From sequence record PZ445524.1: a stretch of DNA of 64,000 bases; one strand, given 5' to 3'. Source of the DNA: a phage. The number at the start of each line of letters is the position of its first letter. The stretch's first letter is position 1. The notes below the pieces were generated by a model. It did no database searches, was not told the DNA's origin, and saw only the letters and a program-made list of their open reading frames with translations. Position numbers and translations under genes: made by a program. Positions 1-64,000 of this stretch are shown here, in pieces.

Positions 1-48
1 CTTTTTGTTAACAGATGAATTAATAATAACAAATAATTCTTAAAGCAT

Positions 49-357
49 TTATTTACCAATAAATTGAAGCAAATGCTCAACTTTCATACCATTAACAGAA
101 ATCAATTTGTCAATAGAAAAACCTCGCCATGCACCAAGCTCAACATCAAATACTGGAATCATGTCAGTAGATTCTTTCCGAGTAGATTCAGTCAATTTAC
201 CAGTTTGCATGGTTGGCATAAAGTCTGCATCACGAGTACCTTTCATAGTACGAATAGTACCATCAGACTTTTCAAAAACTACGTTTGAAACACCCATGGA
301 CAATTTAGTTTTCAAAATTTCACGAATTGCTACTTTCTGCTCAGTTGTTAGTTTCAT
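49..357 (-). CDS. hypothetical early protein (102 aa)
   Basis: ATG at 355-357, weak SD; stop of upstream ORF abuts start (TAAATG); lies downstream of cd. Confidence 0.55.
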   Translation of the reverse strand: MKLTTEQKVAIREILKTKLSMGVSNVVFEKSDGTIRTMKGTRDADFMPTMQTGKLTESTRKESTDMIPVFDVELGAWRGFSIDKLISVNGMKVEHLLQFIGK

Positions 358-594
358 TTATTTACCTATTACAGTTTTAATATGAGTTGTTCCACGTTCT
401 TTAAGGGTGGAAAGTAATTTTTGGCATTTTTCTAAATCAGATTTCCAACTATATGGTTTATCAATACAAACCCAATTTGTCTTATAATACTGTTTCCATT
501 TAGAGAAAAAATATTTCTTATACTCTACAGCAAACGAGATGTTCTCATTAGAATAAGAACTAATTGCTGTGAGCTTTACCAAACGAAATTTCAT
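358..594 (-). CDS. hypothetical early protein (78 aa)
   Basis: ATG overlaps cd stop by 1 nt (TAATG). Confidence 0.5.
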   Translation of the reverse strand: MKFRLVKLTAISSYSNENISFAVEYKKYFFSKWKQYYKTNWVCIDKPYSWKSDLEKCQKLLSTLKERGTTHIKTVIGK

Positions 595-1175
595 TATTCA
601 CCACAGAATTCGTTGATATTTTCCCAATTTAACTTATTCAAGTTTTTCTTAGGAACATTGAACACTTCAATACCCGCATTTCGCAGAATATCATCCCAGC
701 CAGGTTTATTTTTATCATATGTTTCGCAATAAACCAGCTTTTTAATTCCAGATTGAGCTATCGCTTTTGCGCAATCCGGACATGGAGAAAGTGTTACATA
801 CATAGTAGCACCTTCAATTGAAGAACCGTTTCGTGCAGCAAACAAAATTGCATTTAGTTCAGCATGAATTTCATTTTTAGATGACCATTCCGAGTGAGCG
901 CTGCGGTGTTCTTTCGCCAAAACAAAACGATCAGTTGAACCAAATGATACGCATTCAGGCTTATGACCTTGAATGATAGTATGTTTAGGCTTATTCAACA
1001 ACCAACCTTGCTCAGCAGCATAATCACAACAGTTCACTCCCCCTGCGGGTGAACCATTATACCCAGTAGAAATAATACGTCCATTCTTTTCAATTACTGC
1101 TCCTACCTTCCAGGAGCAACATTTTGATTCCTGCGATACTAAATATGCAATTTGAAGTACTGTACTCGCTTTCAT
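594..1175 (-). CDS. cd: dCMP deaminase
   Basis: 193 aa; zinc-binding cytidine/dCMP deaminase motifs HAELNA and SPCPDCAKAI. Confidence 0.9.
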   Translation of the reverse strand: MKASTVLQIAYLVSQESKCCSWKVGAVIEKNGRIISTGYNGSPAGGVNCCDYAAEQGWLLNKPKHTIIQGHKPECVSFGSTDRFVLAKEHRSAHSEWSSKNEIHAELNAILFAARNGSSIEGATMYVTLSPCPDCAKAIAQSGIKKLVYCETYDKNKPGWDDILRNAGIEVFNVPKKNLNKLNWENINEFCGE

Positions 1176-1510
1176 TTCATAATCACCAGATAAGCAGATT
1201 TAGCAGTTTCAACACGATAAATTTCGTGACGAAGTTTAGTTATACTTTTAATAACAGAACTAATTATATTCTGCCCATCTTTAAAGCGGTTTTTCTTATC
1301 AATAAAAACTGCGCCAGTCATCTTTTTGTGAAGCTCAATTGGATACTTCGTCACAATAATAGCATCATACACAGAAGGATGAATACTATTCACCAGAGTA
1401 TCATTCATTAAAGTTATTCTAATGAACTTTGCTGTTTCAGAGTCAAGCGCTCTATGATCACCAGTATCATTTTTAAGACAATTATCAATTATATCAGTTA
1501 AATTCATCAT
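1172..1510 (-). CDS. hypothetical protein (112 aa)
   Basis: ATGA overlap with cd start; co-oriented. Confidence 0.55.
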   Translation of the reverse strand: MMNLTDIIDNCLKNDTGDHRALDSETAKFIRITLMNDTLVNSIHPSVYDAIIVTKYPIELHKKMTGAVFIDKKNRFKDGQNIISSVIKSITKLRHEIYRVETAKSAYLVIMK

Positions 1511-1746
1511 AGTACGCCATACACCCTTTGTGCTTCAACTAATCCATCAAAATCCAATTTAAGATGCGATATTTGATCGCCATCGCCTGGATTCACAATT
1601 ACTAATACTGAACGAGGAGTTTCGGTAATAACACGAACCGATGTTTCAGGAAATCGTTCAGAAACCTTATTTACCAATTCCTGTGCAAATAGCTTAACTT
1701 TTTCTTGGAATTCTTTAACAGTAATCGGTTTTTCACTTAGCAGCAT
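1507..1746 (-). CDS. hypothetical protein (79 aa)
   Basis: ATG at 1744-1746 preceded by GAGGAAA SD; early promoter upstream. Confidence 0.55.
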   Translation of the reverse strand: MLLSEKPITVKEFQEKVKLFAQELVNKVSERFPETSVRVITETPRSVLVIVNPGDGDQISHLKLDFDGLVEAQRVYGVL

Positions 1747-1770
1747 TTTGTTTTCCTCATTTGTTTGGTA

Positions 1771-1805
1771 GAGCTATAATATCACAACTCTACCGTAAAG
1801 TAAAC
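1771..1805 (-). promoter_or_regulatory. early promoter (GTTTAC -35, TATTAT -10)
   Basis: - strand GTTTAC, ~18-nt spacer, TATTAT, then SD and ATG of ORF 1507..1746. Confidence 0.55.
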
Positions 1806-1807
1806 TA

Positions 1808-2083
1808 TTAAATTGCTTTGAATTCTGCTGTCTGCGATTCAAAACGAATATCGCCTTTGATGACTAGCTCAGCATCAAGACCGAATACAACAATGATATG
1901 CGCGGAACCTGGATACAGCGTAATGGCAACAGAATCCACCTGGTCTGGAAGCAAAGTGTTCAATACATGAGTCACTTGAGCATGGATTCGAAGCTCAGCT
2001 GCGTTATCAAGTTTTTCAAACATATTATTAGCGATAATTTGGCTAAACACTACTTCTACGATTTTAGAGTAAGTCGGAAACAT
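1808..2083 (-). CDS. hypothetical protein (91 aa)
   Basis: ATG with GAGGT SD. Confidence 0.5.
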   Translation of the reverse strand: MFPTYSKIVEVVFSQIIANNMFEKLDNAAELRIHAQVTHVLNTLLPDQVDSVAITLYPGSAHIIVVFGLDAELVIKGDIRFESQTAEFKAI

Positions 2084-2147
2084 ATTTACCTCACATAATT
2101 TTCTTCAAGCCAATTAATAATATCCCAAGTTTTATGATGCAAAGCCA

Positions 2148-3276
<1,129 letters not shown>

Positions 3277-3280
<4 letters not shown>

Positions 3281-3576
3281 TTACATTTATCCTCTTTTAA
3301 CTCTTGACGATAATAACATATCATAGTTTTCTGGTCATGTACATATCGTTTTACATCATTAAGCCAAATACGAAATTCCTGAGAATCTTCAAATGGCATA
3401 CCGACCCAAGCTTTACCATCGATAACTTTAACTTGCCAAGATAGTTTAGCTTCATCATATGACTTTATTTGTACAGGCCAATTAGGATGAACTGTTTCTT
3501 TCTTTACTTCTAGAGGCTTTGTCGAACAACCAACTAGAAGACCAATAGATAATATTACTGCTGATAGTTTAATCAT
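3277..3576 (-). CDS. putative lipoprotein (99 aa)
   Basis: N-terminal signal peptide with lipobox LLVGC. Confidence 0.55.
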
Positions 3577-3926
3577 TTAGAAAGGTCCTGGATGTCTTCT
3601 GCGAACTTGTTGAAGGAGTTGTTGATTTGTTTTTCAACCAATCCTGGCTTATGAGCCACCACATCCGCCTTCTTTGCATCTTTGCGCAGTTTTTCATTTT
3701 CACGCTCAATAGCAGCAATTGCCTCACGATTTTTAGTATTCATCGCATCAATATAATTATACTGAATTCGCAAATTATTTAATGCTAAGGCGTTTTCATT
3801 GGCCGTTTTTGTAATTTCTACAACAGACGTTTCTAATCTTTCAATTTTATTTTTTAAAATTAAAGAAGTTCCGCCTAATGCAATTACAATTAATAGCAAA
3901 CCTGCTGTCGTATTACTTAATTGCAT
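3573..3926 (-). CDS. membrane-anchored coiled-coil protein (117 aa)
   Basis: N-terminal hydrophobic segment then charged heptad-like sequence. Confidence 0.55.
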   Translation of the reverse strand: MQLSNTTAGLLLIVIALGGTSLILKNKIERLETSVVEITKTANENALALNNLRIQYNYIDAMNTKNREAIAAIERENEKLRKDAKKADVVAHKPGLVEKQINNSFNKFAEDIQDLSK

Positions 3927-4420
3927 AAAGTTTTAATAACCTCTATAATATCGTCTTGAGAAAGACCGTTAATTAAAATATGATGTTCAGCTGGAGATTT
4001 AGAAATTTTAAAGCATGCCGCAACATCTTCTGCCATATCTGATGCACTACGATTTGGATTACTAATTCCAAGACGATGCTTTCCAGTCAAAGGATTGACG
4101 ATGATATAGCATTTGCAGCTATTGATATGAACATTAGGTTGAGTCTGATTAATGAATACTTCGCACTCATACTTAGCGAGTTGATTTTCTAAAAAGACTT
4201 TCATCTCTTCAACCGCATCAGGAAGCATATCACGGGCTTGCTCAAGACGACGATTTCGATATTCTTTAATGGTCGTTTTCCGCTTGACTTGCTTAGCTAA
4301 ATCTTTCTTAAGATCAGTGATATATCCAACTCGACGATTTCCTTTGAATACAGAAATCCCATCTGTAGTATCACCGTATGCTTCAACGACCATTTCAGTA
4401 GTAATAAGTTGTAAATCCAT
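3917..4420 (-). CDS. alc: putative Alc (host transcription unfolding/termination protein)
   Basis: 167-168 aa ORF at the position between pseT and rnlA expected from T4 gene order; assignment is positional. Confidence 0.6.
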   Translation of the reverse strand: MDLQLITTEMVVEAYGDTTDGISVFKGNRRVGYITDLKKDLAKQVKRKTTIKEYRNRRLEQARDMLPDAVEEMKVFLENQLAKYECEVFINQTQPNVHINSCKCYIIVNPLTGKHRLGISNPNRSASDMAEDVAACFKISKSPAEHHILINGLSQDDIIEVIKTLCN

Positions 4421-4484
4421 CATAAAGTCCTCATGTTATGTCAGTAAGACTACTATAACACAACACGAGGGACTTGTAAACAGC

Positions 4485-6072
<1,588 letters not shown>

Positions 6073-6099
6073 AATAAAATGGGCCTTGCGGCCCACTCC

Positions 6100-8367
6100 T
6101 TAAAAGTATTTTTTAAAACTCATCATAACTTTATCATCAACATCATTATCAATCTGTGCAACAAGGTAAGATGACAGTTCTACTTCTTGTGGCGCGGATT
6201 GAACATTATCAGAATTAAGATATTCACGAATCCAAGGATATGGATGTTTAACCGGAGCATCGGTAATTGGGCATGGAAGACCACACTGTTTCATACGAGA
6301 TACAGTTAAGTAATCAATAAAGCTCCACATGCTATTTGTATTTAATCCAGGAACATCGCCATCTTTAAATAAATGAACTGCCCAATCTTTTTCTTGGCGG
6401 TTAACTTCCATGAAAATATCAACTGCTTCTTGTTCACACTCTTGAGCAATTTTAACCCATTCATCGCCATCAGTACCGGATTGAAGTTGACGAATAATAT
6501 ATTGAGTGCCTTTAAGGTGAAGCTGCTCATCACGTGCAATGAACTTCATAATCTTGGCATTACCTTCCATGATTTCCATGTTCTTATGGAAGTTAAAGGT
6601 ACCGTATGTTCGATTGAGCTCGCTAATTCTCAACCCGTTCTCTTATGAACTGCTGCATGTTACCATGCAGTCCAGACTATATCACAATCCCGGAGGGATT
6701 CTCCCCATTTCGAGTCGCTTGACCCTACGTCCGAAGACTAGTCGTTGAACCTTGCTTTGCAATTGTCGCCGTGCCATCGTTTATATGTTGATGGTGATAA
6801 ATCTTTCTTACCACAATATGGACAATTCAATTGAATTCTATTTGGATTTAATTTACATCTGTCATTATGTTTTAGATAAAATCCAGGACCTTTACCAATG
6901 TGACCACAGAAATCACATGTGATTTCTTTTTGTGCAGGATGGGTCCCGTTCTTAACCATTTCTAATGTTTTTGCTGATGTTCTTTTCTTATGGTCTTCTG
7001 ATAAGAAATGATGTGAACCGTCATTTACCCGTTTTGATTGAGTTTCTGACTGCATTTTACCACCGCAAAATACATGAGTACCTTCTTTTATAGCTGCAAT
7101 ATTGCGTTCTTTAACTTTTGCAATATGCTCAGCTTGTTGAAAATTATGTATACCTAATGCAACTCTATTTAAATTAGATTTACGCTGTATTTCACCATCT
7201 AAAAGATGAAATGTACCATTTTCTATCTTAGATTTAATAGAGGCAATATTTTTAGCTCGTACTTCAGGGATATTAAAAATCTGGATTTCTCTAGATTTTG
7301 CGGCTTTAGAAGCTAATTCAGAAATTTCTTCAGGAGAATATTTCATTCTAAGCTTTATAGCATGACAAGCCTGGTAATCTTTTTGAGCTAAATGTATATC
7401 ATAATGTTCCTGTATAGAAAGGCACATCAAATTATCTAAATCATTATTTTCACGGTTACCGTCTTTATGATGGATTTCGTATGTTCTTCCATCAGAATCT
7501 TTAGGTATAGGTCCGTTAGCATCTATCCAAATTTTTCTATAGTTCAATTGTGCATCCTCTTAAAAGTATAATCATATTTATATTATACTAATTAAAGGTG
7601 CAAGCAAAACCTTGGCTGCTAGTTTTCCATAAAGGACTTTCCAGCAATTAAAGGAGTTTTCGATAAACGTTACCGTTTAAAGGCGCATTTTACGCAAAAG
7701 ATACATAAAAACGAATAGCTTCCAATGCGTTGATTACATGGAGGCAAAGGTAAAGAGATTTCATTAAAGCACGTTTAGCTTCGGCTTCTTGTTTAATAGC
7801 TCGGTTTAAACGAAAGACGGCATCAGGAGATTCTTTAGCTAGTTCTACAAATTCTTTAGCATTTTCCCATTCACGGGTTTTAATCAGAACATCATCATAA
7901 TAACGCCCAATGGATTCAGCACGTTTCATAATAGCTTCATCTAATACAATCTCATCAAATACCTTCGATGGATCAGTATAAAGATTTCGCATGATATGTG
8001 TATATGAACGGCTGTGAATAGTTTCACTAAAAGTCCACGTAGCAACCCATGTATCAAGACTTGGGTCTGAAATTAATGACATAAGTACAGCAGATGGCGC
8101 ACGACCCTGAATGCTATCCAAAAGTGATTGATACTTCAGGTTGTTAGTAAAAATATTTTGCTGATACTGAGGAAGCTTATTAAACTGTGCAGCATCCATC
8201 ATTAAGTTTACTTCTTCCGGGCGCCAGAAAAATGATAATTGCTTTTCGGTCAAATCTTCAAAAACTTTATGGCGTTGAATGTCATAACGCGCAATACCAA
8301 GACCTGAACCAAAAAACATAGGTTCTTTTAAAACATCAACTGGATTTGTATTAAAAACTGTAGACAT
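6100..8367 (-). CDS. nrdB: ribonucleotide reductase small subunit NrdB, interrupted by a group I intron (exon1 7692..8367, exon2 6100..6602)
   Basis: Exon 1 ends FYVSFA + U; joining to 6602 restores CTFNFHKNMEIMEGNAKIM, colinear with the R2 iron-ligand region; intron 3' nt is G. Confidence 0.85.
6603..7691 (-). mobile_element. group I intron in nrdB (about 1089 nt) carrying an HNH homing endonuclease ORF
   Basis: Exon frames only join across this interval; exon 1 ends in U, intron ends in G; boundaries inferred, not folded. Confidence 0.75.
6738..7547 (-). CDS. intron-encoded HNH homing endonuclease, I-TevIII-like, full length (269 aa)
   Basis: HNH motif EIHHKDGNRENNDLDNLMCLSIQEHYDIH; C-terminal Cys clusters CDFCGH and CPYCG; start is TTG with AAGAGGA SD, no in-frame ATG. 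Confidence 0.8.
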   Translation of the reverse strand: MNYRKIWIDANGPIPKDSDGRTYEIHHKDGNRENNDLDNLMCLSIQEHYDIHLAQKDYQACHAIKLRMKYSPEEISELASKAAKSREIQIFNIPEVRAKNIASIKSKIENGTFHLLDGEIQRKSNLNRVALGIHNFQQAEHIAKVKERNIAAIKEGTHVFCGGKMQSETQSKRVNDGSHHFLSEDHKKRTSAKTLEMVKNGTHPAQKEITCDFCGHIGKGPGFYLKHNDRCKLNPNRIQLNCPYCGKKDLSPSTYKRWHGDNCKARFND

Positions 8368-8401
8368 ATTATTCTCGCTTATTATAGGTTTAAATATTTA
8401 A

Positions 8402-9205
8402 TCACATATTATGTATAAGCACTTCAGTCTGAAATGATGCACCTTTCTTTTGCTTCCTATACATGGTTTCAAAATATTCAATTTTGAAATTATTAGAAAG
8501 GGCCCAATCTTTTAAAATATAATTATTAATATCGTCCGATAGATTATTAGTGATAATAAATTTAGACTTTGACCGTTTAATTTTATCTAATAATTCTAAT
8601 TCATCCTTTTCTTCCCATCCTGAATATTTAAATTTAGTAGAAAGATAAGGCGGGTCAATGAATAAATTTTTGTTTTCAAAATCTAAATCTCTGAATGATT
8701 TATTACTAAATGTAAATCGGTGTTGTCTATTTTTAAATTCAGAAAATTTATCCTGTTGAGACTTATTAAAAGAAGTTCTGGAATACTTGGCTCTGTTGGC
8801 GAAAGCCGCGTTATAGTTCCCATTACTAGAAAATCGGATTAATGAACTGAATGAAAATAAATGTAGAACATAAAGATATAGTCCGTTTTTGGTTTTATCG
8901 TATTCTTTTGACAGATTATAAAAAGGTGCTGAATCTTTGTCATTCAAATTGAAGTCTTCAATAATTTTAACTATATCATTAATTGAAGATGATTTCATCT
9001 TTTTATACATGTCTATAAGAGGAGTATTAATATCATTACATATAACATTTCTTTGACAATTCATAGAAAATCCAAGACCGCCACAAAAAGCATCCAAAAC
9101 GGGCTTATCATCAAAGCAGTTTGAAAATTGTCTAATAAATGGCATATACTTATGCTTTGCACCTGGATATGTTATGGCAGGTAGGTCTTTCATATTATTT
9201 CTCAT
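8402..9205 (-). CDS. DNA N6-adenine methyltransferase, Dam family (alpha class)
   Basis: 267 aa; motif I DAFCGGLG near N-terminus, motif IV DPPY near residue 187; LYLYVLH and WEEKDELELL blocks resemble T4 Dam. Confidence 0.75.
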   Translation of the reverse strand: MRNNMKDLPAITYPGAKHKYMPFIRQFSNCFDDKPVLDAFCGGLGFSMNCQRNVICNDINTPLIDMYKKMKSSSINDIVKIIEDFNLNDKDSAPFYNLSKEYDKTKNGLYLYVLHLFSFSSLIRFSSNGNYNAAFANRAKYSRTSFNKSQQDKFSEFKNRQHRFTFSNKSFRDLDFENKNLFIDPPYLSTKFKYSGWEEKDELELLDKIKRSKSKFIITNNLSDDINNYILKDWALSNNFKIEYFETMYRKQKKGASFQTEVLIHNM

Positions 9206-9237
9206 TTGTTAGTGACTCGTCCGTGAGTCAAATTATA

Positions 9238-11502
9238 TCATAATTTACAGGATGAACAATCTTCAGCTTTTGGAGTTTCTATTTCATAATCATCAGTACC
9301 AGAACCATCACGGGTATTATGATAATAGAAATTTTTAATGCCATAATACCATCCGTATAGCATGTCATCAATCATTATTGACATTGGAACCTTTCCCTTT
9401 GGAAAAATCTGCGGGTCATAGTATGTATTCGCTGAAGCTGATTGACATACCCATTTCAGCATAATAGCTACCTGCGTAAGATAAGGTTTATTACCTTTCT
9501 TAGCTAATTTCCATGTATAATCATATAGGTCTATGTTATGCTCAATATTGGGCACGACTTGATTAAAGGAGCCCTCTTTTGATTCTTTAACAGAGACTGG
9601 TCCACGTGGAGGCTCGATGCCGTTTGTACTGTTAGAAACTTGGGAAGATGACTCACATGGCATAAGTGCTGATAATGTGCTATTACGGATGCCAAATAGC
9701 TTAAGGTCTTCCCGCAGCGACGACCAGTCACAAACGTATTTTGGAGCTGCGATTTGGTCAATCTTTTTATTGTACCAGTCGATAGGTAATTCGCCTCGAG
9801 ACCAACGAGTGTCTGAATAATATTCGCAAGGTCCTTTTTCTTTGGCGAGCTTAATGGATGCTTTAATGAGTCCATACTGTAATCTCTCAAATAGTTCATG
9901 TGTTAAATCGTTAGCATCTTCATAAGAAGCAAAGTTACTTGCCAGCCAAGCTGCATAGTTAGTAACACCTACACCAAGGTTACGACGCTTTTTAGCTTTT
10001 TCTGCTTCAGGAACTGGATATCCTTGGTAATCCAACAGATTATCAAGAGCACGAACTTGAACTTCTGCCAATTCATTAATTTTATCTTGGTCTTGCCAGT
10101 CAAAATTATCCAGTACGAAGGCAGAGAGAGTACACAACCCAATTTCAGCATCAGGACTATTCACATCATTTGTTGGAATAGCAATTTCACAGCACAAGTT
10201 ACTCTGACGAATAGGTGCCTTTTCACGAATAAACGGAGTATAGTTATTCGTATTATCAATGAACTGTACATAAATCCTTGCTGTTCCTGAACGTTCAGTC
10301 ATGAGCAATTCAAATAGTTCACGGGCTTTAATACGCTTTTTACGAATATTAGGGTCTTTTTCTGCTGCTTCGTATAATTCACGGAAACGGTCTTGGTCTT
10401 TAAAATAAGAATAATAAAGCTCTCCACCCATTTCATGCGGACTGAACAAAGTAATGTAATCGTTCTTTCCAAAACGTTCCATCATCAAATCATTCAGTTG
10501 AACGCCATAATCCATATGACGAATGCGGTTTTCTTCTACGCCTTTGTTATTTTTCAAAACGAGAAGATTTTCAACTTCCAAATGCCAAATAGGATAATAA
10601 GCAGTAGCAGCGCCGCCACGAATTCCACCCTGTGAGCATGATTTAACTGCAGTCTGAAAATGTTTCCAAAAAGGAATAACACCGGTATGGCGTACTTCAC
10701 CCATGCCAATCTTAGAACCTTCGGCACGAATCATACCAACGTTAATACCAATTCCAGCGCGTTTAGAGATATATTCAACAATTGAAGCGGAAGCCTTATT
10801 GATAGACTTCAGCGAATCACCTGCCTCAATAACAACACATGAACTAAACTGTCGAGTCGGAGTACGACAACCAGCCATAATAGGAGTTGGCAATGAAATC
10901 TGTCGAGTAGATACTGCTTCATAAAAACGAATAACATGTTTTAATCTATCAACAGGTTCATCTTGATGCAATGCCATTCCAATAGTCATAAATGCAAACT
11001 GTGGAGTTTCATAAATTTGACCAGTGGTTTTATCTTTAACTAGATATTTTTCTTTTAATTGCATCGCCCCGGAATAAGTAAATTCCATATCCCGCTCGTG
11101 CTTAATTTTTGATTCTAAAAATGTAATTTCTTCTGCTGAATATTTTGACAATAATTCAGGGTCATATTTACCTTCATTTACACAGTAAGAAATATGGTCA
11201 ATAAATGAACGTGGTTCATACTGCCCATAAACATGCTTACGAAGAGCGAACATTAAACAGCGTGCAGCTACATATTGATAATCAGGTTCTTCAACCGAAA
11301 TAGAATTCGCAGCAGCCTTAATGACAATAGTCTGAATATCATCAGTTGTCATTCCATCACGGAGATAAGATTTAATATTTTCATATAATTCATAAGGATC
11401 TACTGATGTTCCTTCAGCTGCCCAAGATAAAACTTTAATAATTTTTTGTGGGTCAAAGCTCTGAGAAACACCACTACTTTTGATAACATTAATTAATTGC
11501 AT
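9238..11502 (-). CDS. nrdA: ribonucleotide reductase large subunit
   Basis: 754 aa; class Ia RNR alpha with ATP-cone N-terminus and active-site NLCCEI; SD GAGGA. Confidence 0.95.
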   Translation of the reverse strand: MQLINVIKSSGVSQSFDPQKIIKVLSWAAEGTSVDPYELYENIKSYLRDGMTTDDIQTIVIKAAANSISVEEPDYQYVAARCLMFALRKHVYGQYEPRSFIDHISYCVNEGKYDPELLSKYSAEEITFLESKIKHERDMEFTYSGAMQLKEKYLVKDKTTGQIYETPQFAFMTIGMALHQDEPVDRLKHVIRFYEAVSTRQISLPTPIMAGCRTPTRQFSSCVVIEAGDSLKSINKASASIVEYISKRAGIGINVGMIRAEGSKIGMGEVRHTGVIPFWKHFQTAVKSCSQGGIRGGAATAYYPIWHLEVENLLVLKNNKGVEENRIRHMDYGVQLNDLMMERFGKNDYITLFSPHEMGGELYYSYFKDQDRFRELYEAAEKDPNIRKKRIKARELFELLMTERSGTARIYVQFIDNTNNYTPFIREKAPIRQSNLCCEIAIPTNDVNSPDAEIGLCTLSAFVLDNFDWQDQDKINELAEVQVRALDNLLDYQGYPVPEAEKAKKRRNLGVGVTNYAAWLASNFASYEDANDLTHELFERLQYGLIKASIKLAKEKGPCEYYSDTRWSRGELPIDWYNKKIDQIAAPKYVCDWSSLREDLKLFGIRNSTLSALMPCESSSQVSNSTNGIEPPRGPVSVKESKEGSFNQVVPNIEHNIDLYDYTWKLAKKGNKPYLTQVAIMLKWVCQSASANTYYDPQIFPKGKVPMSIMIDDMLYGWYYGIKNFYYHNTRDGSGTDDYEIETPKAEDCSSCKL

Positions 11503-11819
11503 AAGTCCTCAACTTGAAAATCGTCTTTAAACAATCGGTTAACTATATGAGCTATTATATCACCATGACACGGCTTTGGTTTACATGTGCATCCTAGCCT
11601 CATTCCACGTAAAGGCTCTAAATGTGCTTTAGTTATTTCTCCGGATTTAATTCGACGTATAAAATCTTTTTTGAATAATTCAATGGCAGCCGGGAGGCTG
11701 CCAGCATCTTTACCGACGTAATTTCCCCAAAATGTACCGCGGTGAATATTAACATCAAAGTCGGATTTGTATTTATTCACTACCCGGCATAGACGGCCCA
11801 CGCTGGAATAATTCGTCAT
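11493..11819 (-). CDS. hypothetical protein (108 aa)
   Basis: ATG at 11817-11819; contains [11 protein letters not shown]; overlaps nrdA start. Confidence 0.5.
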
Positions 11820-12036
11820 ATTGTTTTTCCGTTAATACAGTAATATCGTAGTAACAGTCAGAAGAAGTTTTAACTGTGGAAATTTTATTATCAAAATACT
11901 CACGAGTCATTTTATGAGTATAGTATTTTTTACCATAAATGGTAATAGGCTGTTCTGGTCCTGGAACTTCTAACTCGCTCGGGTTAGGAAGTGTAAAAAG
12001 AACTACACCAGAAGTATCTTTAAATCGTAAAATCAT
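11773..12036 (-). CDS. hypothetical protein (87 aa)
   Basis: ATG with GAGGA SD immediately downstream of td exon 2. Confidence 0.5.
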
Positions 12037-12055
12037 ATATCCTCACAATTAATAA

Positions 12056-13932
12056 TTACACCGCCATCTTTCCTTTAATAGGAGGGTGTGATACATAGTT
12101 GTTAAGAACGAAATCTTTAGGCCTAAGTTTAAGAACATATTTTAATTGTTCTTTAGTAGAAAGATATCGGAATTTATAAGGTAGACCACTTATTACCAGC
12201 TCACAAAGCTCTTTAGGTTCACGCCTCAAAATTTCTTTACATTGTTCTACGTGATTCATATAGATATGAGTATTACCACCAGAAAATATCAAATCCCCTG
12301 GAATAAGATTACACATCTTAGCTACAATATGAACTAACGTAGCATATGATGCAATATTAAACGGTAGCATTATGTTCAGATAAGGTCGTTAATCTTACCC
12401 CGGAATTATATCCAGCTGCATGTCACCATGCAGAGCAGACTATATCTCCAACTTGTTAAAGCAAGTTGTCTATCGTTTCGAGTCACTTGACCCTACTCCC
12501 CAAAGGGATAGTCGTTAGGCATTTATGTAGAACCAATTCCATTTATCAGATTTTACACGATAAGTAACTAATCCAGACGAAATTTTAAAATGTCTAGCTG
12601 CATCTGCTGCACATTCAAAAATAACCCCATCACATGAAATCTTTTTAATATTACTAGGCTTTTTACCTTTCATCTTTTCTGATATTTTAGATTTAGTTAT
12701 GTCTGAATGCTTATGATTAAAGAATGAATTATTTTCACCTGAACGATTTCTGCATTTACTACAAGTATAAGCAGAAGTTTGTATGCGAACACCGCACTTA
12801 CAAAACTTATGGGTTTCTGGATTCCAACGCCCATTTTTACTTCCGGGTTTACTGTAAAGAGCTTTCCGACCATCAGGTCCAAGTTTAAGCATCTTAGCTT
12901 TAACAGTTTTAGAACGTTTCTTAATAATTTCTTCTTTTAATGGATGCGTAGAACATGTATCACCAAACGTTGCATCAGCAATATTGTATCCATTAATTTT
13001 AGAATTAAGCTCTTTAATCCAAAAATTTTCTCGTTCAATAATCAAATCTTTCTCATATGGAATTTCTTCCAAAATAGAACATTCAAACACATTACCGTGT
13101 TTGTTAAAAGACCTCTGAAGTTTTATAGAAGAATGGCATCCTTTTTCTAAATCTTTAAAATGCCTCTTCCATCTCTTTTCAAAATCTTTAGCACTTCCTA
13201 CATATACTTTATTGTTTAAAGTATTTTTAATCTGATAAATTCCGCTTTTCATAAATACCTCTTTGAATATAGAAGTATTTATTAAAGGGCAGTCCTACAA
13301 TTTAGCACGGGATTGTCTACTAGAGAGTTTCCCCGTTTAGATAGATTACAAGTATAAGTCACCTTATACTCAGGCCTCAATTAACCCAAGAAAACATCTA
13401 CCGAACGTTGATACCACTGCAAATCCAAATAGCCATTACGAACATTAAATTGATAAAACATATGACAAGGCGGTAATGCCATCTGCTTGAGTTCAGCTGG
13501 ATTCCATGCTGAAACAATTTGACGCCTATCATTTGGCAGTTTTTTAATACGATCAATAACTTCTATAATTTGGTCTACACCACCAAAATCACGCCACTGT
13601 TTTCCATAAATTGGACCAAGTTCACCGCTATGGTATCCTAAATCTTTTGCTTGATTTTCGTAATTTTCATCCCAAACTGTTTTGCCTTGGATTAACGAAT
13701 CATGCTGAATTAATCGTAAATCATTGACATTTGTGCTTCCTGATAAAAACCATATTAACTCGGCAATGCAAGCTTTCCAGGCGAGCTTTTTAGTTGTTAC
13801 TGCAGGAAAACCTTTGGTTAAATCCCAACGCAATTTAGTACCGAACAAAGCAATTGTTCCTGTGCCTGTTCGGTCATCGGTTTCATAACCATTTTCAAAA
13901 ATGTCTTTAATTAAATCTTGGTATTGTTTCAT
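12056..13932 (-). CDS. td: thymidylate synthase, interrupted by a group I intron (exon1 13384..13932, exon2 12056..12367)
   Basis: Exon 1 ends YQRSVDVFLG, exon 2 begins LPFNIASY; spliced product 286 aa. Confidence 0.9.
12368..13383 (-). mobile_element. group I intron in td (1016 nt) carrying I-TevI
   Basis: Exon 1 ends in U (GGU), intron ends AUG with terminal G before CUA CCG; length equals the known T4 td intron. Confidence 0.85.
12515..13252 (-). CDS. intron-encoded GIY-YIG homing endonuclease I-TevI
   Basis: 245 aa; N-terminal GIYQIKNTLNNKVYVGSAKDFEKRWKRH, zinc finger CKCGVRIQTSAYTCSKC, C-terminal DNA-binding region. Confidence 0.9.
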   Translation of the reverse strand: MKSGIYQIKNTLNNKVYVGSAKDFEKRWKRHFKDLEKGCHSSIKLQRSFNKHGNVFECSILEEIPYEKDLIIERENFWIKELNSKINGYNIADATFGDTCSTHPLKEEIIKKRSKTVKAKMLKLGPDGRKALYSKPGSKNGRWNPETHKFCKCGVRIQTSAYTCSKCRNRSGENNSFFNHKHSDITKSKISEKMKGKKPSNIKKISCDGVIFECAADAARHFKISSGLVTYRVKSDKWNWFYINA

Positions 13933-13977
13933 TTAGTACCTTATATAAATTATAATACATTTTATGAAGCTAAATAA

Positions 13978-14337
13978 TCAATACGGTTTAGCATCAAATT
14001 TTCTCTCAATTTCAGGTGTGAAATATAATTCTTTACCACGTTTGGAAAAGCGACCAATAATATGATAATTATTCTCATCAAACGTGATATTACCAATATC
14101 CATAGCTTTCAACCAAATATCGATATTTCTATCCAGCTTTATGTCAAAATTCCAATACGGAGAACTATTACCGAAAATACTGCAAGCGGATTCAGTGAAA
14201 CAACTGCTATAAATCTTGTCTTTAGGAACTACTAATTGATAGACACCTTTAATAAACTGAGGACCTTGCCATTTTGGCTGTTTCGCGTCTTTTTCTAATA
14301 GAATAGGGTAATAATTAAAATTCATATTTTCAGCCAC
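13978..14337 (-). CDS. hypothetical protein (116-119 aa) between frd and td
   Basis: 360-nt ORF in AT-rich DNA; GTG at 14335-14337 or ATG at 14323-14325; no strong SD; no recognisable motif. Confidence 0.5.
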   Translation of the reverse strand: MAENMNFNYYPILLEKDAKQPKWQGPQFIKGVYQLVVPKDKIYSSCFTESACSIFGNSSPYWNFDIKLDRNIDIWLKAMDIGNITFDENNYHIIGRFSKRGKELYFTPEIERKFDAKPY

Positions 14338-14345
14338 GCGTTATT

Positions 14346-15172
<827 letters not shown>

Positions 15173-15182
15173 ATTATTTTCC

Positions 15183-15426
15183 TTAAACAGACTTTTTCAC
15201 AATTTTCCAATCAGCTTTAAACTGCTCGACGTCAGAATGGTAAATCCAAAATCCTGCGCTTTCTCCGTCTTCATAAAGAGGACATCCATCGCATTCATCT
15301 TCCCATCCCATATCGCGTAAAAGATGTTCAGCTTTTTCAACAAGTTCAGAATCTTTACCGATGATATTAAAATACCATTTACCTCTAACTTCCGAATCTT
15401 TGATGCTCTGACGTTGTAATCTCATT
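15183..15426 (-). CDS. hypothetical protein (80 aa)
   Basis: Start moved to ATG 15424-15426 with GAGGAG SD; the longer ORF-track N-terminus would include the promoter. Confidence 0.5.
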
Positions 15427-15449
15427 TTATTCTCCTCAGTAGTTGATAA

Positions 15450-15483
15450 GGCTATAGTATCATTACCATAGCCTGTTGTAAAC
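15450..15483 (-). promoter_or_regulatory. early promoter
   Basis: - strand GTTTAC ... TACTAT upstream of ORF 15183..15426. Confidence 0.5.
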
Positions 15484-15485
15484 AT

Positions 15486-15713
15486 TTATTTTTGGATTAA
15501 GCCCATATAAAATTTAGCATCTTCAGGATACATGCCATCACAATACTCATTGGTCATAAAACTAATAAGGTCTTCAAGAGGACCTTGGACTTCAATTTGA
15601 ATACTAAAGAATTGGGTGTCTTTAATGTAAGCCATACTCAAAGAAGGATAACGATTGCGGATAACTTCGTAAGTGTATTCAAAATCAACAATATCAATAT
15701 TAACCTTAGCCAT
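15486..15713 (-). CDS. hypothetical protein (75 aa), paralog of 16197..16424
   Basis: [13 protein letters not shown]...NEYCDGM aligns with [13 protein letters not shown]...NEYCDGM; SD GAGGAAA. Confidence 0.55.
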
Positions 15714-15739
15714 TTTATTTTCCTCATGTAGTTGATAGG

Positions 15740-15772
15740 GTAATAGTATCACACTACTACCCTACTGTAAAC
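15740..15772 (-). promoter_or_regulatory. early promoter
   Basis: - strand GTTTAC ... GATACTAT upstream of ORF 15486..15713. Confidence 0.5.
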
Positions 15773-16152
15773 TACTTTTTGAAAGTTTTTCGCAAAAGTT
15801 CAATGATTTCGTCTACATTGTTTTCGTCTACAATGCAGTGAATTTTTGTTACGCCAGAAACCAGGTCTTTGACTTCATCTTTTTCAGAAGTCGGTTCTTT
15901 ATACTCACGAAAACAATGAAATTCGTCTTCGCAAATTTCTAAAAGTCTATCTTTGAGGTAAAAATGCTTTCCATTTGCGCATTCAATGTGTTTTACTGCT
16001 TTATATCCATTAGCGACGGAAACTTCTTTAACTTCAAACCATCCGCCATTATCTCGAATGGCTTTAACTATTGATGAATTAGAACGTGGGCTATAATTAA
16101 TAAATGTATCAATAAGTCTTGGAACAAGTTCATACTTTTTACCGGTATACAT
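15772..16152 (-). CDS. hypothetical protein (126 aa)
   Basis: ATG with GAGGAAA SD; hairpin 16167-16186 upstream. Confidence 0.55.
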   Translation of the reverse strand: MYTGKKYELVPRLIDTFINYSPRSNSSIVKAIRDNGGWFEVKEVSVANGYKAVKHIECANGKHFYLKDRLLEICEDEFHCFREYKEPTSEKDEVKDLVSGVTKIHCIVDENNVDEIIELLRKTFKK

Positions 16153-16196
16153 TACGTTTTCCTCATTTTAATAGGGGCTTGATAGCCCCTTGATAA

Positions 16197-16424
16197 TTAC
16201 TGTTCAATAAATCCTGTGTAAAATTCTACATCTTCAGCATCCATACCGTCGCAGTATTCATTAACCATAAACTGTTTAAGACGATTTAAAGGACCTTCAA
16301 TAACAACTGAAACATTACAATTAGGATCATTTAGTGCGCTTATGATACTAAGTTCAGGATAACGATTACGAATAATTTCTTCAATATATTCAAAATCAAC
16401 AACATCAATATCAATTTTAGCCAT
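16197..16424 (-). CDS. hypothetical protein (75 aa), paralog of 15486..15713
   Basis: ATG with AGAGGAAA SD; own early promoter upstream. Confidence 0.55.
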
Positions 16425-16467
16425 ATTATTTTCCTCTTTAATTATCAGCAGTATTGCCGATAGTTGT

Positions 16468-16497
16468 ATATTACCACAGTATGCTTTGGTTGTAAAC
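16468..16497 (-). promoter_or_regulatory. early promoter
   Basis: - strand GTTTAC ... TAATAT upstream of ORF 16197..16424, just after the gene 32 terminator. Confidence 0.5.
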
Positions 16498-16520
16498 AGT
16501 TTTGTGAAAAATTTTTAAAA

Positions 16521-16547
16521 TAAAAAAAGGGGACCCTAGAGGTCCCC
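16521..16547 (-). terminator. rho-independent terminator after gene 32
   Basis: - strand GGGGACC-UCUAG-GGUCCCC followed by UUUUUUUAUUUU. Confidence 0.8.
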
Positions 16548-16569
16548 AATTAATTAGTAATATAATCTA

Positions 16570-17478
16570 TTAAAGGTCATTCAAAAGGTCATCCAGGTCC
16601 GTGTCATCAGCACTAGATGAACTGCTAGAGCTTGAGCTCATAAAATCATCTTCAGTTTTTGTATTGAAGTCATCAACATTGAATGCATCCAAATCATCAG
16701 CAACTTTATCAGCTTTCTTAGCGGCAGTTGCTGCGGCACCGCCCATCACAGCAGTTCCCATAACTTGACCGAATTTAGTGCTCAGTTCTTCAAACGATTT
16801 GAATTTATCTTTAGAAGTCATTTCAGAAAGGTCAACCATTTGTTCGAACAGTTCTTTCTGGAAAGATTCATCATCAATGTTTGGAATCGCAGATTGATTC
16901 AGGAATTTAGATTCATCGTAGTTACTAAATCCAGAAACCTGTTTAACTTTCAGTACAAAGTTAGCACCTTCCCACGGACAAGTTACATCAACCGGAGTTT
17001 CACCCATTTCAACATCAACTGCAATCATTGCATTGATTTTATCCCAGATTTTCTTACCGAAACGGTATTTAAATACTTTACCTTCATTTTCTGGAGCAGC
17101 TGGGTCTTTTACAACAAGAATATTAGCCCAGTAAGAAGTTTTACGTTTAACAAGACTGTACTCTTTATTGTCAGTGTTGTACAGATCATTTTTACTGATG
17201 TACTGACATACTGGGCAAGAATCGTAATCACCGTGGGTAGATGAACATGTTTCAATATACCATTTACCATTTTTCTTGAAACCGTGATTTACAAGAATTG
17301 CGAATGGTGCTTGTTCATCATTTTTAGACGGAAGAAAACGAATTACTGCTTGACCGTTACCCGCATTGTCGAGTTTCAGTTTCCACTCGCCTTTATCTTC
17401 AGAAGAAAAACCACCTTTATTTCCAGCCAGTTTAGCCATTTGCGCAGCGAGTTCAGCAGTAGATTTACGTTTAAACAT
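16570..17478 (-). CDS. 32: single-stranded DNA-binding protein gp32
   Basis: 302 aa; zinc site [14 protein letters not shown]; acidic Ser/Asp-rich C-terminus; AU-rich leader upstream. Confidence 0.95.
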
Positions 17479-17560
17479 TTTTATTTCCTTTTTAATTTAA
17501 TTAACAGTTGGTGCTATGACGATGTATGACCTCATAGCTGGTCAGTGAGATAATTATAAT
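17479..17560 (-). promoter_or_regulatory. gene 32 mRNA leader / autoregulatory translational operator
   Basis: - strand reads ...UUAAUUAAAUUAAAAAGGAAAUAAAUG; unstructured AU-rich tract adjacent to a structured region. Confidence 0.6.
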
Positions 17561-17562
17561 CT

Positions 17563-17570
17563 ATTTATAA
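17563..17570 (-). promoter_or_regulatory. late-type promoter TATAAATA upstream of gene 32
   Basis: Reverse complement TATAAATA about 85 nt upstream of the gene 32 ATG. Confidence 0.55.
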
Positions 17571-17577
17571 TAAGCAA

Positions 17578-18231
17578 TTAATACTTGCAAGATTTCACAG
17601 TTTCAATAAAAACACTTTTAGCTTTCTGTGAATCAATATTTAAAATTTTTCTATAAGCCTTTAACTTTATAGAATAATTATTCCAGACTAAATTATCAGT
17701 CTGTTCATCATGTTTATCAATTATATTTAAAAACGAATCAAGCAAGATAAACGTCTCAAACGAAATTATGTTCGATTGCAGAAGTTTAAAAATATAACTT
17801 GATTGAACTTTTGGATTATACTCAAAAATTTCTTTAAAAGCAGAAACTTCAACTTTTTTACTAAAATAATAAATGTTGCGAATATCTTCTTCAAACTTAA
17901 ATTTAATTTGCTTTAAGCGTCCGATATATTCACGATAAAACACAAGTGCATCAGCGTCAGAGATGTCACCAATCCAAGCATCTTGGTTAGCAACCAAATT
18001 GCTTATAAAGATTAAAGCAAGTTCCTTTAATTTATATTTTTCTGATAACTTCTGGAAAAAATACTTATCCCTTCGCTTTTGATAAGCGGCATCAGACACC
18101 CGCATGCACCAATTATACTTAATAACATCATACTTTCCATTCATATGCTGTTTTATCATTAAGTATAATTTATAAACTGATTTACCATCAATGTATCTTT
18201 CACCACCAGCAGGCATGCGGAGTTTAATCAT
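17578..18231 (-). CDS. 59: helicase loader gp59
   Basis: 217 aa basic protein directly upstream of gene 32. Confidence 0.85.
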   Translation of the reverse strand: MIKLRMPAGGERYIDGKSVYKLYLMIKQHMNGKYDVIKYNWCMRVSDAAYQKRRDKYFFQKLSEKYKLKELALIFISNLVANQDAWIGDISDADALVFYREYIGRLKQIKFKFEEDIRNIYYFSKKVEVSAFKEIFEYNPKVQSSYIFKLLQSNIISFETFILLDSFLNIIDKHDEQTDNLVWNNYSIKLKAYRKILNIDSQKAKSVFIETVKSCKY

Positions 18232-18566
18232 AGTAGAAAATCTAATGTATTAGTTTTTTCACAGCGAACAACAGAAGGACGTAAAAGATTTTCGTCAATA
18301 GCTTCTGACTGAATTTTTTCAATTATACCCGAAGGAATAAATTTAGCAAATTGAGTTTCAGGAATAGAGTTTTCTTCCAAGAATGCTGTCGTAGCTTCAA
18401 GATAACTCATTCCAAACTCTTCTACCATTTTTTCAATAATAAATCCATTTTCTTGACGATCAAGAAGCTTTGCTATTTCATCCTTTTCTTTCTTGATTGA
18501 GAGTTCTTTTTCTGAAAGACCGGTCTCATCGACCGGACGAATATCATTTAGAGAAAACTGTGTCAT
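18228..18566 (-). CDS. 33: late transcription co-activator gp33
   Basis: 112 aa from ATG 18564-18566; acidic; position 59-33-dsbA. Confidence 0.75.
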   Translation of the reverse strand: MTQFSLNDIRPVDETGLSEKELSIKKEKDEIAKLLDRQENGFIIEKMVEEFGMSYLEATTAFLEENSIPETQFAKFIPSGIIEKIQSEAIDENLLRPSVVRCEKTNTLDFLL

Positions 18567-18813
18567 AAAGTTCAACTACCTCTTCAGTTTCAGCTTCAAA
18601 CACATCACGGTTATCTTTATGATACAAAGCTAATAGACGATTAAACATCTTACCATCAACACCAAGTTCATCTTTAGCACGAATTCGAATATCTTTAATC
18701 AGTTCATTATAACCGGAAATTTTCAGTTTATGATCAGATGCTTCTTTAATAAATTTAGCCAAGTCTTCGCCATGGATAGCTTCATCAAATTCAACCATTT
18801 CTTTTTTAGCCAT
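18544..18813 (-). CDS. dsbA: dsDNA-binding protein DsbA
   Basis: 89 aa; GAGGTG SD; position between 33 and rnh. Confidence 0.7.
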   Translation of the reverse strand: MAKKEMVEFDEAIHGEDLAKFIKEASDHKLKISGYNELIKDIRIRAKDELGVDGKMFNRLLALYHKDNRDVFEAETEEVVELYDTVFSK

Positions 18814-18821
18814 TATTCACC

Positions 18822-19739
18822 TCAAAATTCATTAATGCTATTAGTTAATTTAGAAAGACCCGCTTTTACAAAATATGAATAAATTTTGCCACGCGGTGGT
18901 AATTTATATGAATTATAGTAATTCACAATGTTTGAAGCAATATTATCAGGAATATAATCAAAATCAATTAGAACTAAATTTTCTTTATATCGATTATATT
19001 CAGATTCAGTGAGAAGCACCTTAGCTTGCTCACGGTCATTAGCAATAGCTTCAACGATTGAAGTTTTCATTGAAGGAGTTCGTTCACCTTCAACTCTGGT
19101 AAACCAAAAGTCAGATCGTACTTTAACTGAAGCAACGTTATCCTTTTTGTCGCCTTTAAGGATTTTAGTCATACAGTCAATTTCAGCAGAACCGCTTTTA
19201 ATTTTAACCCATTTCTTGTGCATCGGTGACCATTGCTTAACATTTGGGTATTTGTGAAGTTGAGTAAAGTCACCATCCGACGAAATGATTAAAATCTTAT
19301 GTCCTTCTAAAGAGAACTTTTTAACAAGAACAGCAATGTGGTCATCTGCTTCATACTTATCAATATCCATAACAATGTATGGCATATAAGCTTTCAATTC
19401 ATCTATAACTTTATGGCTGGATTCAAAATAACCTTCCCAGTCCCAAGTAGATTCTTCTCGTGCTTTTCCACGGTTTTTCTTGTAATAATACGCGAAATCA
19501 CGACGCCAGTATCCAGATTTCGCGTTATCAATACACAGTACAATTTTAGTGTATCCAAGCGTTTTTGCTTTTTTGACATTAAACTTAATTGAGTTCAATA
19601 TCAAATGACGAACCATTGATAAATTAATTTTTTCTTTATCTGGGAAGTTTACCAGAGCAGTTGAAAGCGCAATTTGACTAAAGTCAATTAAGCAGATTCC
19701 TTCTTTGTAATCTTCATCCAACATCATTTCTAAATCCAT
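18822..19739 (-). CDS. rnh: RNase H (5'-3' exonuclease / flap endonuclease)
   Basis: 305 aa from ATG 19737-19739 (MDLEMM); FEN-family acidic residues. Confidence 0.9.
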   Translation of the reverse strand: MDLEMMLDEDYKEGICLIDFSQIALSTALVNFPDKEKINLSMVRHLILNSIKFNVKKAKTLGYTKIVLCIDNAKSGYWRRDFAYYYKKNRGKAREESTWDWEGYFESSHKVIDELKAYMPYIVMDIDKYEADDHIAVLVKKFSLEGHKILIISSDGDFTQLHKYPNVKQWSPMHKKWVKIKSGSAEIDCMTKILKGDKKDNVASVKVRSDFWFTRVEGERTPSMKTSIVEAIANDREQAKVLLTESEYNRYKENLVLIDFDYIPDNIASNIVNYYNSYKLPPRGKIYSYFVKAGLSKLTNSINEF

Positions 19740-19764
19740 ATGAACCTCGTTCAATTAGTGAGAT

Positions 19765-19797
19765 TTCTATTATATACCATCCAAATCTTAAAGTAAA
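19765..19797 (-). promoter_or_regulatory. early promoter for rnh, divergent from the gene 34 late promoter
   Basis: - strand GTTTAC ... TATATAAT upstream of the rnh ATG. Confidence 0.5.
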
Positions 19798-19801
19798 CAA
19801 G

Positions 19802-19809
19802 TATAAATA
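19802..19809 (+). promoter_or_regulatory. late promoter TATAAATA for gene 34
   Basis: Exact TATAAATA about 35 nt upstream of the gene 34 ATG. Confidence 0.8.
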
Positions 19810-19843
19810 CTTATTATTGAAAACACAATAGGAGCCCGGGAGA

Positions 19844-22800
19844 ATGGCCGAGATTAAAAGAAAGTTCAGAGCAGAAGATGGTCTGGACGCAGGTGGTGAT
19901 AAAATAATCAACGTAGCTTTAGCTGATCGTACCGTAGGAACTGACGGTGTTAACGTTGATTACTTAATTCAAGAAAACACAGTTCAACAATATGATCCAA
20001 CTCGTGGATATTTAAAAGATTTTGTAATCATTTATGATAACCGCTTTTGGGCTGCTATAAATGATATTCCAAAGCCAGCAGGAGCTTTTAATAGCGGACG
20101 CTGGAGAGCATTACGTACCGATGCTAACTGGATTACGGTTTCATCTGGTTCATATCAATTAAAATCTGGTGAAGCAATTTCGGTTAACACCGCAGCTGGA
20201 AATGACATCACGTTTACTTTACCATCTTCTCCAATTGATGGTGATACTATCGTTCTCCAAGATATTGGAGGAAAACCTGGAGTTAACCAAGTTTTAATTG
20301 TAGCTCCAGTGCAAAGTATTGTAAACTTTAGAGGTGAACAGGTACGTTCAGTACTAATGACTCATCCAAAGTCACAGCTAGTTTTAATTTTTAGTAATCG
20401 TCTGTGGCAAATGTATGTTGCTGATTATAGTAGAGAAGCTATAGTTGTAACACCAGCGAATACTTATCAAGCGCAATCCAACGATTTTATCGTACGTAGA
20501 TTTACTTCTGCTGCACCAATTAATGTTAAACTTCCAAGATTTGCTAATCATGGCGATATTATTAATTTCGTAGATTTAGATAAACTAAATCCGCTTTATC
20601 ATACAATTGTTACTACATACGATGAAACGACTTCAATACAAGAAGTTGGAACTCATTCCATTGAAGGCCGTACAACGATTGACGGTTTCTTGATGTTTGA
20701 TGATAATGAGAAATTGTGGAGATTGTTTGACGGGGATAGTAAAGCGCGTTTACGCATTATAACGACTAATTCTAATATTCGTCCAAATGAAGAAGTTATG
20801 GTATTTGGTGCGAATAACGGAACAGCTCAGACAATTGAACTTCAGCTTCCGACTGATATTTCTGTTGGTGATACTGTTAAAATTTCCATGAATTACATGA
20901 GAAAAGGACAAACAGTTAAAATCAAAGCTGCCGGTGAAGATAAAATTGCTTCTTCAGTTCAATTGCTGCAATTCCCAAAACGTTCAGAGTATCCGCCTGA
21001 AACTAAATGGGTTACAGTCCAAGAATTAGTTTTTAATGGTGAAACTAATTATGTACCAGTTTTAGAGCTTGCTTATATTGAAGATTCTGATGGAAAATAC
21101 TGGGTTGTACAGCAAAACGTTCCAACTGTCGAAAGAGTAGATTCTTTAAATGATTCTACTAGAGCAAGATTAGGCGTAATTGCTTTAGCTACACAAGCTC
21201 AAGCTAACGTCGATTTAGAAAATTCTCCACAAAAAGAATTAGCAATTACTCCAGAAACATTAGCTAACCGTACTGCTACAGAAACTCGTAGAGGTATCGC
21301 AAGAATAGCAACTACTGCTCAAGTGAATCAGAACACCACATTCTCTTTTGCAGATGACCTTATCATTACTCCTAAAAAGCTGAATGAAAGAACTGCTACA
21401 GAAACTCGCAGAGGTGTTGCTGAAATTGCTACGCAGCAAGAAACTAATGCAGGTACTGATGATACTACAATCGTCACTCCTAAAAAGCTTCAAGCTCGTC
21501 AAGGTTCTGAATCATTATCTGGTATTGTAACCTTTGTATCTACTGCAGGTGCTACTCCAGCTTCTAGCCGTGAATTAAATGGTACGAATGTTTATAATAA
21601 AAACACTAATAATTTAGTTGTTTCACCTAAAGCTTTGGATCAGTATAAAGCTACGCCTACTCAACAGGGTGCAGTAATTTTAGCAGTTGAAAGTGAAGTA
21701 ATTGCTGGACAAAGTCAGCAAGGATGGGCAAATGCTGTTGTAACGCCAGAAACGTTACATAAAAAGACATCAACTGATGGAAGAATTGGTTTAATTGAAA
21801 TTGCTACGCAAAGTGAAGTTAATACAGGAACTGATTATACTCGTGCAGTCACTCCTAAAACTTTAAATGGTCGTAAAGCAACTGAAAGTTTAAGTGGTAT
21901 AGCTGAAATTGCTACGCAAGTTGAATTCGACGCAGGCGTCGACGATACTCGTATCTCTACACCATTAAAAATTAAAACTAGATTTAATAGTACTGATCGT
22001 ACTTCTGTTGTTGCTCTATCTGGATTAGTTGAATCAGGAACTCTCTGGGACCATTATACCCTTAATATTCTTGAAGCAAATGAGACACAGCGTGGTACAC
22101 TTCGCGTAGCTACACAAGTTGAAGCTGCTGCAGGAAAATTAGATAATGTTTTAATAACTCCTAAAAAGCTTTTAGGTACTAAATCTACTGAAGCACAGGA
22201 AGGTGTTATTAAAGTTGCAACTCAGTCTGAAACTGTGACTGGAACATCAGCAAATACTGCTGTATCTCCAAAAAATTTAAAGTGGATTGTGCAGAGTGAA
22301 CCTACCTGGGCAGCTACTACTGCGGTAAGAGGTTTTGTTAAAACTTCATCTGGTTCAATTACATTCGTTGGTAATGATACGGTAGGTTCAACACAGCCAT
22401 TAGAATCATATGAGAAAAATAGCTATGCGGTATCACCATATGAATTAAACCGTGTATTAGCAAATTATTTGCCGTTAAAAGCAAAAGCTGCTGATACAAA
22501 TTTATTGGATGGTCTAGATTCATCTCAGTTCATTCGTAGGGATATTGCACAGACGGTTAATGGTTCACTAACCTTAACCCAACAAACGAATCTGAGTGCC
22601 CCTCTTGTATCATCTAGTACTGGTGAATTTGGTGGTTCATTGGCCGCTAACTCAACATTTACTATCCGTAACACAGGAACTATGACGCCCCGTATCGTTT
22701 TCGAAAAAGGTCCTGCATCTGGTGCAAACCCGGCACAGTCAATGAGTATTCGTGTATGGGGTAACCAATTTGGTGGCGGTAGTGATACGACTCGTTCGAC

Positions 22801-23719
22801 AGTGTTTGAAGTTGGCGATGATACATCTTATCACTTTTATTCTCAACGTAATAAAGACGGGAATATAACGTTTAGCATTAATGGTACTGTGATGCCAAAA
22901 AATGTTAACGCTTCAGGCACGTTGAATGCGAATGGCGTAGCAACATTTGGTAGTTCAGTTACAGCCAATGGTGAATTCATTAGCAAGTCTGCAAATGCCT
23001 TTAGAGCAATAAATGGTAATTATGGATTCTTTATCAGGAATGATGGCGGCAGCACATATTTTATGCTTACTGCATCGGGTGATCAGACTGGCGGATTTAA
23101 TGGATTACGTCCATTATCAATTAATAATCAATCTGGACAGGTTATAATTGGTGAAAGCTTAATCATTGCTAAAGGTGCTACTATAAATTCAGGCGGTTTG
23201 ACTGTTGTTAACTCGAGAATTCGTTCTCAGGGTACTAAAACATCTGATTTATACACCCGTGCACCAACATCTGATACTGTAGGATTCTGGTCAATCGATA
23301 TTAATGATTCAGCTACTTATAACCAATTCCCGGGTTATTTTAAAATGGTTGAAAAAACTAATGAAGTGACTGGGCTTCCATACTTAGAACGTGGCGAAGA
23401 AGTTAAATCTCCTGGTACACTGACTCAGTTTGGTAATACACTTGATTCGCTTTACCAAGATTGGATTACTTATCCAACGACGCCAGAAGCGCGTACCACT
23501 CGCTGGACACGTACATGGCAGAAAACCAAAAACTCTTGGTCAAGTTTTGTTCAGGTATTTGACGGAGGTAACCCTCCTCAACCATCTGATATCGGTGCTT
23601 TACCATCTGATAATGCTACAATGGGGAATCTTACTATTCGTGATTTCTTGCGAATTGGTAATGTTCGCATTGTTCCTGACCCAGTGAATAAAACGGTTAA
23701 ATTTGAATGGGTTGAATAA
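19844..23719 (+). CDS. 34: long tail fibre proximal subunit gp34
   Basis: 1291 aa; repeated TPKKL/ATETRRG motifs; late promoter and AGGAG SD upstream. Confidence 0.95.
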   Translation: MAEIKRKFRAEDGLDAGGDKIINVALADRTVGTDGVNVDYLIQENTVQQYDPTRGYLKDFVIIYDNRFWAAINDIPKPAGAFNSGRWRALRTDANWITVSSGSYQLKSGEAISVNTAAGNDITFTLPSSPIDGDTIVLQDIGGKPGVNQVLIVAPVQSIVNFRGEQVRSVLMTHPKSQLVLIFSNRLWQMYVADYSREAIVVTPANTYQAQSNDFIVRRFTSAAPINVKLPRFANHGDIINFVDLDKLNPLYHTIVTTYDETTSIQEVGTHSIEGRTTIDGFLMFDDNEKLWRLFDGDSKARLRIITTNSNIRPNEEVMVFGANNGTAQTIELQLPTDISVGDTVKISMNYMRKGQTVKIKAAGEDKIASSVQLLQFPKRSEYPPETKWVTVQELVFNGETNYVPVLELAYIEDSDGKYWVVQQNVPTVERVDSLNDSTRARLGVIALATQAQANVDLENSPQKELAITPETLANRTATETRRGIARIATTAQVNQNTTFSFADDLIITPKKLNERTATETRRGVAEIATQQETNAGTDDTTIVTPKKLQARQGSESLSGIVTFVSTAGATPASSRELNGTNVYNKNTNNLVVSPKALDQYKATPTQQGAVILAVESEVIAGQSQQGWANAVVTPETLHKKTSTDGRIGLIEIATQSEVNTGTDYTRAVTPKTLNGRKATESLSGIAEIATQVEFDAGVDDTRISTPLKIKTRFNSTDRTSVVALSGLVESGTLWDHYTLNILEANETQRGTLRVATQVEAAAGKLDNVLITPKKLLGTKSTEAQEGVIKVATQSETVTGTSANTAVSPKNLKWIVQSEPTWAATTAVRGFVKTSSGSITFVGNDTVGSTQPLESYEKNSYAVSPYELNRVLANYLPLKAKAADTNLLDGLDSSQFIRRDIAQTVNGSLTLTQQTNLSAPLVSSSTGEFGGSLAANSTFTIRNTGTMTPRIVFEKGPASGANPAQSMSIRVWGNQFGGGSDTTRSTVFEVGDDTSYHFYSQRNKDGNITFSINGTVMPKNVNASGTLNANGVATFGSSVTANGEFISKSANAFRAINGNYGFFIRNDGGSTYFMLTASGDQTGGFNGLRPLSINNQSGQVIIGESLIIAKGATINSGGLTVVNSRIRSQGTKTSDLYTRAPTSDTVGFWSIDINDSATYNQFPGYFKMVEKTNEVTGLPYLERGEEVKSPGTLTQFGNTLDSLYQDWITYPTTPEARTTRWTRTWQKTKNSWSSFVQVFDGGNPPQPSDIGALPSDNATMGNLTIRDFLRIGNVRIVPDPVNKTVKFEWVE

Positions 23720-23727
23720 GAGGTATT

Positions 23728-24843
23728 ATGGAAAAATTTATGGCAAAGTTTGGACAAGGATATGTCCAAACGCCATTTTTATCGGAAAGTAATTCAGTAA
23801 GATATAAAATAAGTATAGCGGGTTCTTGCCCGCTTTCTACAGCAGGACCATACGTTAAATTTCAGGATAATCCTGTAGGAAGTCAAACATTTAGCGCAGG
23901 CCTTCATTTAAGAGTTTTTGATCCTTCCACCGGAGCATTAGTTGATAGTAAGTCATATGCTTTTTCGACTTCAAATGATACAACATCAGCTGCTTTTGTT
24001 AGTTTCATGAATTCTTTGACGAATAATCGAATTGTTGCTATATTAACTAGCGGAAAGGTTAATTTTCCTCCTGAAGTAGTATCTTGGTTAAGAACCGCCG
24101 GAACGTCTGCTTTTCCATCTGACTCTATATTGTCAAGATTCGACGTATCATATGCTGCTTTTTATACTTCTTCTAAAAGAGCTATCGCATTAGAGCATGT
24201 TAAACTGAGTAATAGAAAAAGTACAGATGACTATCAAACTATTTTAGATGTTGTATTTGACAGTTTAGAAGATGTTGGAGCTACCGGGTTTCCAAGAAGA
24301 ACGTATGAAAGCGTTGAGCAATTCATGTCAGCGGTTGGTGGAACTAATAACGAAATTGCGAGATTGCCAACTTCAGCTGCTATAAGTAAATTATCTGATT
24401 ATAATTTAATTCCTGGAGATGTTCTTTATCTTAAAACACAGCTATACGCCGATGCTGATTTACTTGCTCTTGGAACTACGAATATATCCATTCGATTTTA
24501 TAATGCATCTAACGGATATATTTCTTCAACACAGACTGAATTTACCGGGCAAGCTGGGTCATGGGAATTAAAGGAAGATTATGTAGTTGTTCCAGAAAAC
24601 GCTGTAGGATTTACGATATACGCACAGAGAACTGCACAAGCTGGCCAAGGCGGCATGAGAAATTTAAGCTTTTCTGAAGTATCAAGAAACGGCGGCATTT
24701 CGAAACCTGCTGAATTTGGCGTCAATGGTATTCGTGTTAATTATATCTGTGAATCCGCTTCACCTCCGGATATAATGGTACTTCCTACACAAGCATCGTC
24801 TAAAACTGGTAAAGTGTTTGGGCAAGAATTTAGAGAAGTATAA
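23728..24843 (+). CDS. 35: long tail fibre hinge protein gp35
   Basis: 371 aa; SD AAGAGG. Confidence 0.9.
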   Translation: MEKFMAKFGQGYVQTPFLSESNSVRYKISIAGSCPLSTAGPYVKFQDNPVGSQTFSAGLHLRVFDPSTGALVDSKSYAFSTSNDTTSAAFVSFMNSLTNNRIVAILTSGKVNFPPEVVSWLRTAGTSAFPSDSILSRFDVSYAAFYTSSKRAIALEHVKLSNRKSTDDYQTILDVVFDSLEDVGATGFPRRTYESVEQFMSAVGGTNNEIARLPTSAAISKLSDYNLIPGDVLYLKTQLYADADLLALGTTNISIRFYNASNGYISSTQTEFTGQAGSWELKEDYVVVPENAVGFTIYAQRTAQAGQGGMRNLSFSEVSRNGGISKPAEFGVNGIRVNYICESASPPDIMVLPTQASSKTGKVFGQEFREV

Positions 24844-24847
24844 ATTG

Positions 24848-24872
24848 AGGGAGCCTTCGGGTTCCCTTTTTC
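24848..24872 (+). terminator. terminator-like hairpin after gene 35
   Basis: GGGAGCC-UUCG-GGUUCCC (one mismatch) followed by UUUUUCUUU. Confidence 0.55.
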
Positions 24873-24874
24873 TT

Positions 24875-24882
24875 TATAAATA
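24875..24882 (+). promoter_or_regulatory. late promoter TATAAATA for gene 36
   Basis: Exact TATAAATA between the post-gene-35 hairpin and the gene 36 SD. Confidence 0.75.
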
Positions 24883-24905
24883 CTATTAAAATAAAGGGGC
24901 ATACA

Positions 24906-25565
24906 ATGGCTGATTTAAAAGTAGGTTCAACAACCGGAGGCTCTGTCATTTGGCATCAAGGAAATTTTCCATTGAATCCGGCCGGTGACGATGTACTCTA
25001 TAAATCATTTAAAATATATTCAGAATATAATAAACCACAAGCTGCTGATAACGATTTCGTTTCTAAAGCTAATGGCGGTACTTATCTAAACCGAGTTACC
25101 TTTAACCGGGGTATTCAAGTCCCGGGAGCCGGCAATGGTCTGACCGGGATGTTTGTTGGGCCAGGTGATGGAGCAACTTATGATAATGTTAACCTTGATA
25201 TAATATCTTGGTATGGTATCGGATTTAAATCATCTCAAGGAACAGGACCCAGGACAATTGTTTTTAACGTTCGTGATGGTGAAATTTCGGCCCGTGGTAA
25301 TATAAATTCACAGCGTCAGGTGCGAGCCGAAGCCGCAGCGCCCATTGCCGCAAATGACCTTACTAGAAAGGACTATGTTGATGGAGCAATAAATACTGTT
25401 ACAGCAAATGCGAACTCTAGAGTGTTACGATCTGGCGACACTATGACGGGTAACTTAACCGCACCAAACTTTTTTTCGCAGAATCCTGCATCTCAACCTT
25501 CACATGTTCCACGATTTGACCAAATCGTAATTAAGGATTCTGTTCAAGATTTCGGCTATTATTAA
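24906..25565 (+). CDS. 36: long tail fibre distal connector gp36
   Basis: 219 aa; late promoter TATAAATA upstream. Confidence 0.9.
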   Translation: MADLKVGSTTGGSVIWHQGNFPLNPAGDDVLYKSFKIYSEYNKPQAADNDFVSKANGGTYLNRVTFNRGIQVPGAGNGLTGMFVGPGDGATYDNVNLDIISWYGIGFKSSQGTGPRTIVFNVRDGEISARGNINSQRQVRAEAAAPIAANDLTRKDYVDGAINTVTANANSRVLRSGDTMTGNLTAPNFFSQNPASQPSHVPRFDQIVIKDSVQDFGYY

Positions 25566-25573
25566 GAGGACTT

Positions 25574-28500
25574 ATGGCTACTTTAAAACAAATACAATTT
25601 AAAAGAAGCAAAACCGCAGGTGCACGTCCTGCTGCTTCAGTATTAGCCGAAGGTGAATTGGCTATAAACTTAAAAGATAGAACACTTTTTACTAAAGATG
25701 ATTCAGGAAATATCATTGATTTAAGCATTTCCGCTGGCGGTAATATCAGTGGAAATATCACTCAAACTGGTGATTATACACAGACTGGAAAATTTAATTT
25801 AATTGGTCCGCAAATTGTAGCAAGCGGTGGATATATTGAGTTTAATTATCGTACTACTGGAAGTGGGGCTTGGTCCGGTCAACATACTGCGAAAGCTCCA
25901 ATTTTTGTAGATTTAAGCTCAGCTACTTCCACATCTGAATATAATCCTATAATTAAACAGCGCTTTAAAGATGGAACTTTTTCTGTTGGTACGTTAGTAA
26001 ATGAAGGAAGTTTTAAGATTCATTATATCAATGAAACTGGGGATTCGAAATATTGGACTTTTAATCGTAATGGTAATTTCCAAGTTGTCACGGGCGATTT
26101 ATTTGTCAGCAACGGTAATATTTCCGCTTCAGGCAATATTAACTCGGCAACTGGATTTGTTTCTGCACCGCAGATTAATACAAAAACCATAGTTTTTGAT
26201 ACAAAAGCATTCGGACAATACGATTCGCAGTCATTAGTTCAATATGTTTATCCTGGAACCGGTGAAACAAACGGAATCAATTACCTTCGTAAAGTTCGAG
26301 CTAAATCAGGCGGAACCATTTACCATGAAATCGCTTCTGCGCAGACCGGTAAGAATGATGAAATTTCTTGGTGGACCGGAAATACACTTACTACTAAATT
26401 AATGGGTCTTCGTAATGATGGCGCAATGGTATTACGTCGTTCACTTGCTATTGGCACAATTACCACCGATGAAAATACTAACAACTATGGTTCTCCTACT
26501 CCAATGGGAGAAAGATATATTGCTTTGGGCGATGCTGCCACTGGTTTAAAATACATTAAGCAGGGTGTTTATGATTTAGTAGGTAATTGGAATTCTGTTG
26601 CTTCTATTACTCCTGATAGTTTCCGTAGTACTCGTAAAGCATTATTTGGACGTTCCGAGGACCAAGGCGGAACGTGGATTATGCCTGGAACGAACGCTGC
26701 TCTCTTGTCTGTTCAAACCCAGGCAGATGTGAATAACGCAGGTGATGGTCAAACCCACATTGGATATAATTCTGGCGGTAAAATGTCCCACTATTTCCGC
26801 GGTAAAGGCCAAACTAATATTAATACTCAAGAAGGCATGGAAGTTAACCCTGGTATTTTGAAATTGGTAACTGGCTCTAATAACGTACAGTTTTATGCCG
26901 ACGGAACAGTATCTTCAATACAAAGAATTAAATTTGATAACGGATTAGTTCTTACTGGTGCTAGACCCGACGGTATTCAACTTGACGCTCCTACAACAAC
27001 AGATGGCACTAAAACTATATTGTGGGCCGGCGGTACTCGCCCAGGTCAGAATAAAAGTTATCTATCTATCAAAGCATGGGGTAATGCCTTTAATGCATCT
27101 GGCGATCGTGCTCGTGAAACGGTTTTTGAGGTAGGTGATGGACAAGGTTACCATTTTTATTCTCAACGAGTTGCTCCCGGATCAGGTTCTACCGTCGGAC
27201 CTATTCAATTTCGAGTTAATGGTGGTTTATTAACTGCAGGTAGTATTGTTGCTTCTGGTTCTATTACAACTGAATCTTCTTTGAGTGTTAATAATGGCAT
27301 GTCAGTAATCGGTGAATTAAAGGTTGGTGGTACCGCAGATAACTTCCGTATTTGGAACGCTAAATACGGCGCTATTTTCCGTCGTTCAGAAGATTCCTTG
27401 TATATAATTCCTACAGCCATTAACCAAGGCGAAAGCGGTGGAATAAGCGATATAAGACCGTTCAGTATTAACCTTGGCACTGGCTCTGTTGCAATGGGTA
27501 ACCATACTCAAGCGGGTAAAAACCTTTTCACGGTTGATAACGTTTCTAAATTAGTACAAACTGATGTTCGTTTCCGTGTTAACATGGATTCCGACGGTAT
27601 TGTTTTGAATGCTTCTTCTCAAGCAGCGTCTAACTTTATCCAAGGACGTAAAGCAGATGCTCCGAAATGGTATCTCGGTATTGGCGACGGTGGTAACGTT
27701 GTTCGTTTACATAACTATACCTATTCCCACGGTATTGCATTAAACTCTGATACTGTAGATATTACTAAGCCTCTTAAAATTAATAATATTCGAATTGGTA
27801 CAGATGGCAACATCACAGGTGGTACTGATAATTTTGCCAATTTAAATACAACGTTAAACAATAAAGTCAATGTTGGTGGTTGGTCAGGCGGAGCTACAAC
27901 TGGGTGGTATAAGTTTGCGACAGTTAATATTCCTCAATCTACTGGAACAGTATCATTTAAAATATATGGTGGTTCAGGATTTAATTTTAAAAGTTATGGG
28001 CAAGCTTCTGTCGCAGAAATAATTCTTAGAACTGGAAATAATAATCCTAAAGGACTTAACGCTACATTATGGAACAGAACTTCTGAAGCATTTTCACAAA
28101 TTGCTACAGTTAACACAAGCAATGATACATATGACGTTTATGTTTATGTGGGAGGATATTCAAATGCTTTAGTCGTCGAATATTCATGTACCAGTAATAG
28201 TACAGTAACTGTGGTTGGTGTTAATGGAGGAATTCAACCTATTGTTGAAACACTTCCAGAAGGTCATGTAGTAGGTAAAACTGTAAAATTATTGAATAAC
28301 ATTGATGGAATGTTTTCAGCTGGTGAATCTGATATTATTACTCGCGGTGAATTTGTTACCAATAACCAAAAAGGTTTACGCATTAAATCTAGAGGCAACG
28401 ATATTGATTCTAATGCTGTTATTATTCGAAATGATGGTGGAAGTTTTTATATTCTAGCTACAGATAAGAATACATCATCAAATCCTGATGCTGCATCAGG

Positions 28501-29467
28501 TAATTGGAATAATTTAAGACCTTTCTCCATTAATATGGCTGATGGTCGCGTTGGTATGAACCATGGTCTAAATATTACCGGCGGTGGCTTGAATGTTACT
28601 GGTGGCTTGAATGTTACTAGTGGTAATACTAGTTTAGGTAATATCTCGTCTCGTGTAGTAGCAGGTTGGCGAGGAGCGTCTGGTTGGGCTGATAACTCGG
28701 ATACAATGAAATCTAAAATCACCTTTATGGCAGACCATGGGGATTTATCTAATTCAGGCAGTTATTATCCTATTGTAGGTGCATACAGCAACTATGGTTC
28801 AGCGGGTTATCGTCAAACCTTTGAATTTGGATGGGTCGGCTCTGGTACCACCGCTGGATGGCGAGAAGGTATTATTCGTATTCGCGGAGATAGTTCTAGC
28901 GGCCAGCAAGCAAGATGGCGATTTACAATGGATGGTATTTTAGATTGCCCGGGTAAAGTACAGATGCCACAAACAAGTGCATTTGGTGTCAATACAACAA
29001 ACGCACTTGGTGGAAACAGTATAACATTTGGTGATAGCGATACTGGTATTAAGCAAAATGGCGATGGATTATTAGACATATATGCGAACAACGTACAAGT
29101 ATTCCGTTTCCAAAACGGTGATTTGTACTCATACAAAAATATAAATGCTCCAAACGTTTATATTCGTTCTGATATTCGTTTAAAATCCAACTTTAAGCCT
29201 ATCGAAAATGCACTTGATAAAGTTGAAAAACTTAACGGTGTCATTTACGATAAAGCTGAATACATCGGTGGAGAGGCAATTGAAACTGAAGCAGGTATTG
29301 TGGCTCAAACGTTACAAGACGTTTTACCAGAAGCTGTCCGTGAAACAGAAGATAGCAAGGGTAATAAAATACTCACTGTTTCTTCTCAAGCCCAGATTGC
29401 TCTTCTAGTTGAAGCTGTGAAAACACTTTCTTCTCGTGTAAAAGAACTTGAATCTAAACTTATGTAA
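25574..29467 (+). CDS. 37: long tail fibre distal subunit gp37 with C-terminal S74-like intramolecular chaperone domain
   Basis: 1297 aa; N-terminus MATLKQIQFKRSK; last ~100 aa SDIRLK...GIVAQTLQDVLPEAV match the endosialidase-chaperone pattern. Confidence 0.9.
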   Translation: MATLKQIQFKRSKTAGARPAASVLAEGELAINLKDRTLFTKDDSGNIIDLSISAGGNISGNITQTGDYTQTGKFNLIGPQIVASGGYIEFNYRTTGSGAWSGQHTAKAPIFVDLSSATSTSEYNPIIKQRFKDGTFSVGTLVNEGSFKIHYINETGDSKYWTFNRNGNFQVVTGDLFVSNGNISASGNINSATGFVSAPQINTKTIVFDTKAFGQYDSQSLVQYVYPGTGETNGINYLRKVRAKSGGTIYHEIASAQTGKNDEISWWTGNTLTTKLMGLRNDGAMVLRRSLAIGTITTDENTNNYGSPTPMGERYIALGDAATGLKYIKQGVYDLVGNWNSVASITPDSFRSTRKALFGRSEDQGGTWIMPGTNAALLSVQTQADVNNAGDGQTHIGYNSGGKMSHYFRGKGQTNINTQEGMEVNPGILKLVTGSNNVQFYADGTVSSIQRIKFDNGLVLTGARPDGIQLDAPTTTDGTKTILWAGGTRPGQNKSYLSIKAWGNAFNASGDRARETVFEVGDGQGYHFYSQRVAPGSGSTVGPIQFRVNGGLLTAGSIVASGSITTESSLSVNNGMSVIGELKVGGTADNFRIWNAKYGAIFRRSEDSLYIIPTAINQGESGGISDIRPFSINLGTGSVAMGNHTQAGKNLFTVDNVSKLVQTDVRFRVNMDSDGIVLNASSQAASNFIQGRKADAPKWYLGIGDGGNVVRLHNYTYSHGIALNSDTVDITKPLKINNIRIGTDGNITGGTDNFANLNTTLNNKVNVGGWSGGATTGWYKFATVNIPQSTGTVSFKIYGGSGFNFKSYGQASVAEIILRTGNNNPKGLNATLWNRTSEAFSQIATVNTSNDTYDVYVYVGGYSNALVVEYSCTSNSTVTVVGVNGGIQPIVETLPEGHVVGKTVKLLNNIDGMFSAGESDIITRGEFVTNNQKGLRIKSRGNDIDSNAVIIRNDGGSFYILATDKNTSSNPDAASGNWNNLRPFSINMADGRVGMNHGLNITGGGLNVTGGLNVTSGNTSLGNISSRVVAGWRGASGWADNSDTMKSKITFMADHGDLSNSGSYYPIVGAYSNYGSAGYRQTFEFGWVGSGTTAGWREGIIRIRGDSSSGQQARWRFTMDGILDCPGKVQMPQTSAFGVNTTNALGGNSITFGDSDTGIKQNGDGLLDIYANNVQVFRFQNGDLYSYKNINAPNVYIRSDIRLKSNFKPIENALDKVEKLNGVIYDKAEYIGGEAIETEAGIVAQTLQDVLPEAVRETEDSKGNKILTVSSQAQIALLVEAVKTLSSRVKELESKLM

Positions 29468-29469
29468 AA

Positions 29470-29487
29470 GAGGGCTTCGGCCCTCTA
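29470..29487 (+). other. UUCG-tetraloop hairpin between genes 37 and 38
   Basis: AGAGGGC-UUCG-GCCCUCU directly after the gene 37 stop, 10 nt before the gene 38 SD. Confidence 0.6.
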
Positions 29488-29497
29488 AGGATTTTTA

Positions 29498-30283
29498 ATG
29501 GCAATTGTAGGTGTTCCTGGCTGGATTGGTGAATCTGCCGTGAATGAAACTGGACAACGTTGGATGGATGCTGCGATGAAAGCTGTTCGTGTTTCAGTTC
29601 CCGGCTGGATGAGCTCAATGGCTGGGCAATCTAAAGAAGTATATTATAGCGTTGGTGCTAGTAATTCTTATAATAAAGACACACTAATAAATTGGATAAA
29701 AGCCCAAGGTAGTACTCCTGTTGTTATTACAATTACAGGAAATATTGTTTCTCAATCTACAGGTGTTCCATGCTTAGATTTTCCTAGCTCATTAACTAAT
29801 GCATACGTGACACTTAATATCAATTCAGGCGTGTATGTTTGGGGTCGCGGCGGTAATGGTGGAAATAACTCTGCTGGTGGAGCAGGAGGAACTGCAATAA
29901 ATAACGGAATTGGAACTAGATTACGTATTAACAACAATGGTGTTATCGCAGGCGGTGGCGGCGGTGGCGGTGGTGGGTATTATTCTCCTATGTCACAAAT
30001 GAAATTAACCTTTGGCGGTGGCGGCGGTCGTCCGTTTGGTGCTGCTGGTGGATCTGCCAACATGCAATCAGGCGCAACTGCTGGTACTATTTCCGCGCCA
30101 GGTAAAGGGTCTGTCAACGGTGTCTATAATGGCGGAAACGGCGGTGATGCTGGTGCCGCAGGTGGTAAATGTAATATTCGTGGTCAAGGATCAGAATATA
30201 ACGGCGGTGCTGCGGGTAAAGCTGTTACTGGTAATGCTCCAACTTGGACTAAAGTTGGTACAATATACGGTTCAAGAGTATAA
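29498..30283 (+). CDS. 38: receptor-recognising adhesin gp38 (T2-type, glycine-rich)
   Basis: 261 aa; poly-Gly tracts (GGGGGGGGGYY, FGGGGGRPFGAAGG) separating short variable segments. Confidence 0.85.
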   Translation: MAIVGVPGWIGESAVNETGQRWMDAAMKAVRVSVPGWMSSMAGQSKEVYYSVGASNSYNKDTLINWIKAQGSTPVVITITGNIVSQSTGVPCLDFPSSLTNAYVTLNINSGVYVWGRGGNGGNNSAGGAGGTAINNGIGTRLRINNNGVIAGGGGGGGGGYYSPMSQMKLTFGGGGGRPFGAAGGSANMQSGATAGTISAPGKGSVNGVYNGGNGGDAGAAGGKCNIRGQGSEYNGGAAGKAVTGNAPTWTKVGTIYGSRV

Positions 30284-30313
30284 TTTGAATAAATATCCTT
30301 AAAAGGAGGGTCT

Positions 30314-30970
30314 ATGGCAGCACCTAGAATATCATTTTCGCCCTCTGATATTCTGTTTGGTGTTCTAGATCGCTTGTTCAAAGATAACGCTACCGGGAAG
30401 GTTCTTGCTTCCCGGGTAGCTGTCGTAATTCTTTTATTTATGATGGCGATTGTTTGGTATAGGGGAGATAGTTTCTTTGAGTACTATAAGCAATCAAAGT
30501 ATGAAACATACCGTGAAATTATTGAAAAGGAAAGAACTGCACGCTTTGAATCTGTCGCCCTGGAACAACTCCAGATAGTTCATATATCATCTGAGGCAGA
30601 CTTTAGTGCGGTGTATTCTTTCCGCCCTAAAAACTTAAACTATTTTGTTGATATTATAGCATACGAAGGAAGATTACCTTCAACAATAACTGAAAAATCA
30701 CTTGGAGGATATCCTGTTGATAAAACTATGGATGAATATACAGTTCATTTAAATGGACGTCATTATTATTCCAACTCAAAATTTGCTTTTTTACCAACTA
30801 AAAAGCCTACTCCCGAAATAAACTACATGTACAGTTGTCCATATTTTAATTTGGATAATATCTATGCTGGAACGATAACCATGTACTGGTATAGAAATGA
30901 TCATATAAGTAATGACCGCCTTGAATCAATATGTGCTCAGGCGGCCAGAATATTAGGAAGGGCTAAATAA
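30314..30970 (+). CDS. t: holin T
   Basis: 218 aa; single N-terminal TM segment and large periplasmic domain; SD AAGGAGGG. Confidence 0.9.
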   Translation: MAAPRISFSPSDILFGVLDRLFKDNATGKVLASRVAVVILLFMMAIVWYRGDSFFEYYKQSKYETYREIIEKERTARFESVALEQLQIVHISSEADFSAVYSFRPKNLNYFVDIIAYEGRLPSTITEKSLGGYPVDKTMDEYTVHLNGRHYYSNSKFAFLPTKKPTPEINYMYSCPYFNLDNIYAGTITMYWYRNDHISNDRLESICAQAARILGRAK

Positions 30971-31243
30971 TTATTTGTTCGTATACATCTCTAGATATCG
31001 ATATACACCCTCAAAACCCTCGTTGAATTCGTCGATGAGGGTTTTCTTATCTTCCTGAGTTAATTCAGAAACAATTTTACGGAATGAATTCTGATTTAAT
31101 TTTCTACCTTCATGCGTTACTCCAATCTCATTCAGAAATGCAATAAAATTAGCACGATTCTCAACAATATCTTCTCTGGAAAATTTAATCAAAATAGACG
31201 CAACAGTAATAATTTCACGAACTGTATCAATATTTTTATTCAT
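30971..31243 (-). CDS. asiA: anti-sigma70 factor AsiA
   Basis: 90 aa; convergent with t. Confidence 0.9.
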   Translation of the reverse strand: MNKNIDTVREIITVASILIKFSREDIVENRANFIAFLNEIGVTHEGRKLNQNSFRKIVSELTQEDKKTLIDEFNEGFEGVYRYLEMYTNK

Positions 31244-31404
31244 TAACTATACCACTCAATTAGTTGACTTTGTTATAATATCATCAGACGCTTGATTTGT
31301 AAACTGGTCTGTGTTATTTTCTTTAAAAATTTTTTCTACGAATTCCTTGAACGACTCACGTTCCTGAGCTACATTATGCTCGATTACCTTTTCAAGATTA
31401 TGAC

Positions 31405-31683
31405 TCATTCGAAATAATCTTCAATTTCGTAATCATGGACATAAATCATTATAGTTTTTAATACATCATCGATACTTTTTCCTGGTGCTGGAATTACGTA
31501 AAAATACCCTGCTTTTGAGAGGTCTTTATAAGTTCCAATCAAGAAATCATTATTCTCAAGATGTAGTTCTTCAACTAATTCATTGACAATTGAGTGGTAT
31601 AAATTTGGTAGAAACTTATATAGCTTTTCTAGAATATCAATTTTGATTGTATATTGAACCACGGACTGAGAATCAATAATCAT
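31405..31683 (-). CDS. arn: putative anti-restriction nuclease Arn
   Basis: 92 aa acidic protein at the expected position next to asiA; positional call. Confidence 0.6.
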   Translation of the reverse strand: MIIDSQSVVQYTIKIDILEKLYKFLPNLYHSIVNELVEELHLENNDFLIGTYKDLSKAGYFYVIPAPGKSIDDVLKTIMIYVHDYEIEDYFE

Positions 31684-31766
31684 AGACCTTCCCCTTATGT
31701 TTCTGTTTGCGATTAGATTCTTTAAACGCTTTCTTCTTATCCTTATGAACAGAAGCTTTATTAAAA

Positions 31767-31985
31767 TTATGCTTTGCGACTAAATTGTTCATAGTGCTGA
31801 ATTACCTCTCTCAAACATTTGCATGTGAATGAAAACTTTTTAGCTACACCACATTCAAATATATGTTCTCTTAAATCGTGTGTATCGGTATATCCCATCT
31901 CAACAATAAAATGCCGTATTAGATTTTTATCTTTATCATTGAGAGAATTAAAATAATCAGATTTTGAATTAATTTCCCTGGCCAA
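31767..31985 (-). CDS. hypothetical protein (72 aa)
   Basis: TTG start with AAGGTG SD; four-cysteine pattern CG...C.C. Confidence 0.4.
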   Translation of the reverse strand: MAREINSKSDYFNSLNDKDKNLIRHFIVEMGYTDTHDLREHIFECGVAKKFSFTCKCLREVIQHYEQFSRKA

Positions 31986-32265
31986 ATTGAATCACCTTCA
32001 GTTGACGTTTTAACTCTTTTATCATTTCTTCGTTCATCGTAATATAAAGATCGCGTAAAGCAGGTTTTAACATTCCATTTACTGGAGAACTAAATGGACA
32101 TACATAATCTTTTCCTACAAGCTTTTTGGTGAATTCCATATCACAGAACTTAAATCCCGGCTCATTGGTATAAATTCCCCAATTAGTTGACATCATTTTA
32201 TTGGCATATTCCAGTGCCTGGATTTGATTCATAATTCCATCAATTTGAAACTTTTTAATATTCAT
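31969..32265 (-). CDS. hypothetical protein (98 aa)
   Basis: ATG at 32263-32265, 1-nt overlap with upstream stop. Confidence 0.5.
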   Translation of the reverse strand: MNIKKFQIDGIMNQIQALEYANKMMSTNWGIYTNEPGFKFCDMEFTKKLVGKDYVCPFSSPVNGMLKPALRDLYITMNEEMIKELKRQLKVIQFGQGN

Positions 32266-32726
32266 TAGTAAAGGTCCTCAGAGTAAAGTTCTTTTTCACT
32301 ACCACCACGTTCAATACGTACTTGTCCAGCGTAAGTTGCAATAATCATTGCTTCTTCACGTGTCCAATAATTACTATATTGGTCAATAAACCCTTGGTCA
32401 TCATCACAAACTTGCTGAGTAACTAATTGAGGTTTAACTACATCTAAAACTTCTGCCATATCTTTAGAATAATGACGAGCACCTGGAATAATAAGAGTTC
32501 GTCCATCTTTTAATTTAAAACGATTAGCTGCGCAAACAATTCGTCGTTGATACTTTTGATTTTCATCCCAATATGCAGTCTGCCAACAGATTTCAGGAAC
32601 TTCTTTCAGAATATCTTCTTCTGTGCATTTATAACCATGCGCTTTAAATTTTTCAACAAGACTTTCTGGAGTTTCACGAGATAAAGGAACATTCAGCATT
32701 TTTAAACGATTGATAAATGGGTTCAT
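32265..32726 (-). CDS. hypothetical protein (153 aa)
   Basis: ATGA overlap with upstream gene. Confidence 0.55.
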
Positions 32727-33052
32727 TTAAACCATCCTTTAATACGCTGCCACAAAGTTTTCTGCTGAGCTTTGTTAACACCAATTGAACGAATAACCGG
32801 TTGAGATTCCTGGAATTCTTTATAATCGGCAAGGTAAATTTCGTAAGCTGCATCCGTAAATGAACTTATCGCTGCCATAAAATTATTGCGAATACCTACT
32901 GGAGCATCTTTACTTTCACGAATAATCATGTATTTACCAGTCTTAATCTTTACAATAGTTCCAAGATAAGCTCCATGGTACCAAATATCCCAACCCTCTT
33001 GAGTAGGTTCTGCGCAACGACGAAGTTCATTAACGATTTCTAACTTGTTCAT
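32723..33052 (-). CDS. hypothetical protein (109 aa)
   Basis: ATG at 33050-33052 just downstream of motA. Confidence 0.55.
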
Positions 33053-33062
33053 TATTTATTCC

Positions 33063-33698
33063 TCACAGTTCAGATGCTACAGTGATTACAGCTTCAATGT
33101 TTTCTGCCGAGCGTTTAATGTCAAGATACACATTACCGTTTTTAGCGATTTTACATGACATTCCGATATCAGTAAATTTCTGAATATGATGTTCCATCAT
33201 TTTGTATCCAAAAATTCGCATATTTCCATTGTTGTTAATTTCAAAATTACGAATTCCGTTAGTGCGTTTTTCTAAAATAGCAAGATAATTACTACGATAA
33301 ATTTCAACCTTTTTAAGAACAAATCCATTTTTATCTAAAAGTTTTAACACGAGGTCTTTATCTTCTTCCATATCGGAAGTAATCTCGCGAGCTTTACGAG
33401 TTGCTCGTTTTTTCAGTAGTTCCGGAGCATTTTCCTGTGCGTATAAAGTAGCTGCATTTGAAATAATATCCTGAGCTTCACCTGTAATGATTAATCCATC
33501 ACCAGATTTCTCCACCAGGCCTTTTTTAATCAATACCCCAATATTACTATTAACTACTGCGTTACCTAAATCTGGATGCACCTCACGAACTTCTGCAGCT
33601 GTAATGAAATCTTTCTTAGCAATGGTAATTAAAATCGTAGCAGTTTTTTCATTCAGAACATCGTTAGAAGCTTTGATGATGTAAGTTACTTTAGACAT
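33063..33698 (-). CDS. motA: middle-transcription activator MotA
   Basis: 211 aa; early promoter and terminator upstream. Confidence 0.85.
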   Translation of the reverse strand: MSKVTYIIKASNDVLNEKTATILITIAKKDFITAAEVREVHPDLGNAVVNSNIGVLIKKGLVEKSGDGLIITGEAQDIISNAATLYAQENAPELLKKRATRKAREITSDMEEDKDLVLKLLDKNGFVLKKVEIYRSNYLAILEKRTNGIRNFEINNNGNMRIFGYKMMEHHIQKFTDIGMSCKIAKNGNVYLDIKRSAENIEAVITVASEL

Positions 33699-33737
33699 TT
33701 TCTAATCTCCGTAATTCTGTATCAGTAGTTGATAGTT

Positions 33738-33769
33738 GTATAGTACCACAGTATGCTTTGGTTGTAAAC
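33738..33769 (-). promoter_or_regulatory. early promoter for motA
   Basis: - strand GTTTAC, 18-nt spacer, TACTAT, then SD GGAG and motA ATG. Confidence 0.55.
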
Positions 33770-33790
33770 CGTTTTGTGAAAAAATTTTTT

Positions 33791-33822
33791 GAAATAAAAA
33801 AAGGGAGAGCCTCGGCTCTCCC
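33791..33822 (-). terminator. rho-independent terminator downstream of gene 52 and the 49-aa peptide
   Basis: - strand GGGAGAGCC-GA-GGCUCUCCC followed by a U-run. Confidence 0.75.
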
Positions 33823-33827
33823 TAAAA

Positions 33828-33977
33828 TTACTGCATGAATGTGATAACTATCATGATAACACGTTGAATTCCGAACGCAAGAAGACCTCCTGCTACGGCT
33901 GGAACAACACCTAACCCCGCCAGTAAAATGCTACCAGATACTAATGCAGCGCTTGTAATACCAATGAATGGACTCAT
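33828..33977 (-). CDS. small hydrophobic membrane peptide (49 aa)
   Basis: Hand-translated MSPFIGITSAALVSGSILLAGLGVVPAVAGG...; ATGA overlap with gene 52 stop. Confidence 0.5.
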   Translation of the reverse strand: MSPFIGITSAALVSGSILLAGLGVVPAVAGGLLAFGIQRVIMIVITFMQ

Positions 33978-35302
33978 TTGATTTCCTCTAAATCTTTGGT
34001 GTATTCTGTAACTACATCAGTAGTTTTCCAATATTCGTTTTCTTCTTTTTTAGCTTTAGCTTCTTCAGCAAGTTTCTTCGCTTCATCGGAAGTCATATGA
34101 AAAATATTCATTCCAACTAGTTTATCAACATAAGAAGAATACATATCGATTTTCGAAAGTTCTTCGGTCAGTTCTTTACGAGTTTTACCCTGTACAACGA
34201 TTTCACCTGAAATTACCTTCTTAATGAAATGTGCCTTGGCAAAGGCTAAACGAAAAGCTGACTCAGTTTCTTTAATTTTGTTATCAATTCGTTTTTGGAC
34301 ATAAGTTTTACGAACTTCAACGAAGTCTTTAATTAAATCGACTACGTTATCGTAAACTTGTAGTTTTCCTTTCTCATTAATAACCGTAATATTCTGGGAA
34401 CGACGCTCAATCAACCCGAAGTCTTTCATAATTTTTGCATGGCGTTCTTCTTCGTTATCGCTCAAAGAGTATTCTTTGCGGAATTTAACTTTGAAGCCAA
34501 AGCCATGCTCACCACAAGCATCATCCCATGTAATGAAGCCTTTATCTTCAAGCGGGTCTAAGATTTTACTCACATAAGTTTCACGATCATACTTATACGG
34601 AATCTCAGTGATATGCATTTGAGTTCGTGAAGTAAACTTGTATGTTCCACGAATTTCATATTGCCCATCAATTTCAACGACTTCACCACGAAATTCTGGG
34701 AATTCTACTTTCGGTTTAGTTACTTTCTTTCCTTGAAGAGCTTGCAGTACAGCTTTCTTAACAGAAGAAACACTATGAGGAAGAATGTAAGTTGCATAAC
34801 CAGTTGCAATACCGGAAACGCCATTAAGAAGAACAGTAGGAATAACAGGCAAATAGAAAGCAGGCGGAATGTGTTCTTTATCTTGATGTACCGGAGCATA
34901 TTCAGTATCTTTATATACGTTATAGAAATTTTTACTTACACGAGCAAAAATATAACGACTTGCTGCTGCCTTTTGGACAGTACGAGAACCAAAGTTTCCT
35001 TGACCATCTAATAGAGGAAAGTTATTATTCCAAGTATTAGCCATCAAAGCGCCCGCATCTTGTGCAGAGTTTTCGCCATGATGATATCCAAGGTCCGCTA
35101 CACCACCTGCGATAGAAGCGAGTTTGTGAAACTTATCTTTATTTCCTCGTGCCAAATCAAGAGCTCGAGCAATAACAAATCGTTGAACTGGCTTAAATCC
35201 ATCAATCATATTTGGAATGGCACGATTTTCAACCGTGTACATAGCATAAGCCAATGCTTCATTATCAATGATACTTTTTAAATCGCGATTATTCAGTTGC
35301 AT
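33974..35302 (-). CDS. 52: DNA topoisomerase II medium subunit gp52 (GyrA-like)
   Basis: 442 aa; motif FKPVQRF. Confidence 0.92.
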   Translation of the reverse strand: MQLNNRDLKSIIDNEALAYAMYTVENRAIPNMIDGFKPVQRFVIARALDLARGNKDKFHKLASIAGGVADLGYHHGENSAQDAGALMANTWNNNFPLLDGQGNFGSRTVQKAAASRYIFARVSKNFYNVYKDTEYAPVHQDKEHIPPAFYLPVIPTVLLNGVSGIATGYATYILPHSVSSVKKAVLQALQGKKVTKPKVEFPEFRGEVVEIDGQYEIRGTYKFTSRTQMHITEIPYKYDRETYVSKILDPLEDKGFITWDDACGEHGFGFKVKFRKEYSLSDNEEERHAKIMKDFGLIERRSQNITVINEKGKLQVYDNVVDLIKDFVEVRKTYVQKRIDNKIKETESAFRLAFAKAHFIKKVISGEIVVQGKTRKELTEELSKIDMYSSYVDKLVGMNIFHMTSDEAKKLAEEAKAKKEENEYWKTTDVVTEYTKDLEEIK

Positions 35303-35306
35303 AAAT

Positions 35307-35447
35307 TTACCATACTAGTGAATGTAGTGCCATAATAACATCAGAAATGAAAAGCACGACTTGAATTAATCCGAACATTACTCCATAATATAGTGCTACC
35401 AATAAAGTAGCAAGGGCTAATGAATAGCCCAAGATTTTCTTAATCAT
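35307..35447 (-). CDS. small hydrophobic membrane peptide (46 aa)
   Basis: Hand-translated MIKKILGYSLALATLLVALYYGVMFGLIQVV...; below ORF-track size cutoff. Confidence 0.45.
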   Translation of the reverse strand: MIKKILGYSLALATLLVALYYGVMFGLIQVVLFISDVIMALHSLVW

Positions 35448-35598
35448 TAGTAGATAACAACACAAATGTTAAATATGCACACATACCCTGGGCTAAAGCT
35501 TGTGAAAACACACTGCTAGCATCGATACAGATAGTTAAAACACATGCTACTATCCAACAAATAAATGAAATAACTCCTAATAATTTTGCGATATTCAT
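35440..35598 (-). CDS. small hydrophobic membrane peptide (52 aa)
   Basis: ATG at 35596-35598 with GAGGAG SD; paralogous to the adjacent 51-aa peptide. Confidence 0.5.
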   Translation of the reverse strand: MNIAKLLGVISFICWIVACVLTICIDASSVFSQALAQGMCAYLTFVLLSTND

Positions 35599-35608
35599 AA
35601 TATTCTCC

Positions 35609-35764
35609 TCAACTATTTTTAGAACCAATGTACGCGAATAATGATAAAATCGCTAATACGCCCTGAGCTGATGCTTGCAAAAATACTGAAGTTTCTCCAG
35701 TTATTACTGTTCCGATGCATAAAAAGAACCAACAGAAAAAGGCTATACCGTGAACAAATTTCAT
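35609..35764 (-). CDS. small hydrophobic membrane peptide (51 aa), ac-like by position
   Basis: Hand-translated MKFVHGIAFFCWFFLCIGTVITGETSVFLQASAQGVLAILSLFAYIGSKNS; sits next to stp. Confidence 0.5.
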   Translation of the reverse strand: MKFVHGIAFFCWFFLCIGTVITGETSVFLQASAQGVLAILSLFAYIGSKNS

Positions 35765-35771
35765 ATTTTCC

Positions 35772-35852
35772 TCACTGGCGTCCGAAGACGCCTTTGGTTT
35801 TAAGATTGTTACGATAGAACTGCATCACATGTTCGTTATGGAAATTACTCAT
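35772..35852 (-). CDS. stp: Stp peptide (26 aa)
   Basis: Hand-translated [26 protein letters not shown], matching my recollection of T4 Stp; ATG overlaps ndd stop. Confidence 0.8.
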
Positions 35853-36310
35853 TAATATGCCTGCAAAACAAATTTAAAGTTATCAGCCAACATACGGTTC
35901 ATTTCTTCAAGTGTTTGATACTCAGAATGATGATTACGAGTAAACGCCAAAGCTAACTGACCTTTTCCAAATCCCGTCGTCAGAGGTTTCATCTTAGAAG
36001 CAGGCAGATAAAACACTGTGTATGGAACATTGTTATTTGCAATAGTACGCGCAAGTTGAGACCGGCGTTGACGAATATGACTTAAAACCGCACTGAATCC
36101 TTGCTTAGAACGTTGATTACCTACATAAAATCGTGCAGACACACATGGATTACTAAATGGACGACCATCTAATTTACTTACTAAAAAGTAAAATCCAGGT
36201 TTAGATAAAATATCTTTATGCGGAGTTCCTAAAAACCATTCACCACCCTTGATTGTACCAATAACAGTTGCGCCTGCATTGTTCAGATCAGTAACAGTCA
36301 TGTATTTCAT
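35852..36310 (-). CDS. ndd: nucleoid disruption protein Ndd
   Basis: 152 aa from ATG 36308-36310 with GAGGAAA SD. Confidence 0.75.
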
Positions 36311-36370
36311 ATTAATTTCCTCTAAATTATTTTCTACTCCAAGGCCGCATGAATACACACGGCCATTAAA

Positions 36371-36586
36371 TTAATCGTCGCAGTCGACGCTCAATTCCCA
36401 AAACTCTTCTACAGTATAAGTTTCAGTATCATTTTCAATACAGAAACGTTCATTACTGTTATTTGCTAAAGTAGCATTAACTGTCGGTTTCTCGCTAGTG
36501 CTCTTAAGAGGTGAAATACGAATTAACTGATCACCGTTATCTAAACAGAAAATTTCACCAACTTTTACATCTTTAAAACTTTTCAT
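36371..36586 (-). CDS. hypothetical acidic protein (71 aa)
   Basis: ATG with GAGGTG SD. Confidence 0.5.
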   Translation of the reverse strand: MKSFKDVKVGEIFCLDNGDQLIRISPLKSTSEKPTVNATLANNSNERFCIENDTETYTVEEFWELSVDCDD

Positions 36587-36701
36587 AATTCACCTCAAGG
36601 AGTATAAAATCCAAATGCAGTTGTTGACCATCCCATCCAATACGGAAAATTTGCACCAATGTAAAACATGAGAATATAAAACCAACCGCTCAGCAAATTC
36701 A

Positions 36702-36899
36702 TCATTTTACACCATTCCAAATTGTTTCAACCACGGATTTTAAACCATTTTGATGAATATCAATTCCGACTACCGCCATCAAATAAATTCCAACTACAAC
36801 TGAACCTAAGGCAAAAATCAGCATGAAAATGAATAAAGCCGGAAAAATATTATCGAAAAACCATTCAATAAATGTAAAAGCACTGCGTTTACGCTTCAT
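36702..36899 (-). CDS. small membrane protein (65 aa)
   Basis: Start moved to ATG 36897-36899 with GAGGAAAA SD; hydrophobic core. Confidence 0.45.
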   Translation of the reverse strand: MKRKRSAFTFIEWFFDNIFPALFIFMLIFALGSVVVGIYLMAVVGIDIHQNGLKSVVETIWNGVK

Positions 36900-36906
36900 A
36901 TTTTCC

Positions 36907-37020
36907 TCACATAAATCCAAAGTAAACGTTTAATACATCAATCATTAAAACGATTGGGAATATACTCAAAACTATTAGTATTATAACTACATTCCATATA
37001 GCTTTAATAATCTTTTTCAT
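36907..37020 (-). CDS. small membrane peptide (37 aa)
   Basis: ATG 37018-37020 with GGAGGAA SD; MKKIIKAIWNVVIILIVLSIF... Confidence 0.4.
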   Translation of the reverse strand: MKKIIKAIWNVVIILIVLSIFPIVLMIDVLNVYFGFM

Positions 37021-37262
37021 TTTCTGTTCCTCCGTAGTTGATAGGGTAATAGTACCACGGAAGAACAGTCTTGTAAACAACTTTTTAAAAATATTCGTAA
37101 TAAATGTGAATACCAACTACTACCGCTGAAACCTGTGCAACCCACCACGCACAAGCAATAAGTACAGAATTCAAAATTTTCATAATAACCTCATCACAAA
37201 AGTAAATGTTAAACAAATTAATGGAATACTAATTAACCAAACAAAACACCACCATAATGAAC

Positions 37263-37526
37263 TCATAGTTCAATCTCAGCGATTTTCATTTCATTACTAT
37301 TAATAGCCGCTTTAAGACTATCTGAAAGAATTACATTCCAATGGTCATTCATATGACCACTAACTAAGCGTGTAATTTCTTCAGGAGTTGAAAAATAAGG
37401 CTGATCAGACTCCCAATGCGATAGTCCCAAGCGAGTATAAATCATACCTTCATCATCGCTAGAATATTCAACTGACACAAACTCATCAGTTATTTTATGT
37501 TTAGCGTAATAAAATTTAAATTTCAT
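37263..37526 (-). CDS. hypothetical protein (87 aa)
   Basis: ATG 37524-37526. Confidence 0.5.
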   Translation of the reverse strand: MKFKFYYAKHKITDEFVSVEYSSDDEGMIYTRLGLSHWESDQPYFSTPEEITRLVSGHMNDHWNVILSDSLKAAINSNEMKIAEIEL

Positions 37527-37531
37527 TTTAC

Positions 37532-37738
37532 TCAATAATCCGCTAAAAGATCAACGATTGCATCACGAAGACACTTATTCGCAATACGTTTAAGAGCAAT
37601 TTCAGTTTCTGGAGCATTTTGAATAATCATTGAATTCAATTCAGCCTCAGCAAACTGAAGTTCTTTAACTAATTCAGCTTTATATTTTCCTTGCCCTTTC
37701 TTAGCTTTTGCTCGTTTTAATTCAGCTGTAGTAAACAT
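37532..37738 (-). CDS. hypothetical protein (68 aa)
   Basis: ATG 37736-37738 with GGAG SD; early promoter upstream. Confidence 0.5.
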   Translation of the reverse strand: MFTTAELKRAKAKKGQGKYKAELVKELQFAEAELNSMIIQNAPETEIALKRIANKCLRDAIVDLLADY

Positions 37739-37820
37739 TTTATTCTCCAAATCCGTATCAGTTGATAGTTGTATATTACCACAGTCCTTGTGGTATGTAA
37801 ACCGTTTTGGGAAAAAATTT

Positions 37821-38378
37821 TTAAATGGAGAGATACCATCCGTTGTAGTTGCTTTTTCTTACAACCTTACGAAGGTCTTCTCTATCACCGATGAATTTCG
37901 GAGTGTACTGGATGACACCTGGGTGAATTTCTTTAGTGTTGAATATAATTATACAGTCAGCGACTTGGTGATTCAGAATGGGCCCTAGATTTATTCCAGA
38001 ACCGTATGGATACTCTCCGCTGCATCCGGTTGTTACCGAAATCCAACGTGAGTCAGTTTGATGTGTCTTAACTTCTACACGAAGCCCACAGTATTTTGGA
38101 TGCGCCAATACATCCCATGCATATGTGTACGGATCATCGACATCTTCTTGACCTTTGTTAACATACCCGCTCAGCCAATCTGCTACAAAAAACTCTGCGT
38201 ACACAGCGATACGGCATCTTTCGATAACTTCTGCCTTATCCTGATTTGGGTTTTGTTTTAAAGAGTATCTTGCAGTATCAGCAATTTTGACCTTCATTTC
38301 ACTGGTCAAGTCACTGTTCGATAGGGTAAATGTCGGAATCTGAAATAGTCTCTGTAACCCAGGATTCGTTTTCTGCAT
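37821..38378 (-). CDS. denB: putative endonuclease IV DenB
   Basis: 185 aa ORF at the expected position before rIIB; positional and size-based. Confidence 0.6.
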   Translation of the reverse strand: MQKTNPGLQRLFQIPTFTLSNSDLTSEMKVKIADTARYSLKQNPNQDKAEVIERCRIAVYAEFFVADWLSGYVNKGQEDVDDPYTYAWDVLAHPKYCGLRVEVKTHQTDSRWISVTTGCSGEYPYGSGINLGPILNHQVADCIIIFNTKEIHPGVIQYTPKFIGDREDLRKVVRKSNYNGWYLSI

Positions 38379-38444
38379 TTAAACTTTCCTTTATGTCGGA
38401 ATCACCGATATTCATATAATAAATCATAATTTCTCTTAAAACAA

Positions 38445-38466
38445 AAGGGCCGAAGCCCTTATTTAT
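38445..38466 (-). repeat. intercistronic hairpin element, copy 1 (AAGGGC-tetraloop-GCCCUU + AUUUA)
   Basis: Near-identical ~21-nt sequence also at 38676-38696. Confidence 0.6.
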
Positions 38467-38657
38467 TTGAATTGTGCAATTCTTTTCTCTAGACATTCAG
38501 CATAAGATTTCATTGAGATGAACTGTGAAAGTAGCAGTTCTTGCTCAACTGCGTTAACTGTTAGAAACTTTGTGCTTTCTAAAAATTTACTCAGTGCATT
38601 AATTTTGAGCATTAATTGATCATATTCTTCTTTTACTCGTGCTTGATAACCTAACAT
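38463..38657 (-). CDS. hypothetical protein (64 aa)
   Basis: ATG with AAGGAAA SD; hairpins on both sides. Confidence 0.5.
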   Translation of the reverse strand: MLGYQARVKEEYDQLMLKINALSKFLESTKFLTVNAVEQELLLSQFISMKSYAECLEKRIAQFK

Positions 38658-38675
38658 AATTTTCCTTAATATGAT

Positions 38676-38696
38676 AAGGGCCGAAGCCCTTATTTA
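38676..38696 (-). repeat. intercistronic hairpin element, copy 2, immediately after the rIIB stop
   Basis: Same sequence as 38445-38466; overlaps the rIIB stop codon. Confidence 0.6.
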
Positions 38697-39628
38697 AATT
38701 GTTCAGTAACGTCTTCAACTACTTCGTATTGGCAGGTACGCATTTTAGCATCGTTGTAATCAATCGGAATTGATACTACATCACGCGGATGTACTTTAAC
38801 TTTTACAACTCGGCTAGTTGAACTGCCAAAGTGACGAATATAAGATTTAGAACACACATGCAGACCACGAGAACAAGTTTGTGTATCATCGTCATTCACA
38901 CGAGTACGTGGCATTTTAACTACTTTACCCGGACTGTTATCAAAGGTGTTTGAGTGACAGTCAAAGTAATTGCTGCGAACTACTTTCCAAGCATAGAAGT
39001 AACCATCTTCTGTAATTTCAATATCGTTTGCTACCAAGAAATCAAAGAGTCGAGATACCGCTTTTTGGCTTGGGTTTTCTAGCAGATTTTCCAAGAACGG
39101 AAAATAAAATTCAAAGTTTTCGCCTTTTTCCATCGAGTCAAGAATACGATCAACCAAACCAGACCGCAATTCAATATTTTGATAGAACAAGCTTCCACCT
39201 TCAATTCGAACATCGCCGGAAATATATTTTTCAACAGCACGACGAACATTAATTTTTTGTGCCGCTTCTTCCAACTTATCCGCTACAAGCAGATTAAGAA
39301 TTTCCTGGAAGTTTGAATGAGTATTAGGAGTTGCGTTATAAGTTACACCGTCAACAGTAATTGAAATGAATTTTTTAGATGCATTCCAAATAATGTCAGA
39401 TTTAGCAACTGGAGCAATAACTGCATCGCTATTAACTTTAACTGTAATATCACCGCTAATAGTAACTTTAGGGTGTTTAGCTTCTTCAGCATTTTTCAAA
39501 ACACGACGGATTGTGTCAACCGATACACCTTGCCAATCAGCCAATTCCTGTTGGGTATAATTACCACTTGAATACAGCTTAACAATTTCAGCTTGTTCGT
39601 TTTTGGTCAGGCATTTAATATTGTACAT
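38690..39628 (-). CDS. rIIB: rapid-lysis protein rIIB
   Basis: 312 aa; immediately follows rIIA. Confidence 0.9.
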   Translation of the reverse strand: MYNIKCLTKNEQAEIVKLYSSGNYTQQELADWQGVSVDTIRRVLKNAEEAKHPKVTISGDITVKVNSDAVIAPVAKSDIIWNASKKFISITVDGVTYNATPNTHSNFQEILNLLVADKLEEAAQKINVRRAVEKYISGDVRIEGGSLFYQNIELRSGLVDRILDSMEKGENFEFYFPFLENLLENPSQKAVSRLFDFLVANDIEITEDGYFYAWKVVRSNYFDCHSNTFDNSPGKVVKMPRTRVNDDDTQTCSRGLHVCSKSYIRHFGSSTSRVVKVKVHPRDVVSIPIDYNDAKMRTCQYEVVEDVTEQFK

Positions 39629-39639
39629 AATTTTCCTTA

Positions 39640-41817
39640 TTAGGCCGCAAGGGCCTTCATAGTTTTAGCGATTTGGGAAACTTCATCATCACTTAAAGAG
39701 TTGCGATAACCGATGAAGTCGGAAACAATACGGAATTTCTTGGTAAACTCAGCAACCATTTTATCACTGTTTTTTGAAGCATTATTTGATAATACATCAA
39801 AAAGATTAGTTACTGTCCAGATGTCATGACCGATGGTATCTTTTCCACCATTAAAATATACACCCTGTAATGAACTAACCATATTAGCAAGTCGTGTATA
39901 TTCTTCAGAAACTTCATCTACACTGAAGTACTTCATCATAAAATCTAACTCAGGATACTTGATAATTTTATCAATATATCGTTTAGCTGAACTTGAATAA
40001 CCTACATACTTATCATAATCTACATCATCAAAAGCATCTACATATAAATCACGCAAAGCTTCAAAAATACATTGGCACTGACCGAGTTCTTTTACCTTTT
40101 TCTGTAAAAGCGGACGAATAACATAAAATTCATTAATGCCAATAAGATTAGCCATACGAATCAAAATATTCATAGATGGATGACAAAGAGATGTAGTACC
40201 ATCCATAGAGAAAATATCAGAACGATGCATATACGCTACATAACCAGTAATTTCATCTGCTTCTGATGTGAGCGTAAATAATTCCTCTTTTTCCCAGCGC
40301 CCATCTTTAATTTCAAACTTAAATGCTGTAGCAGCTTTAGGACGAGGAGCTTTACTTTTAACTACCTTTGGAATATAGCTTTTAACTAAAGCTTCAATTT
40401 CTGACAAATAATGAATGTTAACTTCATCACTTTCAAACATCGCCATAATATCAGGAAGTAAATCAATCTGCGATTCTACTTCTGGATTAATAAACAGAAG
40501 ACGCTCATTGTGATGAATATTCAAAGTGTTATTAAATTCACTATCATCTAACGCATGCGCTAATCCACGAACAATATTAACACGATTTTTAATATTATCA
40601 ATAACGATATTAATTTTTGTTGTATTAATACCAAACAGACGATAACTTGATGCAACGGCTGAAGTTTCATGACTTTGCTTAATGCGCTTCAGTCGAGGGT
40701 CAAGATTTACTTCATACACAACTCCTGCATTGCATAACTTACTGTCAGGTTCAAACATGCTCTGCATCTTTTTATATGACAGATTTTTAGTCGTGAATTT
40801 GACTGAATTACTAATCATATAATCTCGAGCAGAATACCCCATCTTCATCAATTCACGATATGTGTGACGAGGAGATGTAGATTCTTTAAATCGTTTTACA
40901 TCTTCATTAAATGCTTTCTCACTGAGTTCTTTAACTCGTTCAATAATATTTTTACGAGTACGATCATCCAGTGAAAGAGCCTCGCGTGATGGAGCAATAT
41001 CCAATGAACCCATTGGAAACTTAATGTAATTCACTTCATTGCGAATGCTTAGCCAGTTACGGTCTCTAATAACACCATCGATAGGATAAACAATACCGCC
41101 GTAGATAGCATATAATCCACCACGATCAGGCCAGTATCTTTCTGGATTTACGCCGTAATAATCATCGAAATCCGGAAAATAATCAATTTCGCGGTCAAGA
41201 CCATTAATGATAGCCAAATCTTTGAATGGTCGCATGATATAAGAAACTTCATAAGCAAAGTTTCTAAAGTCTTTTTCTTCAACTGGAACTACGATTTCAA
41301 TACCAGTTTTATCATCTGGACCCATTTCTTTTACGAATGTAGGTTTAATTTGTGGACCATCGCCATCCATGTAAGCTACATAACCACGAATTTCACCTTT
41401 ATGATACGAAGTAATACTAAATGTATCAGTATAACTAAATGGAGATTTAGAACCTAAACCAAATCCGCCAATGAAATCGTTAGATTCAGCCTTAGATGAA
41501 CTGAAGTATGAATTATACAAACCAGGAGAATTATCATCACCCTGAATATCAAAATCACTCATACCCGGACCAAAATCTCGACAAACAAATCGTGGGTCTA
41601 AACGTCCAGGAACTTGTATGATAAATTTTTCAGGATTTCCATTAAGTGCATGGGCATCAATCATGTTGGTAATCAATTCACGGACTACTGCGCGAATCTT
41701 GTTTGTATACAAATCAGATGATAGAATTTTAAATACTTTAGGAGATGCTGTGATGCTAAATGCTTTTGATTTAGAACCATTACCAAGAATTGTTTCTTTT
41801 TCAGTGGTGATAATCAT
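39640..41817 (-). CDS. rIIA: rapid-lysis protein rIIA (GHKL-type ATPase-like N-terminus)
   Basis: 725 aa; N-terminal ATP-binding motifs ELITNMIDA and FGLGSKSPF. Confidence 0.92.
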
Positions 41818-41827
41818 AATTTCCTCA

Positions 41828-42031
41828 TTAATTCATATTACGCTTAATAACTTCAGCAACTTCTAGTAATTCATCTTTAGTTGCGGTGTCGGATTGAATT
41901 TTATCTCTAATATCCTTAAAGCGGTTTTTAAATTCTTCGGCTTCTCCCATATCGAAAAAGCGTTGAATGATTCTATATTCTCGATGAACTGCTTTATCAA
42001 AAAGTTCTAAATTTACTCTATATGATTTCAT
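41828..42031 (-). CDS. hypothetical protein (67 aa)
   Basis: ATG with GAGGA SD; early promoter upstream. Confidence 0.55.
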
Positions 42032-42054
42032 TTCAATATCCTCATTTGCCCAAT

Positions 42055-42086
42055 TAATTATACCACATCCTTGTGGTAAAGTAAAC
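42055..42086 (-). promoter_or_regulatory. early promoter upstream of ORF 41828..42031
   Basis: - strand GTTTAC overlapping the gene 60 stop, then a -10-like element. Confidence 0.45.
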
Positions 42087-42618
42087 TACTGGCTCATCCA
42101 TTCTTTACGAAGGTCAGCATTATCTCCCATGAGCATTTCAAAAAGCTCTTTCCAGTTCTCAGGAAGTTTAACAACATCATATACTGGATTTTGAATCATT
42201 TCACGATATTCAGATTTTTCCAAAGAGCCAAGTCCTTTAATATAACGGATGCTATGTTTAGGTAAAGCATCTTTAGCACTCTCATATTCAGCGACTGTAT
42301 AAAACCATTCTTGTTTTTTACCGACCTGAGCGATGATTACAGGAGTTTTGACAAAGCGAATTCTTCCTTGTTCAAACAGTTCTGGCCAATTACTAAAAAA
42401 TCCGAGCAAAGAAGGATAAATAGAACCTAATCCAATAATCTCTTAATTATGAGGTATTTCTATAGATAGCCCGAAGGCTATCCATCGTGATCTGCGTCTG
42501 TCATAATAGCGACATTCGCATAGTTCATTGAAGAGGATTTAATAGAACGACGAACATTGTTCTGCAATTTATATTTTTTCATATCAACGCTAGAAGAATC
42601 AATTTTTACAAATTTCAT
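42086..42618 (-). CDS. 60: DNA topoisomerase II small subunit gp60, with 50-nt translational bypass (codons 1-46 at 42481..42618, codons 47-160 at 42086..42430)
   Basis: ATG 42616-42618 (MKFVKIDSS); codon 46 GGA then UAG; landing GGA 42431-42433; resumes UUA GGU (LGSIYPS...). Confidence 0.9.
42431..42483 (-). other. gene 60 translational bypass element (take-off GGA, UAG stop, stem-loop, landing GGA)
   Basis: - strand reads GGA UAGCCUUCGGGCUAUC...UUAUU GGA; UUCG tetraloop hairpin directly 3' of the take-off codon. Confidence 0.85.
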
Positions 42619-43417
42619 TATACACCTCATAGAACTTTTCATCAGGAATCCAACCGCGTTTAAATTCATTAAATGCTCGGCCGAATAATTTTGAATTCAC
42701 AGTTATATTATTAACTGATTTCCATTTAGCAACTCCCGTTCGTTTATAATGATCGGGGTCATATTTCGTGACGTACCATTCATATAAATTTGGTATTAAT
42801 TTTACAGCCTCTGGATTTGTCGCTGATTTATTATACCATGGTTTCGCTTTTTCAAGTTCAGCTGCTTTTGCAGTAGCAGCAACAGTATTTCCAATACCAA
42901 CTAATTTTTCAGCTTTAATGCGTGGATCATTAACATGAAGACGAAAAACTTCGCCTTTTTCATTTTTAAAGCATGTCATGCCTTTAATTCCAGGAAGCTT
43001 AACACCTTTATTAACACCGCACCATTCCTTTGGGTTAAATGATCCTTTAATTAATAAGGCGCATTTACCCGATTTAATACTTCTCATTAAAACTTTATCT
43101 TTCATAAAGTTTTTTGACCATTCAGATACTGCTCTTTGATGGTAAATTCTAGCAATTTCATATAATTTACTAGAACGTAAATATTTTTCAGTGTTTAACA
43201 TTCTATTCATCGCATATGCCATTTCACGATTACGATGAATTTTATATAGTAGAAAATGTGCTAAAAAGTGTTCACGAAAAGTCAGTTTCACCAAATTTTC
43301 TTTATCATCAGAACCTCCCATTGATCTTGGAAGGATATGATGAATTTCACCCTTAAATTTAGAAACGCGGGTTTTACCCCGCACTATTAAGTCATTATAG
43401 ATTTTTTCGTAATTCAC
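42599..43417 (-). CDS. mobA: HNH homing-endonuclease-like protein (Mob family) between genes 39 and 60
   Basis: 272 aa; HNH motif EIHHILPRSMGGSDDKENLVKLTFREH; no ATG near N-terminus (GTG start), overlaps gene 39 end and gene 60 start. Confidence 0.65.
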   Translation of the reverse strand: MNYEKIYNDLIVRGKTRVSKFKGEIHHILPRSMGGSDDKENLVKLTFREHFLAHFLLYKIHRNREMAYAMNRMLNTEKYLRSSKLYEIARIYHQRAVSEWSKNFMKDKVLMRSIKSGKCALLIKGSFNPKEWCGVNKGVKLPGIKGMTCFKNEKGEVFRLHVNDPRIKAEKLVGIGNTVAATAKAAELEKAKPWYNKSATNPEAVKLIPNLYEWYVTKYDPDHYKRTGVAKWKSVNNITVNSKLFGRAFNEFKRGWIPDEKFYEVYNEICKN

Positions 43418-44945
43418 CTACTGTTATCCATTTACCATTAATCTGTACTTCATCATTTTCATTTACGATAATTGTATCGCCATTTAGTTCGAAAGTAAAC
43501 CACTCGCCATCTTCTTTTTCTTCAAACGCCTTTTCACCAAGAACTAGACCAGTGATTGCGCAAATATCAAATAGTTCTTTGTTTTTAAGCATATCGGCAT
43601 ATGACATACCCCAGCTATTAAGAACTTTACCGCGCAATGGATAACCACCATGAAGTTCTTTATCGCGAACATCAATAAGATATCCGATAGCAGAATCACC
43701 CTCAGTCAAGAAAAGAGTAGTGTCAGCATCTTTACCGCAAAGATTCGCTTTGATATGTTTATGAACCTTAGCTTTAGAAGCCTTTTTAGCTGCTTTAGTT
43801 TCTGCTGCTTTTTCTGCCGCCAATTTACGAGCCAAAGCAGCTTCAATAATCGGCATCAGAATTGCTTCATTATTTAGAATAGCGCGTGAAATCTTTTTAG
43901 CATCAAGCTGAATATGACTACGAATTTCACCAAATGGAGAAGTCAAACGCTCTTTAGTTTGAGAATCAAATCGCATGTTTTTCATATCACGAACAAACAT
44001 AACGATAGTCAAACATTCTTTAACACGTGCTTTAGTTACATCAATTTTGAACTTACGTTTGATTTGTGGAATAAGGTCTTCACAAATATCATCCATAACA
44101 CAGTCAATGTGATGGCCACCATTCTTAGTGTGGATGTTATTCACATAAGTTAATTGACGAAATCCATCCGGTGAACGACCAACCGCAATAGAACAATTTT
44201 CTTGTTCTTGAACAATAGCATGTTCATCATACTGCCGTGCATATTTCTTAAAATTGCCCTGAACCTTTTTACCATTAAAGGTAAATTGGATATCAGGATA
44301 AACAACAGCAAGTGTCTGGAGACGATCTAGTGTAATGTCAAGATAAACTTGGGACAGCTCATTAGTTTCAAATGACATAAAATCAGGAATGAAAGTAACA
44401 CGAGTTCCTTTCCATTTTCCAGGAATATCTTCCCATGATTTATTTTCCATGCCATTTGAACAACGAACTACAATATTATTTTGACCATCGCCAGTTTCAC
44501 CAACAAACATCACAGAAAAAATGTTTGTCAAACTAGAACCAACACCATTCATACCGCCAGTGACGCGTTCTTTATCATCACCAAAGTTACCACCTGCTTT
44601 TGGAATAGTCCATGCAGCAACAGGACCAGGAATTTCTTCACCGGTAGGTGTTTTAACCATCGCTTGTGGAATACCACGACCGTTATCTTCAACTGTTACT
44701 TGATTGTTTTTAATAGTAACATTAATTTTATTTGCGAATTTAAACTTAGTACGAATACCTTCATCTACTGAGTTATCGATAATTTCATCAATAAGCTTAA
44801 CAAGACCAGGTACATACTGAACACTTTCCCATTTACCAAACAGAAAGCGCTCATGCATTTCATTAGCAGAAGAGCCAATATACATGCCGCTACGCTTTTT
44901 GATATGTTCAATATCGCTCAGAATTTTAATTTCATTCTTAATCAT
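43395..44945 (-). CDS. 39: DNA topoisomerase II large subunit gp39 (GyrB-like ATPase)
   Basis: 516 aa from ATG 44943-44945 with GAGGA SD; ATPase motifs GLVKLIDEIIDNSVDE and GRGIP. Confidence 0.92.
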   Translation of the reverse strand: MIKNEIKILSDIEHIKKRSGMYIGSSANEMHERFLFGKWESVQYVPGLVKLIDEIIDNSVDEGIRTKFKFANKINVTIKNNQVTVEDNGRGIPQAMVKTPTGEEIPGPVAAWTIPKAGGNFGDDKERVTGGMNGVGSSLTNIFSVMFVGETGDGQNNIVVRCSNGMENKSWEDIPGKWKGTRVTFIPDFMSFETNELSQVYLDITLDRLQTLAVVYPDIQFTFNGKKVQGNFKKYARQYDEHAIVQEQENCSIAVGRSPDGFRQLTYVNNIHTKNGGHHIDCVMDDICEDLIPQIKRKFKIDVTKARVKECLTIVMFVRDMKNMRFDSQTKERLTSPFGEIRSHIQLDAKKISRAILNNEAILMPIIEAALARKLAAEKAAETKAAKKASKAKVHKHIKANLCGKDADTTLFLTEGDSAIGYLIDVRDKELHGGYPLRGKVLNSWGMSYADMLKNKELFDICAITGLVLGEKAFEEKEDGEWFTFELNGDTIIVNENDEVQINGKWITVGELRKNL

Positions 44946-45014
44946 CACTTATCCTCGTTTGGTTTCGGGAATATTATACTCCAATAATCATAAAGCTAAA
45001 GGCCCGAAGGCCTT

Positions 45015-45275
45015 TTATTTAAAACGAATAGTCGAATCCTTGAAGAATAGTCCAGAACATACTGTTCCTTCTACTTTCTGCCCAGTAGGTCCAATAGCAC
45101 GAAATCCAGTATGCTGGAAATCATTTTCAGAGCAACCGAACCAATTATATCCAGTGATTTCAATATTAGTAAAACCACTTGAAGACAAAACTTTGGTTGC
45201 ATTATCAGCATCAGTACATCCTATTAAAGACACTGCTAATACTAATGCTGCAATAGAACGATTAATATATTTCAT
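45015..45275 (-). CDS. putative lipoprotein (86 aa)
   Basis: Signal peptide with lipobox SLIGC. Confidence 0.5.
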   Translation of the reverse strand: MKYINRSIAALVLAVSLIGCTDADNATKVLSSSGFTNIEITGYNWFGCSENDFQHTGFRAIGPTGQKVEGTVCSGLFFKDSTIRFK

Positions 45276-45280
45276 AATTT

Positions 45281-45652
45281 TCACTTAAATTTAATGGCTT
45301 GAAGAAGACTAATAACTCTCAAGCGGCTTCTTTCATCTTTAACTGTAAAAGAAAGAGGGTCACCAGATTTCATAGTGATAGTGCATCCAAAATCAAAATT
45401 TTCGGGAACTTCTTCGAAGAAGTCAAATTCTTCAGCATAAATTAGAACATTACTCTGCATACTGTGAAGAATTTTTCCATTATTTCCAGACGCTGTACTA
45501 ATCATCGTAACATTATGACCTTTCATATCTTCAACGATAAATTCGCTTGTAGATATTACAGCATTAATAGAACCATTCCTATAAATAGCAGACATTAGAT
45601 ATTTCTTTTCTTCGCCTTCGCGAATACGATATTTCTTACCGATTTTAAACAT
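45281..45652 (-). CDS. hypothetical protein (123 aa)
   Basis: ATG 45650-45652 just after the upstream stop. Confidence 0.5.
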   Translation of the reverse strand: MFKIGKKYRIREGEEKKYLMSAIYRNGSINAVISTSEFIVEDMKGHNVTMISTASGNNGKILHSMQSNVLIYAEEFDFFEEVPENFDFGCTITMKSGDPLSFTVKDERSRLRVISLLQAIKFK

Positions 45653-45654
45653 AA

Positions 45655-45831
45655 TCACCCTTTAAGTAAGTCGTAAAAACCACCATTCACATGCTTAGGA
45701 GCAGAAGGCCGACGAGTAGACAAACGATGACATTTAGGGCAAACATCATTTTCTCGTTCAGAAATCTTTTTAATTTTTTCATATTCATGCCCGCAGTCTT
45801 CAGATTGGCATTTATAATCATACATTGGCAT
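45655..45831 (-). CDS. small zinc-ribbon protein (58 aa)
   Basis: Hand-translated MPMYDYKCQSEDCGHEYEK...DVCPKCHRL; two CxxC pairs. Confidence 0.45.
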   Translation of the reverse strand: MPMYDYKCQSEDCGHEYEKIKKISERENDVCPKCHRLSTRRPSAPKHVNGGFYDLLKG

Positions 45832-45833
45832 AA

Positions 45834-46253
45834 TTATTCCTTAAAATGAGCTTTCAGCATCTGATACAAAGACCATGCCTGTTCATTATTTTCAATAGTA
45901 ACTTTCATTACCGGGAATTCTGTGAAATCTTCTATTTGTTCTTGCTCTTCCTGCTCTTGTTCTTCAGCAGCCTGATATGGATTTTCAACTTCGTCAAAGA
46001 ACCCAGCTTCGTTAGTAGAGAGCCAGATAAAGTTTTCGTCAAGGATATCACCGCCGGCACAACGTTTGAGTACACCTATGGATGTCATAATTTTAGTAGG
46101 ACGCCCAAGATAATCAGCATCTAAAATTTTAAAAGGCTCCATACCTAAACGTCGTGCATAGATTCCGTTATCAGTATGGTCTTTAATAAAATTTTCTTGA
46201 GCTTGTTTATTTTTAAATTGATACCATTTATTAACTTCAAATTTAATAGCCAT
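45834..46253 (-). CDS. hypothetical acidic protein (139 aa)
   Basis: [10 protein letters not shown] acidic tract; position of T4 goF, identity not verified. Confidence 0.55.
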
Positions 46254-46468
46254 TAATAAATTTCCTTCCAGTAAGTTGTGCCGTCTTCAGTAATTTCACG
46301 AAATACACCGTAAATTGGCTGTTTATCACCGACTTTCTCATACACATAAACAGAAGTCAAGTGAGTAAACTTGCTAGTATGTTCCTTTTGAACTACTACC
46401 AAATTTGGATCAAATAATACATCTTCAAATTCGTCATTAGTGCAATTCTGAACAATTTTACGTTTCAT
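46253..46468 (-). CDS. hypothetical protein (71 aa)
   Basis: 1-nt stop/start overlap; position and size fit T4 cef, not verified. Confidence 0.5.
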
Positions 46469-46481
46469 TATAATTTCCTCA

Positions 46482-46751
46482 TTAATTGAACATTGGAGCG
46501 ATACGTTTCAGAAGAGTAGCAGCACCTTTGGCGAATTTTACATCATGAAAAACAGTTTCTTCTTCCGTTACAACACGAACTTTAATGTTTTCACAATCCC
46601 AATTTTTACGAACAATCTTCAAAAGCTGCAGTAAATCTTTACATTCAGCAATATCGATAACACATCCACGAGAATCTTCCATTATCGCACGATAACCGTA
46701 AGCCATACCATAATCGTTGAAAGATTGCTCGATGATAATTAAGTTTTCCAT
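46482..46751 (-). CDS. hypothetical protein (89 aa)
   Basis: ATG 46749-46751 with GGAG SD. Confidence 0.5.
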   Translation of the reverse strand: MENLIIIEQSFNDYGMAYGYRAIMEDSRGCVIDIAECKDLLQLLKIVRKNWDCENIKVRVVTEEETVFHDVKFAKGAATLLKRIAPMFN

Positions 46752-46848
46752 TTTATTCTCCAAGTTGTTTTCTGTATCAGTAGTTGATATTGATATAGTA
46801 CCATAATCAACTACTGATGTATATAGTTTTATGAAAAAATTTTAAACT

Positions 46849-47346
46849 TTATGCACAGCGAGCTTTGCTATAGTGTTTAATCCAACTTTCAGGAATGACT
46901 TTGTATGTTCCTAAAAATACCGCGTTGTACAGCTTAACACCATCTTCTACCCACTGATCGGTAATGTATGCGCACATAGCACGAGTACGGTGTTTTTGAA
47001 CAACCCCTTCCTCATCTTCAGTAAATTCGAATTCATAAGGAGCAACGAACTTGATAGCTTGACCGAGTTTCCACTTAAAGTCTACACCTACATGCGAAGT
47101 ATCAATCGTTTCAATTCCTTTAGCAGGAACAGCTTTCAAAAACGCAGATTCAAGAAATTTCGCGCGAACATAACCAAACTGAGGTTTAGACTTTCCATCT
47201 TTAGGAATGATACGCACTTTTACTTCAGAATCTTCATCTTTAACGCCGTGTTTAAGCTGAATGCTTACAATTTCGACCAATTTTCCTGCTGCTTTAGAAC
47301 GGGATTTATCAGATACACGAGCAATTTCACCAATATTAATAATCAT
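46849..47346 (-). CDS. hypothetical protein (165 aa), MotB-like by position; paralog of 47423..47965
   Basis: C-terminal block YITDQWVEDGVKLYNAVFLGTYKVIP shared with the next ORF. Confidence 0.5.
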   Translation of the reverse strand: MIINIGEIARVSDKSRSKAAGKLVEIVSIQLKHGVKDEDSEVKVRIIPKDGKSKPQFGYVRAKFLESAFLKAVPAKGIETIDTSHVGVDFKWKLGQAIKFVAPYEFEFTEDEEGVVQKHRTRAMCAYITDQWVEDGVKLYNAVFLGTYKVIPESWIKHYSKARCA

Positions 47347-47422
47347 AGTTATCTCTCACTTGTTAAAAAGATTTTATACTCCGCGGGACCATTATACTCT
47401 GGTCCCAAGAGTTTGTAAACTA

Positions 47423-47965
47423 TTAATTTAAAATAGCTACCACCGCACTACGAGGTACTACGCTAAAATCACCTGCATGAACAACGTTCAGAAGTTCAAC
47501 ACCATCTTCAATCCATTGGTCTGTTACCCAACCACAGACCGAAATAAATGGGGTCTTAATAGCTACTGCATGAGTCAAAAGGTCAGTAGGATCAACTTCT
47601 TTGAAGAGGATAAGCTCTGCTTCAAAGACTATAGTTTTAATTACTTCATCATTATCTAAGCGATGTGCTCGAATCACGTAAGCTTTATTCTTATCATACC
47701 AGTTACTTTTTGAAAAGCTTTTAACCACAAACTCGCCTTCACCAAAAGCATTAGTCAATGCTTTATAACCCAAATTTAGTTCAGTAGTTTTAATTTCAGT
47801 TTCAACCAGTTTGTAGGTTTTGCCAATTTCGATGGTCCGAGCAGTCATAAATGTTTCCTTAATTTCTAATGGTTTAACAAGAGTGCCGTACATGCTTGCT
47901 ATATCCATATCAAACGGTTTATCTACAGGATTCGGTGTGTATTCAGGATTATAATTAAATTTCAT
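47423..47965 (-). CDS. hypothetical protein (180 aa), paralog of 46849..47346
   Basis: C-terminal block WVTDQWIEDGVELLNVVHAGDFSVVP. Confidence 0.55.
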   Translation of the reverse strand: MKFNYNPEYTPNPVDKPFDMDIASMYGTLVKPLEIKETFMTARTIEIGKTYKLVETEIKTTELNLGYKALTNAFGEGEFVVKSFSKSNWYDKNKAYVIRAHRLDNDEVIKTIVFEAELILFKEVDPTDLLTHAVAIKTPFISVCGWVTDQWIEDGVELLNVVHAGDFSVVPRSAVVAILN

Positions 47966-47967
47966 AA

Positions 47968-48468
47968 TTATCTCATTTCAATAAAATCTACGAGTTCAGC
48001 ATGCGATTTGCGGAACATTACTTGATGCCCACCAATGATAACTTCATCTTCAGGAACTTCGTATACAGCGAGATAAAATCCTTTAGAAGATAATTCTTCC
48101 CGCTCTTCTCGTGTGAACCATCTCATCATATCATACTCACTAGCGAAAGCAAAATGATAAAGAGCTATAAACCATCCTGGAATATGATATTCTACTCCAA
48201 CATAATCTTTCTTGAACTTAGTATTAATTACTATATTAGCGTTTTTAACTAATAGTTTATCTTCGTGTGGTAAAGGAATTCTTTTATTATTATCGCTATG
48301 ATGCATAAAATTAGGTCTGTCATAACCTACGTGTAATAGCCACTCTTCGCTCCATGAATCTATTATACTCCTGTACGGCGTTATTTGAACACAAAGATTT
48401 CGACGTATTGTTATAGCGTCTTCATAATCAAGAATACTAAACGATGATTCAACACGATAAATTTTCAT
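47968..48468 (-). CDS. hypothetical protein (166 aa)
   Basis: ATG 48466-48468; early promoter upstream. Confidence 0.55.
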   Translation of the reverse strand: MKIYRVESSFSILDYEDAITIRRNLCVQITPYRSIIDSWSEEWLLHVGYDRPNFMHHSDNNKRIPLPHEDKLLVKNANIVINTKFKKDYVGVEYHIPGWFIALYHFAFASEYDMMRWFTREEREELSSKGFYLAVYEVPEDEVIIGGHQVMFRKSHAELVDFIEMR

Positions 48469-48494
48469 TTTTATTATCCTCAGTAGCTATGGTG

Positions 48495-48526
48495 TTATAA
48501 TACCATAACTAACCGAGGAAGTAAAC
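48495..48526 (-). promoter_or_regulatory. early promoter
   Basis: - strand GTTTAC ... TATTAT upstream of ORF 47968..48468. Confidence 0.5.
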
Positions 48527-48532
48527 AACTTT

Positions 48533-49216
48533 TTATCGTTTTGTTGGAAGAGATAGAGGATCGCATTCTTCCTCTGATGGAGCGTCTTCAAGACCCATAG
48601 CATACCGCAAAGCATACTTCATCATCAGGATGTCTTTCGCACAGTCATGAATAGAATCATGTGCAACAAATCCATCTAAAGTTCCCTTTGGAAGGGGGCA
48701 TGTGGTCATATCACGAACAAGGAGAAGTGCTTCAATTCTGGTACGAATATCACGCTGATTCCAGAATTTACATGGTTCTAACTTAAATGTGTCAAGTTCA
48801 TTCTCAGAAACACCATTAAGACGTTGAATATCACGAATGAGATCGACTAAAATTGGAAAATCAAACGACATTCCACGGCACCAGCCTTGAGATTTCCAAG
48901 GATCGATATTATGCGCATTGATGTAATCATTAAATTTTGCAATACCATCGATGGTGCTTACATCTTCATCTGATGGTGCAATATTTTTTCGAGCTTCAGG
49001 AGACTGATTTTTCCACCATTCGATAGTGCTTTTAGTAAAAAGACGATGTCCTTTTTGGCTTTTTAAATCAAATTTGATTTTAATGCCGCGTGAAACTAAT
49101 TCATCAAATGTTTCAACTACTTCTGGGTTAGGGTCAAAAGCAATTACAGCTAAATCAATAACAGCTGCTTTTTCACCACTTCCCATTGTTTCAAAATCTA
49201 TAATAAAATCAAACAT
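48533..49216 (-). CDS. dexA: exonuclease A (DnaQ-like 3'-5' exonuclease)
   Basis: 227 aa; Exo I-like motif FDFIIDFETMG. Confidence 0.8.
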   Translation of the reverse strand: MFDFIIDFETMGSGEKAAVIDLAVIAFDPNPEVVETFDELVSRGIKIKFDLKSQKGHRLFTKSTIEWWKNQSPEARKNIAPSDEDVSTIDGIAKFNDYINAHNIDPWKSQGWCRGMSFDFPILVDLIRDIQRLNGVSENELDTFKLEPCKFWNQRDIRTRIEALLLVRDMTTCPLPKGTLDGFVAHDSIHDCAKDILMMKYALRYAMGLEDAPSEEECDPLSLPTKR

Positions 49217-49458
49217 TAAATTTTCCTTGCTAAATCGCGAATTTGACCTACAGTATAGTCTTGAATATAAACTTTATTAATAGGTTCATCAATAAATTTT
49301 GCCATAGATTCAATATCTTTTTGCATCTCTTCAAGACTGTATATTATCTTTAAAGCTTTTTCGCGAATAGTAATATTTTCAGGACCAGAATTTTTCTCAA
49401 TGACAGCTTTAACATTTGTCATAAGAGATTTAAACTGACACCAACTTAATTCAATCAT
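49216..49458 (-). CDS. hypothetical protein (about 80 aa)
   Basis: Internal ATG 49456-49458 chosen; ORF-track start is GTG. Confidence 0.45.
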   Translation of the reverse strand: MIELSWCQFKSLMTNVKAVIEKNSGPENITIREKALKIIYSLEEMQKDIESMAKFIDEPINKVYIQDYTVGQIRDLARKI

Positions 49459-49696
49459 TAATAACCGCCTTATAAAGATGGCTAATTTCACCTAAAATGT
49501 AATCACTGATTGTAACAGTTTTTACTTCACCACAAAAGAATTCTAACGCAATCAAATCTCGTTCAATTTCTTCCAATTGAAGCATTAACTTGCCTGATTC
49601 AGTTTTCACATTTTTGCGATTTTTGCTATAAGCTATTTCATAAATTTCGCTTACTTTATCTTGAAGAAGATAAAACTGATCTTTAGTTATTTCCAC
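49451..49696 (-). CDS. hypothetical protein (about 81 aa)
   Basis: GTG start with GAGGAAG SD. Confidence 0.45.
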   Translation of the reverse strand: MEITKDQFYLLQDKVSEIYEIAYSKNRKNVKTESGKLMLQLEEIERDLIALEFFCGEVKTVTISDYILGEISHLYKAVIND

Positions 49697-49717
49697 GAAT
49701 AGCTTCCTCAAATTTAA

Positions 49718-51037
49718 TCATACATAAAATACATCATAACGACCACGGGTAACACCAACATAAAGAAGTTGTTGGGCCAATTCAGCATCTGCATAATGAA
49801 TACAAGGCGTATAAATGAAAGCACGGTCTACAGACATACCCTGAGCTTTATGGAATGTTGATGCAGGAAGTGCTTTCACTTTACTGAACTGTGATTTAGC
49901 ATCCCAAAAATCACTCCACGGAGCTTTTCCGCCTTTGTTCCAATTTTTATAAGTTTCTGCCGTTTTACCTAAAAATAAATTAAACTTATATAGCTCTTCA
50001 TCAGATGAAATTATTTTAATCTTTTCACGATAATATTCATCATCGCCGTAAGTTTCTACTGTTAAATCCCAATGACGAATTAAGTATTCTCCAGAAACAC
50101 CACGAGCTTTAACAAAGGTTGATGTATACTCTGCTTCTATAATACGAACTAATTGTCCGTTATTAAAAATAATTTCTGACACAGGCTTTCCATCAATTTT
50201 ATATGTTTTAATTAATGGTTCCTGCATTACAATAATTTCACCGACAATAAAATCTTTATCAGTTTCAAAAATCTTTTTACGAATAATGCTATTTAACTTG
50301 TCAACAGATTTATTCGTAAATGCCATTACACGATTTTCAAACAAATCATCTAGTGATTTGACGATTGAAAAATAATTTACCATAAAATCGCGTAAAGCGG
50401 TATCACCAGTAAATCCACGTACTCCATGCCCGTCAACAACTTTATCATAAATCCACTTACCGTTACGAACGTCAGTAGCTACATCAATAATAGGAGCATT
50501 ACTGCGTTTAACTTCAGTGAGTTCACACTGATAAAAATCTTTATGTGTAAAGAATGGACTGATATAAGCAGTATTTTCTCCTGGGTCAACAGGTCTAATT
50601 TGCTTATTATCACCTATTCCAATTATGGTACACCAAGGTGGAATAGTTGAAAGCAGAATTTTAAATAGCTTTCTATCATACATTGACACTTCGTCGCAGA
50701 TTAATACCCTGCATTTAGCTAAATCTGGTACTTCCTTCTGCTCGAAGAGGACATTTTCTTCATATGTTACCGGGTTAATTTTAAGAATGCTATGAATAGT
50801 ACTTGCTTCTTTCCCTGATAGTTTTGAAAGAATCTTTTTAGCTGCATGAGTAGGAGCTGCTAAAATAATACCAGTTTCACCCGTAGATATTAAAGCTTCA
50901 ATGATGAACTTAGTAAGAGTAGTCTTACCAGTACCAGCAGGTCCATTAATAGTTACATGATGTTTCTTTTCTTTAATAGCCTTCATAACAATGTTAAAGG
51001 CATTTTTTTGACCTTCGGTCAAATCATCAAATGTCAT
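49718..51037 (-). CDS. dda: Dda DNA helicase (SF1B)
   Basis: 439 aa; Walker A GPAGTGKTT, Walker B LICDEVSM. Confidence 0.92.
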   Translation of the reverse strand: MTFDDLTEGQKNAFNIVMKAIKEKKHHVTINGPAGTGKTTLTKFIIEALISTGETGIILAAPTHAAKKILSKLSGKEASTIHSILKINPVTYEENVLFEQKEVPDLAKCRVLICDEVSMYDRKLFKILLSTIPPWCTIIGIGDNKQIRPVDPGENTAYISPFFTHKDFYQCELTEVKRSNAPIIDVATDVRNGKWIYDKVVDGHGVRGFTGDTALRDFMVNYFSIVKSLDDLFENRVMAFTNKSVDKLNSIIRKKIFETDKDFIVGEIIVMQEPLIKTYKIDGKPVSEIIFNNGQLVRIIEAEYTSTFVKARGVSGEYLIRHWDLTVETYGDDEYYREKIKIISSDEELYKFNLFLGKTAETYKNWNKGGKAPWSDFWDAKSQFSKVKALPASTFHKAQGMSVDRAFIYTPCIHYADAELAQQLLYVGVTRGRYDVFYV

Positions 51038-51345
51038 CGTAAATTCCCTGCAATTGGTATACTAACAATACGCCCAGTATCTAAAATTCGCCGATATAAT
51101 CTTTGTGTGTCTACATCAGGCTTAACATGTTTAACTTCTATTTTATTAAACCAAAACTTGCGTGGAGTCTCAACTAGTCTTGGAATTCCCATACCTAAAG
51201 CTAGTTTATATTGCTCTTTAAGAGTAGTAAATACTTTATCAGCAATCTCCCTTTCAAAAAATACAGCAGGACGATGTTCATCAAGTGGAACTGGCGCCGT
51301 AAATCCGTCTTTGTCTCGGTAAACTATCGCATATACATAAACCAT
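51034..51345 (-). CDS. hypothetical protein (103 aa)
   Basis: ATG with GAGGATAA SD; ATGA overlap with dda. Confidence 0.55.
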   Translation of the reverse strand: MVYVYAIVYRDKDGFTAPVPLDEHRPAVFFEREIADKVFTTLKEQYKLALGMGIPRLVETPRKFWFNKIEVKHVKPDVDTQRLYRRILDTGRIVSIPIAGNLR

Positions 51346-51346
51346 A

Positions 51347-52093
51347 TTATCCTCGGATAAGTTTAAAAATTGAACAATTTAGCGGATATCCTCTTTTCAG
51401 TTTAAGTTTATCAATAAAAGACAAATTTTGATACCGCTCTACACCTTGAATAATTTTATCACACATATCATATTGCATTTCTGCTTCTGACAACTTTTTC
51501 ACAATTTTCCAATCCGAGCCTTTAAGAAGAACGTTCAGTTTAACAACTTCAGCGCCTTCTGCTATGCGAGAACCATCAATACGAGCTTTAAGTGCTATAA
51601 TTCTTAGCTTAATGTCAGAGGTCTGTTTTGATTTAGAAAGCTGAGAAATGTGTTCAATTCGGTTTTCACGTTTTTTCTGTATAGCTTTAATTTGATTATA
51701 AGTCTTTTTGATTTTAGCCCATTTCTTTTCATCTAAATTTAGTTTATGAACTTTTTTCGCAGATGAACGACCAATTCGCAAAGCAAATAAATCACGTTTT
51801 TCAATCAACTCCTCTAAAGTATAATCAGAACGAAATGTATTATACTTTTTCTTTACTGCAATAACATTCCCTTTAATGTATCCAATGTTATTATCAAAAC
51901 GTTCTAATGATAATTTCTCTCCTTCAATACGATTATCAAAAGGTTCTCCTGAGTAAGCACAAACTTTCTGATCTAAAATGTTCTTAATGTAATTGAAATC
52001 TAAGTTAAAATCTTTAGAACGTCTTTTTGCAGATGCCTGAGTATGCTCTAGACGACGTTTAATTTTACGAATTTGATTATTAGACAGCTTCAT
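51347..52093 (-). CDS. hypothetical basic protein (248 aa); position corresponds to T4 srd
   Basis: Lys/Arg-rich; early promoter upstream; identity not verified. Confidence 0.55.
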   Translation of the reverse strand: MKLSNNQIRKIKRRLEHTQASAKRRSKDFNLDFNYIKNILDQKVCAYSGEPFDNRIEGEKLSLERFDNNIGYIKGNVIAVKKKYNTFRSDYTLEELIEKRDLFALRIGRSSAKKVHKLNLDEKKWAKIKKTYNQIKAIQKKRENRIEHISQLSKSKQTSDIKLRIIALKARIDGSRIAEGAEVVKLNVLLKGSDWKIVKKLSEAEMQYDMCDKIIQGVERYQNLSFIDKLKLKRGYPLNCSIFKLIRG

Positions 52094-52124
52094 ATTTTTC
52101 TCACATCTTACGGACGGTTAACTA

Positions 52125-52159
52125 CTTATACTATAACATTTTTACCTTAACTTGTAAAC
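52125..52159 (-). promoter_or_regulatory. early promoter upstream of ORF 51347..52093
   Basis: - strand GTTTACA ... TAGTAT. Confidence 0.45.
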
Positions 52160-52216
52160 AACTTTATGTAAAAATGCTTTAAAACTTTCATGGTATAATG
52201 AATTTAAGTCCTTCCA

Positions 52217-52819
52217 TTATAGATTAAATCCTTCAAAATCAAGAGTATAGATAGTGTATGTTGAATACTTTTTGTACTCATATCTATCTGCAATTCTAAA
52301 TACACTTCCAGCTGGTATCATTACTTCTTGTTCATCTGAAACTAATTCCATATTACGATAACGATGGCTATCCGGAAACTTAAAGTTTGGATTGTATTCT
52401 TTACAACGTAGAGCTTTTATAGCATACTCCTGGAAATTGAATACCATAGGAGCTTTGAATTCAAAAATAACTTGTGTGTTATACTCTAAACCGGAAGCAA
52501 AATGTAGAGCTATATTTTTATCATATGAAGCTGATACTACTTTATCAAATTTAATAATATCAATTCCTTGATTTAATACTTGTTTAGTCTCAGCTGGAAC
52601 ACCTCTCCAAAGAGGTTTATCGTTTGGAACCAAACGAGATTTGATTATTTCATTTAACCAAGTATGATCATCTGGCTTATTAGTAATACAATGAATTAAA
52701 AGTTCAATTTCAGATAAATTAAACCCTTCAGAAAGTAATTCTTCACGAATAGAAGCACGCACCGATGCATCCATTGATTTTATTTTAAAATCTTTTAGTT
52801 GCATTACTGAGTATTTCAT
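52217..52819 (-). CDS. modA: ADP-ribosyltransferase ModA
   Basis: 200 aa; R-S-ExE pattern (LWRG, SASYD, EQEVMIP). Confidence 0.7.
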   Translation of the reverse strand: MKYSVMQLKDFKIKSMDASVRASIREELLSEGFNLSEIELLIHCITNKPDDHTWLNEIIKSRLVPNDKPLWRGVPAETKQVLNQGIDIIKFDKVVSASYDKNIALHFASGLEYNTQVIFEFKAPMVFNFQEYAIKALRCKEYNPNFKFPDSHRYRNMELVSDEQEVMIPAGSVFRIADRYEYKKYSTYTIYTLDFEGFNL

Positions 52820-53439
52820 TCAACTACCTCAATATCATAAACTTTAAATGTTCCAAATGAATCGTGTAATTTTTCTTTTGAAATAGAAGTTATTCTATAC
52901 TTTCCAATTGGAATCATCCATTCTTGTTCACGCACAATCATCATTAAGTTATCAGTACGCTCTGAATCTAGCCCATCAGTATCTTCATACGTGTACTTGA
53001 ACTCAGTATTAGGAGAAGAAAGTATAATATCGCTGATATGGTCAGAATAATTAAAAGCTTTATCAGTTTTTAAGCGAAGTATTATTTTAGTAAAATATTC
53101 AGCATAAGAAAAAGAACATGCTGTGAGTAAACTAGTAGTAAATGAATCTACCCTGTTCGTTGAAAACACTTCTCCAACTTGTAAATCTTTAATAAGTTCT
53201 TCTGTTGATTTTGATATACCACGATATAACTGATAAGGCGATTTAGTTAAATGCTTTTTAATGATTTTATTCAATTGCCGATGAAGAGCTTCATTCTTTT
53301 TGGCTTCCATACATTGCCAAAGAACAGATTGCTCAAAGTCAGTAAATTTTTCACAGACTTTTTTATACATATCATATTGAAAATCAACGCTTTCAGCTTT
53401 TATAGATAACTGTTCAACATCTGCAAGATTAATAATCAT
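52816..53439 (-). CDS. modB: ADP-ribosyltransferase ModB
   Basis: 207 aa; R-S-ExE pattern (LYRG, STN, EQEWMIP); GGAGG SD; ATGA overlap with modA. Confidence 0.7.
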   Translation of the reverse strand: MIINLADVEQLSIKAESVDFQYDMYKKVCEKFTDFEQSVLWQCMEAKKNEALHRQLNKIIKKHLTKSPYQLYRGISKSTEELIKDLQVGEVFSTNRVDSFTTSLLTACSFSYAEYFTKIILRLKTDKAFNYSDHISDIILSSPNTEFKYTYEDTDGLDSERTDNLMMIVREQEWMIPIGKYRITSISKEKLHDSFGTFKVYDIEVVE

Positions 53440-53461
53440 GATAGCCTCCGTATACTTCAGA

Positions 53462-53495
53462 AGCTATCATATCATCGTTAGGAAGGAAAGTAAAC
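53462..53495 (-). promoter_or_regulatory. early promoter upstream of modB
   Basis: - strand GTTTAC then a -10-like element about 17 nt downstream. Confidence 0.45.
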
Positions 53496-53506
53496 AACTT
53501 TTTGAA

Positions 53507-53689
53507 TTATTTTGCCCAGGGAGCCCAGGGCGGAGGGTCAAGATGGTATGAAGCTAGTTCTTCTAGAAGAGCATCTGGGGCTTCAATTCCATAATTCTGT
53601 AATACTATACGGTACTCTTTCTTATAATCACTAGAATCATTCCGGATATTCGTAGAATGATTATCTTCTAACATCTCAAATAAATCCAT
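53507..53689 (-). CDS. hypothetical acidic protein (60 aa)
   Basis: ATG 53687-53689. Confidence 0.45.
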   Translation of the reverse strand: MDLFEMLEDNHSTNIRNDSSDYKKEYRIVLQNYGIEAPDALLEELASYHLDPPPWAPWAK

Positions 53690-53697
53690 ATTAATTC

Positions 53698-54168
53698 CTA
53701 GCGATAAAAACCAAAATAACGATTAGCTTCAATAATCTTTCTTTCTTCTTCGGACATTCTCCAACGTAGTCCAACATCAAAATGAGCCCAGACCATCTTA
53801 ACAAATGCGTTTATATCTTTAATATCTTCAATAATGAATGTTTTACTTTTAAAAGGCTGACTCGCTAATTTAACTTTATCATCTTCAAACAGGTCAAAAA
53901 GACCATATTCATGAGCTCTTTTATAGCCTTTAATAGTTAAAGCTTCAGAAGAAGAAAACGGTGAATCAGTATCCTGCAAAATATCTTCAGTATGCTTTAT
54001 AATTAGAATAACATTTTCTGGATATTTTCTTTCTTTTATATCTTCAATTAAAAAATCCGGATTTTCTGCTAAAGGAATAATTAATGAGCATTTTTTACCA
54101 AGAGTATTTACTGATTTACCTTCTTTAGACATGAATTCTACTGAATAATGTTTTGCTACTTCAATCAT
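53698..54168 (-). CDS. hypothetical protein (156 aa)
   Basis: ATG with AAAGGAAA SD. Confidence 0.55.
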
Positions 54169-54321
54169 GTGATTTCCTTTTGCCTACTAATGGACCATCG
54201 GGAATTTTGTTTTCCTGGATATATTTCTCATTTTCTTCCATCATTTTACGACCAATTTTAAGAAGCAAATCCATTGCTTCATTTGCTTTAGCTTTAGCCT
54301 CTTCTAACGTCATATCTTTGT

Positions 54322-54525
54322 TCATGATTTATCCCCATAGATGTCTCTCATCAATTTAAGCGCTGAGCGCTCTAATTTCTTTTCTTTCTCAGCACTAATC
54401 ATTGATTTCATCCATTCTTCCGATTCGTTCTGCATTTCTTTATTTGCTTGTTCAACCCAACCATCATCAATATACATTGAGTTTGGTCTATTGAACCATT
54501 CAAGAATTTTCTTCAGAACTTTCAT
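54322..54525 (-). CDS. hypothetical protein (67 aa)
   Basis: ATG 54523-54525. Confidence 0.45.
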
Positions 54526-54985
54526 TTGTTTTACCTAAAACAATAGTAGGATTATCATCAAATTCATGAATTTTGAGTAAATTTGGATTTAAACTATTCC
54601 ATACAGAAGAAATAAAGTATGATAAAGCATCTTCACTCACAATTATAAACTTATTTCCTTTATCTATTTTCCAGTCATATACTGAATCGTACGAATAAAA
54701 AGATAAAGGATTACCATTATATTGTTCTGCGCTAACATTAATGTATTCGGATTTAGTAAATGCTTCAATTGCTCTAAACGGACTATTTGGCACAGTTTCA
54801 ATAATTCCGATCTTTTTAAGTTTTATTTCAACATCTTCTGGAACTGGCATTGAAACGAAATTTTCTACGAGATACATAGGGTTACAATAACCCTTATCAA
54901 TCACTACGGCTACAGTAATTGGAACATCTTTAGCAAACGACATGCTATTACTGCTAATATACATTTCAAACAAAATCGCTTCCAT
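54500..54985 (-). CDS. hypothetical protein (161 aa)
   Basis: ATG 54983-54985 with GAGGAAA SD; size fits T4 mrh, not verified. Confidence 0.5.
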
Positions 54986-54993
54986 AATTTTCC

Positions 54994-55326
54994 TCAATCA
55001 CAAGATGTAGATGAACAACTAGAATCACAAGAACTTCCACATGAATCGCCCGTCCATACATGAACAGGAACATTAGTATCATATGAATCAGAACTAGACT
55101 GCGCATTAGATGATGTAGTAGGTGTTGACCAGCGCCGAGGATTTTTATAATATTCTTGGGCTTCTTCATAAGTCATAGTAACTGCTTCTACTGTTCCATC
55201 TCCCATATAAACATATTCAACTACAGTTAAAGGAAGGTAGTCATTTGAAATAGGAACTACACCTTCCCCAGGAGTCGTAGAGAAAAAATCCGTAAAGAAA
55301 CTTTTAAACCAATTAAAGATAAACAT
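54994..55326 (-). CDS. hypothetical protein (110 aa) with Cys/Ser-rich C-terminal tail
   Basis: C-terminus [19 protein letters not shown]. Confidence 0.5.
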
Positions 55327-55532
55327 TACAAAAAGCCTCTTTTGAATTCAACTTGTTTATCGCCATAATCATATCGAATCTCTGCATTAAATTCGACAGA
55401 ACCATCGGCGTACATCATAAATGAATGCACAACAACTTCTGTAGACCATGGTTGTAGTTCATATTTCTTCATTACATGCCGTGAAATGATAATATCTAAA
55501 TCTTCATTCGGTTTAATCCAACGATTTAACAT
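55326..55532 (-). CDS. hypothetical protein (68 aa)
   Basis: ATG with GAGGAGAG SD. Confidence 0.45.
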   Translation of the reverse strand: MLNRWIKPNEDLDIIISRHVMKKYELQPWSTEVVVHSFMMYADGSVEFNAEIRYDYGDKQVEFKRGFL

Positions 55533-55597
55533 AGCGCTCTCCTCTATAAGATAATTCTATTATACCATACTCATTTTGGAAAGTAAACCGTTTAAAT

Positions 55598-55623
55598 GAA
55601 AAAAGGACTCCCGAAGGAGTCCT
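55598..55623 (-). terminator. rho-independent terminator after soc
   Basis: - strand AGGACUCC-UUCG-GGAGUCCU followed by UUUUUUCAUUU. Confidence 0.75.
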
Positions 55624-55630
55624 TGAATTA

Positions 55631-55867
55631 TTAACCACCTATTTCTGTTGGCGTAAACATTGCAGCATTCTTAGTTTTCCAGTCAGCTGCATCAGAAACT
55701 ACAGTAGAATATGCCGCCTTTTCAGAAGGAAAGGTCTGATAATGAGAATCTGCAATACGATGCTCGTTAGAATAGATTTCAAATGGAACAGAAACTTCCA
55801 TACCTTTAACTTCTTTACCTTCACCTGCTGGATGAGTAAAGGTCTTTATATTAACGAAACCACCCAT
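55631..55867 (-). CDS. soc: small outer capsid protein Soc
   Basis: 78 aa; AGGAG SD; late promoter upstream and terminator downstream. Confidence 0.8.
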   Translation of the reverse strand: MGGFVNIKTFTHPAGEGKEVKGMEVSVPFEIYSNEHRIADSHYQTFPSEKAAYSTVVSDAADWKTKNAAMFTPTEIGG

Positions 55868-55898
55868 AATAAACTCCTTTATTGTTTAATTACAGGTG

Positions 55899-55906
55899 TA
55901 TTTATA
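55899..55906 (-). promoter_or_regulatory. late promoter TATAAATA for soc
   Basis: Reverse complement TATAAATA about 30 nt upstream of the soc ATG. Confidence 0.7.
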
Positions 55907-56738
55907 AACCATTTTCAAATCTCTTTATCATGTTTATATAATTTTCGTCAGGATAACCTAGGCTAACTGCTAGCTTTCTAAAATTGACATATTTAGGTTT
56001 GTTGTTATTAATCCATAATTCTCTAAGCTCTTTTTCATAATTCCATTTAAGTTGATTTCTGCGTGCAATTTTGCTTAAAGTTTTTCCTTTAGCTTTTAAA
56101 GCTTTTTCAGATGACTGTTTTAATTTTTGAATATTTAAAACTTCTTCTATAGATAAATTATTTTCCTTTGAATATCTTATGCAAAAATCTTTTACTATGG
56201 CTATTAGGCAATTTTTGTGAGTACCTAAAATTTCTGGATTATTTTCTTCAACTAAAATTCCCCAATACCTTCGATAGCGAGGCATATCCCTTGAAATCCA
56301 GTCATTATACCAAAAATCAAAGTTGGAATACATGAAAGATTTTCTTTTACGAAGAGTATCTTGGTTTATCCATTGCTCACGTTTATCAGCCCATAACTTA
56401 ATAGTAAAGTCTTTCTCTAAGTCAGAAAGCTTCTTAAATTGTGAGCTATTTACTGAGGTCATTCTCTGGAATGCATTCAGCAATCCAAATCTTCCAGTTG
56501 AACATAAGAGATAGTGAACATATATGTGTTGATATATTGGGAGATATACTCTATTCCAAGGATATATTTTAAAATCACTATACTCAGGAAATGCACATTT
56601 AGGAAGTATATGATGGGCTTCTGTTTTAGATTTAATGTGAGTGTTTAACTTATACTTATCTATAATTTTTAAATACTCATCTAAAAGTTCCCATTGCGGG
56701 AACTTTTCTTTAAGAGCAGATTTGAAATTAATATCCAT
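55902..56738 (-). CDS. HNH homing-endonuclease-like protein (Mob-type) adjacent to gene 56
   Basis: 278 aa from ATG 56736-56738; motif EAHHILPKCAFPEY; basic C-terminal region; start overlaps gene 56 3' end by 11 nt. Confidence 0.65.
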   Translation of the reverse strand: MDINFKSALKEKFPQWELLDEYLKIIDKYKLNTHIKSKTEAHHILPKCAFPEYSDFKIYPWNRVYLPIYQHIYVHYLLCSTGRFGLLNAFQRMTSVNSSQFKKLSDLEKDFTIKLWADKREQWINQDTLRKRKSFMYSNFDFWYNDWISRDMPRYRRYWGILVEENNPEILGTHKNCLIAIVKDFCIRYSKENNLSIEEVLNIQKLKQSSEKALKAKGKTLSKIARRNQLKWNYEKELRELWINNNKPKYVNFRKLAVSLGYPDENYINMIKRFENGL

Positions 56739-57246
56739 TATCTTGACGTTCAAAATTATGTTTGTTCTTCAAATAATAAAGTTTAAAGATTTCTTCAGCC
56801 GACATTCCAAGAGCAATAAATTTATTCATGAAAAAGTGAAATTGGTCAATCAGTTCAAATTTAATTTCAAGCTGATCTTCGGGAGATAAATCTTGAATTT
56901 TCTTGGATTGCATTTCAGAATAACGTTTCTTCCAAGGTTTCCATACAGCAGAAGCTTCTTTTTCACCATTACTCATACCACCAAGAGAAGTATATAGCTC
57001 GCGAGTTTCGTCTGCGATATAATCGTCTTGGTTTCGCAGCCAAGCAAGAACTTCTCCTGCAGTTTCAAGTGAATCGGGATGACGATTTGTTTCTGGTTTA
57101 TCATTAGCCAAACGAATCTGTAAATGCCGCTGCATATCAAGCATAACCTGCAATGGGTCTTTTTCATCACCGAGAATATCCCAGTATTCATTTTGAGCTT
57201 TATCAACACCTTCGATCAAATGAGCACATTCATTAAAGTGAGCCAT
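56728..57246 (-). CDS. 56: dCTPase/dUTPase gp56 (MazG-like)
   Basis: 172 aa from MAHFNECAHL; middle-promoter-like element upstream. Confidence 0.85.
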   Translation of the reverse strand: MAHFNECAHLIEGVDKAQNEYWDILGDEKDPLQVMLDMQRHLQIRLANDKPETNRHPDSLETAGEVLAWLRNQDDYIADETRELYTSLGGMSNGEKEASAVWKPWKKRYSEMQSKKIQDLSPEDQLEIKFELIDQFHFFMNKFIALGMSAEEIFKLYYLKNKHNFERQDNGY

Positions 57247-57280
57247 TATTTTTCCTTTCAATTCATGGGTTAGTAGATTA

Positions 57281-57305
57281 ATTATACAATAAATATATAA
57301 AGCAA
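57281..57305 (-). promoter_or_regulatory. MotA-dependent middle promoter for gene 56
   Basis: - strand TTGCTTTA (MotA box) then 11 nt then TATAAT, about 40 nt upstream of the gene 56 ATG. Confidence 0.6.
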
Positions 57306-57317
57306 TAAGGAGGACAT

Positions 57318-57518
57318 ATGGTACAAAAATTAATGGCACTTGTTGATGCCATAAAAGGTAATAAGAAACGTATAGCTTTTACTATTTCTGCTATGGTAGG
57401 AATTTTACTCTGGAACTTTATTTTATCACCTGTTGCAATTGCACATGGTATTAATATTCCAGTAGTTACTCTTGATACATTCGTAGATTTAGCATTTGCT
57501 TTAGTTGGGTTAATTTAA
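57318..57518 (+). CDS. small putative membrane protein (66 aa) on the + strand between genes 56 and 61
   Basis: SD AAGGAGGA then ATG at 57318; two hydrophobic segments; stop overlaps gene 61 stop convergently (TTAA). Confidence 0.45.
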   Translation: MVQKLMALVDAIKGNKKRIAFTISAMVGILLWNFILSPVAIAHGINIPVVTLDTFVDLAFALVGLI

Positions 57519-58543
57519 ATCTTAGCATATTTAGATAGCCGCATTTTAGCCATCAACCCCTGGGCAATATTATTTTTCATATATTCCATAATTTGTTCAG
57601 GGGTTGCACCTTCCTTTCTAATCATATCATTAACATCTTTTGATTTCCAGGGAGATTTATCCCAAAACATAACCCTTTCTCCTGCATCAACTAATTTAGT
57701 CATCCGTTTAATAGTGTCAGGGTGACGAGGTTCATTATCTAAAACCCACACTCGTCTATCTTTAAATGGAACAACTTCTAGGTCTAATTGACCACCCGTA
57801 ATAGCTATACCATTTTCAATAAAAAGTGAATCTATAGGTCCTTCTAGAACATATACATCACCATCTTTAACTCGTTCGACTCCATAGATTTTTGTTGCTT
57901 CAGGATAAGCTTTGATGGTGATATATTTTTGAGGAGCATCTTTCTTTAATGCACGTCCTTGAAAAGACTCAGCTTTTCCATTAGCATTATAAATTGGAAT
58001 AACAAGACGAGGCTCAGAAATTTCCTTTTTATATGTTCCCGGTGCTATGCTATTAACCAATTTAGGCCATTCGGTTGTAAACCAAAGATATTTCCATTTA
58101 TCCTTTGGAATACAACGAGCTTTTACATATTTTATAATTGGATGGTCTTCCGCCAGTTTATCTAATCTAACACATGACGGAAGAGATTTAATTATTTTCT
58201 TCTCAGGTTGTTTAGGAAGTTCTTTAGGTTTTTCTACTGGACGACTTTTACCTTTTTCTTTTCTTATTTCAAAGATATACTCACGATATAAATCAGGTTC
58301 AAACTCCTTTAAATATATTCCGATTGGTGCATGATAGTTACAGTTATAACAATGAATATTTCCTTCATTATTATCACCATAATACCATCCACGGGCTTTA
58401 TTTTGGTCGGTTTTTGAATCTCCACACACTGGGCATCTAAACCGTAATTTAAAAGTTGAACTATTATTTACTTGTGTGAATTTAGGTAAATGAGCTAATG
58501 CACGGTATGCAAACTCATTATCAATCCAAGGTATTGATGACAT
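57515..58543 (-). CDS. 61: DNA primase gp61
   Basis: 342 aa; zinc ribbon CPVCGDS...CYNCNYH plus TOPRIM-like core. Confidence 0.92.
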   Translation of the reverse strand: MSSIPWIDNEFAYRALAHLPKFTQVNNSSTFKLRFRCPVCGDSKTDQNKARGWYYGDNNEGNIHCYNCNYHAPIGIYLKEFEPDLYREYIFEIRKEKGKSRPVEKPKELPKQPEKKIIKSLPSCVRLDKLAEDHPIIKYVKARCIPKDKWKYLWFTTEWPKLVNSIAPGTYKKEISEPRLVIPIYNANGKAESFQGRALKKDAPQKYITIKAYPEATKIYGVERVKDGDVYVLEGPIDSLFIENGIAITGGQLDLEVVPFKDRRVWVLDNEPRHPDTIKRMTKLVDAGERVMFWDKSPWKSKDVNDMIRKEGATPEQIMEYMKNNIAQGLMAKMRLSKYAKI

Positions 58544-58545
58544 TT

Positions 58546-58710
58546 TTACTCTTCTTTTTCTTTAGATTCCTCTTTTTTCTTTTTAGGAATCTGTTCAGGA
58601 CCTTTATTTACTACAGCGCCTGATGTTGTTCCAGTAGAGATATTTTCAGGACTACCACCTGAATCTCCAGCGACCATATCTTCTTTGATAAATTCTTTAT
58701 ATGTTTTCAT
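58546..58710 (-). CDS. small acidic/basic-tailed protein (54 aa)
   Basis: Hand-translated MKTYKEFIKEDMVAGDSGGSPE...KKKKEESKEKEE; stop 2 nt before gene 61 start. Confidence 0.45.
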   Translation of the reverse strand: MKTYKEFIKEDMVAGDSGGSPENISTGTTSGAVVNKGPEQIPKKKKEESKEKEE

Positions 58711-58711
58711 A

Positions 58712-59338
58712 TTAACCTCTATTCATAAAAGCATTAAAAATTTGGTCATCAATAGAAACATTTACTTTAGACTGTTTTTCGGATGGTAATTCATATCCAC
58801 ATATTACAATTTTGTGATCAATATCAAAATACACAGAAGCAATATGATTAATGATATTTTCAGTGAAGTCTAAATCAACATCAATGTCTTTTTGACCAAA
58901 GCCCAAAGGATAAATAATGCGAGTAATTCGATTATCTTTAACAAAGATTCCACCGACATACTCTGTGCTGCGTTTAAAGTCTACACGCCGACGAAATGAA
59001 AAATATTCAGGCTCTTTATGAGCTCGGCTCATAGGGCACAACGAATAACTAGAATAAGAAATGTCAAATCCTACGCCTTCAATATGAACTAAATTGTCAT
59101 GATTAAACCAATTATAATCATATGCCAAGTCCATTAGATTGTCATATGTGAAAGGCACCGGATTAACATCATTGGTCACAAGCATATAATTAGCAACTGC
59201 TATAATTTCATTATTTTTAACGAATACAAACCGTGATTGATGCGAATGGCCTGGACCTGCGTTTTCACGATTAATGATATAACACTGGGCACCTTTATAT
59301 TTGTACGTGTCTTTACACTTGTGCATTTGATAAAGCAT
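58712..59338 (-). CDS. hypothetical protein (208 aa)
   Basis: ATG 59336-59338, 1-nt overlap with upstream stop. Confidence 0.6.
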   Translation of the reverse strand: MLYQMHKCKDTYKYKGAQCYIINRENAGPGHSHQSRFVFVKNNEIIAVANYMLVTNDVNPVPFTYDNLMDLAYDYNWFNHDNLVHIEGVGFDISYSSYSLCPMSRAHKEPEYFSFRRRVDFKRSTEYVGGIFVKDNRITRIIYPLGFGQKDIDVDLDFTENIINHIASVYFDIDHKIVICGYELPSEKQSKVNVSIDDQIFNAFMNRG

Positions 59339-59631
59339 TATTCACCTACCACTTCAGCGATGATATTTTTATTATTAAAGTTTTTATCGCAATACAGAAC
59401 ATAATTATACTGCATTACACCACCAGACTTAAGCTGTTTTTGCACTTCAGCTTTCATTTCAGGACGATCGCGCTCAACGATATTCATAATATCTGCTTCA
59501 ATTTGAGTTTCAACCTCAGTCTGATCCGCAGTCATAGACCATTCGCACAAATCTTTATCATAACCTGCCATAGCAGGCTGAGCAGCACAAGAAGCTAAAG
59601 CAAAAATTGTAGCAAAGATAAATTTTTTCAT
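59338..59631 (-). CDS. sp: Spackle periplasmic protein (superinfection exclusion / lysozyme inhibitor)
   Basis: 97 aa with signal peptide MKKFIFATIFALASCAAQPAMA; GAGGAG SD. Confidence 0.75.
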   Translation of the reverse strand: MKKFIFATIFALASCAAQPAMAGYDKDLCEWSMTADQTEVETQIEADIMNIVERDRPEMKAEVQKQLKSGGVMQYNYVLYCDKNFNNKNIIAEVVGE

Positions 59632-59654
59632 GATAATCTCCTCAGTAGTTTATG

Positions 59655-59688
59655 TTTATATAGTATCTCAATTTCCAACAAAAGTAAA
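59655..59688 (-). promoter_or_regulatory. early promoter for sp
   Basis: - strand GTTTAC ... ATACTA-type -10 upstream of the sp SD. Confidence 0.45.
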
Positions 59689-59691
59689 CAG

Positions 59692-59988
59692 TTATTTTAA
59701 AACTTCTGCATAATCACATGTTACAAACTGTTTCTCTAGCTTAACGATCTTACGAAAATACCTTTTACACTGACGAATCTGTCGCTTCGTAGGACGTACA
59801 GCAAACTTAATAAATTCCACTCGACCAAATGGAGGACTTTCTTCTGCTGGAATATCTAACACCAATTCCCACGTATCGGCAATAAGTGCTTTGAATTGCG
59901 TATTTTTCCTGACGCTATACGGAGTAGGTTTAAATAAAACAATATGCATATTATCCTCGGCAATCCACTTCACATACTTTCTTTTCAT
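59692..59988 (-). CDS. hypothetical basic protein (98 aa)
   Basis: ATG 59986-59988. Confidence 0.5.
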   Translation of the reverse strand: MKRKYVKWIAEDNMHIVLFKPTPYSVRKNTQFKALIADTWELVLDIPAEESPPFGRVEFIKFAVRPTKRQIRQCKRYFRKIVKLEKQFVTCDYAEVLK

Positions 59989-60133
59989 CAATGAAAGCTT
60001 TAACTAATGCTTTATTAACTTCAGCATACTGAGTAGTAGCCCATTGAACGTCATCTTTCATCATTGTGGTTTCTTTAGTAAACATGCTTTCATTCTTAAA
60101 CCACCCCATAAAAACTACCTTTACCAATTCCAT
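59951..60133 (-). CDS. dmd: Dmd antitoxin (inhibitor of host RnlA/LsoA toxins)
   Basis: 60 aa; GAGGAG SD; position directly downstream of gene 41. Confidence 0.75.
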   Translation of the reverse strand: MELVKVVFMGWFKNESMFTKETTMMKDDVQWATTQYAEVNKALVKAFIDEKKVCEVDCRG

Positions 60134-60159
60134 AACAATCTCCTCATTTAACCAACAAG

Positions 60160-60192
60160 ACTACTATACCATAGTCTTGTCAGCTTGTAAAC
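60160..60192 (-). promoter_or_regulatory. early promoter for dmd
   Basis: - strand GTTTAC (overlapping gene 41 stop) ... TATAGT, then SD GAGGAG. Confidence 0.5.
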
Positions 60193-61619
60193 TAAAATTT
60201 TAATTCATTTGCCAAAGCATCTAACTGGGCTCGAGTGGATTCATTTCTTTGATAGCGATTCTGCTCAGCCTGAATCTGTTGTGAACCTGCTACTTCGTTC
60301 ACTTCAGTTGGAGTAGAATCTTGTTCAATTTCTACCCATTTCTGATTTCCTTTTTGAACACCCATCAAAAACTTATTCCATTTGTTCTTATCGCCATATC
60401 GTGATTTGATTTGCTTAATGAGTTGTTGTTCAGCAGCTGCTAACTCCTCGGTTTCAATGACCGCAAGCATAAAATCGGCTGTTGCTGGAAGACCGGCAGA
60501 TTCTGCAATATCGCTCATGTTAACATCAGAAGAATCCCAAGCTTGTTTACCAACCTGTGCTGCAGTCCAAAGAACAGTTTCGGTTTCAACAGCAAGAGCA
60601 CGCAATTCCTCTGCAATAGCTTTAACAGTTGTGTAACTATTTTCTGAATAAACTCTAATGCGGCAAGATTTACAAATACCCAGATAGTCGACAATAATGA
60701 TTGTTGGAACAAAATTCTTCTTGAGCTTCAATTCGTTTAAAAGTGATCGAAATGTATTAGCATCTGCTCCACCGGTAGGATACTGTTTAACGATTAAACG
60801 ACCGAGAGTAGATTTCTCACGCCATTTTTCCATTTTTCCTTTATATTCAGCGTAAGAAATATGCCCATCATCAATGTCATCAAGAGAAACATCAAGCATA
60901 TTAGCATCAATACGCTTAGCACAGACTTCTTCTGCCATTTCCATGGAAATGTAAAGAACATTATGTCCGAGCTGCAAATAATCTGCTGCCAATGAACACA
61001 GACCTAATGACTTACCAACGTTAACGCCAGCCATTAAAACGTTCAGTGTTCCAGTCTCAGCTCCGCCTTTAGTAATTTTGTTTAGAATTCTGAGTTTAAA
61101 TGGAACCTTACGAGCTTTATTCATATAAGATAGCCAACGTGCTTCGTAGTCAGCCATCCAATCATGACCAACGTAGCTATCAAATGAAATTGATAATGCT
61201 TGGCGCATGATGTCAGGAATAGCACCAACATCCGGCATTTTCTTATTTCGTTTTTCCGGAGGAAGCTCAGCATTAGTTTGAATTTCGATTATTTTAGACG
61301 TAGCATTAAACATCGCCCTTTGCTGAACATATTTTTCTGTTTCTTTTACTAACCAGCTGTGGTCTTCCGGAGAATCAGCCAGTTTTGAAATAAGTGTTTT
61401 TACACCAGAATATTCTGTTTCAGTAAATGAACTATTTTCTAATGCAACATTTAACGCATTAATAGATGGAACGCTATGATACTCATTGACATGAGATTTA
61501 ATTAATTTGAATGTATTTTTAGCTGGACCACTTTCAAAATATTCTGAATCCATATATGGCCAAACTTTTGAAAAATAAGCTTGATCAAATATGAGATGAG
61601 AAAGAATAATTTCTACCAC
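60192..61619 (-). CDS. 41: replicative DNA helicase gp41 (DnaB family)
   Basis: 475 aa; Walker A GVNVGKS; GTG start with AAGGAG SD. Confidence 0.93.
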   Translation of the reverse strand: MVEIILSHLIFDQAYFSKVWPYMDSEYFESGPAKNTFKLIKSHVNEYHSVPSINALNVALENSSFTETEYSGVKTLISKLADSPEDHSWLVKETEKYVQQRAMFNATSKIIEIQTNAELPPEKRNKKMPDVGAIPDIMRQALSISFDSYVGHDWMADYEARWLSYMNKARKVPFKLRILNKITKGGAETGTLNVLMAGVNVGKSLGLCSLAADYLQLGHNVLYISMEMAEEVCAKRIDANMLDVSLDDIDDGHISYAEYKGKMEKWREKSTLGRLIVKQYPTGGADANTFRSLLNELKLKKNFVPTIIIVDYLGICKSCRIRVYSENSYTTVKAIAEELRALAVETETVLWTAAQVGKQAWDSSDVNMSDIAESAGLPATADFMLAVIETEELAAAEQQLIKQIKSRYGDKNKWNKFLMGVQKGNQKWVEIEQDSTPTEVNEVAGSQQIQAEQNRYQRNESTRAQLDALANELKF

Positions 61620-61628
61620 ACTTACTCC

Positions 61629-61973
61629 TTAAAAGAATTTAAATTTTTTCTTTGACCTTTTATTAAATGCATCTTGTAGTTGCATTGTAATACATTTTTC
61701 TACATGAGGAGCTAACTCAGCTTTTCTTTCTTGGTCAAGAACAGCAAAGTCCATTACAACCTTTCCATCAACCCAATCCAGTTTAGTTACATACACTATA
61801 TGTGTAGAACCATCTTCTAGTTTAATGACAATCTCCTGGATAACATTTTCCATAGCGGATTTAATTATCTTAAGAGACTCATTAAAAAGACGTTCTTTTC
61901 TTTCTTCTTCCCCCTCCGAAGAGGGGGATTCATCGATAATTTCTAGATCTAAATCTAAATCATCTTTATTCAT
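61629..61973 (-). CDS. 40: putative head vertex assembly protein gp40
   Basis: 114 aa from ATG 61971-61973, overlapping uvsX 3' end; acidic; positional call. Confidence 0.6.
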   Translation of the reverse strand: MNKDDLDLDLEIIDESPSSEGEEERKERLFNESLKIIKSAMENVIQEIVIKLEDGSTHIVYVTKLDWVDGKVVMDFAVLDQERKAELAPHVEKCITMQLQDAFNKRSKKKFKFF

Positions 61974-63147
61974 TAAATTCTTCCATATCACTTAACTGTT
62001 CAAGGTCAGTTTCTAAATCAGCTGCTGATTTACTTTTACTTTCTGGAGATTTAAATTTTTCAACCTTTGAGTTAATCAATTCATCAACTTCAGCTTCAAC
62101 AATTTCATTACTATCAATAGCACCTAACTGATAAGCACGTTTAATAGCATCTCGGAATGGTTGATGCTTAAATAAAGGACCCCAGAATGTAGTACAGTTA
62201 GTATCTTTTGCACGCCAAGATTTTTCTTCGCGAATCATCTCGCCGGTTTCTTCGTCAAGAAATTCACGAGCATACCAGCCATTTTTTGGTTTTACTACAA
62301 ATCCTAATTCTAGAGCCATATCTAACAATCCAGAATAAGGATCGATACCACCGTCAAATTTAACATCAATAAAGAATTTACTTTTTTCTTTAACGGTACG
62401 AGATTTTTCTACATTTAGAACAAATTGATACCCCTGAAGATCAGAACCATCTTTAATCTGACGCTTACCGATAATGAATACAGTATCAGCCGAATACATT
62501 ACGCCTGTACCACCTGTCATCACGGTTTTACTAAACATTTCAATTGTTTCAATTGTATGGTTAACCGCAACACATGGAATATTTTTAATGCTAAAATAAG
62601 GAGTAACAATACGGAATAATGACTTCAGTGATTTAGCACGAGTCATATCTGCCACAGATTTTTCATTCAAGGCATCTTCCGTTTCTTTCTTAGAAGCCAT
62701 ATTACCGATTGAGTCGATGAATACAATAACCTTTTCACCACGCTCAATAGCTTCAAGCTGGTTCACCATATCAATTTTCAGCTGTTCAACTGACTGAATT
62801 GGCGTATGAATTACTCGTTCCGGGTCAACTCCCATGGATCGCAAATAAGCTGGAGTAATACCAAATTCGCTATCATAGAATAAACAAACCGCGTCAGGAT
62901 ATTTGTTCAAATACGCTGCAACCATAGTCAAAGACATATTTGATTTAAAGTGTTTAGAAGGCCCTGCGAAAATAGTTAAACCAGACTGCATACCGCCATC
63001 AATCGCACCAGAAATAGCAATATTAAGCATTGGGATTTTTGTGCGAATTACATCCTTTTCATTAAAGAATTTAGATGTAGTCAGTTCAGCAGTCATTTTA
63101 GAAGTGGAAGCTTTAATCAAACGGGATTTTAAATCTGCAATAGACAT
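61966..63147 (-). CDS. uvsX: UvsX recombinase (RecA/Rad51 family)
   Basis: 393 aa; Walker A GPSKHFKS; acidic C-terminal tail. Confidence 0.93.
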   Translation of the reverse strand: MSIADLKSRLIKASTSKMTAELTTSKFFNEKDVIRTKIPMLNIAISGAIDGGMQSGLTIFAGPSKHFKSNMSLTMVAAYLNKYPDAVCLFYDSEFGITPAYLRSMGVDPERVIHTPIQSVEQLKIDMVNQLEAIERGEKVIVFIDSIGNMASKKETEDALNEKSVADMTRAKSLKSLFRIVTPYFSIKNIPCVAVNHTIETIEMFSKTVMTGGTGVMYSADTVFIIGKRQIKDGSDLQGYQFVLNVEKSRTVKEKSKFFIDVKFDGGIDPYSGLLDMALELGFVVKPKNGWYAREFLDEETGEMIREEKSWRAKDTNCTTFWGPLFKHQPFRDAIKRAYQLGAIDSNEIVEAEVDELINSKVEKFKSPESKSKSAADLETDLEQLSDMEEFNE

Positions 63148-63454
63148 TCATTTTTTCCATAGGCATCATTATATTTTTCTCGCGGTTTATAATAAAGGGT
63201 TTATACTTAGAGTTTAACTACATTAAAACTTATTTAAGATAGAATAATTTTATCACTCAATCTTTTAGCATTATCGCTTGAAGTCTCAGTTAACTGAGCA
63301 TTTGGCTATTCGATGAACTTCTCTCTTTTCTAATCAATATAACAAAAGAAGTCCCAAAAAGCAAACAGACCTAAACCGATAATAAGCAATAAAGGTCCTA
63401 ACATTTATTCCACCGGTTAAAGATAAATAACTTTCTAATAATAGTTCATAATTT

Positions 63455-64000
63455 TTATAAATCAATAGCTTTTTTGAACGCATCTTGCCATTCGGCTTTC
63501 TTTTCACGGGTTTTATTTAAAATATCATGTTGAATAGAAAGCATCTCTTTACGTAAAACATCACTGTGTTTTAACTCATTGACTCTATCAATGAGTTCAG
63601 CACGATTATTTACATAAAAACGAGCATCATTAATAATTCGATGTTTGGTATCAAATTCTTCGTCAATTAGCATCACTGCATCAGATGCCATTGTTTCCCA
63701 GACGCGTAAGGTAATAAAGTTGTCATTATAATTCTTGTCACCAATAATTAATGCAGCAATAGCTTGACTATTCTTTTCAGATACCATGTTCATAGGAATT
63801 TTTCCAGTGAACACCGGAGCTTTGGTCCAAGGATATTTAGGATTTTTAAACTGTTTTTCTCGTGCATTGCCAAAAAACTCAATATTTAAACCGGTGTCAA
63901 ATAAGAATTCTACCATCTTGGATTCGCGTTGACCGGACCGAAATGAACCGCCATAAATAACATCCAAAGTTTTCTTGGTAGGCTTAGATAATTGAAAATC
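63455..64000 (-). CDS. bgt: DNA beta-glucosyltransferase, C-terminal part (5' end beyond window)
   Basis: Open frame reaches the window edge; stop at 63455; recognised from recalled T4 beta-gt C-terminus and position upstream of uvsX. Confidence 0.65.
   Translation of the reverse strand, partial: DFQLSKPTKKTLDVIYGGSFRSGQRESKMVEFLFDTGLNIEFFGNAREKQFKNPKYPWTKAPVFTGKIPMNMVSEKNSQAIAALIIGDKNYNDNFITLRVWETMASDAVMLIDEEFDTKHRIINDARFYVNNRAELIDRVNELKHSDVLRKEMLSIQHDILNKTREKKAEWQDAFKKAIDL

Follow-up and report, generated by a model that had tools for sequence, protein, structure and literature searches.

A conserved small membrane-protein gene beside the primase gene of T4-type phages, with a late-promoter-like box and remote similarity to 3TM holins

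The DNA analysed here, referred to below as the window, is a 64,000-nucleotide segment of a T4-type (Tequatrovirus) phage genome (PZ445524.1), with 99.8% identity over the region of interest to phages such as vB_EcoM_R5505. At 57318..57518 on the plus strand lies an open reading frame (ORF) that begins with ATG, ends with TAA and encodes a protein of 66 aa (translation, MVQKLMALVDAIKGNKKRIAFTISAMVGILLWNFILSPVAIAHGINIPVVTLDTFVDLAFALVGLI). It converges on gene 61 (primase; 57515..58543, minus strand), and the two genes share the tetranucleotide TTAA at 57515..57518, in which the ORF stop occupies 57516-57518 and that of gene 61 occupies 57517..57515 on the minus strand. A Shine-Dalgarno (SD) sequence, AAGGAGG, is found at 57307..57313 (plus strand) and is separated from the ATG by 4 nt (ACAT). 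On the other side lies gene 56 (dCTPase), divergent and on the minus strand, whose start at 57246 leaves 71 bp between the two start codons. When the minus-strand block 32265-63967 was scanned for plus-strand ATG ORFs of at least 40 aa with a strong SD, located 4-16 nt upstream of the ATG, 57318..57518 was the single ORF found. An initial annotation of this DNA had proposed the frame, the near-perfect SD with its 4-nt spacer, the overlap with the gene 61 stop on the opposite strand and the status of the ORF as the only well-signalled plus-strand frame of the early region; the first three match the sequence exactly, and the last was confirmed for the block scanned.

The ORF was matched by tblastn in 698 phage records, 687 of them at a coverage of at least 80%. 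Identity was at least 80% in about 500 records (503, compared to 502 that carry gp61 at an identity of at least 95%) and approximately 50% in 195. The same site beside the primase gene, with convergent overlap, was seen in Tequatrovirus, in F2-type phages, in Gaprivervirus VR26, in Karamvirus CkP1 and in a Klebsiella-phage-like genome (L015); the stop overlap measures 4 nt in T4, F2, VR26 (second ORF), CkP1 and L015. Position and orientation are also kept in a metagenomic T4-like contig (L041), where another gene and a terminator stand between the ORF and the primase gene; the extra ORF encodes 124 aa and lies at 4204-4578 on the minus strand of that contig. Profile searches added members in Klebsiella, Salmonella (S16 group), Citrobacter and Yersinia phages. 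As an exhaustive HMMER profile search of 1.84 billion representatives yielded only 20 clusters at 50% identity, the family is small.

Two subfamilies can be distinguished, a T4 type with A-H-G and a VR26_032 type with T-Q-G. The family alignment shows no variation at W32, N33, P38 and G44 and very little at P48 and G64. Even where identity falls to 20-50%, between genera and in phages of unrelated types, members retain the frame, the SD, the motifs and a length of about 65 aa. Nei-Gojobori estimates of dN/dS fell between 0.07 and 0.39 in 13 of 14 informative pairs, with synonymous sites saturated between lineages; a value of 0.97 for the window and CkP1 was disregarded, as it reflects saturation at 30% identity. 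The initial annotation had let its case hinge on conservation of the frame in related phages, and the frame is clearly conserved; judged by these comparisons, the ORF is a real and strongly conserved protein gene of T4-type phages, under purifying selection. As a separate observation, VR26 (L004; Gaprivervirus) carries tandem paralogues at 1995-2192 and 2201-2401, the first of subfamily A and the second of subfamily B; a late box precedes only the first, and it is the second that overlaps the primase stop. At that site, one subfamily only is present in most other lineages.

The same gene is present in T4 itself. The reference genome has the order gene 56 (16270-16785), dam (16846-17625), a 309-bp gap described as empty, and gene 61 (17935-18963); the dam-61 gap of NC_000866 holds the intact ORF at 17738..17938, with the same overlap with gene 61. 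The earlier statement that the ORF occupies the interval of T4 dam is thus incorrect, as the T4 genome carries both. The ORF is absent from the T4 annotation in NC_000866 and AF158101, and the exact T4 protein had no NCBI accession in the protein collection searched, where it was present from raw assemblies only. Hundreds of other T-even genomes do annotate it, as 'hypothetical protein' (RB32ORF030w, RB55_p033, VR26_031/032). The window protein belongs, over its full length, to phrog_2024 (E=4.1e-31, 107.6 bits; its residues 2-66 align with profile positions 1-65 of 65), a family of unknown function that was also matched by all 32 diverse relatives tested; Pfam gave no match even at E<=10. The gene family is therefore already catalogued, with neither a function nor a T4 reference call, and nothing on the ORF was found in the searchable literature, including that on T4 ribosome profiling, small proteins and antisense or late transcription. 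A CDS at 17738..17938 (plus strand) should be added to the T4 reference annotation.

The T4 late promoter is TATAAATA at positions -13 to -6; of 50 such promoters in T4, 9 have A(-13), the commonest natural variant, and there are other single departures from the consensus (PMC2988020). Relatives of T4 show little conservation of T(-13) (PMC1524935). Reading the sequence upstream of the ORF against this consensus, we found a late-promoter-like box with A at -13, AATAAATA, at 57288..57295 on the plus strand, which predicts a late start near 57301 and a leader of about 17 nt. Across lineages, NATAAATA is present 23-40 nt upstream of the ATG in 14 of 16 homologous units. Its form in the window is AATAAATA, shared with F2 and L015; T4 and L041 have GATAAATA and VR26 has CATAAATA, and the forms of T4 and VR26 are rarer -13 variants. 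The two units without the motif are CkP1, where ATTAAATA is found, and the downstream gene of the VR26 tandem. Fifteen of the 16 units have AGGAGG or AAGGAG at an unchanged offset, the remaining one being the second VR26 ORF, with GGTGG.

Early and middle transcripts of T4 all come from the other strand, and late transcripts alone use both (PMC2988020). The ORF is probably expressed late, the only mode supported by the sequence, since the late box is conserved, no sigma-70-like plus-strand promoter was found upstream of the ORF, and its strand is the one used by late transcripts only. The window has 21 copies of ATAAATA, about half the 40 +/- 5.8 expected from shuffled sequences (100 of 100 shuffles had 21 or more), a depletion that would fit selection against chance late-promoter boxes; copies stand just upstream of soc (55905..55899, minus strand) and of t (30289-30295, plus strand).

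Read against the consensus, the 57281-57304 region also holds a putative MotA-dependent middle promoter for gene 56 on the minus strand. It is near-consensus, with tatTGCTTTA at 57307..57298, an 11-nt spacer and TATAAT at 57286..57281, and the plus-strand late box at 57288-57295 falls inside its spacer, so that the two form a compact back-to-back middle/late promoter pair. A second minus-strand element lies at 57333-57352, in codons 6-12 of the ORF and about 165 nt beyond the gene 61 stop: a terminator-like hairpin of 7 bp (-8.2 kcal/mol) followed by TAATTTTTGT, annotated as a terminator by TransTermHP in phage SA21RB. These two elements, and the fact that the ORF was never annotated in the T4 reference, could be taken to mean that it is no gene, merely a chance frame in an AT-rich spacer kept for minus-strand signals (the gene 56/dam promoter and the gene 61 terminator). 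The codon 6-12 hairpin, however, is not conserved outside Tequatrovirus, being absent in F2, VR26, CkP1 and L015, and was rejected as a cause of the conservation. With frame, length, SD and motifs kept in distant relatives, dN/dS below 0.4 and a PHROG family in existence, the comparative data effectively refute this explanation, and we assign it a negligible likelihood.

Downstream of the ORF, 36-90 nt past its stop and within the 3' end of gene 61, a strong interrupted hairpin of 19 bp is found at 57554..57606 (plus strand; fold z-score, -3.9), followed by a C/U-rich stretch. Comparable hairpins exist in T4, F2, VR26 and CkP1, those of F2, VR26 and CkP1 differing from it in sequence, and a weak one in L015. 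This hairpin may end a short late transcript, or it may stabilise the 3' end of the gene 61 mRNA. The L041 contig has a canonical stem and U6 terminator directly after the ORF stop, an arrangement that, together with the downstream hairpins, fits a short self-contained late transcription unit. The L041 terminator is perfect and bidirectional-looking (CTCTAGAGC-TTCG-GCTCTAGAG, then T6).

The position of the strong hairpin inside the gene 61 3' end and the conservation of the 4-nt convergent overlap raise the possibility of a role at the RNA level, in which a late plus-strand transcript is antisense to, or interferes with, the 3' end of gene 61 (41-61 operon) and the ORF is secondary. At some sites T4 is known to use both strands for transcription, though not at the same time (PMC2988020), and a dRNA-seq preprint lists 22 antisense sites among 150 phage start sites for T4 (bioRxiv 10.1101/2024.04.04.588121). 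Nevertheless, we consider such a role improbable as the main function and a chance ORF effectively excluded: it is the protein that is under selection (dN/dS lies well below 1, and motifs in the amino-acid sequence survive synonymous saturation), and homologues exist in prophages and siphophages with no primase gene nearby. The SD and the ATG are also conserved, and in L041 the terminator follows the ORF immediately and another gene comes before the primase.

The presence of two hydrophobic segments, as first noted for this ORF, was borne out by Kyte-Doolittle hydropathy (15-residue window), which placed them at residues 19-44 and 49-66. The first (57372..57449, plus strand) is a clear transmembrane helix by hydropathy and carries W32-N33 and P38; all five K/R residues of the protein (4, 13, 16, 17 and 18) precede it. 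A conserved loop (residues 45-48; 57450..57461, plus strand) follows the invariant G44 and contains the nearly invariant P48. The second segment (57462..57515, plus strand), of about 15-18 residues, contains D53 and D57 and is less hydrophobic in subfamily B and CkP1; the protein ends in ...ALVGLI, with no charge beyond D57 and no charged C-terminal tail. An AlphaFold model built with the family alignment (pLDDT 80) shows a helix at 2-12, a helix at 16-42 (pLDDT 84-88), a loop at 43-51 and a helix at 52-63, in a helix-loop-helix arrangement. Conservation, purifying selection, hydropathy and the model together support a small membrane protein with a basic N-terminus, one transmembrane helix and a G-x-x-x-P loop. 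By the positive-inside rule, the N-terminus would be cytoplasmic and helix 16-42 membrane-spanning. The last helix is short, has an acidic face and, in subfamily B and CkP1, is poorly hydrophobic; it is therefore predicted to be either a short return segment or an interfacial helix. A structure search of the model against viral models returned orthologues only and no informative fold match; one of these orthologues had been named 'Holin' by its submitter, without evidence.

Word-indexed protein searches at first returned Tevenvirinae relatives only, and tblastn with distant members against the phage collection found T4-like loci only, apart from one match at E=8, which led to the 3TM holin of phage DSL-LC05. 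Distant family members match the holin profile phrog_3427 (P0116, E=5e-4; P0119, E=2e-3) and the Pfam family 'Holin of 3TMs', PF11351 (E=0.03 and 0.1), always through the C-terminal part of the profile. A bridging member of 96 aa, P0134, matches phrog_2024 with E=6e-11 and PF11351 with E=0.0027 (profile positions 39-116 of 123). The best family members remain below the PF11351 gathering cut-off of 24.8 bits (P0134, 18.6 bits; P0116, 15.3; P0115, 13.6). Two of three secondary PHROG matches with a function label read 'holin'.

The family was also compared by hhalign with a reference set of nine 3TM holins assembled from phage genomes, giving a probability of 94% (E=1.2e-7, score 44.5; family columns 32-83 against holin columns 71-128). 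Distant members alone gave 93% and T4-like sequences alone 80%. As controls, 400 composition-preserving column shuffles scored about 10.5 on average (sd 2.4, maximum 21.9), and reversed alignments 7.5-11. Plain HMMER profile-to-sequence tests of the link were individually not significant (E 0.056-0.87): with the family HMM, holins were the top five of 566 ORFs from the holin loci (individual E 0.056-0.7), and in the reverse search the window ORF came third of 916 (E=0.87). The link rests on the profile-profile scores, the shuffled controls and the bridging member P0134. On this basis the family is probably homologous to the C-terminal membrane half of 3TM holins, at a level below curated thresholds, and the T4-type protein would correspond to the last two hydrophobic segments only of such a holin.

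The part of the 3TM holins (PF11351, phrog_3427, TCDB 1.E.54) that aligns with the family consists of the C-terminal pair of hydrophobic segments with their connecting loop. Common to both are an aromatic-x-F/Y-hydrophobic-hydrophobic-x-P pattern in segment 1, a G...P.P loop, a D/E residue and a hydrophobic helix ending in G; P0134 shares with the 3TM holins a W-R-x-x-x-G-W motif before segment 1. The differences are equally clear. The window protein has 66 aa, whereas 3TM holins have 130-150; it has 18 residues before segment 1 and lacks the N-terminal amphipathic helix and charged linker (about 70 aa) of the holins, their VNK.EA...FVAGWRP motif and their basic tail RSFEK.KG (R.FE..KG). Only the outlier P0134 keeps part of the N-terminal region. 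Six of the nine reference holin loci have an adjoining gene annotated as a peptidase, a lysozyme-type hydrolase, a peptidoglycan-binding protein or an endolysin, and the other three have hypothetical or structural neighbours only; in T4-like phages, unlike in those six, no endolysin adjoins the ORF. The RcGTA holin rcc00556 is a member of the 'Holin of 3TMs' family. It has been called only a putative holin (PMC3423380).

The canonical T holin gene is present in the window at 30314..30970 (218 aa; PF11031, E=7e-117). It shares with the ORF its plus-strand orientation and an ATAAATA box a short way upstream, but it is a separate gene whose product is unrelated to the ORF protein in sequence and size; a Pfam search with the ORF (E<=10) did not match PF11031. 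Mutants of T4 in t and e fail to lyse, and the ORF protein therefore cannot be an autonomous or sufficient holin. Class II holins and pinholins, such as S68 of phage 21, are small (65-95 aa), with two hydrophobic segments, an N-in/C-in topology, a charged C-terminal domain and a dual start. The ORF protein resembles them in its small size, two hydrophobic segments, basic N-terminus and presumed late expression; it differs from the S68 type in that no sequence similarity was detected and that it has neither a charged hydrophilic C-terminal tail nor a lysis cassette. A possible dual-start motif (M1...K4..M6) was rejected, as it occurs in Tequatrovirus copies only, is absent in F2, VR26, CkP1 and subfamily B, and has no SD for M6.

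Superinfection exclusion offers another comparison. T4 Imm and Sp are small envelope superinfection-exclusion proteins, encoded by early genes on the other strand. As small envelope proteins encoded by a phage they resemble the ORF product, and the sp gene of T4 is found in the same region, about 2 kb from the ORF, but the strand and promoter of the ORF point to late expression. The initial annotation had offered a superinfection-exclusion, holin-like or toxin-like peptide as alternatives. The holin-like option gained ground from the remote, order-specific similarity to the membrane half of 3TM holins; exclusion became less likely, since early and middle T4 transcripts come from the other strand (PMC2988020) and the sole promoter signal found is a late box; and no result supported a toxin-like peptide.

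No lysis gene was found next to the ORF in the T4-like loci examined, where its neighbours are the dCTPase gene 56 and the primase gene 61. Outside T4-like phages, distant homologues in prophage and siphophage contigs (L022-L029) are accompanied by a conserved set of genes, located either where the tail module ends or at a prophage edge. The set comprises a membrane-anchored coiled-coil protein of 83-98 aa (with a weak Rz-like spanin match), endonuclease VII or SegE, soluble proteins of about 180 and 106 aa (a minor tail protein is weakly matched by one) and often a T4-type lysozyme. In two of these contigs (L025 and L026) the homologue is the first gene of an operon whose last gene encodes a T4-type lysozyme. 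An E. coli prophage has a lysozyme gene 1.5 kb from the homologue; in another prophage remnant it is preceded by the portal gene. The context in L022-L029 is suggestive of lysis, but a clean holin-endolysin cassette is not seen there; partial resemblance to a lysis cassette is confined to L025/L026 and L022-24.

The explanation best supported by these observations, to which we assign a probability of roughly 45%, is that the ORF encodes a late, holin-core-derived inner-membrane protein with an accessory effect on membrane permeability or lysis timing. The gp55-type late box AATAAATA (57288-57295) would drive a short mRNA with a strong ribosome-binding site, from which the 66-aa inner-membrane protein would be made. 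Its basic N-terminal helix would stay in the cytoplasm, its transmembrane helix (about 19-42) would carry the conserved Trp-Asn, in mid-membrane, and a Pro, the Gly...Pro loop would be periplasmic, and the second hydrophobic helix (about 50-66), with its acidic face, would dip back into the membrane or lie on it. The family would have derived from the two C-terminal segments of 3TM holins by loss of the N-terminal approximately 70 residues and of the basic tail; from such a derivation, a holin-core-like activity would be the most likely one. Late in infection the protein may oligomerise in the inner membrane and alter its permeability or energisation, and in this way influence when or how lysis is carried out, acting as a T holin accessory and not as an autonomous holin.

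Nearly as likely as this accessory lysis role is a non-lytic one, in which the ORF product is a real late membrane protein and its likeness to holins reflects no more than a shared ancestral two-segment hairpin. Candidate functions are protection or remodelling of the inner membrane late in infection, late exclusion of or resistance to superinfecting phage, the countering of a membrane-associated host defence, or an assembly anchor. The phage already has a complete canonical T holin, and in no T4-like genome examined does a lysis gene lie near the ORF; its siphophage and prophage relatives travel with endonuclease VII or SegE and the proteins of about 180 and 106 aa in place of a clean holin-endolysin pair, and the ORF keeps a fixed position beside the primase and spackle-region genes. 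On the other hand, holin families were the only functional labels to come out of any sequence comparison, a lysozyme gene shares the operon in L025 and L026 or lies within 1.5 kb in the E. coli prophage, and exclusion of the classical kind needs early expression, against which the strand and promoter of the ORF argue.

A bolder proposal, which we regard as speculative and rather unlikely, is that T4 and its enterobacterial relatives possess a second holin-derived gene, so far unrecognised: a two-segment 'mini-holin' made from the 3TM core, with its own late promoter, that times, triggers or inhibits lysis. Were this true, the mini-holin might depolarise the membrane to fire the T holin, or act in the collapse of lysis inhibition. 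The components of T4 lysis and lysis inhibition (T, E, RI, RIII and the spanins) are regarded as a nearly closed list, and a universally retained late holin-core-like gene that is unannotated in NC_000866 would be a candidate part that omics studies and screens based on NC_000866 cannot include. It would also be an example of a holin family reduced to two membrane segments, the core of the protein. Neither the late-promoter architecture nor the link to the 3TM-holin membrane core has been described in the literature that could be searched.

The interval between gene 56 and the ORF varies among these phages. In the window (57247-57317) it lacks dam, which T4 has at that place, and 323 of 514 related records align contiguously to a 401-bp query spanning gene 56, the ORF and gene 61, which suggests that the dam-less arrangement is common among them. 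Elsewhere the interval holds an HNH endonuclease gene (L015) or a 102-aa ORF (CkP1), and by its behaviour it appears to be an insertion hot spot. At the other end of gene 56, a 283-aa ORF (55902-56753, minus strand) overlaps the gene 56 3' end, where T4 has the GIY-YIG endonuclease SegF. This ORF has an HNH-like H-H-I-L-P-K-C motif and no Pfam match at E<=0.001; it probably encodes a different free-standing homing endonuclease and not SegF.
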